The notes beneath the pieces were generated by a model that worked only from the letters and a program-made list of their open reading frames with translations, did no database searches and was not told where the DNA came from. The position numbers were made by a program, and so were the translations under genes. Below are positions 1 through 64,000 of a stretch of 64,000 nt of DNA, in pieces; position 1 is the stretch's first letter, and each line of letters starts with the position of its first letter. Source of the DNA: Paragordius varius (taxonomy: Eukaryota > Animalia > Nematomorpha); assembly GCA_964247055.1 (NCBI GenBank), contig OZ176056.1:3906001-3970000 (forward strand), given 5' to 3'.

Positions 1-293
1 TTTACATAAAGGGTATTTACTTGTGCTAAGCGTTTAAATTTTTGAAAAAAACAAAAAACTTATAAACATGTCTCAAACTTATTATATAATAATTTTAATA
101 TAAATGTTTTACCATTTTCGATTTCCCTGAAAAGCACATATGGGGTTGGTATCTTTATATAAACGATAAATACCATATTTCTTCTATAAATTAATTTTTC
201 TCTGTCACCCACAATTTATTATTTATTTGTTCTGCCACCTTTTTGCCCTAATGTTAACACACTTTTAAGTCAAGGAACTTTAAAAGCCTAAAA

Positions 294-584
294 CAGGGGT
301 GTCCAACACAAATGGCTTCGCGAGCGGCATTTTTAAGTCAAAAAAGCCAGCGGGCCGCCTTTCCAATATAGGGGCATACATGTATTTAATTATAATAACA
401 TAAAATGCTAACACATTCTTTCTAGTTCTTGCCAATTGGATATGCTTATGCAAAAAAAGATTGACAAATATTAATTTTACTGATTTTGAGAGCACATTTT
501 GGCAAATTTTTGACCAAATTTACTGGCCGCACATAAAGTCTCGGAGGGCCGCATGCGGCCCGAGGGCGCGTGTTGGACACCCTT
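294..584. mobile_element. hAT (Charlie/Buster-like) non-autonomous element (MITE)
   Basis: Terminal inverted repeats CAGGGGTGTCCAACAC ... GTGTTGGACACCC plus the subterminal GGGCCGCATGCGGCCCG motif typical of Charlie-type hAT ends; no ORF of note; TSD not clear. Confidence 0.75.
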
Positions 585-959
585 TCCACTATATCAATAT
601 TAATTAAATACGCATATGCAGATACATATATATACAGTTAAAGTAAGATATCAGTTCCCTAGTTTAATATTTTAACAATGCCAAATAATAGAATTTGGGG
701 TAAAAGACATTACTAAAGGCAACAGAAAGCCCCCCCCCCCCCCTTTAAGTCTATAATATAAACTTTTTACTCTATATGCCTGGCAAACATTTAAAGTAAA
801 ATGGAAATTTAATTTAGTAAACTTATTTATAATTTGCTTTTTATACGGGTTTGATAATAAAATATTACCCAAACATAACGTTTTTACTTTTTTTATGATG
901 ATGATTTCAATCATCACAAAATTTAAATATCTGTTTGCAAATGTATGTTGAATATAAAT

Positions 960-1550
960 TATGTTTTTTTACAAAAAATCACCGAAATCTAAGCAAAATT
1001 TTTAAATCAAATTCTGAAGCAATAGAAATGTTAAGCTTAATTAAATTATAAAAAAGTGTTTTAATATCTAAAAGCGTTTTCATACCCTCATCATGCCTCA
1101 AACTAATATAAGGTCTTCAACAAAATTTGCTAAAAATTAAATTTTTGAAAAAAGTATCCATTTTTAAATAGTATTTTTTTGTGTCAAAATTCTGTATATA
1201 TTTAAAATTAAAATCGCACAATTCCACATTACGTTTATTTTATTCCCATTTTAGAAGAGCAAAAAAATTTGGGATTTTCGGAAGTTACATTTAAAGTTAA
1301 ATTTTTTAAAAAATATCGTTAGCTTTTTATAGTTAGTTTATGATATATATTTGTCATATTTTTTAACACAGCATTTAGCCTGCACCAAAAAGAATTTACT
1401 AAAAAGGGAGCAAAGTTTATTATTTTCTGATACGGAACAACACTTGCAACAAAACTGTAAAAAAATTATATCACTCGCTTAAATAAAAAGCAATGATCCT
1501 GATATATTTCCCCATCAGAATATGTTTTTTAGCAGGTTTTTTTTAATATT
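960..1550. repeat. Dispersed repeat copy (same family as the arms of the 34.9-35.9 kb palindrome)
   Basis: Shares CATCATGCCTCAAACTA, AAAAATTTGGGA(T/C)TTTCGGA, TTTTCTGATACGGA and TTAGCAGGTTTT in the same order with 35420-35950. Confidence 0.6.
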
Positions 1551-1811
1551 TAGATGTGGGCTCGCAAGGTCTCTCTTCATCTACCCCCTAATTGGGTCAT
1601 CTTGAACGCATATTTTCTAATTTAGTATATTGTGATAAACCCTCATTTTAAACTTTTTCGCAAGTATATCCTATTGAACGCTAATATAAATAGGAGAAGA
1701 GGGCAATCAAATTTTAATTAAAACAATTTTTAAAACAAGAGATAACTATATAACCCTGAAGTGTAGACTACCCCAAAATGTGATCGCATAAAAAAATGAA
1801 ATCATGTAGTA

Positions 1812-2383
1812 TTAATACTTGGATACTTCACATTTATTTTAGTCCTTCGATTCAAATTGGGTTAGTTAATTACCCCAGGCCTGTTTAAAATTAAATTTTT
1901 TAAAAATATGGAAGGAATCGAAACCATAGCAAAATTTTGCACTTGTATAACATTAATAAAACAAATTATATAAAATATTTTATTCAAAAATACTTGATAA
2001 TACTTATTTTAAAATAAAACCCAAAGGTAAAAATTTACTTACTCAACGTGACATATGTGCAATGGTAAAATTGAAAAATAATACAAAATAAACCGCTTTT
2101 TCTATTTCTATCGATAGATGTAATTTAAATAAAAAATTTGCTTTAATTCTACCCTTAAAATTAATTGAAAACGATATTTTGCAAAAATTTTGTAAAATAA
2201 AAAGACGGCGAAGTAGCACATGAAACTTTTTTTTTTAAAATTTATTTAGATATTTTGGCACATTTAATAATTTTTATTAGGATAGAGGCATAAATTTAAA
2301 TTTGGGCCGTTTCTTACAATTTTTTAAAAATTTTAATTCAAATTTAGTTTGGGGTATTTAGATACCTTGAATCGAAGTGTTAA
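1812..2383 (+). mobile_element. TTAA-flanked MITE (piggyBac-like target), copy 1
   Basis: TTAA at 1812-1815 and 2380-2383; inner inverted motif CTTCGATTCAAATTGGG...TACCCC / GGGGTATTTAGATACC...TTGAATCGAAGTG; colinear with 23481-24053. Confidence 0.65.
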
Positions 2384-3322
2384 TAAAAAATTAGTAAAAA
2401 GAGATGAGGAGTTTTTACATTTAAGAATTTATAAGCTTAAAAAACTAAATAAAGCATTTAAATTTGATCAGTGCAAAAAATATTTTTAAAATATTATTTA
2501 TAGCCCAGGATTATATAATCCAAAATGTCATACAATTTTGAGCTATAATCAATATTTAGCAGCGTAAAAATATACTTAATCCTTAACTATAACATATTTA
2601 TCGACATAATAACTACTTTACATTTTATGTAAGATTAATATAAACATATCGTATTACTTTTAGTTTTGCCGTTGAAATTCAAGCCATTTTAAACAAATAT
2701 TTTAATTCAGCATTCATGTTATATAAATCCATTTAATGATATATTTATTTTAAAATTAAATTAATAGGCCTGGGGTCATTTGTATCGACGATAGATTTTT
2801 TTCAAGTAATTAGTTCTAAAAAACTTAGAATTTTGTTAACGCTTTATTAAAGTTTTTTAAAAGCAAAATAACTGTTAAATCTATATGAGTAGCGATGCGC
2901 AAAATTTTTCTATTGAAATCAACTTAATTTTCATCATTTCACAATTTTACAGTATTACCACATGGTAGAGGAATAACATTTTTATGATTTGGCCTTGAGC
3001 ACTTGTTTTCAGTCACAAAGCCAATTACATAATCAATCTAATCTTTATGTTATTCTTTTAGTTAGTTGTTATTTACCAAATACTCATTTTTTTTACTATA
3101 TATTGTTGATGTTTCATTTGTTAAACTGGTCACAACTTCTTTTAATTTTATTGTCATTTTAAATTTAACATAAATTTATTAACATATAATAACAATATTT
3201 TATACATCTAATTTCCACATTCTTAACATTGTTTTGGTATTTACTTTTATTCCCTACATTATATTTTAATAAACTTTGGCAAATAATTATTTTAAGCACT
3301 TTATATTAGAACCTTTTTACAA

Positions 3323-5856
3323 ATGGCTGAAGCACATTCTGCTGTCGCGTTTTCCTTTTCAGTCACTCATGAAGGAATTGATTTTGATATCGATTGGGAT
3401 GCCTGGAAAGTTGTTTGGTACAGTGGATATAGAGCTTGGCGTAAACGCATTTCACGTTTCCGGGTTAGTTTTATTCTTATCAATTTTTAAGTAATCTTTG
3501 ATTTAAATATTAATTTTAAAAGTGAAATTTTAAAATTTTGAATTAAAACTTTTAGTCGAATTAAAATTTATTTTAAAAATTATTAATTATATTATATAAA
3601 TAATATGGGTTCTATCGGTTTAGCTAATTACATGAAAATTTTAAATATAATCTTAAATTCTCTTGCTATGTAATTTAAATATTTTTTTCTAAAATATTTA
3701 TATGTCATTGTATATATTTTATCATTGACAAAATAATTCGATTTAACTTATTTATTTTTAGATTAAAATTCGTAATATATTAACACTTAGACTTGGAAAC
3801 ATTTTTTGAAATTATTTTCGAAAAATAAATGATAAATGCGCTAATTAATATTAACTAGCTAAATATTAGTTCCATAATTTTTAAAAATTTTCTCAATGAT
3901 AATTAATGAGGAAAAACTGTCAATATTGTTTATTTTTTTTTAAAAAAAACATACATAAAAAATTCAAGTGTAATTTTTTGGCATCACACTCACTTTTGAT
4001 TAATTTTGACAACTTTTTATTTCAACATATTGATTTCCTTTTAACGTTTTTTTATGGTGTCATAACTATTAAAATAATAACTATTACTAAATGAAAAGCC
4101 CAAAATAAATCCATATTTTGATTATCATGGGATAGTATTTGAAGGATAATTTATATAAATTCAAATTGTATGTTTATTTAAAATTTGGTCAAATTTTATT
4201 TTTCACCTTAAAAAACGGTTATTTTTAACATCGGGAATAACTTGTTATATATTCTTAAAAGCCATGCCTCTTAAAATTAAATGGTTTTTTTCAATTTTCA
4301 GGCATCCATTCACTTAGCGTTGTTTAAAAAGAAAATTCTAATATAATTAGTATAATATTACTTATATAATTTAAAATTTTTTATGTTAGTTAATTTATAT
4401 TTTTAGAGTATTTTTTGGACGGGTCTTTTTCCAATAGCTATGACTTCCTGGCCTTTCTTGATTGTGTTAGTTGCTTTGCTCAAACGTTTTAAATTTCACG
4501 GTGAATGGAATTATGCAGAACGATTTCATTCTCTACTTCCCTTATGGTAATTTAAATTTTTTTTATTATTTTTGCATTTTTAATCAACAACAACCCCAAA
4601 TCAATGATTTTTATTTTAAATGCAGCTATTTGCTTTAACAGAAAATGAATTAAATTATGAGTTTGACGGTTTATAAAATATAAAGTTTTTTATATAAACT
4701 ATATTTTTAAAAAATAATCCATTATGTGAATTAATAAAAATATTGTGGAGTTTGCAATCATATTTTTTAACATTCTTCTTTGAAAAATAATTTACTGACC
4801 TATAGGACTGCGAATTAGACACCCCAGTTTTAGGTAATTAAACAACTTTTTTAGGTTTAAAAAATTTATATTAAGACGCGTAGTTTTTACTTTTCAGTGT
4901 GAAGCAAGTAAATGTCAACATTCCAGTTAAAATTTTTATTATAATAATAATATTGTGTTTTAGAATAATATGATGTAATATCAGCAAAATTAATAATAAA
5001 TTTATTAATGAATTTTCGTTAGATTCCTCTAACTTCTTCGGATCAACACAAAAATAAAATCAAAATAGTTACAAATTAAAATTATGAAATATTTTATAAT
5101 AATAATAATATTGTGTTTATAAAAATAATATATATATATGTTACAAAATAGGCCAAGAATATTTGTTGATTGGTTATGTTGCGTTATATTTGCCATTGGG
5201 ATTTGGCTTATATTCGTATTACTTAGTCAATATACATTACGACTTTTATTACTGTATCAGGGTTGGATTTTTGAACCGTTTGGACGTCCATCTTTACCAA
5301 CTAAAATATGGGGGGTAGGTTTAAATTTTTATCTACTTTGAAAATATTTTTAAAAAGTTTTTGAATTGTTTTTTAAAATAGAATTTTGAGTTACTTTTTA
5401 TGATATTTAGGATGTATTTATGATTAATTTTAATGTGTTTTTTGGTATAGATAGTGAACACATTAAATATGTTTGTCAGGATAAAAAATTTTTAAAAGTT
5501 TTAAATGGCCAAATCTAACATTGTTTTATGCCAATTTTTTTTCTTTTCTTTGATTCAAAAAATATTATTTTTAAAGTGGTTTATGGATGTTTTTTAAAAT
5601 AAATAAAATTATAATTTGAGTTACTTTTTGTCAATATTTAGGATGTATTTAAGATTAATTTATAATGGTTTTTGTTCTCTATATATATAGTGAACACATT
5701 AAATATGCATTATGTCAAGATAAAAAATTTATTTAAAGGTTTAAATGGCCAAATTTAACTATGTTACTGTTTTTATTGATTTTAAAATAAAATTATATTT
5801 TGCGTTACTTTTTGTCAATATTTAGGATGTATTTATGATTGATTCTAATGGTTTTT

Positions 5857-5904
<48 letters not shown>

Positions 5905-8900
5905 GACACGTTGAATTATATAATTATTTGACTTTAAATTTTTTAAATTAATTACTTCCAAAATATTGATACTTATAAATGTAAATCTTATTAGATTATG
6001 GTTAAATTACTGTTGGGTTCTAAGCCTTTACTGTATGGCTTGCAAAATTGTTTACCACGGTTACCTGTCCCAAAACTGCATGATACTATGAAAAGAGTAT
6101 TTTATATAATTTACTCAAAAAATTTATTTTGTTTTCAGGGATATCTGGAATCGTTATTGTATTACCGTATCTAACTTATTTATAAACTTTTTTGTTAATC
6201 AAAATATATTTTTCCAATAATACCATATTTTGAAATTAAATGACTTTCTGGGGTTTTTAAAAACTATAGTTTTTATCTTTATTTATTAAATGTTAAATTT
6301 TTTTGTTTAATATCAAATCTTTCTTCGTAATTATAGGCACAATTTGTGTTTATTTAAGATTAAGGTCAAATTAATTATGAATTGGATATCAGAATTAGGT
6401 CAAACAACTATTTAATCGTAAATCTTTTATAATATTTTTATATATTTCACCCTTGACCAATTTAAATTCACTGCTGATCAATTCAAATTCACCCTCAAAC
6501 AAATCAAATTTATTTTTAAACAATTCAAATTCACCCCATAAAAATAAATTATGTGTTTTCGGGCTAATATAACTCATCCTTAATATGAATTAACATAGTT
6601 TATCATTTTTCAGTGTCATTTTAATTTTAAACAAAATAACCTCATTTGAAAATATAAAAAGATATGAGCAATTTTTAATCTTAAAAAGACATAATTTATT
6701 TTAGGGTGAATTTTAAATGAAAGTATGAATATAAATTGATAAAGATGAATTTGAATTGATCAAGGTAATTTTGAATAAATGGTATAATTTAGTTTAGAAA
6801 CGGAAATATATAATAAAAAAATTTCGTAACCGAAAAAAATAGTGTTTGTGTTTTAATTCTTTGCTTTCTTTACTCTGAAACAACATTTTTCATTTAAAGC
6901 TTTAATTATGTTTATTTTTTCTAGTATTTAGAAACGGTAAAACCTTTACTTAGTCCAGACCAATATCGGGATATGGAAAGGTTAGCTATTGAGTTTGAAA
7001 GTACTCTCGGTTACAAATTACAGCGATACCTTATTCTTAAATCCTGGTGGTACACAAATTATGTAATAAATATTTTAGCTTATTTTTTATTCAAATCTAT
7101 AATTACTTTTATTTTATTTTTAATAATTTTAATAATGACATATATAGGTTTCAGATTGGTGGGAGGAATATGTATATTTGCGGGGGCGATCTCCGATCAT
7201 GGTGAATAGCAATTATTATGCCATGGTAAATATATATTTTCTGTCTTTTTTTGTTCAAAAATTTACAATTTTTAAAATTCACTAAAAATTTTTTAAAGAA
7301 ACTTTAAAGAATGTTATAGTAAACTAATCAAATATATATGATTAATCTTAGTTTAATATATGAACCATGTGAAATTTATCTAAAAATGTTTAAAAAATAT
7401 TTTTTATAGTGAGAAAATTCGTATTTTGTTTGACGGGTTATGAATGCATTTTCAAATATACCTGTTTTTTTGTCTATATATGTTTTTAACTTGTAATAAA
7501 AAATAAGTCAAAGTAAATATATATAATTTATTTATATTTATTAATTTACTAATTTATTATTAACTGTTTCAAGGATGCACTAAAATACCAGGCGACGAAT
7601 TTACAAGCCCCCAGAGCTGCAAATTGTATACATGCCCTCTTTAAATTTAGACGACTTATATATTACCAAACGCTAAAACCGGTATTATACAGAATATATA
7701 AATATACCATTTACAGTTCAAATTCACCCTTAAACATCCAAATTCACCTTAAAATAAATTATATGATTTTTAAGATTAAAAACTACCTTTAATTAAATTT
7801 TTTAAAAAAGAAATTTTGTGTGTAATCAAAATAATACTGAAAACATAATAAATTTTGCCATAAAAATATATTTAATTTTAATGGTGATTTATATAAGACC
7901 GAAAATTTATAATTTATTTTTAGGGTGAATTTGAATTGTTCGAGGGTGAATTTGAAATGTAAATGGTATATACAAATTTTAAATAGCGTTGCAATTAATT
8001 CTGTTTCTTTATTGTAAATATTGAATTTTTTTTAAAAAAACTACATTTTGCATTTATATAATTAAACTCTTCTTCATTTAGTATATATATATATATATAT
8101 ATATATGTAATTAATGTCATTTTTAACTCATTCTTTACTTATATATCAGTATATTTATTTTTTAAGAGATTTTTTACCACAAAAATTTAAAGGTTTTATT
8201 TTTCACATTGGCTACATATCATATAATTAAATGAATATTTTTATTATAAAAATTTTTAAAATATAATAAATTTTATTTGAATTTATAACTTTAATTTTAA
8301 ATTTAGATAATTTTTCAAGGCACAGTTCCTTTATGCTCACATCAATATGAACGTATGTTTAATACAACACGCATTCCTGGTGTCGATACTGGTTATTATA
8401 TTATATTATAAAAAAATATTTAGATTCGCACTTTAAATTAACTCTGATTTAACTTTTAATTTTGGCAGGAATTTATTTTGGGGCTAGAATAATTTATATA
8501 AATGCTAAATAAATATTATAATTATTAAATACATATGTCTATAAAAATATTCCATAATCATATATTTTTTTAAAAATCTTAAAACAATTATATTTACAGG
8601 ATTACTTTTACAATATTTGGATAACACAGTAGTGTAAACATTGTGGAATTTATTTTGGACTAGAATGGATTGATAAAAATATATTATATCAAGATCAAAA
8701 TATTTTTCCCAAGATAATCCCTAAAATCATAAATTAAAAAAACACATTTAATAAATGCGCACTATTTGTATTAAACCCTTTGGGGCGCTTTGATAACTTT
8801 AAGATTTAAATATTAATTAAATTTTGATGATATTTTCGTAATCTAAAATAATTTATTGTTAAAATAATAAATTTTAATTAATCAATCCTAGAATTATTGA

Positions 8901-11600
8901 CAATTTTTTTGATTGAAATAAATTTATTAAATGCTTTATTTTGCAATTTTTTGTATGCCCAGATAAAATCCAACATTTGGATGATAGTCAACACATTGTA
9001 GTTTATCACAGGGGTCGCTTTTTCAAAGTCCTCATATACCACAAAGGTCATTTAATGGAACCGTGCGAAATTGAAATGTAAATTATTATATTTTATTTTA
9101 ATTTTTGATTTTTTTTGGTTATTTTAACATTGTATAAATTGATTGATATAAATAGATTAAAATTATATTTTATTGTCCGTAAAACGATATCACGTATTAA
9201 AAAACGGAAAACATTTTAAAAGTATGCATTTTAATGGTTGTTTATTTCACACAATAGTTAGGCAATTTGCATTACAGTAGTGTATGGGAAAAACAACAAA
9301 ATATTGAATAAACCATTTTTTTCCGTCTTACATAACTCTTTGTTTATTTTATTCAATATTTTGTTGTTTTTTACCATACACTTCTGTGTTGCAAATTGTC
9401 CAATTATAATGTGAAATAAGCATCCATTAAAAATAATACTGTGAAACTTATTATCTTTTTTTCGAATAATAATCAATCCTTATATGAATTAATTGTGAAA
9501 CCATATTTGCAATTTTAAAAACTACAAAATAATTTTATTTTAAGTTAAACATTTATTCAATATAAATATGATATTATTTTAAGTTAATCAATAGTAAATG
9601 ATGATTTTTAATTTTATTTTTATTCATTTGCAGTCAAATGCAAACCATATTGGATGATCAAACTCCACCCGCCCCTGGTGAAAAGGATATACCAGCTTTA
9701 ACTGCTGCAGATAGGTTTTTCAATTTAACTAAAAAACTTTTAAGCATTGTTGTGGAAATGGAGAAAAATAATTTTTAAGATGGTTTTTAATAAAAAATAA
9801 ATTCTTCGAACTATTATATTTTTCTAAACATTTTTGATTTTTATCTAACAAAAAAACTAAAATTTGGGAAATAGATATTTGGGGTTGTTTATATTTTTGC
9901 GGATAACATACATAATATTTTTTTAAAGATATTATTTTCAACTTTTTTAACATTTTTAAATTAAAAATTGGAATTTTTTGTTTTTTGATTCGAAGGTATA
10001 CACGGAAAAATAATTACTTTAGCCAATATTTTTAAAGAAACTTCCTTTTTACTTTTTATTTTACATTATCTTTGATAAAATTATTTTAAACTTTTTATTA
10101 ATTAAATCATTGCTATTAAGCACATGTGAGCTGGTTAGGTGGACAAAGGGTTTCAAATGTTTTTTTAACATTAGTAAAATCGATGGCGGATTTTCACTAT
10201 TCCTCTCCAAACTTTTTGGAAACAATCGTATTAAATTACAAAAAGCCTTAGCAACACTGCATTTCCTTAAACAATGCAAATACAATTCACTAATTTCAAT
10301 TTTTTACGGTTTAAATCACATTTTTACACACCTCACCACACCAGAATCCTCCACTAAACCGAAAAGAAAATGTTACAAGCTTCGATTAGACAACAATATA
10401 AAATAATATCACAATTATCAAAATCGTTATGTAAATTACATCTCCAGCTCTCCAAAAAACTTCCCCAGTCTTTTTTTTCTAAACTTGATAAATTAACCTC
10501 CCAAAGATCATTAAATATTTTTAACACAATTACCGATAATAAAAATAAAAAATTCGAAAAAATTTATAGCAAAAATTTACAAACAAACACCGCTAAACAA
10601 CAACTAGACCTAGAAAAAACAGTAGTCAATCTTTCTGATAAACCCATTTTTTCCGATGATCTCAAAACAATGCTAAATTATGGTTTAAACTATGTTTTAA
10701 CCCCCAACTACATCTCCAAGGAAACAATAATAACCGAGATAGAAAATAGCATCCGTAACCTACCACAGTCCCAAGCCGATATTGTTAGAATCGAAACAAG
10801 TCATATCATAAAAAAATCAAAACTCTACCTCAACCCAATTACACAAAAGAACAATACAAAGCCTCAAAAGATGCTATAAATGACCCCGAACCAGTTATGT
10901 TACCCGCAGATAAAGGCATAGCTACAGTAATACTATCAAAGGATCAATACATTAATAAAATGAATGGGTTATTAAACACAGATGATTAGAAACCCTATTA
11001 AAAAAGACCCAACTAATAAAATAACAAATATAAAAAAAAACAGCTATAAAAACTCCACACTACCAGAAAAACAGAAACGTGAGTCTATACTTAAGTTCAC
11101 CATACTCCAATTGTCATCAATATAAATTCACCAACAAACAGTTACTCAAACATTTGAAATCCTTTGTCCACCTAACCAGCTCACATGTGATTAATAGAAA
11201 TGATTTCATCAACAAAATAAAAAATGTTAAAATTGATGAAACAGATGTTTTAGTCACTTTTTATTAATTAATTATCTTTTTATATTTTATTAATAATATT
11301 TTTTTGTTTTTTTTATTTAAATGTTTGTCAGAAAACCATGGGCCTTAGCAAGAAAGCAATACTTTAACAAGGGTGTTAATAGAGCATCTTTGGAAGCTAT
11401 TGAAAAGGTTAGTATAGTTTTTGCATATTTTACTAACATTTATTTTTAAATTATTTAAAAAATATTTATTGCGAAATTATTAAAATATTTTTAGATATCT
11501 AGATTATAATTATTTTTTTCTAGGCCGCCTTTTTTGTCACATTGGATGAGGACTTGGGATTCGTGGAACCGGTATTATTATTAGAATTCTAACAAACGTT

Positions 11601-11645
<45 letters not shown>

Positions 11646-11735
11646 ATTGGATTTTTAAATAGGCGTGAACGAAAAACTTGAAGACCAAAATTTATTTTTG
11701 ATAATTATTTGCTTTAATTGCCAATATATATGCGT

Positions 11736-11805
<70 letters not shown>

Positions 11806-14800
11806 TACCAATTATAAGCGAAGGACACATAGTTTTGTATATGCCAAATTTAGTCACTTATTTTTTTTTAATTTTTTATTTTTGAAAAAAAAAGGATCGT
11901 TAACTTTTAAAATCTGAAAATGGTCGCATTGAATATAAATCCAAATAACGGTTAATTAATCAGATTTATTTTATAAAATATTAAAATGACAAAAATTTTG
12001 CTATCAATCAATCAATTGTAAAAATATTTTTTTATATTTTAAAAGTGAAGCTAAAATAAACATAGGGTTAATTAGTCCTAATTTAGCACATTATGTTTTA
12101 AATTAAATTTTATTTTATATAAATTTAAAATTTGTTTGTAATTCATAACTTTTAAATTTTATAAATTTATAATTTTTAAAATATGTTCAGGGCACCGATG
12201 ATGAACTTGACAAATACGCCGCGTCTTTGTTGCACGGCAAAGGAAATGACAGATGGTTTGATAAATCTTTTACATTGATTGTCTACAAAAATGGAAGGGT
12301 AAAAAAATAATTTTTTTGTAAATTTTTAAATTTTTTGAACTATGATTCATTTTATCATAATTTACATTATTTATTTATTTCGTTTAAAGGTTGGATTTAA
12401 CGCTGAACATAGCTGGTAAAATATATTTATTTGTATATTTATAGTTGTAAAATGTTTATAAAAATATTTGAAAATTATTTATATTTTTTTTAAAAAATTG
12501 TTTTTTTTTCTTTTTATAGGGCGGATGCACCTATAATGGCTCACGCAGTAGTGGAAATGTTAACTATGGATTATAATATGGGGTATGAAAATTTTCTTAT
12601 TTAAAATTATAATTTTTGTCATAGCACGATAAAATTTTAGCAAATTAATAGATAAGAGTGAAAATTTTTTCTAATGAACCTTTGGTAAAAATAAAAAAAT
12701 CTAACTCACTTTTCAAACTAAATTTGATTCCGAAATCATATTTTGATGTGTATAAAATTACAAATTCTAAATTCAGAAGTGTCCAACATGGCGATCTTCG
12801 CAACTGATTCTATAATTATTGGTTTCCCTTTTATTTATTTTGAGCCCAATTTTGGATGATATGCAACTTCTAAATAATCGTAAATTTTTGATTGAAATCC
12901 AATTTTTTATTCTTTTAACATTTTTTAAAGCACTTTTGCGCACCTAAAAAACTGTGTTGGACATCCCTGCTCTAAATTATCTAAAAATAATTACATTTAT
13001 AATGATATAAAATATCTAAATTTTAGCGATTTTTAATACAGTATTTATAATATATTAAATTCTTTATAATCATGTGCTTTTTTCAAAAAAAATCCTATAT
13101 TATGTCGTATTATTACTAACTGTGTTGACCATCATTGCTCTAAATTAATTATCAAAAAATGATTACATTTTTAGTGTATAATGATATAAATATTCAACTT
13201 TAGCGATTTTTTAATATAATATTTATAATATATTAAATTCTTTATAATCAGATTCCTTTTTTAAAAAATCATATTATTATGTCGTATAATGTCTATATTA
13301 ACTACCATATCATTAAAAAATTTCATTTTGACTCTATTTCCATATGTATAGATATACATCAAATGGACATTGTAATGTTACAACACCCAATACCATAGTG
13401 CCCATACCTATAAAATTGGGTTGGAACCTTAAACCTGAAGTAATTGAATGTTTTTTTCCTGTAAATTTTTCGTAAAGAATAAATATTTTAACAAAAAAAA
13501 AGTTTTTTCATTGTTATGAATATCAAGATTTATTAGATTTAATCGAGCGAATTTAGATGCAAGTATGAGTTGCTGGAAAAAATATTCTTTTATAGGTGCA
13601 ATAAAAATGCAAAATGGTATATCTAGGTTAATTGAAATCTGATTGGATTATCTTTTATTTTAATCAGTTTTTGTTATGACTAATTTTAATTATGGGAATT
13701 TAACCCTTTTTCTATTTTTTAACCCTATCATCGTCCCTCTATGCTATAAAATTATTAAAATATATGGTTATAATAAAAAGATAAATTAATAAATTTGTTG
13801 TTTCAATGCGGTATAAATCTCAATAAGAGTTTGAGAAATCATATATATATATGATTATAACTCTGATTAGGTACTCGATGGTATTTGGTTTAAAAGAATT
13901 ACATACTTTTTAAGTACAAAAAGAACGGTAAATTTACTTTTCCAACAAAAATCACAAATTAATTAAATGATGAATCTCATACTTTTAATAAATCTAACAT
14001 TCCCATCTAAACGCAATAGTTTTTTTTATATAGCCCATCGGATCTTTATAATAGGGTAATATTTAGTTTCTCATTTTTTTGAAATTTAACAAAGATTTTA
14101 GATAAAAATGCGGACAAAATATAATATAACATACATAGTATGAACATTAATGTTAATCAATAATAACATTGCAAAATTGTTTATTTAGGACAATTGAAAA
14201 ATCTGATTGGATAGGTGTCTTTTACTTTTAATTAGTTTTTCGTTAGAACTTTAATTTTTTTATAACGAAAATTTAACCTTATCTTATTTAATCCTATCAT
14301 CGTCCCTCTATGCTATAAAATTATTGAAATGTATGGTTAAATATGGTTATAATAATTGAATGATAAATTAATAAATTTGTTGTTTCATAGCGGTATTTTA
14401 TCTCAATAATAGTTTGATTAATCATATGTGTGATTATAACTCAGATTAGGTACTCGATGGTATTTGGTATAAAGAAGTTTAATACTTTTTACGTACAAAA
14501 AAACGGTAAATTTGCTTTTATATTAATAACCCAAATTAATTAAATGACGATTCTCATACTTTTAAAACTAATATTCTTATCTATGCGCAATAATATTTTA
14601 TAAACTATCAGATAAGTAATATTTATTTTCTCATTAATTTGAAATTTAACATAAATACAATATACTAAAGATTTTAGATAAAAATGCGAACAAAATATAA
14701 TTTAACATATACAGTATGAACATTAATGTTGATCAATACACATTATTGTTGGCCAATTGGTTATACACTACACTAGCGTATGATATAAAACAAATTTTGT

Positions 14801-17800
14801 AAACAAATTTAATGTTGTCAGATAGGAAAAAATTGTAAATTCAGCCACTTGTTCTTTTTTACCCATTGGCTATTGTATTGCTAATCAGTCAAATATAATA
14901 TGAATTAACCAACTTTAAATGTATCATTAATTATTTATATGTTTAGTGTCGGCAAATCATACAAAGTCAATTGGATATTGCCCAGGCTCTTTTGAATGAT
15001 GTCGATATAACATTACTTCGACACGATTATTATGGTAAAGGTTTCATCAAAAGGACTAAACTCAGTCCTGATGCCTACCTACAAATGGCATTACAATTGG
15101 CTTATTACAAAGTTTTTATTTTCCCGAAATTGTTTCCAATGAATTTTTTTGATTCGCTTTACATCTGAACATGTGTTTTTTTGTGTCTGGTATTGGTTTT
15201 AAAGATTTTTGGGAAAAAATTGGCTATTTTTTTCGGTTAAGTGATTTTAACCTTTTTTACAATTTTCAATAGCCTAATTTTTTGATACAATTTAAATAAC
15301 TTGCCAAACACATTTATACATATATATATTAGTAAAATGGTTAAATTAACAAAGCTTAAATTAAATAACACTGGACAACAAATTTTTCTGCCACTCGAGC
15401 TTTTTGCATTTTCTGATATTTACTATCATTTTAACAGTAAATCTGAAATAAAAATTATAACTCGTTGGAAGAATTTTGTATAATTTGATTTTTTTGATTA
15501 TGCGCCCTCTTTATCAAAATTTTACTAAAAAATATTTTTCTTTCAAAATATACAAGTAATGCCCATTTGTAATATATCATTCGAAAGAGTAATAAAAACT
15601 CTATAAAATGCATACTAATATGTTTTACATCGACAGTTAATATTGGACACAAAGAGCGACAAACGCGCGAAGCGAGAGCATTTTTTTAATTATTATATTT
15701 TTAAAACTAATGGATGAAAATAGCTCAAACTTTGTTTAGATGGTGATGAATGTCCAAAAAAGATAATACAAGAAAGTTTTTTTGATTAAAACATTTTTTT
15801 ATTGCTTTTATGTCACTCAAAACAGCCATTTTTAAGTTTTTTGTTTTTTAAAAATTACCATCTCATCAATATTAATTTATTTTCTTTACGAGGCTGATAA
15901 TTTCGAAATTTTAAAGATAAAAACAAAGTTAAAGGTATTTTTTATCTTTTTTAGCCATTATGTAATAAATTTACAGTTATAACTATGCATTTTAGTATCC
16001 ACTAGGCAAAATATTTATGATAATAATAATTTTTATTAAAAAAGCAAACCAAAATTTTTTCAATCATTTTTTTTAAATTAAATACTAATATAACCCTAAT
16101 AAATATATTAAAATAATTTATATGATTTTCAAATTAGTTTGTTTGTAAAAATTCTTGACTTATTTAAGGATTGAAAATTTCGACCATTTAAATCCAAATA
16201 ACTTTTACATCCGATTGATTTAAATGACTTACTACCATTTAAAAGATGCAGTTTTTTGCATTCTTTCGAATGATATAAAATACATGGCTTCATATCTAAA
16301 ACTTTTAATTTTCGAAATTTCGAGTTTAATGTTAAATCGGGGCCAAAAATTATCGATAAACTCTAATATAAAAAATTTTTTGCATGCTAGACCAATTTTC
16401 TTTTCAGATATACTAATTATGTACTTTAATGAAATAAATTTTAAATTCACAAGAATGGCAGTTAAAAATAGTTAAAATTTGTTGTCTAGTGTAATTAATC
16501 ATTATAAAGTGTATAGGTATTAGCTTTAAAAAAAATATTTGAAATCGTAATTCCAGTTCTATAACAAATTTGGAACCATTTTTGCTTTACCAAAATCATT
16601 TCCAAAGTATTTTATGGTGTTTTTTTGTTAGTTGCATGATAATATAAATATATATTATATATATATCATTTACAATAAATTATGTATTTTTTAAGAAAAA
16701 AATTACGTATAATTTATAAAAAATAAAATTACGTTTAAAATTAATAAATACTGGAAAAATAAACTATGCTATAAGAATATATTTCTTTTTATTAATGTGT
16801 TATATTAGTTCGAAAATACTAACATATTTTTAGGGTAAATTTAAATAGTTCAAGGGAGAATTTGATTCGTTTAAGGGTGAATTTGAATTGTAAATAATAT
16901 ATATATATTAATAAAATTTTAGGATAAACACAGATTTGATTTGACTTATGAGGCATCTATGACTCGACTCTTTCGTGAAGGCAGAACCGAAACGGTACGA
17001 ACAGTTTCTCAGGAATCTTGTGAATGGGTTCTCTCCATGTTAAATCCCGAGATTTCGGTAAAAAAATTTTAACTTTTTAAGTTTAAGTTTTTTTTATTAA
17101 AATATAAAAATAGTTTTTTTGTGTTATTGTTAGCGTTTAAATTGGGCCATGATCACAACGTAGTTGTATTTGATTACTAAAATATTTATTAATCTTTATA
17201 CAATGGTTAATTTATAATTATATAAAAATATATATGTATAAAGAACAAGCTGTTCATATATTATTGAAATTAATGTATAAAATTCCACTTTTTACCGATG
17301 TAAATGCCCATTTTTTTATTAAAAGCAAGGATAATTAAATGAAATATTGATTGAAGTAGCAAATTTAAAACAATGCTACTAATTGTAAATCACTAAAGGG
17401 GATTATTATTATATGAATGCTTAAAAAAATCTATGTATAAAATTTGTGAAATATTGTAAAAAAATTTAATAGAGCCTGCGTTTATAAAGATTTATGCCAT
17501 TTTGACTTTAGAATGTCCTTGAACATTTCAAGTTGGTCCTTAAATTATTTAAATTTGGATAACGATAATATTTGCATTTATTTTTTTATTTTATTGTTTT
17601 TTAACCTTCTTTTCTTTATTTATTATATATTTATTGATTTAAAAATAAATTTTTTTATTCAACACTTTTTTTGTTTCAAACTAATTTAACTAATATAAAA
17701 AATAATACCTTACAAATGTTTTTAACAATTAATTGTTAATAATAACCTAGAAAATTTATATATTGTTAATTTACGTGTTTACTTATGAATATAAAAATAT

Positions 17801-20313
17801 TTTTTGAAAAAGTAAAAAAGATATACGGTTTCTGAATGATTAAAAATGATATTGATTTAATAGTTATTGTTAAATAAAGAAAATAGGTTAAAAATGATAA
17901 GAATGAATAATAAACGATTTGATTGATAAAAGTTAAAAACAAAACTAAAATCAAGGACCAACTTAAAATGTTCAAGGACCAACTTGAAGTATTCAAGAAC
18001 CAACTCGAAATGTTAAAGGACCAACTTGAAGTGTTCAAAGACCAACTTGAAATGTTTAGACTTGAAGTGTTCAAAGACCAACTTGAAATGTTTAGACTTG
18101 AAGTGTTCAAGAACTTGAAATGTTCAAGGACACTCTTGAAGTGCAAATGGTATATATTAATCATTTATTTCCAGAATAAAAATGCCATTATTATTGTTTT
18201 TGATTTAAAATTAAGCTAAAATGCTTATATGATAAAAATATAAGTTTTAATATTCGACTTTTATTGTGGTAAAGTTTTTATCAAAAAAAGTGTAAATTTT
18301 GCTACTATATTATAATTATTTTTGATTTGAAACATTTTTTCAGAATCAAGAAAGAGCCCGGCTCCTTAAACGAGCGTGTGAACACCATGTGATGGCTTAC
18401 AAATACGCTATGACTGGGAATGGGATAGACAGACATTTATTTTGTCTTTATGTCCTTTGCAAATATTTCGAACAAAAACAGGTGGCATCACGTCAAAAGA
18501 AACAACATAATAGCAACAATAATAAATTATTGTTGAATAATGCAAAAATTGTGGAAAATAGTGTTAAATCTGATGGAGGACTTTCGACAAATGATATTGG
18601 CACTAAGACTGTTACAGACGAAAAGGAAATGAAAAGTGATGAACACCATTACACATCTGAAGTATAAATATATATGTATATATGTTAGGGTAGTTTTGAC
18701 GAGTTTTTTCGTTTTATTTTTTTGTGACATGTTTTAGTAGTATAAAATGTGTTTGATTTTTAATATCGTCTTAAACGACCATTTTTTTATTGAAACAACA
18801 TTCCTACTTGATATATATGATTTTAACGTTGTTTTGATGAAGATTGGTTATAATATTCTTCTTGCTTTTACGCAAAACAGAAATTTATGGATGACATTAC
18901 AGTGAAAGAATTATCACCTTTTCTTAAAAAAGTCTTGAGTGAACCCTGGAAACTTTCAACTAGTCAGGTATATATTATAATATTTTCCAAAAAAATAAAA
19001 TTTAATATAAATAATCAAGAATAAACCATGATTTTTTACAATAACTTATCGTTTGGAAATGTGAAATACTGAATAAAGATAATTGGTTTATTTGAAAAAA
19101 TAGACGAGTATATGTTTGAAATAATATATATATCTCATTTTTTTATCAGTACTTATGTTTTATATTAATAAATTTTAATTATCTTAATATGTTTTAACCC
19201 TAACTTATCTTAATTATTAGACTACACATTTGAGTGCTGAAAAATTTGATTTCGATACCCATAAACACGTAATATCAGCCGGTGGGGGCTTTGGACCGGT
19301 ATACATAGTTATATAAATTTAATTTCCTTTTTATTTAAAATTGATTTATTAAATACTGATTATTATTCATTTTACTTTTTAACGCTAACAACGCACGGAC
19401 ATTTTTTATAGTGTCCGAAACCGTATTCACTTTTTATTAAATAAATTTCCATATATTATAAGATATATTTAGCTAGCTATTTAAATATAAAAACTGCATA
19501 GCAAAATTCTTAATAACGTATTTTCATATATTAAATAATTTAACCACTTTTTTTAGGAATATATTATTTATGATATAATAGTTTCGAAACTCAAAAATTT
19601 AAAAATAGTCAAGAAAAATGATTTTTTTACATAATATAGGTTGCTGATGACGGATATGGCGTTTCTTATATTATTGCGGGCGAAAATGCAATCTATTTTC
19701 ATATATCTAGCAAAAAAAGCTCTCCCTCTACGGTATTTTTATTATTATTTTAAATATTAATAATTAATGATAAAAATATACTTATTTATTGTCAAAATAT
19801 ATAATATAAATTAATATATCATTTACAGTTCAAATTCACTCTTGAACAATTCAAATTCACCCTACAATATATCAAGGGTTTATTAAGATTAAAAATTATT
19901 ATATTTTTTATGTTTTTAAAAAATAATATTTTTATAAAAATTTAAATAACAATGAAAAAATAATAAACTTCGCCATTAAGATATATTTAATGTTAACGAT
20001 GAGTTATAATAGTCCAATTTATTTTTAGGGTGAATTTGAGTTGTAAATGTTATATATAAAATTATTTACTAACTACAAGTTTTTAAGGTAAACACCATTA
20101 CTTTATTGGAGAGTCTCTGCAAAATAATATGAATATTTATCCGAATCTAGAACACATTACAATTTCATATTTTGCCATATTTTTAATTTAATGTTATTAA
20201 AATTATATTTTTTCCTTGTGGCATTTTAGGATTCTCATCGCTTTAAACAGCACATATCACAAGCTTTGATGGATATGAAAGAGCTTATGGAAACTAACTT
20301 GACTACTAAATGA
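3323..20313 (+). CDS. CPT1: Carnitine O-palmitoyltransferase 1 (mitochondrial outer membrane), 23 coding exons, 839 aa
   Basis: Exons, all GT-AG and phase-consistent: 3323-3463, 4407-4546, 5152-5314, 5995-6096, 6925-7062, 7148-7225, 7574-7681, 8307-8391, 8963-9077, 9634-9714, 11332-11407, 11524-11571, 12191-12298, 12390-12415, 12520-12582, 13352-13439, 14947-15111, 16923-17057, 18344-18661, 18881-18967, 19221-19298, 19640-19732, 20230-20313 (2520 nt). Motifs: [12 protein letters not shown] start, two N-terminal TM segments, [28 protein letters not shown], catalytic [61 protein letters not shown]. Confidence 0.97.
5385..5910. repeat. Imperfect tandem triplication (~180-230 bp units) in CPT1 intron 3, ending in a (TA)n tract
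   Basis: TTTTG(A/C)GTTACTTTT...ATATTTAGGATGTATTTA..ATT...ATAGTG(A/G)ACAC recurs near 5385, 5615 and 5800; (TA)n at 5860-5901. Confidence 0.8.
6440..6786. mobile_element. MITE of the TATACCATTT / AAATTCACCC family (left end decayed)
   Basis: Tandem TTCAAATTCACCC units on the left, inverted GGGTGAATTT units on the right, ends AAATGGTATA. Confidence 0.7.
7703..7972. mobile_element. MITE of the TATACCATTT / AAATTCACCC family (best-preserved copy)
   Basis: TIR TATACCATTTACAGTTCAAATTCACCC ... GGGTGAATTTGAAATGTAAATGGTATATA; lies in CPT1 intron 7. Confidence 0.85.
9231..9430. mobile_element. ~200-bp foldback MITE, copy 1
   Basis: Near-complete palindrome TTAATGGTTGTTTATTTCACAC ... GTGAAATAAGCATCCATTAA; homologous to 23291-23475. 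Confidence 0.75.
10085..11270 (+). mobile_element. Degenerate Penelope-like retroelement fragment (N-terminal region plus start of RT) in CPT1 intron 10
   Basis: Frameshifted peptides [114 protein letters not shown] match the PLE ORF pattern; the RT segment is also present inverted at 10093-10163. Confidence 0.85.
11741..11796. repeat. (TA)n microsatellite (longest of many in the window)
   Basis: About 28 uninterrupted TA units; others near 5860, 8082, 11606, 20975, 27158, 43278. Confidence 0.95.
12774..12969. mobile_element. hAT (Charlie-like) MITE, second copy
   Basis: CAGAAGTGTCCAACA ... TGTTGGACATCCCTG; TCTAAAT occurs in both flanks (TSD-like). Its right junction is tandemly duplicated at ~13120-13290. 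Confidence 0.6.
13620..14742. repeat. Tandem duplication of a ~570-bp unit in CPT1 intron 16
   Basis: ATCTGATTGGAT, CCTATCATCGTCCCTCTATGCTATAAAATTATT, GATTAGGTACTCGATGGTATTTGGT and AGTATGAACATTAATGTT each occur twice in order, ~570 bp apart. Confidence 0.9.
16661..16902. mobile_element. MITE of the TATACCATTT / AAATTCACCC family
   Basis: TATATCATTTACA left end; three GGG(T/A)GAATTT-type units and TTGTAAATAATATA right end; stops ~20 bp before the exon 18 acceptor. Confidence 0.7.
17950..18155. mobile_element. Solo right end of a TATACCATTT-family element with a 21-bp tandem array
   Basis: About 8-9 units of AAGGACCAACTTGAAGTGTTC followed by GTGCAAATGGTATATA; no matching left arm found. Confidence 0.7.
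19815..20054. mobile_element. MITE of the TATACCATTT / AAATTCACCC family
   Basis: TATATCATTTACAGTTCAAATTCAC ... GGGTGAATTTGAGTTGTAAATGTTATA in CPT1 intron 22. Confidence 0.8.
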
Positions 20314-20971
20314 ATCAAAAACCACATATAATAATTTTATAGTGCTAAAATAATTTTGTAATTCCGCTTTTATAGCTTAAAATTAAATTTTTAAAAAAGT
20401 TGAATTTATGCGCTTATAATACTCATACCATGTTCATATATATATTTACATTTATAATTTTATAATATTAATTTTACCATTGCACAAAACCAAAAATTAA
20501 TAATCAGTATTAGAGTTGTATATTTATATTTTATGTAATTTTAAAATTTTATGAAATTATTTATATATAACAAAGCTTTATTTTTACAATATACTCAACA
20601 TTACTAATATTTACATTTACAAATGCTTTATCCGTATATTTAAATCTAAAATTAACATTCTATGGTACAATATAAATCAACAAAGTCACAATGCAATAAT
20701 GCTAAATTATATTTTTAATGATAACATCTTTCTTTATAATAAAAACATATTTTATTATAAATTATTTTAATTTTAATATAACTCGATAAAATCTAAGGTG
20801 CAAAAGGAGAGTGTAGGTGTATTTATCCGGGTTGCATATTAAACGAAAAAATAATTTATGTTTTGTCAGGACAATCGTTTTTTTATTTTTTGCCTCTTGA
20901 TTTTATATAAAACAATGCATCTCCCCAATGTTTATAAAAGTCATTAAGATTATATGAATAGTTTTCCAAAT

Positions 20972-21015
<44 letters not shown>

Positions 21016-23290
21016 CATTGTAATCCAGTTTTATTTCCACTTAAGTAAACGCTTTATCACTTACTTTTTTAAGGCGATTTATTCATTTTGTCTGTTGTAC
21101 GATTTAAAAAAGGTTTTAGCATCTTATGGCGGTTAATGATCAGGTACAAAATTTACATTGAAGTTTTGTTGAACGCTAAAGAATGCTTCTTTAAATATTG
21201 AGATATTTGAAAGTGTCATACATATTAATAATTCAGGAGGTTTTAAATTCCCTTCTGACTTTGATATTAAGTTTTTAAGAATAAAAAATTTAATTTATCA
21301 TTTATGATATTTTAGTTGACCAGTCTAAAATTTATTTTCAAGATAAATGGATGTGTATCGGTTAAATATAACTCTATTTGCGAATATTGGTATTTTAATT
21401 AAGAAAAAACAAATTTTCATGTTATATTTTATTGCTTTGGGATAACTCCCTCGTTTTAGAGGGGTAAATTGCGACTTTTTGATCTGAAGATTTGTATGCC
21501 TCAGTTTTAAAAAATACGTTCCTTATAAACCAATTTTACTTATGGTAACATCTAACGAATCTTTTAACCGAATTTTGAAATGATATAAATCTCAGCATTG
21601 AACATAAGTAAATATCTAAAAGCATATTCTTAAGTTTTTACCATGTTACAAACTATAAAATACGTTTTTTATTTTCATTAAAGAATTGGATTTTTTCAAA
21701 ACTTATTTGATGACAAATCCATCTTATATATTGTTATCGACCAAGATTTTAACGATTATTTTGCGAAAACTTGCTCATATTAGAGGGGTTAATATTAATT
21801 TTGGATCCACATCTAAAATGTTTAGCTTTTCATAATATATAGGAGTTTATATATTTTCATGTCTTTTTTGGAATGAAGCATTTAGCTTTTACCAAATTTA
21901 ATATATAGGCTAACTTCGTGAATATGGATTACCAGAGCAAATAACTTTTTTAAATCCCTTGTAAACCCCAAAACCAAAAGCACCACTAGAATATTGATAC
22001 ATTTTCTATCATTCAATCGGAATGTTGTGTAAAACCAATTTGTTATAACTTAATTGTTTTTGTTAACTTAACTTAATTGACCTTATATTAGTTAACTACG
22101 AAAATATAATAATATCTTTCTCGCTCACCTTAGTGCATAATACACCTTTGTCCTTGTTACGCTAAAAATGTATTCTTGGTTGTGAAAGCTTTCACCTAAA
22201 TACTGTAATATTAAACCTTATGCAAATATATAACTTGGTTGTGAATGCTTTCATCTAAATATTGTAATATTTAACCTTATGCAAAAATGCAACCTTGCTC
22301 TAAAATTATATATAATGCAATATATTTTATACAGAAGATATATATAATTTTTTATGCTATAATAAATTCCTTTTCGCTTTTTACAGTCTTAATCTCATTA
22401 TTTTATTTCTTAGTTGTCCTCGTTTGGTGCAAAAATGTCAATAAATTCTGAAATAAGAGTTTACGAATATAATATTTGTTTTATTTTACAACTTTTTCCC
22501 ATAGTGGAATTAAACAATATACCAATATATTAAGTATTCAAAGATTTATTTACTAATAATATAGTATTGAATATCGGGCTAAATTGTAAATGTTGTTTTC
22601 GACATTGATTTGAGCTTGGAGTAGTTTTTTCACCATATCAACGATAGCTTTACCAATTTTTGGATCGGGTCGATTATAGGAATAAAAAGTTGGACCTGGA
22701 AAATCAAAATGGAATATGATAGTTTAATCACAAGAAAACTAAAAATTTAAATCAACGAAAAAATTGAAAAATTTGGATATTTTTTATTAACATGTCTCGA
22801 TGGCCTAATCCAGTATATGCCAATCTTTTTTTTGTTCACGCCCACCAAATTGATATAAAAAATCCCTTCACCACCCCTCCCCCCCACCAAAAAAATGCAA
22901 AATTATAATAGAAAATGATCAGTGAGATCCTTGTATTGCAATTATTTTATCGGTTTTAAAAAAAATATATTAGCCTATATAATAATATTACAGAGCCATC
23001 TGTAGCGAAATCGCATTGGCTTATACAATGATATGGTTCAATTTTACTGAATTAACAATTTGCAAAAAAATATCATATTTTTTCATTACTTCGGTTTTTT
23101 ACTATAGCTTTTTCAGATTCAAAATATTATGTGCTTACAAAATAAATGTACGATAAAATAAAAAAAATGGTCTAATGACTGACGATTTCAGTTATATCAA
23201 AACAAAATTAGCCAAAAATCTTATATTATAATTATCTTAATGATTAACAAAAAAATATGATAAAAAGGATCATATGTAATACATATGCAT

Positions 23291-23475
23291 TTAAGGGTTG
23301 GTTATTTCACACTATAGTTGGGCAATAGCAACAGAGTAGGGTATGGAAACTACAAAATGTTGAACAAACATTTTTTTCCTTTCGTACATTACTTTGTTTT
23401 TTTATTCAATTTTGTTGTTTTTCCATACACTACTGTGTTGCCAATTGCCTTACTATAGTGTGTAAGCAACCAACG
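23291..23475. mobile_element. ~190-bp foldback MITE, copy 2
   Basis: GGTTGGTTATTTCACACTATAGTTGGGCAAT ... ATTGCCTTACTATAGTGTGTAAGCAACCAAC; homologous to 9231-9430. Confidence 0.75.
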
Positions 23476-23480
23476 TATTA

Positions 23481-24053
23481 TTAACACTTGGATACAACAC
23501 ACTCATTTTAGTCCTTCCATTCAAATTGGGGTAGTTGGATACCCCAGGCTTGTTTAAAATTAAATTCTTTAAAAAATATAGAAGAAATCGAAATCATGGC
23601 AAAATTTTGCACTTATCTAACATTAACAAACCGAAATATATAAAAAATTTTATTTAAAAATACTTGATATTACTTATTTTAAGCTAAAACCGAAAGGTAA
23701 AAATTTCGTCATCGTGGCATGTGTCAAATTTTAAAATTGAAAAATTATACAAATTAAACCGCTTTTTCTATTTGAATCAATGTTAGATGTAATTTATATA
23801 AAAAATTAGCTTTAGTTTTACCCTTAAAATTAAATAAATACGATATTTTGCAAATTGTGAAATAAAAATGGCGTCGAAGTAGTTTGAGATGGAGCTTTTT
23901 CTTCAAAACAAAATTTTATCAAGATATTTTGGCATATTTATATAATATTTATCAGATTTAAATTGGGACCGTTTCCTACAGTAGTTTTTTAAAAATATTA
24001 ATTTAAATTTAGTCTGGGGTATTTAGATACCCCAATTTGAATTGAAGTGTTAA
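23481..24053 (+). mobile_element. TTAA-flanked MITE (piggyBac-like target), copy 2
   Basis: TTAA|CACTTGGATACAACAC ... CAATTTGAATTGAAGTG|TTAA; colinear with 1812-2383. Confidence 0.75.
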
Positions 24054-24952
24054 ATTAAATTATTAAAAAGCAATCAATATATACATATATATATATAAAG
24101 CATGATTAAGTATATATTGCTAGAAAGTTATTAATGATTGCCAAATGGCATATGGCTAATAATAGTCAAAGTGAAAAAATAACTATAAGCCAATAATACA
24201 GCCCTTTGTTGTATATACTATTTGGCAATAATTAATAAAATTCTGGAAATGCATACTCCTCATACTGTATGATAGTTCTTAACTAATCATATTAACAAAT
24301 AAATTTTTTTAACATTCGATATTGTGTTTCACTTCAATACAATACAATTAAAATTCATATTTATACATACAAAATGTAAAAAGACAAATAAATATTTTTT
24401 GAAAAAGTTAATTATACTTATTTCAACCCAAAACGATGTGTTATATTTTAAAAATTCAAATATTAAAGATTGTCGTATTTTTCAAAAAATATTTGTCTTT
24501 TAATGATTACGATATGTCTGCATAATTTTAATTTTTACGGTATATATCAGATTGAAAAATTTGTAATAATTTTTTGTTTTAATCAATGACCAATGTTCAC
24601 CAAATGTTTAAATACTTGCATAAAATAACTTTCAACAGCCTTTTACATCTTATGGAATAAACAAAAAACAGTGCGTATTGCAGATAATCCTTTTTTCAAA
24701 CACAAAATTCGACATTATTGTTGAATGATAAAAAAGCAAGAAGCTACTTTTTGGCCAATTCAACTTGTGTCCATTTGTCGTTTCATGTCAGGTGTATAAA
24801 ATGGCACGAGTGTTAAATTGATCGTATCCCTACATTTCACTGAAGGCATGTCTTAGTTAAACCGGTAATGACTTTTGACTAGACTAATCTGGTTAGTAAT
24901 TAGATTTTTACTTATTAACTTGGTAAGAAAAAAGTCTAAAACATATTTATAT

Positions 24953-25185
24953 CAGCGTAGCTAGGGGCGAGGAAAGGATGGCTGATACGCCGGGCGCTAT
25001 AGTTGAAAAGGCGCCGGATATTAAAAAATTTGTTTCAAAAAAATAGGTTTTCAAAAGTTATTATTTTAAATTTATATAAAACCCATTTATGACTAATGTC
25101 AACGTTTGTATTTGATTATTTTTAAAAAAATGCAAGGGGTCGCACGGAGGACGAGGGGGCGCCAGAAATGCAAGCTACGCCTCTG
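24953..25185. mobile_element. hAT-like MITE (CAG..GCGTAGC termini)
   Basis: CAGCGTAGCT ... AGCTACGCCTCTG ends with GC-rich GGCGCC subterminal motifs; TSD not evident. Confidence 0.55.
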
Positions 25186-25588
25186 AATTACATATTATCT
25201 ATATTATAAATTCTTAAATTTGTATCATTGTTTGTGGGCTAATTTTTGATATTTCGTGACAAATTTAAAAATTAAATTTACAAAGAGCAAATAAAAATAC
25301 ATTGTTATATTATAAGGTATTTTATATTTAAAGAATTTCATCATACCATATAAAATATACCTTTCATCATTTCTTCTATTTTACCTTAACCCTCTCGACA
25401 CGGGGCTTCTAATGTAAATAACCTATAACTCGCTTGATCAATTTTAAAAAACGTTAAATTCGCTGTTGACCCATTTGAACATGACCTTCGTTTATTAATT
25501 AGTTTGTATATATAAAATTTTGTCACTTACCCCATATTTAAACTAATTTTTCGTTTATTATTCCTCAAATTTATACTATATATCTGAA

Positions 25589-26809
25589 ATGTCGAGCTTG
25601 CGCGGATTTTTATTATTGATAGTGTTTGGCATTTCGTTTGTTGTTTCTTTGCCAGGTAATTAACTTATTATATCTAATAAATTAGAGATTACCATTAATT
25701 TTAACAGCTTTTATGTTAAAATAGCTTATTTTTTTATTTTTTCTTTATTTGAGCATCAAAACATTAATAATATTCTAAATCTATAATTGTCAAGTTCAAT
25801 GGTAAATTTTTCTTAAAAATTTTTGCGAAATATAAAACATCAACTAATTTTAAAATTTTTATCTGCTCTCACCGCCAAAATGCAATTTTTAACCCTTATT
25901 TTAATTACGGTTTATTTTATTTTGTAAAAAAAATTATCTATGGTTAGAAGAGGTTCAACATTTGAAAGTAACTGCTACAAAAGTTGATGGACCTGAGAAT
26001 CGGTATAAAATAGCTTGGGACTGGCATCCCTCATATGATAGCGCAGATTTGTACGTTTATGATAGCACAGGATTGTTTTATGATCACACTAATGTAAGTT
26101 ATATTTGCATGTTTATTTGATGAGATTTTAGTTTTTCATAATTTTATAAAATAAGTCTTATATTTTTGCTATATTAGGTATTAAAATTTATTGTTTATTT
26201 ATATATATACATATTATATGATTATATAAACCCTAGAGGGTGTCCAACACAATTGGGTTTGTGGGTTAATTTGATAATTTTAACATTAATTTACAGAAAA
26301 AGTTGAAATTATTCAGACAAAGCGTAAAATCATATGGAACATTTTTTTAAACACAATCCTATTTTTCAACCTTATTTCTTATAAATTCGTAACAATTTAA
26401 AATACATAACTTATTGAGTTATTTTGCGATTTGAAACAGTTATATTCAAAAAAATCTAGTTTTAAAAATTAAAAAAATTTGCCTTTATATTTTAAATTTT
26501 GTCAGTATTTAGTGTAATTAATATAACCTCGTAACATTTTACCTGGAACCCTTTAATTTATTTTCGTTTTCTGGTAAACCTTTTCAGATTAATCAAAAAA
26601 ATTATAGGGCCTTTATCTATGACATTATATGCACCAAAAATACGGTAAAAGTTATATTAAATTTATTTTTTATATAACATTTTTAGTTGGCTCAGTTGGA
26701 TTATGAAGTGAATTTCAAAAAACATGTTAACGAAATCTTTAAAATCAAGCTTGTTTACCATTTCAAGGATAAATCAAAGTACACCATTACAACTCAGTTT
26801 TCTACTTAA
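25589..26809 (+). CDS. Small secreted orphan protein, 111 aa, fibronectin-III-like beta-sandwich pattern
   Basis: Exons 25589-25655, 25948-26093, 26687-26809 (GT-AG, phases 1 and 0, 336 nt) give MSSLRGFLLLIVFGISFVVSLPEEVQHLKVTATKVDGPENRYKIAWDWHPSYDSADLYVYDSTGLFYDHTNLAQLDYEVNFKKHVNEIFKIKLVYHFKDKSKYTITTQFST; signal peptide occupies exon 1; AATAAA at 26849-26854. Absent from the ORF track because each exon is short. Confidence 0.8.
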
Positions 26810-27157
26810 AGAGCATCTATTTTAATGTAATTTGCATATTTATTAGTAAATAAATTAGATTGGGAATTTATTATATATTTTAAATTAATTACAATATATA
26901 ATATAGCAGATTGACAAATCATAAAATTACAATTAAGGTAAGCGTCAATTGAAAAATTTAACTGGCCCAACTTGATAATCTCCCAATTTTAGGTTAATAA
27001 CCAATATTGTTTAAAATATTTTTTAAGCAATAACACTAAAGAAAATATTTTAGAATTGCTCAAAGATCTCGCCCAGATTCAATATAGAAATATTTATTCT
27101 TCTCCTGTGCAGACTAATACCAAAATTTTTGGATAAATTTTGAATTGAAGACAAAGG

Positions 27158-27189
<32 letters not shown>

Positions 27190-27980
27190 ATAATTCAGGA
27201 ATTATCTAGTCAAATATCTAAAATTTTACTAGTTGGTTCTCATTATCAAATTATAAATTGCACAAAATAAAGTCGAAATGTCATGCAATGCGATAAAAAT
27301 TACGTTCTATATTTAAAATGACATGAATCCCTATTATCAAATTGAAAATAGAGTGGAATTTTCTCATTCTGAATTAAAAAGTATCACAAAAAGTGATTTA
27401 TCTTTATGGCTAATGAGTGAATATCACCAAAAAACTTAAATCTAGGAATATATTTCATAGTGTGGTTAAAGGTTAAAAATCTTTATTTGGGCAATATATT
27501 AATTTTAAGTTTGATCTATGCGTTTAAATAATATAAGCACGTTTTAAAGGTTAAGAGCTGTTTAAATTGAATTCAGTTGTCATTTAAAAATTTTAACATT
27601 AAAGTAATAAAAAAATTATAAGTAAAATATATAGCACACGACACTTAATATTTCAAAAACTATATTAAAAGTATATAAAATTCGAAATTTACATAAAATT
27701 CAAATATATGCCTATTATTAACTTATTTATAATAATAAATATAATTATTACAATATAATGAAATAGTGGTGTGGACCTCAGGTGTTTTTTTCTCAAAAGC
27801 TTTATATATTTGTACCGGCTAAATTTTAATTTTAAAAATTTAAATCAAAATTCCTTCAGAAAAGTTAGAATATTGTAATAGGGTAGATAGAAAAACTAAA
27901 GCATATATAATGTTAATTTTATATTTCATTACAATTTAAGCTTTTTACAAAAATATTTTTAAAGACTGGTTCATTTATTG

Positions 27981-30480
27981 ATATACCATTTTTCATGCAA
28001 AAACATCATTTTTTCAACCAAATGCAACATTTTTTCAAGCAAACGCAACATTTTTTCAAGCAAACGCAACATTTTTTCAAGCAAAGACAACAATTTTTCA
28101 AGCAAACGCAACATTTTTTCAAGCAAAGACAACAATTTTTCAAGCAAACGCAACATATTTTCAAGCAAACGCAACAATTTTTCAAGCAAACGCAACATTT
28201 TTTCAAGCAATTACAACATTTTTTCAAGCAAATACAACAATTTTTCAAGCAAACGCAACATTTTTTTCAAGCAAATATAACAAATTTTTTGCACCAATTT
28301 TTTTGTCTTATGACAATTCTATAATTATTTATTCAATCTTAAATTAACGATTAGTGGAATTTTAGCGTTGAATTATTATATTTATTTTTTATTATAAAAT
28401 TATTAATGGTAAAATAATTTCCAAACATTTTAATTTTGCCCTAATATTCTATATATTTTATTTAGATCAACTTTATTTTAATATACAAACATATATTTTA
28501 AATATTTGACTTTTTTAATCTTTTAAATGTATAACCTATGAGTTTCAATATACACTTTTATGCAAACTACTTGCAAAAAATCGAAATAACTAATGCGAGA
28601 ATTATATATTATAAATTATATATATATGTAAAAATATTAATTTATTTTTTGATTAACAATATTAAATATGATTGTATGGGAGGCCCCCAGCAGCGTTTAC
28701 CATATTATTCATCATTTTATTAAAATACTGGTTACAATCATCAGATGTAATAGTTTTTACACCTTCTTCCAGGAGGTCACATATCTGCTGATTATTATTT
28801 GGGTCAGACAACCGCTGACGCACGTATAATTTAATTTTGGAGAACGAAAATTCAATAGGGTTAAGCATGTATGAGTACGGAGACAAGAAGTGACTGCCAT
28901 ACTCAAAACTAGATGCAAAATCCTTTATTGCATCTTTTTTATGGATAGTAGCATTATCCATAAAAAATATTATGTTAATATAATTATTCTCCTTTAGATA
29001 TTCGCATAAAGATATAAAAAATTCATTAAATATATTAGCATTAACGTTTCTCATTGTCTCAACTTTAAAATAAACATATCCTGTACGGCCCATGGCCCCA
29101 ATTAAGGTTATATTACGCCCCCTTGACATGGGGATAACAATGTTTGTCCTGGATCCTCGCTTCGATCTTCCTTGAGATCTGCGTAAATGATTATTCAATC
29201 CAGTTTCATCAATAAATATAATATGTGATGTGGTGGAAATGTTTTTTGTGTACCACAAACTATATTCTTTCCTTAAATTGATACTATTTGGATCATTTAC
29301 TTTATTAATTTCTCTGTGCGTTAATTTTAACGTTATTTTTAACTGAATTAACGCTCGATGGATACTAGAAAGAGATATATTAATATTTTTTTGTTCATAA
29401 ATTAATTGTCTGAGTTCTTTTAGGGTTGTTAGAGGATTAAGCTCAATTATATTTTCTATGAAATCGGTAATGTTTTGGTTTATTTTTAATATTCTTTGAC
29501 CACCACGAGGTTTATCGATAATTTCACCGGCGGTATTAAATTTAGAAACTAGGCTTCGAGCGGTGTTATAGTTGATTTCCAAATCAATAGATACGTTTTT
29601 TATACATTCACCATCAAAACACACCCTTTTGATCAATCTTGTTTTATCTTGAACAGTTATTTTTTTAGTATGATTATTTCTATAACATTAAAATATAATA
29701 TACTGTTTTGACAAATCCATGTACGTATTGAATAATTTTGAAAAAAACCAAGCAGACGAATTTTAAAGTTATAATGTAAATTATTTTTTAAAGATCTAAA
29801 CGCTTTTGTTATTATTTTCAGTATATATGAAAAATGCTTATTTTTTTACTGTTTTTATATTTCATTTGCATTTAATCGAAAATGACAAATATACTAACTT
29901 AAATTGAATCTCAGACTATAAGCTAGTTATTATATTGATTAGTTTGCGTAAAACATATAACTATTTATCTATTTTATCAATTAAAAATAAACTTAAAGGT
30001 TTATATACGTTTAAAAGATTAAAAAAGTCAAATATTTAAAATATATGTTTGTATATTAAAATAAAGTTGATCTAAATAAAATATATAGAATATTAGGGCA
30101 AAATTAAAATGTTTGGAAATTATTTTACCATTAATAATTTTATAATAAAAAATAAATATAATAATTCAACGCTAAAATTCCACTAATCGTTAATTTAAGA
30201 TTGAATAAATAATTATAGAATTGTCATAAGACAAAAAAATTGGTGCAAAAAATTTGTTATATTTGCTTGAAAAAAATGTTGTTTTTGCTTGAAAAATTGT
30301 TGCGTTTGCTTGAAAAAATGTTGTCTTTGCTTGAAAATATGTTGCGTTTGCTTGAAAAAATGTTGCGTTTGCTTTAAAAAATGTTGCGTTTGCTTGAAAA
30401 ATTGTTGTCTTTGCTTGAAAAAATGTTGCGTTTGCTTGAAAAAATGTTGCGTTTGCTTGAAAAAATGATGTTTTTGCATA
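27981..30480 (-). mobile_element. IS630-Tc1-mariner DNA transposon (element A) with ~550-bp inverted arms containing 21-bp tandem arrays
   Basis: Left arm ~27981-28535 is the reverse complement of ~30000-30480; outer parts are arrays of TTTTTCAAGCAAACGCAACAT; left terminus ATATACCATTTTTCATGC; right terminus lacks the last ~14 bp; transposase ORF lies between the arms. Confidence 0.9.
28662..29687 (-). CDS. DD34E transposase (IS630/Tc1-like); reading frame open but no in-frame ATG at its start
   Basis: HTH-type N-terminus (INYNTARSLVSKF..G; ISLSSIHRAL), catalytic IFIDETG, FMDNATIH and LSPYSYMLNPIE with 34 residues between the second D and E. Frame is open 29687-28662; nearest ATG (29688) is one base out of frame. 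Confidence 0.9.
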   Translation of the reverse strand, partial: CYRNNHTKKITVQDKTRLIKRVCFDGECIKNVSIDLEINYNTARSLVSKFNTAGEIIDKPRGGQRILKINQNITDFIENIIELNPLTTLKELRQLIYEQKNINISLSSIHRALIQLKITLKLTHREINKVNDPNSINLRKEYSLWYTKNISTTSHIIFIDETGLNNHLRRSQGRSKRGSRTNIVIPMSRGRNITLIGAMGRTGYVYFKVETMRNVNANIFNEFFISLCEYLKENNYINIIFFMDNATIHKKDAIKDFASSFEYGSHFLSPYSYMLNPIEFSFSKIKLYVRQRLSDPNNNQQICDLLEEGVKTITSDDCNQYFNKMMNNMVNAAGGLPYNHI

Positions 30481-30511
30481 TATATATAATAGGTATAAAT
30501 AAGTATTCTTA

Positions 30512-32274
30512 TATACCATTTTTCATGCAAAAACATCATTTTTTCAACCAAATGCAACATTTTTTCAAGCAAACGCAACATTTTTTCAAGCAAACGCAAC
30601 ATTTTTTCAAGCAAAGACAACAATTTTTCAAGCAAACGCAACATTTTTTAAAGCAAACGCAACATTTTTTCAAGCAAACGCAACATATTTTCAAGCAAAG
30701 ACAACATTTTTTCAAGCAAACGCAACATTTTTTCAAGCAAATACAACATTTTTTCAAGCAAACGCAACAATTTTTCAAGCAAACGCAACATTTTTTTACG
30801 CAACATTTTTTCATCCAACGACAACATTTTTTCAACCAAACGCAACAATTTTTCAAGCAAACGCAACATTTTTTCAACCAAAGGCAACAATTTTTCAAGC
30901 AAACGCAACATTTTTTCAACCAAACGCAACATTTTTTCAACCAAATACAACATTTTTTCATCCAAACGCAACATTTTTTCAAGCAAACGCAACATTTTTT
31001 CAACCAAAGGCAACAATTTTTCAAGCAAACGCAACATTTTTTCAACCAACGACAACATTTTTTCAAGCAAAAACAACAATTTTTTTAGAATAAAAAACCA
31101 TTTTTTTTATTTTAAGACATAATAAATTTAAAGTTAGTGTAAATTTTTAGCGTAGAATTGTGTTTTTTATTGTTTTATCATCAATATTTGATGGTATGAT
31201 TGATTTTCAAACATTTTAATTCAGCCCATAAATTGCATTATTTATTTATAAATATTTTTTTCTTTTACAATTTAAGTTTCACCTAATCAATCTATACTGC
31301 GCTTCAAGATTGTTCTTTTACATTTTAACTTAGTCCTAGAACACTTCAAGTTGATCCTTCAATATTTAATTTTGATTCTACGTTTATTAATGAGGCAATA
31401 AAATATTCCTTATTCAATCATTTAAACCTATTTTTTTATTTAATCTAAACCTTTAAGTGAAAACATTTCTTTCATAAGAACCGTATATCCTTATTATTTT
31501 CTATAAATTAATATTAAAAAATATCTATATTTTGTGGGTTATTGATGGTAATATTTAGTTTAAAACAATAATAAATTTATAATATTGATAAATTATAGAA
31601 AATTTTCAAACAAAGTTGTTTTACTATGAAAATATTAATTTTGATTCAAAAACTAATAAATAGAGATATTATATAGTTTAAATTTAAAAAATAGATAATT
31701 ACACACAAAAATAACGGTTGTATGGAAACTGCAAAAAATGTAAGGAATTTTAAGCGAAGGATAACTTTAAATTTTTAAAGAGAGTCTTAAAGCGCAAATG
31801 TATTGGATAAAAAAAATATTTATAAATAAATAATGCAATTTATGGTCTGAATTAAAATGTTTGAAAATCAATCATACCATCAAATATTGATGATAAAACA
31901 ATAAAAATCATAATTCTACGCTAAAATTAATTTACACTAACTTTAAATTTATTATGTCTTAAAATAAAAAAAATGGTTTTTTATTTTAAAAAAATTGTTG
32001 TTTTTGCTTGAAAAAATGTTGTCGTTGGTTGAAAAAATGTTGCGTTTGGATGAAAAAATGTTGCCTTTGGTTGAAAAAAAGTTGCGTTTGCTTGAAAAAA
32101 TGTTGCGTTTGCTTGAAAAATTGTTGTCTTTGCTTGAAAAAATGTTGCGTTTGCTCGAAAAAATGTTGTCTTTGCTTGAAAAAATGTTGCGTTTGCTTGA
32201 AAAAATGTTGAGTTTGGTTGAAAAAATGTTGCATTTGGTTGAAAAAATGATGTTTTTGCATGAAAAATGGTATA
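30512..32274. mobile_element. Non-autonomous foldback-type relative (element B) with ~750-bp inverted arms and 21-bp arrays
   Basis: TA|TATACCATTTTTCATGCAAAAAC ... GTTTTTGCATGAAAAATGGTATA|TA; arms ~30512-31260 and ~31800-32274; about 26 versus about 13 repeat units; no coding core. Confidence 0.9.
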
Positions 32275-32928
32275 TAATAATAATTTGTTTAGTATTTTAT
32301 GTTAAACGTGACGATGATTTTATGATTTAGGATGTAGGACATCCTATTTATATATTTATTTGTCATCATATTAAACTTAAAGATGCCAATTAAAAACGCA
32401 ATGCAAAAAAATCATTTTTTACCTTTTATATTAATCAATAATAGAGACCTAAGGTCTAACCCTTTCTCTATAATTTTAGGAAATAGTATGATGTAGGATG
32501 TCAATATTTTATAATCAAAATATGTTATTTTAGGGAGTATATTAAATGTTACCACTTTTTGAATTTCACTCAAAAAATAAATTATTTATGCTTTTAACTA
32601 AAATAGAATTACACCTCAGATTTTAACCATATTTTTTAGCAAAATGTATTTTTAATTTTTTTTTTAAAGTTAAATATAGTAAAATATGAACTAATCACAA
32701 TATTTTTTGCCTATTTTTCACTCAAAACTTGCATATTCATAGAAATAATATTGAGGTTTTCTATAGATAGATTGTTATCCACAACACAAACAAACACATT
32801 ATAAATAATTAATAAATAAATCCTAAATATATTTATTAGCCATGTTTCATCATTTTTACCCAATATCTCTGGTTTCATATTAAATTATACTTTTTTAACC
32901 TAAGTAAAAACCCATAAACTAATGTATA

Positions 32929-34293
32929 ATGGCAAACTGCGTAACATTTAACGATATAGACCGTTACCCTGATATAGCCTATAATGAATTTAATAAATAT
33001 GCCTATGTTGTCCTCTTTGTCCTTGGTTTATTCGGTAATTTTTATGGATTTCGTCTAATCGAATTCCAAATGAATCAGGCTTCGCCTAACTCAATTACGC
33101 CCATTCAATACAGACAAGGGGGCCTGGTGGTGAAAAAAAATTCATTTATTACTGGGTTCTCAAAGTTAAGCACTAACCAATACTTGTTAAAATGGTTTTA
33201 CCTGATAAATTTGATTAATACATTATTAATGGTACCTGCACCCATCCTTCAAATCATGGGAAACGCTGATAGAAATTTGATTTGGGGCACCCGAAGTTGG
33301 AACTTTTATTTGGCCCGTGTCAATTATCTTATTGCAAAAAGTTGGATAAGTTTTGGATTTTTGATTTACATCATATTCTTTGCTAATGAGTTAATTGCAC
33401 ATTTTAAACCGTTTGATTATCGGACGCTTGTTACAAGAAAACGTGTTAATTGGATTCTCATGATTTGTATTGTAGTGTGCTTCTTGTGGCACATTCCAAC
33501 CTTTTTCTGGATGAAAACTCAGATAGCTGATTTATGTGTTAGTAGGAATGACCTTTTAAACATCAAACAGAAACGAGGGTACCGATTTTTTCCACCTACC
33601 ATAAATTTCAATGCATCAAGTATTGCTGTGTGGTTCCATAGAACAGATCCACTTGGTACAAAATCACGGAAACTAAATATTCTTTCGAAAGCATATGAGA
33701 TTACCAAAGAGCTCTGCCTAAAAATCATACCCTTTCTTACCGTTTTCATAGCCAAACTCGTGTTGATTAATAAAAACAGAAAGGCCACGGCAACCATACA
33801 ATCCTACAGTAGTGTGGGTTTATCTAAAAGTCTTACAAACATTTCGGCAGCACAAGAAGTTGGAACCGGGAAGAAATCTAGTAACATTGGGCACGCCATT
33901 AAGCATAAATATAAAGCTAGCCTGAACGCTCTTGTAAATTTTGGACAGACACCGAATGCCCCTAATGTTAGTACACCCTCACCAAATGGCACATGGTATG
34001 CAAGGAAAAAGCAAAAAAACGCTGAAAATTTGAAAACTCTTGTAGTTTTATCGGTCGAATTCGTTTTCCTCTTGTTACCCGTATCATTGATTACTATGGT
34101 GTGGGATTTTATTGCCCCGCACTTGCCCGGAGGCTTAATTGCAACCTGGTTTATTTCTCTTAGTTTGCTGGAATACATTTACGTAACATGTACCTTTTAT
34201 ATCAATGTTCTATTCAATGGTTTATATAGAGAATTGGCTTTGAAATCCTTGAGACAAGATATTTCAATGATCAAAAATTGGTTTCATAGATGA
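32929..34293 (+). CDS. Divergent intronless class A (rhodopsin-like) GPCR, 454 aa; loosely FMRFamide/peptide-receptor-like
   Basis: Seven hydrophobic segments with TM1 LGLFGN, TM3 end ANELIAHFKPF (ERYIAVCHP-like), TM4 W/HIP, TM5 IIPF, TM6 EFVFLLLP, TM7 TFYINVLFNGLYRE (NFxIY..FR-like). Confidence 0.85.
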   Translation: MANCVTFNDIDRYPDIAYNEFNKYAYVVLFVLGLFGNFYGFRLIEFQMNQASPNSITPIQYRQGGLVVKKNSFITGFSKLSTNQYLLKWFYLINLINTLLMVPAPILQIMGNADRNLIWGTRSWNFYLARVNYLIAKSWISFGFLIYIIFFANELIAHFKPFDYRTLVTRKRVNWILMICIVVCFLWHIPTFFWMKTQIADLCVSRNDLLNIKQKRGYRFFPPTINFNASSIAVWFHRTDPLGTKSRKLNILSKAYEITKELCLKIIPFLTVFIAKLVLINKNRKATATIQSYSSVGLSKSLTNISAAQEVGTGKKSSNIGHAIKHKYKASLNALVNFGQTPNAPNVSTPSPNGTWYARKKQKNAENLKTLVVLSVEFVFLLLPVSLITMVWDFIAPHLPGGLIATWFISLSLLEYIYVTCTFYINVLFNGLYRELALKSLRQDISMIKNWFHR

Positions 34294-34924
34294 ATGATTT
34301 CTTCATTTAGCTCAAAAATATGTGCTTTAACACCAAAAATAGAATTTGTGATGCTATCCAAATCAATTAAATTGTAAAATGCAAAAAAATTGTGATAAAA
34401 ACTTTTATTACGTTAAGTGTTTCTTTCAATAAATGCCAAAATCATTGTTAAATATTATGGCGCTCATTTTTTATTACAATGGTTTCCGAAATATGAGCTT
34501 TAAAAGCCTAAAAAATCTTATTTTTTGAAAAAATTGCGATTCAAAATCTTTGCCATTTTTTTAACCAAGCCATAACGAACGCAAATCTTTTGAGATAAAA
34601 ATTGAATTGGTTTGTGCACTATTTATCTCACCCAATTAATATATCCATGTCTTATATGGTATTAAAGTAAAGCAAGTAATTTTTAGAGTATAAAATGCAT
34701 TTAATAGACCGATGAGGCTTATATTAAAATTTGAGATTTAGTTTACAATATAGTAAAAATATATAACAAAATTTAACCATAAATACACTAATATAAACCA
34801 TGCATATTAATTATAATGAGGCTAATACATGGATATAGACTGCGATCGAAATCAGGGGGTATAAAAAATAACTTGAGGTGGTGTCTTTAGTTTTGGCCCT
34901 TAACGAGTAACAAGTTATTGATAC

Positions 34925-35860
34925 TTTTGTGGTAAGTCCTCCATATCAGATAATGGCAAAATTTTCGCACATTATTTAAATAAATTTTTTCGTGAAAAAT
35001 TCTTCATTCCAAAAAATATCACTAAATATATTTCTATAAAAAGCGAAAAAAATATTTTTTTTAAAACTTTAATATTTAGATGTAAAGTCTTTAAGTCCCA
35101 TTCTTTTGCTCTTTTAAAATGAGCTATTCTCTTAAAAAACGGAAAAATGCCATGATCGCGGGATAAAAATATTAAATATATGCTAAATTTTGACATCAAA
35201 AAAGAATATTTATAAATGCATACTTTTTTAAAAAATTTAGCAATTGTTGAAGCGTATCTCCTACTATTTTCATGATGGAAACTGTTTGAAATTTCTTTTG
35301 GATATTATAATTGATGCTGAACATTTCTATTACTTCATGATTTAAAGGCTTTTTTACTTCAAGATTTTGCATTTTTATTAAAAAACTCAATTTAGTTTAA
35401 CATAAATTTAAAGATGATAAATTTTAATCAACACTCTGAAGTGATAGAAATGTTCGGCATCATTTAATTACCTAGTAAAAATGTTTTTTAGCATCTTAAA
35501 TTGTTATTATCTTCCCATCATGCCTCAAACTATTATTTAGGCTTCAGAAAAATCTGCTAAAAATTAGATTTTTTAATAAGTTAACATTTTTAAAAAATAT
35601 TTTTAATTCAAAATTTAATATATATTGAATCGCGCAATCGCGAGAGCCTCATTTTAAAACAGCGTAAAAATTTGGGACTTTCGGAGTCCACCTCCAAAAT
35701 ATAAAATTTTTAAAGATATAGTTTTATTTTTTTATAGGTAGTTTATATTATATTTTAATGATATTTTTTGGAATAAAGCATTTAACTTTCAAAAAAATTT
35801 TATTTAAAAAAATGTGCAAATTTTGCCATTTTCTGATACGGAGCTCCTACAAAAATGTTA
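34925..35860. repeat. ~950-bp imperfect palindrome centred near 35400
   Basis: Reverse complement of 34925-35390 aligns with 35420-35860 (e.g. GATATTTTTTGGAAT(G/A)AAG, TGTGC(G)AAA(A)TTTTGCCATT(A/T)TCTGATA(T/C)GGAG, TGAAGT(A/G)ATAGAAATGTTC(A/G)GCATCA). Confidence 0.75.
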
Positions 35861-36457
35861 ACTTTCTTATATCACACCCAAGGGCCAAAAGCGCCATGAT
35901 AATCCTGATACATTTTCTTATGATGTATATATATATATTTTAGCAGGTTTTGTGGACACTGTGTATATTGGCATCAGTTAATCATGAGTATATTAGTGAG
36001 TGGACCAAAAAATTATATTTATCTGTAATATGCAGATGTAAGCACCTCGTTTGTTATTTTTTGGGTAGCCAATATGTGGTTCTCCTCGACATTCTGTGGT
36101 CCCTGAAAAATTAAAAAATATCAAATAAATTTATATTTTATGTTTTAAATATTATTTTTACAAATTCTTGGTAACAGAATATGCTAAAAATAATATCAGT
36201 TTTCCCTTTTATTGCTGTCCTAGAAAAGTTTTAACTTTTGCTTTTTTGAAACATTGATTACACTGTAAAGGTAAATTAATTATTTAGGCCATTTACACTC
36301 CATTACCTTTAAGGGTAAAATGAATAAAATTTATAAGAATTATTCACACTTTAATTCTATTTTAATAAAATTTAGTTATAATAATTTTATTTTAAATATG
36401 TAATATTGTTGTTTTCCCTCATATTTTCATATTGTAATTATTTTGTGCCCATAACAT

Positions 36458-36697
36458 ATGTTCGCCAATATCGCTAAAAGAAACTTTTCTACGAGCCTTA
36501 AACGTTTAGGTGGCTACTCAAATGACAATGACGTAGTTGGATCAGTATAAATATTTTTTTTAATATCACTATAGAATTTGCCATTCAGCATAAAGAATCA
36601 TAGATTGTTGTGCCTGAAATTTACCATCTTTTTTGCGATCCCGTTCGGATTACCATTTTTTGTTTTGAGGCACCATATGTTACGCGGAACTAAATAA
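36458..36697 (+). CDS. COX7C: Cytochrome c oxidase subunit 7C (VIIc), mitochondrial precursor, 69 aa
   Basis: Exons 36458-36544 (MFANIAKRNFSTSLKRLGGYSNDNDVVGS, presequence-like) and 36575-36697 (NLPFSIKNHRLLCLKFTIFFAIPFGLPFFVLRHHMLRGTK*), matching the COX7C NLPFS...F..PFF.VRHQL signature; 30-nt GT-AG intron. Confidence 0.93.
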
Positions 36698-37257
36698 ATG
36701 TATTAAATAAATTATTTGCAGTTAATGAAATAAATTGATGAAAATTTATCTAAATTTTAATATATCTTATCTTAAAAATATTTTTTAAAAATCTATTTGA
36801 TACATTATAGTAGAATTTGCTTAACTTATTTCATATATTATTTTTTCCCTATCTTACATAAACTGCCTGAAATTAAGACTTTGATTAATAGGAAAAAATT
36901 ATAAACTTAATAATTTTATTGTTTTACCTTAAATTATATATTTCATATATGATGTTAAACATTTTAAATTTATTTTTACTACTCTCGATATTCCTAAGTA
37001 TGTTTTAGACCTTAATTTTTTTAAAAACACATTAATATTGATTTTTTCGTTATTTAATGTTTTAAAATCATATATATATTTTTACCTTAGACAGTGTCTG
37101 CTAAAAAATCAGTTATATGTTCTGATAAGAAAATGTATTAGGATTATCATGGTGGTTTTGGTTATGTCCCTTACTAAATTAATTGAGTTTCCGTAAAGGT
37201 CCAAGACCTACACCCAAATTGAACATACTTAAGAAAAGTGGCCAGTTGGGTCATCAG

Positions 37258-40169
37258 TAAGGTGACCAGATTTTTTGAAGGAAAAAGCGGGACAAATCTG
37301 AGAAATGGGGGGGGGTTATGAGGTGGGGTGTACAACCAAAAATTTATTGTAGTATTTATTTATTTTTAACACAAATACATTATATATATAAAAAAATATT
37401 TAAATCCTTGGTATATTTTTTATTTGAGTGAATGCGTTTTAGCAGATTGTCATCATTTTATAAAATATTGTAGAAGTCTTCACAAGAATTTGTCAAATTA
37501 CATTTAACAGATAACACGGCCTTTAAAGTCTCAACATTTATATTTGATTTTTCCAATGTCCACATCTGATTTACTGTGGAAAAAATGCGCTCAGTAGCAG
37601 CGTTGGTTCCACGTAAAGATAATGCAACTACAATTTTTAAAATATTGCATGGAACATAGTTTGTTTTAAAATGATGAAATATTTCTAACCATTTCTTTTC
37701 GACTGTATTTTTTTCTGTTGTCCATAATTTAAGTTTTTCATTATTAATATATTTTATAACTAATGATATTTTAGAAAAAAGATATTTTCTGTAAGGTTAT
37801 TTTGGGAATTTTTGGGAAATGCAGAAAGGATTTTTGAACATCGCACCAATTAAATTCAAGTTTTAATGTTATCCAATGAAAATGATCAATTTCATTAAAT
37901 TGCACCGTCCAGTCTACCAATAATCTTTACAGTTTGAAAACATTTTTAATGGTACAAGATATCTTGGCGATTTATTAAGCCTTGTTTTAAAATATTTAAA
38001 ATATTGCGGATGGTTACTGGTATAAAATTATTTTATAATCTTTCTACATTGGAATTTTAGGTTACTAACTTCATTGGCTACTTCGATTGCCGAAGTTTTG
38101 TCGCTTTCTATCAATTTAATAACATTTTGAAAGAGAGAAGCTTGATTATGTAGGAACTCTAACCATATTGAAGAATCACTTTCAAAAAACTTTTCCAAAG
38201 TTGTAGGACATTTGTCCTGTGATAAAAAAATAGGATTTTAAAGGATCATTTTTTAAAATTCCTTCGATAGCTGGCAGAAGAGCCAACCGAGTTTTACAAT
38301 ATCCAAGCATTTTTTAATATTGTACTTCTGTTGCACAGAATTTCTTAAGCGTTTCAACGCGTACCGTGTATATAAAAGTAGGAATATACCTTAACAACTA
38401 CATTTTCCACATCTAGGGGTAACAAATCAGCAGCTGTTTGAATAGCGTTGTGTGTTATAAGCGCTACACACCAACGTCAATAATGGATTAATATTATCTG
38501 CTAATTACTGAAAATTATTTTTTGTTTCCCTCCTTGCTTTTCCACCGAAGTTCGTATTGGTGTACCGCAATATGCGATGATTTTGTCTTTTAAATTATTT
38601 TTTCCTAGAATATTCATTATTGAAGTAAAATTATGTCGGAATTCGCACCGGGAAATAAAATTTAAAATTTTAATTTTACTCCGGTTTCTGGACAAAATAT
38701 TTTATTAACGTGGGAAATATTTTTGTTTCCCGATTTGATACATCAGAGTATGGCGATATGAAATTAATTTTCAGGAAATCTTTTTGTATTCAGAAAATGC
38801 ATGTGGCGAAAGGACAATGCATACAATGCCTTCAGCCTTTGTACGGGCACGAATAACATGTGAGGTACAATCCATAGATCTAATGGAATGATTGTGATTA
38901 ACGCGTGTAGATAAAACGCCTTGGGCTAGTGCCAAATTCTTTTCTTCCTCTCCAAAAGCGGTTATGCGATAAAAATCCCTCATTTTGTAAGATGATGCCA
39001 CCATATCTAAACATTTTTTATGTTTCTGTATTTCCATATGCTTTGTAATATTATGCTTACCGCCATGTGGTAGAGAGTGAACCCCTAACAGAAAGCATTA
39101 AACAAATGATTCATTCTTCGTTTTTTTGATAAAAGGAAATTCTTTCATTAAATCATCGTTAAATTTACAACCTCTTTTTGTACTCATATTTTAAACTAAT
39201 CTATATATTTATAAAAATGGAAAATGCTGGCTTTGTGATCTGGTACCGGAAAACCGGTAGACCCATTCAAATCCAAAGTTCGAAAAAATATAATCATTAA
39301 TAAATGTCCCACAATAGCTTCGCCCTTTTTTTTTAATAGGCCCCCAGTTCGGGCCCACCCCGTCTGAAAAACGGTTTTTTTTGAAAACAGAAATCCACAA
39401 AAATCGTGTCTTTGAGACAATTTTCTGGAGAAAGTATCATTCAATTTACTTATTTTCGATTGCGCCGAACATAGTCGTCTCGCTTTTGATTTAATCCCTC
39501 TTTTTACCCGCTCCCTTCGTAAAATGCCATTTTTTTCAAAAATCAAAGTCCACAAAAATAATTTTTTAAATCTATTTTTCGCCATATTAAACAATATATT
39601 AATTAGTATGAATGCTCCGTTTTAAAATTCCTATAAAATCATATCTATTAAATAATGTTTCGAAATAATCCACATATGTGGATCATTTTATTGTCCCTTA
39701 TTTCAAATAGCCCTCCCCCCCAGAAGTCCGAAGGACTTATTCTGGCTGCGTAGCAGCACGAGATTTACGCTAGTATTAATATAAAAAATATTATATTACC
39801 TTAATTTTTTGGAGTAAACGTATAAGCTACCGATTTGTGATATTAATTTGTCGTTTTGATAATGTTGGCAGTAGGATTAGGAAGCAAAGTGTATCATCAT
39901 ATGATATAAATTTGAAAAAAATAAATATTTTTAATTTAAAAATAAAAAACTTTAATTTAAAATTGATACAGATTATTAAGATAACTAATGATAATTAATT
40001 TAAACGGATAAAAAAAATAAATTTTTTATAAAAAACTTAAATGTATTTAAAAAAATCTTTTTTTATATAATAGTGAAAAAGCGGGACATTTCAAAAACGC
40101 AGCGGGAGGCGGGACAAAGTGTGAAAAAGCGGGACTGTCCCGCCAAAAGCGGGACGTCTGGTCACCTTA
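37258..40169 (-). mobile_element. Full-length hAT transposon, Blackjack-type termini, 2912 bp
   Basis: TIR TAAGGTGACCAGA ... TCTGGTCACCTTA, subterminal GCGGGAC repeats, perfect 8-bp TSD GTCATCAG at 37250-37257 and 40170-40177. Confidence 0.95.
37400..39187 (-). pseudogene. Disrupted hAT transposase
   Basis: MSTKRGCKFNDDLMKEFPFIKK..(stop)..HGGKHNITKHMEIQKHKK (decayed BED finger), HNHSIRSMDCTS..RTKAEGIV, and C-terminal dimerisation motif LSLRGTNAATERIFS..W; multiple stops and frameshifts. Confidence 0.85.
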
Positions 40170-40619
40170 GTCATCAGTTATGTTTAAAAAGTGATCGGCC
40201 GATCGCCTAAATGTAATCAATAAGCAGTCATCACTACCAGAACTGTAAAAAACTTGTGGAATATAAATTTAACCGTTTTAATTGGTTTTATAATAATTCC
40301 AATTATATATAAATAACATTTCTCAATCTGAAATTTTATTACATACCAATACATAAAAATAAAAATGAAGGGCTTAGTGGTTTATGATTAATAGGTATAT
40401 TGAGGTTTAGATCTGTCATTCCTGTTCAAACGAGTGTTTGAAGCCATCATGAGTAAATTCAATTTATATTTTCATTATTAATATTCTGGCTATTTTTGGA
40501 AGTCGTCACAGGTTTACCTATTCTTCAGTGCATTTACGATCGGTTCGATTTAAATACAAATCTACTTATTATTATAGCAAAAACATAAAAATATTTTTAA
40601 ATGTTTTACTTCTGGACCA

Positions 40620-41174
40620 ATAATATGGATAAAACACATTTACTTCACTCCTCTGATTCAATTGGGGTCTTTGGGGACCCCAGGCCTGTTAAAATCAATA
40701 TTTCCAAAAATATGGAACAAATTAATAATACCATTGGAAAAGTTTGCATTTAATTAACATTGGTGCACCGAAATATAAGAAATATTCTTTTAAGAAGACT
40801 TTATATTACTTATTTTATGAATAAACCTCAAGGTGTCAACATGACAAGTTTGCATTAGCTAAATATTAAAAAATGCATTATAAACCACTTTTTCTGTTTA
40901 TATCAATTTTAGATGTTACTTGAACAAAATGTTAGCTTTAATTATAGCGTAAGAATTAAATAAACCCGAATTTTATGGGTGTCTAAGTAATTTAATCTGA
41001 AACTTTCTTTCAAAACTAAATTTTATTTATATATTTTGGCATATTTTTATAATTTATTTCAAGATAGAAGCTTGAATTTAAATGAGGACCATACTTTTCA
41101 GTAATTTTTTTGACAATATCAATTTGGAAATTGTCTGGGCTCTCTAGATACCCCAATTTGAATTGAAGTGTTAA
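40620..41174 (+). mobile_element. TTAA-flanked MITE, decayed copy
   Basis: GATTCAATTGGGG..CCCCAGGCCTGTT near the left end and GATACCCCAATTTGAATTGAAGTGTTAA at the right end. Confidence 0.6.
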
Positions 41175-41944
41175 ATAGCATTTATTTTTAAGATGCAAAT
41201 TTAAGCATACCAAAAAGAGATTTGATAAACGACATAATTGTCCAGACTGAATATATGATTTTAACTTAAAATGACTCAGCATTACTTTAAACCTCGAAAT
41301 CCTTTTAATTATGCCATAAATTTTCTATTATGATGAACGTCATTGCCATTTCATGTGATGACTATATAATTGCCGCATTACACCAAAATCCGATAAATTG
41401 TTAATTGTGTTCAAATTTCTAATTAAAATAATTTAAATTTGCTATAGAAAATAATTTTCCAATGCGTTTTTAAATCAAAACTTTTGTGTACACTTATAAT
41501 CGATAAAGATCAAAGATTGATATTATTTAAATTAAAAATTTCTTATTCAGTTTCCGTTTCGTTTAATCATAATCACTACCCTTCGGATGAAGAAAAAACT
41601 GCTCACTTGGGTCAAAAAAATTTACGAAAATTATAAATTTATAGCATTTAATTAACTATTTTTTGTCATAGTTATTTGGTGTGTTAAAAATTTTATCTCA
41701 ATCAAAATAATTATGATTCAATTTATTTATATAATACATTGTATCATATACATATCATATATAAGAATAATTTAGTTTATGTAAACTCAAAAGAGGTTGA
41801 TGTTGATTGTAATTTTTATGGCCGGTTCCGGCATTCCTTTCTTCAGTTTTAGCGCGCATTTTTTTCTTTTCAAGGAATAATATTTGCAAAAACTTTCTTT
41901 AACCGAAACTTTCCTTTAAATTTTTTTTGTATTAATAATGGTTA

Positions 41945-43272
41945 TTATGTGGTCGGTAATTCCACTGTTTTGATTTGTTTTGCAGATAATGAAATAGGTA
42001 ATAAATAGGAAATTTTTTTAACAATAACCAAATATATATTGTAATTAACTAAATAATACGCTTTAATTATAAATGATGTGACTATCATGAGAGTTGATGT
42101 TATAAAAAAATTATGACATGTAGAGTGTAGACAATTGGTAGAAAATATAAATGTTATCGATAAAAAAATATTGCAAATATAAATGTGTGATGATATAATT
42201 GTGATGAGTAAACTTGAGACGATACTTTTGTAGATGAAAACTGTATTTTTATTGTACCAATTTAAAAGATTCTTCTTGACGATTACATTACAAAACAATA
42301 TTAAATTTTGTATTGATCCGACTGAAAGGGTTGAAATGCCAAAGTACACCAATAAAATAACTGCATAAATTTTGATTATTAGGGCTGAATTTGTAATCAT
42401 ATTGTGGCTGCTAAATGCAGATGAAGTTTTAAAATATGCATTAGCATTGTAAAATCTTCGTTGGTTCTGACTCCCATACGCATGTGAAATATTTTGGCTT
42501 TTAGATATTATGTCAGGTAGGGTTGGACAATCGCCTATAAAATTTATATAAAAAAATTCATATCAAATAAGGTAATCTATAATGGGATTATGACACATAT
42601 TGGTTATATACCATTTACAGTAGTTCGAATTCACCCTCCTTGAACAATTTAAATTCACACTAAAAATAAATTATATGTTTTCTAACTTATATAACTTATT
42701 CTTAATATAATATATATAATAGCATAATAGTTTATTATTTTTTCAATTGTCTTTTAATTTAATACAAAATTTTACTTTTTATAAACAAATTTTAAAAATA
42801 TAATTTATTTGAGGGTGAATTTGAATTCAAAGCTAAATTTAAATTGTTTAAGGGTGAATTGTAAATGGTTTATTTAATGCTTATATTGTTACTTTTGCCA
42901 AAAAAAATATAATTCATTGTATATGTTTTTAAACCGTATTTATTGGGATTCACAAAAACATTTGATTTACTCATGGCTCTATTATTTTAGAGTAAATATT
43001 TTACAGTTTTTATATTTAGTAACAAAATTTTAAGTATCTTAAAGATTTATTATATCATTACGTCTTGAACGCGCTTGATATCTCATAATGCCATCAACAT
43101 TGGGGTCCACATTTCGTTTACACACACCTTGAGTATTTGTTATGTGGAGCGTATTTGTAACCTTATCTTCTTTGATTACCTTTGAATGGAATAAATTTGA
43201 AATTAAAATTTCTAATATCAAACATGTGAATTTAAAAAACAATATTGGTAAAATCATTTTTTTTTCATTATG

Positions 43273-43320
<48 letters not shown>

Positions 43321-46300
43321 CGACAAAATAAAGATAAAGTTATAAAAACGGGTATATATTTTTTCGAAATATGGTTCTTTTTATATATCATTTACATTTC
43401 AAATACACCTTCAAACAATTTAATTTCACCCCCAAAAAATTATGTGTTTTTTAAGATTAAAAATTACTTTTATGTTATAATATTTTTAAAATATGAATTT
43501 CTGTTTAAAATTAAAATGCTGCAAAAATAATAAACTATGTCGCAAAAATATATATCATATTAATGATGAGTTATATTAGCACGAAACAACATAATTTATT
43601 CTTAGGGTGAATTTAAATTGTTCAAGGGAGAATTTAAATTATAAATAGTATATATAAAATATTTCATCATATTATTTAAAACTTTATATAATTGTAAATG
43701 AAAAAAACTTACAAAGCAGTTTAGATATTTGGAGTGATATTCGCTAGATATGACATAATTAACACCATTCTCCTCCCAATGGGCATGGCATTTGAATAAA
43801 CCTATCAATTAAATATAAGTAATTTTTAATCTTTATTAACGAAAAATTCAAATTATTGAAAATACTTTAGAATGCCAAAATTTAATTTTTATTGAAAGGA
43901 AAAAAAATATTTAAAAATCGAAAATGATTTTCTGAAAACGAAAACCAAAATAGATTTTATTTTTTTTACTTATGGTCCTTTGCTTCAAATCCGATGGGCA
44001 AAAATGATGTATAGCCATAAGATTGGGTTTATGGCATCCAAAATCAAGGATAGAGAATTTCCTAACATTACTGCATTTATTTGAGTTTGATTTTATATTA
44101 TTATAGTTATGATTAAAATTTTGTAATTTTTTGATCAAATAATTTTGATTATGTTCAATTGGCGCCGCATGATATGTATTAGCCAAATAATTGACATTTC
44201 GACCGCTATTGTGACGAGTATAATATGTTGCCGTTTGACCAAATTTGTTTGCAGTATTTTGATGGTAATATAAATTTTTATTTGAAATAAAAGAATTAGT
44301 TTTTCTTGGCAAATTTGGATGGTCCTCACGTTTTTGAATTCGATTCCTGCTTCGTTCATGTATATTGTCATTAATAACTAATGGTTGATGGGCCTGATTG
44401 GGTGAAATTTGATATAGGCCCGCAAAAGGACAGGGCAATGTATTAAATAATTCTTCTGATGTAGTTTCAACTATCATACATTGGATAAATATGAAAATGA
44501 AATAACTCATAAAAACGAAAAAAAAACTGATTGATTTTTGAAAATTAAATTTTAATTCACAATAAAATTTATAAAATATAAACCGGCAAGAGTAGAATAT
44601 CGGATAGATGATGACAACCGACTAGGGTCAAAATAATCCTTGGTACAAGCCAAATGAGGTGATGGAGCAATGAATCCTAAAACGATATAAAAATTAAGCA
44701 AAACTTTATTAAATGATGTCAATATATATATATATATATACAATTTCGAATTTACTATTGCACATTTAAAATATACCCTAAAAATAAATTATCTGTTTTC
44801 GGGCTAATATAACTTATCACTAATATAAAATATATTCTTATGGCATAGTTAATTTTTTCAGTATTTAATTAATTTTAACAAAATTTCATTTTAAAAATAT
44901 AAAAATATATAGGTAATTTTTAACTCCAAAAACCCATAATTTATTTTAGGGTAAATCTGAATTGTTTAAGGATTTCAACGGTAAATGGATATATATATGT
45001 ATATATAATATTTTTATGGGTAAAATCATGGGTTTTTTATTTTTTAACATTCAAAAAATATAAAAAAATAAAAAGAAATATATAACAAATGGAAAATTAC
45101 TTAAATTTAAAAATATTTTAAGGGGTTTACCTTCTTGTAGTTCGACTATATGTCGGCTCCTTTGATGTACAATGAGGCATTTGAATCCATGAAAACTGTA
45201 AAAACCAAAATATATTTTTATTGTAAATCTTAATAAAAAATATATATTTTGCTCCAAAAAATGTTATAATAAAAAACTAAGCTATAACAAATTTTAAATA
45301 TTTAAAAAAACTCTATACCATCCAAAAACAGTGTAGACAATGTATTTCGATGATTTTATATTTTCTTCATTAATTATAAGATGTTTTTCGTCTATAATTT
45401 GAGTTGATTCAATTTGTCGCTTATGCACGAATTTTTTGAAATTTTCTTTATTTTTTCGGTAATATAATCGATTTTCTAGCGGTTTTATAAATTTGTCTTG
45501 ATATTCATTTATATTTTTATTATTAATTGGTAACTGTTTATAACAACTCATCTTTTCGATAGGGTGATTCCAATTTAAATCTAAAATCATAAAATGGTTT
45601 AATAAAATTTTAATTTGTCTTCATAGATTTCGATATAATTATAATAACTTTACCATTAAATACGGAAACAAATCGAAAAAAATTATCCATTTTCTGATTT
45701 GTTTGGATTCAACAATACTTATGTTAGGAATGGATATATAATTAAGTTTAAAAAACAAAAGAGTTTAAATCAAAAAACTCAATTGTAAAATTACCTGCTT
45801 AAAAAGCTGTAGCAAAAAATTAATAAATTACTTTTTCGATACAAATGCAAAGATTTAATTGCACGGTTTTCTTGGTTAGGAGAGTTGTTTGGATTTGATA
45901 TACCACCAAGCGTTTCATAATACCCAGATTTATTTAACAAAGGCCATTTCAAGTGCTGTCCAAAAAAGGCAGGAAACGTACAATCACCAATTTTATTCAT
46001 ATCTTTAACGACTAAAAAATTTGATTTTGACAAAAAAAACAATGTTAAAAATATCTCACAAAATTGGGAAAAATAATTTTGGGGCAAAAATTTACCCGTT
46101 TGCAATTCAAAGACATGGGGTCCATCCTGAGCTGAAAAAATCCCAAAACACGACGAATCATAACTCATAGACAGAATGTAACCTTTGGCAGTTTTTTCGT
46201 AAATCTAAAAGTTAACGAAATATATATATACATGGATATTTACGGTTACAATATTAAAAACTTAAAGATTATATATGATAAAAATTACAAAGCATCGAAA

Positions 46301-49300
46301 GTTTTGAACATTTGATTTGGTTATTGTCGTTTGATCCTTATCAAGAGATTTTTTCGCAGCCGTTTTTGCATTAATTTTAGATGCGTTATTTGTAATGTTT
46401 AAATCCAAATGTGCGTTAAAAGTTTTTTCTAAGTCCTTAGAAGAATTTTCTTTAGGATCAGAGGTAGAAACAGTTTTTTGATGCCAAAAATCGACGAAAC
46501 CCGCTAAATAATTTTTGGAACCGTCTCGCCATTCCGCCATGCACGAAAGCTTGAAATCTAAAATAAATTGGAATATTTTAGTATAATACCCTTTCTCTTA
46601 AAAGTTTTTGCCAAAAAAACAAGGTTTGAAATCAACAAACTTACTCAATAAAATAGGTTCATCATTGGTTTTTCCATTCTGCTGGGATTGACCTGGTCCT
46701 TGTCCTGTTTCTGTATTAAGTTCAAAAAAATTATTTAATGTAGTTTCTTGATTGTCATCATTAATATTTTTAGTTCCTTTATCACAAGTTTGGAATCGGA
46801 ATAACAGTTGTGAGGGATTTGTACATTTATCCAAATAATTTTGATTTGTAAACGACGTGGCAGACCAAAAATTATTTTGGTCTCGCCTAAGTTCTCCAAT
46901 TTTATCATCAAAAGTTGTAGAGTGTATTAAAGTCTTATCTACATCAAAGCTCTGAGAAAAGTCGGTAAATTGATCGAAATTCTCATTGTTTTTAACATTT
47001 TCTCCGTTACAAACGGTCGTCCCGAAATCACCGGTGTATTGAAAGGTATATCTTTCATCTCCAAATGGGCATTTTATATTGCTGGGGTTAGCTATTAAAG
47101 TTTTTATAAACATAAGAAAAGGAATGAATAAATCTTAATTGAAAGCGTAATATCAATCTGTGAGTCTAAAGAAGCAAGGCGCTATGAATCTATCATATCT
47201 TAACAATACTTCTTATTGTTATAAATTAACCAATTTAATTTTTTTTTATGGAATGTACCAAATACTGATATAGACTTATCTAGAAAATTGGATTTATTTA
47301 TTTTTTATATTTTTTTTATAAAAACTCATAGAAGTTTTAATACCTAACTATTTATATTTCTCATCACAAATATTTTAATAAAGAAATTTCAAAATAAATT
47401 CTACCTCGGAAGAGAGTGTGTAAAAAGGCGTCTCCACCAATTTGATCACAAATGACTTGTAAAGTGTTTTTAGGTCCACAATAACCTATTAAATATATAT
47501 ATATATATTATAAATTGCTTAAAAAATTATTAAATTATTTAAATTTCGAAATAAGAAGTAATTTACTTTCTTTATATTGCAAAACATTGTAATGTTTTTC
47601 GGTGATGAATAGGCATTGGTAACAATTTTGTTCTCTACAAAGGAAATAAATTTTATTTAAAAAAAAGTGTAATTCACCCTTAAACGATTTAAATTTACCC
47701 TTGAACGATTTAAATTCACCCTGAGCAATTCAAATTTACCCTCGAACAATTCGAATTCACAAGATTAAAAATTATTTATATATATTTATATTTTTAAAAA
47801 ATGAAATTTTGTTTATCAAAATAATACTGAAAATATAAATACTATGCAATAAAGATATATTTCATATTAATAATAAGTATATTAGTTCGAAAACACACAA
47901 TATATATTAGGGTAAATTTGAATTGCAAGGGTGAATTTAAATTGTTTGAGGGGAATTTAAACTATGAATGGTAAATTATTAAAAAAATTGGAATCTTCGA
48001 TAAAATAGAAATTATTTCATTTAAGTAATGATCTATCTCTATTTAACATGCCTAAGATATTAATCTGAATTCTTTTATGGTACATTTATGATAAATTTTA
48101 GAAAAAATTCAATGTAAACTGGTTTATATGCGCAATATTAGCTTAAATTAATTTCTTAACCTATTTTATAATTTGCAATATAAACTCCTCATTTTATAAT
48201 TTTAACTAAATTATTTTTTACAAAATTTATCCCTTATTTGTTAGGGCATTCATTAAGTTTAAGATATAAGGCTGGTTTTTTATGTAATTTGATGCTTAGA
48301 GTATAATGGGAAAAATGGATTTTTCAATATATACCTCTATCCAACAATACAATATTAATAATGTCTTAATTACTTAAATCAGGTAAACTTTTATGATGGA
48401 AAAACCAAGGCAGTATTATAATTCTATAAAACAGTAATGATAATTATTGACTCTAATGAATAGATTATTTTAAAGTTAATACGGATTAATTTATGGTGTT
48501 TATGATTAAATTTCATTTTAAATTAGCTTAACTTATGTGTATTTTGTATATATCCTTGATTTTTATTTTTTTAAAAAAGAAAAGGTAATTATCGATCGAT
48601 ATTACAAAAAAAGTATCGAATAGGAAATATATTGTCTCCTCTTTTATCATCAAAGATTATTAAAAATTAAATTATATTAAAAAGTTAATCATTTTAATTT
48701 TCAGATTTGTTTGCCTATAAGTTTGTTTTTATTTTTAGCGATACTATTTATCAAATTTCCCTAGGGAACTATACTATAACGGATTAATTATAGCCAGCAT
48801 TAAAGAAAAGTTAGAGCGCACAATTTTTAATTTATCTCCAGAACAGTTAGGATTTTTATTCGGAATTTTTTCTTTGAAAAAAAAAAGCTTTTAAAGAACG
48901 TAATTGTTTATTTAACCGAAATTTTGGTTATAATTGTTTTATATTTTAAACGTGTTTAAAAGTAATTACTAATCAGAATTCTTATCGCCTATGAAAGAAA
49001 GTTCAAGTGGCTTTTAAACAATTAGTTTTTTATTTTTTTAAATTACAGATAAATGATAAAGGTAACGCTTTAGTAATTTAAATAATTGATTTTTATATTA
49101 ATTTATCTAGCAAAAATTATCCAATATAATATTTTTATTTTATAGGTGGAATACGTGTTGTGCTTTATTCTAGCTGTTAAACAGAGAGTATTAAAAATTT
49201 AGCAAACATTTGTGTTATTTAACTTATCTTTATAATCTAACCCAAATTCTTTTTAAATTTGCTTGGTAGTATGTAGCTGTAAGTTAAATATAAACAATTA

Positions 49301-52300
49301 ACGCATATTACTCGTTGTATAGAAGGTATCTTTGTTTGACTTGCGCTAGGCAAACGCCTTTATTCGTAATTTCATTGTGACTAAGAATTAAAGGTGTATC
49401 ATATGAAGCCTGACTCCATTGACCATACCATCGAGAGGGGAAAGCACATGCTTCTATAAAATAAAAATTATTTAAAATAAAATTGGCTAAATCTACTTTA
49501 TATAATTTGATTTGAACAAAAGTTCTTTTTAGGTTTGATTAACAGAAAACATTTTTGTTAATGGGCTTTAAAGATGAAGAGTATTGAGATAACATCTTTT
49601 ATGAATTAATTAATTTGTTAAATTTACATGTACATTGTTTTATAGGCAAAAGACACCAAAGGGTTAAGTTATATTGGCCTTTTGTAAAATAAGGTAATTT
49701 GTTAGTATATAATATATATTACTACCAGAATTTAATTTTAAATCCGATCTACTAATAACATTAAAATTAACAAGTTGTTAACATTGACCATATGCCACTT
49801 TCAAAGGAAAAACACTCTTTACAGATAAAATGTAACAAGTGTTTAATGTAAAATTATAAAATAATAAAAAAATTAATAAATTAAAAAAAGGCCTAAAAGA
49901 TAAATCTACATTTTTAAATCAATCAATAGCTATTAAATGTGAAATATCCGTTTTAAAATTATATAATGTGTAACATGTGTGGTAAAAATTATTTTTTTAT
50001 AACTTGTCGCCTTTGCTCTGTAAAATACTATTGTAAAATATAAATTTTATTTTTACAAGAAAAAATATTTATTGCACATAAAATAATAAAGAATTTCAAA
50101 AAGCGGCAACCAAACTATCATAAAACTTTTTATGGTCCTTGTTATAAATATATTTACATAATGATTAAATACCGTTTTATTTATTTAAATAATATAATTA
50201 TTTTGTAAAGTATTTAAATTAATGTATATAGACACATATTATAAAATTTAAAGACTTAATTTATTTTATGTAAATTATTAGCATTGAAAAAGCATAAAAG
50301 AAATGTAGTGATATATAGTCATGTTCACCTGTATAGATTCGGCGGCATTTTATTAAAAATGAAGTATCAAAAGAAAAATAAATAAATTAATTTATGTTTT
50401 ATTTAAATTTATACGGTAAATTAACCAAAAAAATATTTTGTTAATTTTCTCATGATGACTTAGAAAAATTTTATTTCAGAATATAAATTAAAATATTTAC
50501 AGGTAAACGCCCTTTTCACCTTTTTTATGTTAAAATTTTAAGATATTAATTTTTTAACCAAAATTTGTCTTATCTTGCGCTAATTGTTTTTAATTATCAG
50601 AGAATCCATCTATACGATAATAATTAACCTAAATTTAATATTAAAATAGGTGGAAAAGTAAAATTTTTTAGTTAAATTACTTTAAAATTGCATTTAAACA
50701 AATTCCATCTTAATTCGATTACATAAATAAAAATAAATAATTTGATATTAAAATGTATTTTATAAAATTGATTAATTTATATTTATATCTAAATTTACAT
50801 ATATTTCATTTCTATTTACGGTACAATGAAAAATAATCGCATTTAAACTATGAAAGTTTTGAAAAATTATTATCTAATACCTATATTCCTATGATCAGGA
50901 AATATTAAAAATCAATTTTTATAAAAGTATATATCTATATATAACTTTTAAAAAAATAAAAAAGAATAGATCTCTTATACTTAAGGAGTTTTTTATTTGC
51001 CAGAAAATCAAAGCAATCCACTTTAATATATAAGTTTAGCAGGTGAAATCTTTAAAATTTTATAAAAATGAAATTTAATATATATATATATATATATATA
51101 TTTTTATTATTGTGAAATCATCACGTTTGAACTTTTTTATACATTCAACTTTAAACAACTTTGGTACAAATTGTGGTAATATTATCTATCTGATTATCTT
51201 TTAAAACTCATCAATTTGATATCAAATTATAATCATTTAGCAATTTATTAATAGTCATATATGCTAAAGACTATATGATATTATAAAAGTTTGACATATA
51301 TATTTTGACCCCAGAAAATATTTCTAATTACTACTTAAAATACAAAAAATATACCTGTGTAAAAACTTAAGTCACTGTGAAATTATAAACGGTATCCAAT
51401 ATTTATGAGATATATATTTATATAATAGGCAAAAAATTTAGAAATTGGCAGTAAATTTAATTCCAACCAAAATTTCGACATATTCCAGATGTGTCATGCA
51501 TAATATATTTATTCTACGGTGATATCAAAGGTGAACTAAACACAAATCGTGACAAATTTGTTTTTTTTCGTTCTGCTGATGTTACAGTTTTTTTTTTCAA
51601 TTTGTATTAGAGTTAAAAAAATTTTTGGATGGTCCAAAATTAAATTTGGAAAAGACAAAAATACTTAAACTGTATACCTGAACCACAAGTGATATGTAGA
51701 TTTTGACCCTGACAATATTAAGATTATATATCCAAAAAATCTGAAATAAGTCAAACCAGTATACGAAAAAAATATAATGTTGGACAATTTTTCACCATCC
51801 CGCAAATTTAACAAAAAACCTAAAAGTCACGTTTCAAATGACAATAAAACTATTTTTTGGATATTTACTAATTATCAGAGAATTATATTAACATTCATAT
51901 TTTGTATAGATATCAAAAGTAAAAAAGCATTAAAAAATTTCACACTGTGCATTCCACCAATTTTTTTTGGGGGGGGGAGGGAGTAAGACATGTCAGACAT
52001 TTGGGCGACAATTGAATTTTGGGTCGTTAATGGTTTTTGCCCTGTCAAGAAATATTTTTTATTTTTACAAAAAACAATGTTTAAATCACGTTTTCGGATA
52101 TTTTATCAAAATAAAAAGCTTTTAATTTTCTCTGTAAGTTAAAATCTGACATAAGTAGTATACTATATAGGTAAAATTTTTAATTAAGCAAAAAAGCCAT
52201 AAAAAAGCCGTTTAATTGCCTATAAAATTCGTGTATGCTAGAACATTCTGAGATTGCGCTTCTGGGAAAATGGAAAAGATAGAAATTTAAAAGAATGTTA

Positions 52301-55300
52301 GATTTTAAGATGCATTATATATTAATTTTGCTAATAAAAATGTTTAAATCTAATTAAGTATAGTATATATTTGTGAAATTATAATTAATATGCAATGTAC
52401 ATATCAAACATATAAAAAGTATATATATAATTAATTTTCTTTATGTAGTTAATCTCGATAATCGATATAACTTTCTGGTTACTCCAATTATATATTAGAA
52501 GCAAATTGGTTATATAACAATATTTTGAAACATTAAACAGATAATCTTTATAAACAAATGTTAAATGAATATTTTTAAGACCCTAAAACAACTTTAAGTA
52601 GGAACTTTTTATCCATACATCCTTATAAAAATATATTTAATTAAAATTAGCCCAGGTGTGCACAGGTATATTGGATTATTTTGAAAAAAATGTAAAATAT
52701 ATACATTTTTAATTAACTTTTTTATTTCGGTTTTTCTTTGGTTTTATGTAAATAATTCGTGTGTCGGCATGTTTAGATTAAGATTATATAATTAAAATTA
52801 ACAAAAAAATAATTACTTTTTTACGTTCATTTTGATTAATTTTATGATAAATATAAAAATTATAATTGAATTTAGAAAGGATATTATATTTGCATGAATT
52901 TTTATCAAAAGTATACCGCAAAAATGTTAACATCTAAAAGACTATACTCATTAGTTAAATATTTTTGAAAAATATTATAATTTTTTATATTAAACTCAAA
53001 TCTTGTAAAGGGTATTTTAAAGTTGCCGTAAAATAAAAAATCCAAAAGAATGAATCATAAGCAAACAGGGACTTAGAAGCCAAATAATATTTTTAACTAT
53101 AAATTTTTGATATTTATCGAAACTACTTTGAATATTTTGGCCAAATATTAATATCTTGAGAATTGAATAGATCACCAGTTAGTATTTTTCAAAAATCAAA
53201 TTACTTTTTTAGATATTAATTTCGAGTTTTACCGCTAATTTTAAACATAATGAATAAATACATTTTTTAATACTATTTTTATCGAAAATTTGTAAATTTT
53301 AAAAAAATACTTGGGGCATGGATAGAAGGATCATATAATCCATAATTTGGTTCCCAGAATAAGGATGATGTCGCAAAAATTTTTCGAATCAAAAAAGAAA
53401 TTTGAACAAAGTACGCAATAAAATTATTTAAAGTGATTGATTTCATTTTAAGAATGAATTTAATTATTATATCTATATTTTAGGGTAACATGGAATCGAA
53501 TATATGGTAAATTTTTTATTCAGGAGTGAAATAGATATTAAAACTTTATTTTAAAAAAATTAAATAAATTTTGCGCAACTACTGAAGAAATTAAACCGAA
53601 TAAATAAAGATATAAAGATATATCTAATCTTTTAGTAAATTTTATATATATATATGTATATTTTATCTCTTTAACATATGCTGTAAAAAATATATTATAT
53701 ATGTAAAACAAAATGAATGATGCACACTCTTATATAGAGTACTACTTATACTGTATATAAATGTATAAAAAGTATTGGTTTGTAATACCTGGTTAAGGTA
53801 TATAAATGTTAATGTTAAAATCTTACTTTTTAAAATATCCATGATATATTACTTTTGAATGCAGTTTTTATTTCAAAATTAAATTAATACTTATTTTATG
53901 ATAAAATTCTGATTAACACTCTAAAAAATGATATAAGATAAAAAAAAGTCTGAAAATATGGTTTTTTCTTTAATATTTGTGCTATTTCACAGATATATTT
54001 TTGGCATAGCTTAATTAAATTAATATATCCTTGATGTTAATTATATATATATATATAGTTACATTTAATTAAGATTTAATGAATTTTGACCAGTATTGTA
54101 TAAAGTGTGGCCTGTATATAGTATGGCACAGTGTATTTGACAATTTTTTTTCGAAAAAAAAACAATATATAAAGTTAAAACTATAGTATAAAAAATCACT
54201 AAAAACTAAAGTCAAAAAAAGTTGGAAATTCAAAAACATAGCTATTTTTTCAAATAAAAATAATTTATCATGTCCAAAATTTCTCTCTATTAGCTCTAAC
54301 TAACTAAATACGTACCTTAATAAACCAATTGTCCACTATATTACCCTATAAATTATTTATAACATGATTGGAAGGACTAAAATTCTATGGAAAAAAAATA
54401 ATTGTTCTGTACAAAATTTTATTTATCACAAAAAATCTAAAATAAAAAACCCATTTTTTTAATATTTACTAATTTGTTTTAAAAATATCTATGTATTTTT
54501 CCCACCAGTGAATAAAAAATAAAATTTATTAAATTCAAATTAATTATTATTAAAATTGGAGAATATATTAAGGGATTTTTTTACAAAAGAGGTTAAATAT
54601 ATTATATTTCCATACATATTAAATTTTAAAATATATTTTTATTAAACATATTTACACACCTCTCTATAACACGGGTATATTTTGTCATCATTTGTTTAAT
54701 TAATATTTTATTTGTGTCACCTCACCACACAAATTTAATTAATATATATATTTATATATATATTAATAATAATATATATTTTTGGCGAAAAAAAATTAAT
54801 TAAAAAATCAATAATAGAATACATGATATTATATATATATATATATATATATTATGTTACATTCAGGTAAACTTAGCATTCATGACAAGAATACTTTTCT
54901 AATTTTTTAAAATTTTTGATATAATAACTAAAATCCAAAAAAATTTATTTTTTCTATGTTTATCACTGTTAGAAGTGATCTAAAAAAAATTAACTATAAA
55001 TCTTGCCTTAAAATTAAAAATAAAAATGGCATCTAAGTATTTTGATATGAAACTGTTTTTTTTTAAACTAAATTTTATTTAAATATTAAGGCTTATTATA
55101 TGATTTTAATTAGGGTAGAAGCATAAATTTAAATCGGAACCGTTTCCTTCAGTAGTTTTTCCAAAATATCAACTTATATATTGTAAGGGGTACTTATATA
55201 TCCCAAAATGAATCGAAGTGCAAAATAATTAAATTAAATCAAATAAAAATACTGCGACTTTCTACCTAGACATAATTGTTAAATTGACTGTATCAAATAT

Positions 55301-58300
55301 AAATGAAACTTTTTGGAAAGACTTAAGGTAAATGTATGGATAGATAAAATCAAATTCAATGATAAAATTAAATAAGATCAAAAACATTAATATTTAAACA
55401 ATCACAAAAACTCTTTTTAACTTCCGATTAAGTCTACTACTGCTCTGATACTTTGTATTACAAATGACATCTTTTACCTGCTTTTTTACATATTAATAAT
55501 ATTTTTTTTAATTTAACTATTATTTTCAATAAGGTATTTGGATTAATAGTTATAAAACCTAATAAATTTTATTATATAATAAACATGGGATTAATCAAAA
55601 TATATTGTAATATATCCCTAAGAATCTTATAGACAGGTGAATCATGTATAAATAATAATATTAAAATATTTTTTAAATTTTTATTAAAATTTTTTATCCA
55701 TTTAAACATTATTACAATCCAAAAACCATATGGTACTTTGTCTATATCCAAATAATGAAAATCTCTGTGGGTGATTTTTAGATTCTGTCTGTGTAATAAC
55801 TGCAATATTGTTTGAAGTGCTAAGATAATTTATTAAAAAAAAAATATATACGAAATTACCTTAATTTTAGGTATAAAATGCTACTTACTATCTTGCATAA
55901 TTTTAAATAATTTTTATATATAATATTTGTGTTTTCAAGAGGTTTTTGAGGTTTTTATATATGTACAAAAAATGACATATATATATATATATATAATATA
56001 AATGTCCCCTACTGTGACAAATTACCTGCTAATGAAAATATTATTATTTTAAAAATCTACTCATACAGTAGCGTATGCCATAAAACATTTTTAGTCCATA
56101 AAAGAATAAAAAAATGTTTTCTATGCCTAAAGTTGTATATCTACGTATCATAATATCCGTTCTTTTTTTAAAACATACATTTTTTTATTCTTTTATGGAC
56201 TAATATTGTTTTATGCCATATGCTATTGTATTATATGTGGTTTTAGATGTTTTGCGAAGATACTTTCATAATAATTTTTGAGAGCAATATTTGCACATAT
56301 ATATTCTTTTTATAATGGTGAAATCAGTAATTTAATGCAGATGGCTAGATATTGAGCTAACCTCATAATTGCAAAATATTTGGCATTGGGTTTTTTCAAA
56401 TTTGTTTGGTTTTTTTACCAGTGTTAAAAAATCGTAATCGACACCACCATATTTTGTCAAAATAGCGTTGTATTACAAAGGTTAATTAAAGGGTCTCAAA
56501 AAGTTAAATGATTAAATTAAATCAGAATATCTCTATAAAATCCGATTTCCGATTATTTACAACTAGTTTCATTTCAAACAACAAAACCTATTAACTATAG
56601 GTAGTTGTTTTTTGTCATAAATTAGCTCAGAATGTGCATTAATCCATAGAAATTTTGAAAATTATAAATTAGGTGTAGTTTAGGTAAATTCAATTATAAT
56701 TATTAACTCGACCTGATTTTCCATTATACACAGGGATACTTTATCAATTAAAAAAATATTATTTAACTCTACAAAAAAATGCATTGCTCCTCATATTTTT
56801 ACAAGAAACAAAAACTTCTCATCATTCTTAAAATTATAAAAACTGACATAAATTTTTTGTATCGCCATTTCCACATCTGCAGCACTTCTCCTGGCAGATA
56901 TTCAAAAAGTCAAGTATATACACGATTTTTTTATAATCCTAGTAGTACTTAATTAACTGTGGGGTATGTATACACCCCTTCTACACCTTTCTAAGCCTCG
57001 TCTGCAAAACATATGTGTATCAGCCCGTTTCTATAATGCCACCATCGTTTAAGATATTTAAACAGTTTATACCGAGTTTTTCCTTAATTAACACCTCGAT
57101 TCAAATTGGGGTATCTAAATACCCCAGACAATATTTAAGTTGATATTTTTAAAAAAATATTGAAAGGAACGGTCCGAATTTAAATTTTCTCTTCTATCCT
57201 AATAAAAATTATTATAAATAAGCCAAAATATCTAAATAAAATTAGTTTTGAAAAAAGTTCTGTTTACCTTAGATAAATAAAAATATTTTTCAATAGATTT
57301 TATATTATGTTTGGTTTATTTATGTTATAAAAGTGCAAACTTTCGCCAGGGTTTCAATTTATTCCATAATTTCTTGGAATAATTAATTTTAAAAAACCTG
57401 TAAATAACTAACCAATTTAAATCTAAGGACTGAAATGATTGTGTTGTATCCAAGTGTTAATAGGAATAGGTATGATTAAATTTATAAAAAACTAGCTGGC
57501 CCTGTCACGCTTCGCTGTGACGTTCACCGATAATTATCCTTAATAATTTCCAATAAATAGAGGTAATGGAGATAAAAAATAATAAAAAACATATTTGATA
57601 AAAAGAATACTTTTTGTATGGGGTCAAATAATGACTCAAACTTAACCATATTAAAACTGTCCCTCATTAAAGTTAAAATTAACTATCATTGGAATTATTT
57701 AAAGATTTTCGTTTTACGAAATCATGGTTAAAAGTTTTATTTTATAATGTTCACACATTTGGATCAAGGAATATAAAATTAAATCACTTGTGGTCCCTTT
57801 TTGAAGGAAAGAATGATATTATACAAATTCCCAAGAAATGTGTTTAACTGATTTCGTATGGCTTCTTAAGTTTTTTTGAAAAATAGCTCCAAAACCACGC
57901 CATTTTTCTATGGCGTCTGAGTTTTAAACCGTTAGCCCGTACCCATAAACCTATATGGAAAAAGAGCTGAGTTAAATTCTTTGCCTTTATAGGGCAAATA
58001 TTTGGAATCATCTTTGATACCATCGTCTCATTAGTTATAAAAAACACCTCAATGCTAAATCGTTATATGATGCCGTATTTTTAGGGCACAAAGGCCCCAA
58101 ATTAACGGCTCAAAAAACGCCTTACCTTTTTTACCTAGTTACGGGTAATATTTAAAGCTTTTAATGAGCTCAATTTCATAAATTTTCTGTAAATTAGCTC
58201 CAACCAATTTCTATATAATGGCGCAGTCTAATTCAAGGGTAGGTAAAAAGCGTTTAGCAAAATATTTGCCTTTATAAGGGGAATATCTGAAATTATCATG

Positions 58301-60595
58301 GATTCCATATGTTCCCATTAGATTCATAGGTTTTCTGAAATTTGGCTACAAAGGCATGCTGTATCGATATGGTGAGGCAGTTTTAAGCGGGTTAACCTGG
58401 AGCGACACAAAAAAACGTTCGATTAAAATTTTTGCCTTAATTCGGGTAATACCTAAATAATTGATTCCATATGCTCTCGTGGGATTTTCGAAAAAATACC
58501 TCAAAACCAAAAATTCATTTTTGCATTTTTAGGGGTAATATTTCAAGCCCTTATTGAACTCATATGACCTGATAAGATTTCTGAAGGCATGCTGTATCCA
58601 TATGGTGACGCATTTTTACGCAAACAGCGCCCTACGCAGAAGCCAATATAAAAAGACATTCGAGAAATATTTTTGCCTTTATAGGGAACACCTAGAATCA
58701 TTATTCATTTCATATGTTCTAAATAGTTTTTGGAAAAATGGTTTAAAATTAAATAATAGTTCAATTATACTTTTTTTAGGGCGCAAAGGGCCTAATTAAC
58801 GGCTAATTTAAAAAAACTGCTAGACTTAAATTTTTGCCTTTTTACGGGTAATATTTGAGGCCAATATTGAACTTATGTGGCCTGATAAGTTTTTTGAAAA
58901 ATAACTTCTAAACAACGCAATTTCGATATGGTGGCGCAGTTTTAGCCGGGTAGCTCGCTACCCATAGGCTGATACAAAAAAAGCGCATGATTAAAATTTT
59001 TTCCTTTTTACGGAGAATACCTGGAATCATGATTGATTCCATATGCTCTCATTAGTTTTTGGAAAAATTGCCTCAAAACTAAAAATCATTCTATGGCGGC
59101 GCATTTTTCAGGGCGTGAAGAGCCTAATTAACGGCTAATTTTAAAAACCACAATTTTTGCCTTGTTACGTAACCTTTTGAACTCATATGGCCTGATAGGT
59201 TTTCTGAAATTTAGCCCCAAAGATACGCTTCCGGCTCATTTTGGCTTTATTTTAAATAATTTTTCAGAACAGAATTATCATTATAGACACTCGATTTTAA
59301 TAAAATTTTCGCAATAATTAAAAATCTAGTTTAGTTCACCCCCAAATATATTAAATTCCTTAATTACTTAATTTTTGTAAAAACCTAAAATTGTCGCCCC
59401 CCTCCATTATTTTGTACCAAAAAGGGGTTTAGAATTAATAAGCCCAGAGAATCCAAAAATTGTTTAAGTTTAGTTTCGGTTCCATTCTTGTTTTTGTCAA
59501 TTAGTATTTCGGTTTTATGTTTTTTAATTATAAATTTAAAATATTATAATAAATTATTAATTGTAAAATTCAAAATTAAAAAAAATAAAATCTTTATAAA
59601 ACCGCTAATGAGGGATCGGGCTTCACAAAAACGGTTTAATTTTTAATCACTGGTTGTATTTATACAATTTGGCTAAAAATTAGTGGTACACAGATAAATA
59701 TTCAAGATAATTATTAAGGTTTCGATATAAGGCGATTATCATCGCATTTTAGTTTTTTGAAATAACATTTTATAAGGATTTAAAATATTCATTTTTATTA
59801 TTTGGAAAACATAGTGATCAGGCATCACTGCTGTTTACTTCTAGAAATTTAGAACTATTGGAACTGTTTCAAACTTTTATTTAATATATTTCTTTTTTTT
59901 CAACATAATATTAACCATAATATATAATATTTTTAATCAAAGAAGATTCCTGTAATAATAGATATATTATTCGGGTATATAAAAATTAAAATCAAAAATA
60001 AAATGAAATTCAATTTAATTTAAAACAATAAGGCATATCGACATGTTTTTGGAAAGCAATCATTTAAAATTAATTTTTTAATAAAGTGGAATCAACACCA
60101 GATACAAAATTGGCTTAAAACCGGTAACAGTACCAGTTCTTACGACAACACTTAATTTTTTAAAAAATAAATAAACTAAGAAGCAAAAAATTGGAGGAAA
60201 ACCGATATTTTTCTTATGAATCTCGAACTTTTTAAATTATTAAACAAAATTATTGTTATATGAAATTCTTAAGAATTATGGCAAATATTACCTTTAAAGA
60301 TAACCGTATTTCGTGCTCTATAAGATTGTTTTGCAAAGAAGTCATTATTTGTCCTTTTTTCGATTTTGAGATTTTTTAGATCCGTACGTTTTGGAATTCG
60401 CTTAACAATGGCTCCATGTAAAATTTCATTGAAATTTTCGCTCTTTGTGGAATTCGAATTATTATTATATAAATATTGTCTTGGAATTAGCAAATCAGTT
60501 GATTTCAGATATAAAGAAATTTTAGCTTTCGATTGTGAGAGAAATGCGAAAATATTTGTTAATAATAAAATAATTGGAATTATATAATTGTTCAT
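41945..60595 (-). CDS. Uncharacterised Cys-rich secreted/membrane-anchored protein (DUF7044/7042/7043-type invertebrate family by recall), 15 exons, ~1105 aa
   Basis: Exons (minus): 60595-60292, 49453-49312, 47634-47567, 47485-47405, 47091-46645, 46557-46289, 46204-46096, 46011-45832, 45580-45319, 45195-45131, 44676-44584, 44470-43970, 43801-43713, 43179-43062, 42534-41945; all GT-AG and phase-consistent (3318 nt). Motifs CAFPSRWYGQW, KGVC, CYQCLFITEKHYNVLQYKESYC, CPFGDERYTFQY, CMAEWRDGSKNYLAG, CTFP, CPFAGLY, CHAHWEENGVNYVI. Exons 2-15 are solid; linking exon 1 (signal peptide MNNYIIPIILLLTNIFAFLSQSKA) across 10.8 kb rests on phase match only. Confidence 0.8.
42606..42872. mobile_element. MITE of the TATACCATTT / AAATTCACCC family
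   Basis: TATATACCATTTACAG..GAATTCACCC ... GGGTGAATTGTAAATGGT in the last intron of the minus-strand gene. Confidence 0.8.
43384..43654. mobile_element. MITE of the TATACCATTT / AAATTCACCC family
   Basis: TATATCATTTACATTTCAAATACACC ... GGGTGAATTTAAATTGTTCAAGGGAGAATTT...ATAAATAGTATA. Confidence 0.75.
44737..44995. mobile_element. MITE of the TATACCATTT / AAATTCACCC family (decayed)
   Basis: Internal AAAATAAATTAT.TGTTTTCGGGCTAATATAACT nearly identical to 6540-6575; right end GGGTAAATCTGAATTG...GTAAATGGATATA. Confidence 0.7.
47668..47974. mobile_element. MITE of the TATACCATTT / AAATTCACCC family (expanded left array)
   Basis: Five 21-bp AATT(C/T)ACCC-type units on the left, three inverted units and TGAATGGTA on the right. 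Confidence 0.75.
55100..55222 (+). mobile_element. 3' fragment of the TTAA-flanked MITE family
   Basis: ATAAATTTAAAT.GG.ACCGTTTCCT..AGTAGTTTTT and TGAATCGAAGTG shared with 2290-2380 and 23955-24050. Confidence 0.55.
56066..56228. mobile_element. Tc1/mariner-type MITE, 163 bp
   Basis: TA|CAGTAGCGTATGCCATAAAACA..TTAGTCCATAAAAGAATAAAAAA ... TTTTTTATTCTTTTATGGACTAA..TGTTTTATGCCATATGCTATTG|TA; ~50-bp TIR and TA flanks. Confidence 0.8.
57088..57460 (-). mobile_element. TTAA-flanked MITE, inverted and internally deleted copy
   Basis: TTAA|CACCTCGATTCAAATTGGGGTATCTAAATACCCCAG ... GTGTTGTATCCAAGTG|TTAA. Confidence 0.75.
57491..59230 (+). mobile_element. Probable non-autonomous Helitron-like element with an internal tandem-repeat array
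   Basis: Begins ACTAGCTGGCCCTGTCACGCTTCGCTGTGAC (resembles invertebrate non-autonomous Helitron starts); recurring modules GATTCCATATG, GCATGCTGTATC(G/C)ATATGGTG, TTTTTGCCTT..ACGGGTAATA, CCTAATTAACGGCT. Right boundary uncertain. Confidence 0.45.
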
Positions 60596-62057
60596 GGATG
60601 TTTTTTCCGGCCTCAAAATTAAATTTGGAAAAAAAATAAAATAAGCTGACAAACTTATTTTTAATTTTTTATATGTTGTGGAAACATGGCACACTTATCA
60701 GTTTAGAAGAAGTAGGTGTTATTATTTTAAATCATGTTTGAATATCCAACAGTTATAACCATAGAATATAATTTATCATACAAAGTATTAGATTTTGAAA
60801 GTGAGATAAGATCAACTAAATTCGAAAGGATGTCAAAAGTTTCCTTGCAAATCCAATTATATTTTTTTCAAATCGTATTAAAAGCTTTTAATCAAGTATA
60901 TTATAAACGACCATATAATTCATATTTGGATAAAATTATAATAATAAAAATATCACATCTCCAACGTGAATAAGAGCGCGCAAAAGGGAATACGGTTTTG
61001 ACAGATATTTGATAATGTATGCTCTTAAAAATGATGAAGTTTTTAATTTAAAATTTAGGATATATTAGTTTCAAATTCGGAGAAAAATTCTTGATAATCG
61101 AAAAAATTTGAATTATAAAAACGCAGAACACTAAAATTTTCAACATCACTTAAAATGTAAATTAAACAGATACATTCTGATTTTCAAAAAACACATACAT
61201 TGCATGTTCTTTAATCCATGATTAATGGTATATAGTTATAACTGGAGAGTAGCTGTGCAAAAAGATTATATTTTTTATAAAACAACACAATATACCTTAA
61301 AGTTTTTTTTACAATTTAAATAAATATAAAAATTTATTTCAGATAAAGGTGTTTGTATAAAACAAAATAATCAATACCTCTGCAAATTAACCTAGGGTCA
61401 AAATTAAACAAAAATGCAACCAAGTGTAAGGACCGTTAACACTGCGTATGAGACATTTTTTAGTTTAGTTGTCTTTTTTTCATATATTTTGCTTGCTGCT
61501 ATAAAATGTTAACTTGCTACTTCCTTTGTGTTTATATATCAAAGGAAAAAAAATTTCTGCTCTATAAAATTTCCCATTCCAAAAAATTGATTTAAGTATT
61601 TTTTTTACAATCCTTTGATCCTCTATTTTGAAAAATCCTCCAAAAATTTATTAAATGCGGCATATATATGAAGAGTAAACTAAATAAATAATTAAAATTT
61701 AAATAATACCGCATCATTTTTAGAAAATTAAGATATTTTTTGTTTAAAATGAAAGGATGAAAAATTAATAAATTTTAAATGTTAATTTCTATTTGCAAAA
61801 ATGATCATCCAATTGAAAACTAATGTCTTTGATGAGGAATGTATTTATAGTTTATGGATTTATTATTTAAAGTAAGTTATTTTTAACAATAATCGATAAT
61901 AAATCATTACTATAATGGACAACAGAACTAATTATTTATTTTATTTCGCAAAGATTTTTTTAAAATGTTTTTATTATTCAGCAAATTTTATTTTTATATA
62001 TAAATTAATTTTTTAACAAAAAGTAAATTTTACCCTCTAAATATCTGAAATATGAAG

Positions 62058-63172
62058 TTCAGGTGAATCATAATTTACCGTTTAATTTTATACAGACACC
62101 ATTTTGTTTATCTGACATTAAAAGATAAACTCACGCCAGCTGTGTTAACCAAATAGCGTCTTATATCAATTAGTTATTATGCTGAATTTTGTGCCTGATA
62201 GAATATTTGCGGCACCCAGTCAAAACAAAAGACTGAAAGTTATCGTTTGATGACATATACATATGAGTACATATAAACACATGTTAAACATTTTAATATA
62301 AAAATTTGTGACACTTGAAAGAATGAGGCTGGAAGACTACACAACTGCGAAGAAGCTAAACAAGAGTGATGCCTAACTCAAATCTAACTTAGCAGAAACA
62401 TTAGTTGTAAACAAACAATCAGTAGATGTTAAACTAATTAAATCGTTAAAGGGTCCCAAATTTGAATGAACGTAAAAGCGAAATTTACAAAGTGACTGTG
62501 AAATCCCGATTAAACGTCGTGAAAGGAAATCATTTTTGCACCGAATGATGGGGGATGAGAAATATATTTTGTAAATCCAAAGAGAAAATATTTGGCTTTC
62601 ACCTTGTCAAGCCGGTCTATCAACACCAAGGCCAAAACACTTCGGCAAAAAAATTAAGCTCTGTATATGGTGGTATTGGAACAGTATTGTGTATAAAAAA
62701 CTTTTGTAGACCGGTACAGTTACAACGCTATCGCCAACAAATGATTAATTTAAATACCAAAAAACGATGGGGATGGGTCTTAAATGGCAAAGTGATTTGT
62801 TTCATAACAATGATATGTTTCACAAAAACACTAATGAAAGACTTATTTTTGGAAAGTTGTTTCGCATATACTCTACTTTTCTAACTCGGCACCATCTAAC
62901 TTTAATCTTATCACATCAATGGGGAACACGCTTGGGGACCATTCTCTTCAATAATTTAGAAGACGTAGATAAATGCCTTCACATGCCATTACAAACGATT
63001 TGCCGCAAATGACAATCAGCTTTTCCAGCATAGCATTTATGTATTATCTGAGAGATGGGCGACATGTGGGGAAATGTAACAAACAATATTTTGAATAAAA
63101 TAAATAATTGATCTTCCTTCCATATTACCTATCTTACCAAAAAAACTAGTAAAGTTATGACTACACCTGGTA
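62058..63172 (+). mobile_element. Decayed mariner element (Mos1-like)
   Basis: Imperfect TIR CAGGTGAATCATAATTTAC / GTAAAGTTATGACTACACCTGG|TA; frameshifted peptides MLNFVPD, RRERKSFLHRMMGDEKYI, STPRPKHFGKKIKLCIWW, YRQQMINL, NNLEDVDKCL, IYVLSERW follow the mariner transposase order. Confidence 0.85.
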
Positions 63173-64000
63173 TTTTACAATAATATCTTTATTGGGCTAT
63201 TTTAAGGATTATTTTATTTTAGGGAAACAAGTAACCTCTAATATTCTTATTTCAAGACAAATATTTTTAAAACGATTAAAGGGAAAATATCTATATTAAT
63301 TAGAAAAATGTTAATTCTATCCCGATTTTAAAAATCTCACCTAATAAGTTATAGTTGTTTATTGCAGTCATATCGAGCCATAAAGAAATAAAATATTTTT
63401 TTTTAATTTATATCTGTTAAATAATATTTATATTAATTGAGAATAATTTTGAAATATATTTTAATTTAAAGAAAATTTTTATAAAAAGGTCTGAATGCTG
63501 ATAAAATGTTTTCCCAAAAACTGGGATTTATGAACGGAAATAGTCACCGTATGCCAAAAATTTATAATTTTTGTATGCTAAAAACTTTAAAATATAACTG
63601 TTTTTGCATTGTCGAAACACTAAAACCTACGGCATAAAATTTTACCCATAATAATTTTTTTTATATTAGATATTTCTTAATTATTCTTTATCTAGCATTT
63701 TAAAATTAAAACAAAATTTATCCGTGGTTAGATCAGGATTTGATATTAGCTAAGAAGGATAAATTTTCACTTTTTAAATTCCATTATATTGAATGTTTAA
63801 ATATCAAACTTATCTGTGTAACAAAATTTTGAAAGTTTTATTTATAAGTATGATTTATGATTATGCATTTAACTCCATAGTCATTGAATTAGAGGAGTTT
63901 TTTCGGATGACAAAGTTTTAATATAACTCAATAAAAATATAAATACATAATTTATGAAGTTATAAAAAAATCTGAAAAAATGTCTTTTTTGATTATATTT

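Follow-up and report, generated by a model that had tools for sequence, protein, structure and literature searches.

Tc1/mariner elements with ends of the IR/DR type, among them Sleeping Beauty, Minos, Paris, S and Bari3, encode a transposase with a bipartite, paired-like domain, use TA as the target, and carry more than one transposase-binding direct repeat at each end. These ends contain two to three separated repeats within about 200–250 bp. Long terminal inverted repeats have been described for Minos and long ends for Tec (PMC7325037). IS630 has ends of 20 bp, and TATA at the ends was reported for one IS630 member (PMC11544213).

Foldback elements are mostly classified in the Mutator superfamily, while Galileo, which possesses a THAP domain, is placed in the P superfamily (PMC4079207, PMC3573991). 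The internal repeats of Galileo hold additional transposase-binding sites (PMC3688188; PMC4079207), and the target duplications of Tetris, also a foldback element, are 8–10 bp long (PMC4079207). The foldback layout has a precedent in the Tc1/mariner superfamily as well, since a fold-back structure, regarded as unusual, was described for one of its members, Tc4 of Caenorhabditis elegans (Yuan et al. 1991, cited in PMC11071193). Tc4 is a DDD element, which inserts at CTNAG and duplicates TNA (PMC11071193). Our survey, which covered the literature as distinct from Repbase and Dfam, where a named equivalent may exist, revealed no described Tc1/IS630 element with tandem-array ends; an earlier note on the locus presented here had also failed to recognise it as a named family. 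For hairworm genomes, only superfamily-level transposon counts were found in the literature.

The window analysed here is a 64-kb stretch of the Paragordius varius genome (contig C7:3906001-3970000; 110.5 Mb in 44 contigs), with a GC content of 21–31%. In the earlier note, which was made from the sequence alone, an open transposase frame of about 340 codons was described between inverted arms of about 550 bp, whose outer parts are arrays of a 21-bp unit. Both structures were recovered. The frame is located on the minus strand and comprises 341 codons from stop to stop. The left arm (27981–28533) measures 553 bp and the right arm (30004–30480) 477 bp, and in each of them the outer array is followed inwards by 243 bp of non-repetitive sequence; a unit scan counted 14 units on the left and 10 on the right. 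The longest inverted pair, 28060–28533 with 30004–30477, spans 474 nt with 96% complementarity. Tandem Repeats Finder (TRF) placed the left array at 27989–28275 (13.6 copies, 87% matches, score 425) and the right array, its reverse complement, at 30262–30467 (9.8 copies, score 333). The features of the element and of its surroundings are listed in Table 1.

Table 1. Features of the window element, of the neighbouring copy and of related gene copies. Positions are those of the window unless a contig is named.
Feature	Position	Strand	Remarks
TATA at left terminus	27982..27985	.	TA target duplication plus first TA of the element, or TATA target
Left array, 14 head-to-tail 21-bp units	27986..28290	+	Exact register from terminal CC; positional variants in the first two and final units
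Left inner arm, non-repetitive	28291..28533	+	99.6% identity to inverted partner 30004-30246
Transposase exon 2	28662..29679	-	Stop codon 28662-28664; Pax-like bipartite DNA-binding domain and DD34E catalytic domain
Probable GT-AG intron, 24 nt	29680..29703	-	In-frame TAA inside
Transposase exon 1, 17 nt	29704..29720	-	ATG 29718-29720
Right inner arm	30004..30246	-	Inverted partner of left inner arm
Right array, 10 units	30247..30479	-	Outermost 9-12 nt of terminus replaced by (TA)n run
Gene-less foldback copy, same family	30512..32274	.	Both termini intact; 26 + 13 units; middle of about 880 bp
Decayed family-A gene copies	C8:1390381-1392882; C6:9111163-9112627; C4:104588-107094; C6:2989143 onward

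The unspliced transposase frame contains no in-frame ATG and has 324 codons if counted from the first TTG (28662–29636). Removal of a probable 24-nt intron with GT-AG borders would provide an ATG start and extend the reading frame to 344 codons. The N-terminus of the spliced product would be similar in length to that of the shortest homologues, of which P0004 is an example. The ATG, GT or AG is lost in decayed gene copies of the same family, which is designated here as family A. The protein searches reported below were made with the translation of exon 2 rather than that of the joined exons 1 and 2.

The transposase belongs to the IS630/Tc1/mariner superfamily and possesses a Pax-like bipartite DNA-binding domain. 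It matches Pfam DDE_3 (E=5e-22), with weak matches to helix-turn-helix models, and scores 113 bits against the cutoff of 100 with an NCBIfam IS630-family model, which covers nearly the full length of the protein. The catalytic residues D143, D227 and E262 occupy columns that are invariant or nearly so in alignments with relatives. By direct count, 34 residues separate D227 and E262, as expected for the DD34E enzyme of IS630/Tc1 type proposed in the earlier note. A search of the PDB with the single sequence revealed no transposase. The profile that was needed to obtain matches aligned positions 17–122 with the paired domains of Pax6 and Pax5 (E 7e-6) and reached Sleeping Beauty and Mos1 only marginally (E 1.7e-3 and 5.5e-3, respectively). 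Pfam PAX matches are present in several relatives of the transposase. The AlphaFold model (pLDDT 77) predicts an RNase-H-like domain preceded by two bundles of three helices each; in Foldseek comparisons, this predicted structure matched the whole Mos1 transposase with an E value of 3e-9 and the catalytic domains of Sleeping Beauty and Mos1 with TM scores of 0.65–0.70.

The nearest database proteins share 36–44% identity with the transposase and are mostly unnamed and of metagenomic origin. The named homologues are hypothetical proteins of two microsporidia, Enteropsectra breve (P0010) and Cucumispora dikerogammari (P0025). In sequence, the enzyme is closer to IS630 than to the Tc1 family in the strict sense: the searches yielded the IS630-family score but no close sequence tie to Tc1, Sleeping Beauty or Minos.

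The locus thus shares features with each of the described systems and differs from all of them. As in IR/DR elements, a cut-and-paste DDE enzyme with a paired-like domain is combined with long inverted ends and probably with a TA target, and the catalytic domain has the fold of that in Sleeping Beauty. Unlike in IR/DR elements, the repeats are contiguous, follow the terminus in strict 21-bp register and range in number from 2 to 27; similarity of the protein to Sleeping Beauty and Mos1 is marginal at the sequence level, and it scores as a member of the IS630 family. The element resembles bacterial IS630 in passing the NCBI family model, in its DD34E-type spacing and in its probable TA-type target, but it resides in a eukaryotic genome, has a probable 24-nt intron and possesses ends of hundreds of base pairs. 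The many gene-less copies, and inverted ends that are long, variable and composed of tandem repeats, are reminiscent of FB and Galileo. However, the enzyme is of the IS630/Tc1 DD34E type with a Pax-like domain and not a Mutator-like or P/THAP transposase, the junctions are TA/TATA, and the period of 21 bp is fixed throughout the clade. The element also differs from Tc4, as its third catalytic residue is E and the flanks are TATA instead of CTNAG. The long ends of Tc4 are not described as 21-bp tandem arrays in the account of this element given in PMC11071193.

A total of 318 family-A units were compared. Seventeen of the 21 positions are conserved in more than 90% of these units, and only positions 3, 12, 17 and 18 are variable. 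Positional variants that recur between copies occupy the two foremost and three hindmost places of an array, while the number of middle units varies. In some arrays, unit variants alternate and give rise to higher-order periods of 42 and 63 bp. Each family-A unit contains a T6 tract, which is therefore repeated every 21 bp; A/T tracts in phase occur in several other families.

Three sister families, B, C and D, are present in the same genome and share 45–51% protein identity with family A. Identities for the clade's other transposase loci in this genome are in the range of 36–51%. All 29 related loci (L002–L030, a set that includes decayed family-A copies) are flanked by tandem arrays. The period was 21 in 66 of the 78 TRF rows; nearly all remaining rows were multiples of 21 (42, 43, 63 and 82), and one row gave 19. 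The units are of four types, A to D, of which B is related to D and A, more distantly, to C. A distant metagenomic relative, L108 (28% identity), was left out, since the 31-bp arrays to either side of its gene run in one direction and look like a satellite around the gene, not like the ends of an element.

Relatives outside this genome were identified on 16 metagenomic contigs (35–46% protein identity; samples with 27–49% GC). Arrays with a period of about 21 bp lie beside the gene in 14 of these 16 relatives, each with its own unit, and a 20-bp unit was found among the 21-bp units of one of them. Where a contig includes both ends, the left and right arrays are often in opposite orientation. 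The number of units per end is 2–8, and three complete elements of about 1.35–1.45 kb have 2–3 units per end. No 21-bp arrays were present in the GC-rich, bacterial-type metagenome matches (GC above 50%). The terminus TATA-CCATTT is common to families A–D and at least 10 metagenomic elements. The clade-wide design therefore appears to be a conserved end, at which cleavage would occur, followed by a variable number of contiguous 21-bp units. Since the relatives from outside this genome hold only 2–8 units per end, the foldback appearance of the window element is a local expansion of this IR-(DR)n design in a genome where the number of units has risen to 8–27. Families with more similar proteins also tend to have more similar units (best circular similarity; Spearman 0.27, Mantel p 0.006, 17 families), although this signal is modest and close pairs contribute part of it.

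Taken together, we favour the reading, with a probability of roughly 75%, that this is a eukaryotic cut-and-paste element of IS630/Tc1 type, the ends of which consist of head-to-tail 21-bp units serving as phased docking sites. This role of the units is the most likely one because of the Pax-like domain, the IS630/Mos1-type enzyme and the clade-wide occurrence of the arrays. A paired domain covers about two turns of DNA, as seen in Pax structures such as 6PAX. One Pax-like bipartite domain would dock on each unit and, as 21 bp correspond to two helical turns, all sites would be exposed on the same face of the DNA. The resulting row of bound transposase would concentrate the enzyme at both ends and help synapsis. 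Cleavage would take place at the outermost unit, where the conserved terminus lies, and reinsertion at TA. Unit number would drift through slippage or unequal exchange, and the sequence of the unit would co-evolve with the DNA-binding domain of each family, so that coexisting families are not cross-mobilised. We infer binding from comparative evidence, and likewise infer co-operativity, the position of cleavage and the TA duplication; the architecture, its link to the gene and its conservation, like the fold, the catalytic motif and the copy numbers, are shown by the analysis.

The main rival to this reading is growth of the arrays as a neutral or selfish satellite. Functional binding sites would then be confined to one or two units at the terminus, and the rest of each array would be a by-product of slippage or unequal exchange, as was also proposed for the internal repeats of some foldback elements. 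Several observations agree with this explanation. The size of the arrays varies from 3 to 26 units among the family-A copies examined. The two arms of one element often have equal or nearly equal unit numbers but not always, as exemplified by the two elements in the window (14/10 and 26/13). Relatives elsewhere manage with 2–8 units, and the 42- and 63-bp periods suggest block duplications. For a neutral satellite, however, one would expect drift in period and loss from some lineages. Arrays occur in every family examined, none of the elements examined was reduced to a single unit, and the period holds at 21 bp, apart from rare units of 20 or 22 bp, even where at least half of the unit sequence has changed. 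The strict conservation of most unit positions within arrays also argues against neutral growth. Conservation of the period could partly reflect inheritance instead of constraint. On balance, we regard satellite growth as unlikely, yet as the alternative that best withstands the comparison.

A less probable explanation is that the arrays serve a structural purpose and are not docked by transposase: DNA bending by phased T-tracts, formation of hairpin or cruciform arms, or production of a silencing hairpin RNA. The phased tracts of family A and of several other families would suit such a purpose, as would the near-perfect inverted repetition of the arms and the existence of fully palindromic derivatives in the genome. 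Families B and D and the GC-richer relatives L073 and L080, however, keep the period without long T-tracts. DNA shape alone also leaves unexplained why the units are family-specific and track the protein.

The transposase and the arms with their 21-bp arrays form one element, because the other family-A gene copies listed carry the same arms. There are at least four such copies in the genome, with 74–98% DNA identity to the window gene, and all of them are decayed or rearranged (Table 1). The same inner arms and 21-bp arrays were found beside all four copies listed, and none of these was a transposase gene devoid of arms, the finding that the earlier note had named as contrary to its proposal. 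The combination of a foldback architecture with an IS630/Tc1-type enzyme put forward there was supported by these copies and by the arrays of the relatives. Chance nesting, i.e. insertion of a Tc1-like element into an unrelated foldback element, has nothing in its favour beyond the layout of the window copy itself. It is rejected as highly improbable in view of the arms around the other gene copies, the own 21-bp arrays and common terminus of the sister families and distant metagenomic relatives, and the failure to find a second set of Tc1-type ends inside the window arms.

The least credible alternative, that the arrays encode heptad-repeat peptides (21 bp being equal to seven codons), was prompted by several frames that are open across the arrays and by a database gene call, P0001, which fuses translated units to a transposase N-terminus, but it is dismissed, since the variable unit positions display no third-codon pattern or other codon periodicity and the open frames, which follow from units free of the stop words TA and TG, are for this reason not evidence of coding; moreover, the arrays lie at a distance from the transposase frame, with AT-rich sequence free of repeats in between (about 380 bp on the left, about 530 bp on the right), and they come in inverted pairs and are present in gene-less copies too.

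The survey for the 34-nt terminus of family A, in which up to 3 mismatches over 34 nt were tolerated, revealed 104 forward and 105 reverse matches in the genome, versus 0/0 for a reversed control pattern. Most of the matches form inward-facing pairs, 1.2–1.5 kb apart, and at least 100 ends are perfect. These counts, the paired spacing and the perfect ends identify about 100 young gene-less foldback copies in this genome. Gene-less copies are close to the window element in the terminus and arrays, while the inner arm shares only 74–86% identity. One of them starts 31 bp to the right of the window element (30512–32274), and no long open reading frame is present in its middle part of about 880 bp. 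Such copies retain the terminus and the arrays and, if the docking reading is correct, would be mobilised in trans.

Most of the inspected family-A ends read TATA-CCATTT and a few are variants, and the base before TATA varies. Families B, C and D and the metagenomic relatives share this pattern. This arrangement fits a TA duplication joined to a TA encoded by the element; no clean empty site was found. An empty-site comparison at the copy adjoining L034 revealed that only one junction was kept, which is predicted by the TA and TATA models alike.

Within the window, the intact 34-nt terminus was matched at three places, 27982 (+), 30512 (+) and 32241–32274 (-), and nowhere else. At about 30479, the right arm of the window element gives way to a (TA)n run, and its last 9–12 nt, CCATTT included, are missing. 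This loss is a feature of the window copy that is missing from the description in the earlier note. Since the right terminus is incomplete, the window copy is probably unable to excise alone. It also carries the only intact family-A gene among the matches listed and, as we infer, could supply the enzyme in trans to the approximately 100 foldback copies. The window element and its neighbour could possibly move together as a 4.3-kb composite, 27982–32274.

A broader view, to which we give an even chance, is that these elements represent an undescribed eukaryotic branch of IS630/Tc1, characterized by the TATA-CCATTT terminus and by rows of 21-bp docking sites. Unit number would tune the strength of the ends, with 2–8 units in most hosts and 8–27 in this genome, where the result would be foldback and palindromic twin-gene forms. 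Unit sequence would set recognition and thereby allow at least four families to coexist.

Arrays of this kind break assemblies and mislead gene callers, as illustrated by the N-terminus of P0001, which consists of four translated array heptads. Foldback structures, which had been associated chiefly with Mutator-like and P-type enzymes, arise in IS630/Tc1 elements too, and intermediate stages toward it, with 2–8 units, are visible in the relatives. The natural variation in unit number and sequence, set against a conserved putative cleavage end and a Pax-like domain, offers a system for studying how multiple binding sites tune transposition. This system is also suited to studies of co-evolution between transposases and their sites and of the way in which paired-type domains read about 20 bp of DNA.

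In the P. varius genome (G000), the elements of family B, a sister of the window's transposon (family A) with its own 21-bp unit, are perfect palindromes. In locus L061 (3419-6669; G000:C9:1405918-1409168), the palindrome consists of two arms of 1589 nt with 100% complementarity, separated by 73 nt. Each arm contains a 9-unit array of the 21-bp repeat and a complete transposase frame of 341 codons, the two frames being arranged head to head. The same layout was verified at C2:4376071-4378389, and gene pairs in inverted orientation suggest it for C1:13995472-13997789 and C1:8655264-8657212 as well. The identity of layout between the C2 copy and that of L061 suggests that the palindrome as a whole is the transposing unit. 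Partial head-to-head gene duplications were also revealed in decayed family-A copies, such as that at C4:104588-107094.

In family A, the ATG of the transposase gene is reached only with a putative 24-nt GT-AG intron after codon 6 (window 29680-29703), and in family B an intron of some 40 nt seems to be required at this position (L061, upstream of 5184). The ATG of family C (L064:4674-5678) is in frame with no intron, so host-style micro-introns are predicted in two of three transposon families, at a shared position.

The right end of the gene-bearing copy in the window is truncated, and the gene-less foldback copy of family A lies 31 bp away from it. Possibly, the two form a 4.3-kb composite with intact outer ends. 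In another foldback copy of this family (L042; G000:C7:6859214-6862395), the 25 bp outside both termini are nearly identical (one mismatch) and inverted, representing either an inverted repeat that reaches past the usual end or a palindromic target site. Among the sister-family arrays of the window, those at 6446 and 47671 are of B-type and that at 17951 is of D-type; a weak inverted partner was detected for two of them. These arrays are leftovers of gene-less copies. The 454-codon ORF to the right of the two family-A copies had no match in Pfam at E 0.01.

Features located in the window
Feature	Position	Strand	Remarks
Short 21-bp arrays, sister families	6446-6536, 17515-18092, 47671-47953		
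Gene-less family-A foldback copy	30512-32274		Both termini intact; unequal arrays (26 + 13 units)
454-codon ORF	32929-34293	+	Directly right of family-A element and foldback copy

On metagenome contig Ga0214473_10001768 (L108), a distant relative (28% identity) is surrounded by arrays of great length, in which a 31-bp unit occurs in up to 50 copies. Since their orientation is identical on both sides, these arrays look like satellite surrounding the gene and not like element ends. The database protein P0001, encoded on an 1800-bp ENA contig, starts with four heptads, which correspond to a translated 21-bp array running into the transposase frame. This N-terminal extension is a gene-calling artefact and a useful marker of the array architecture in another organism.
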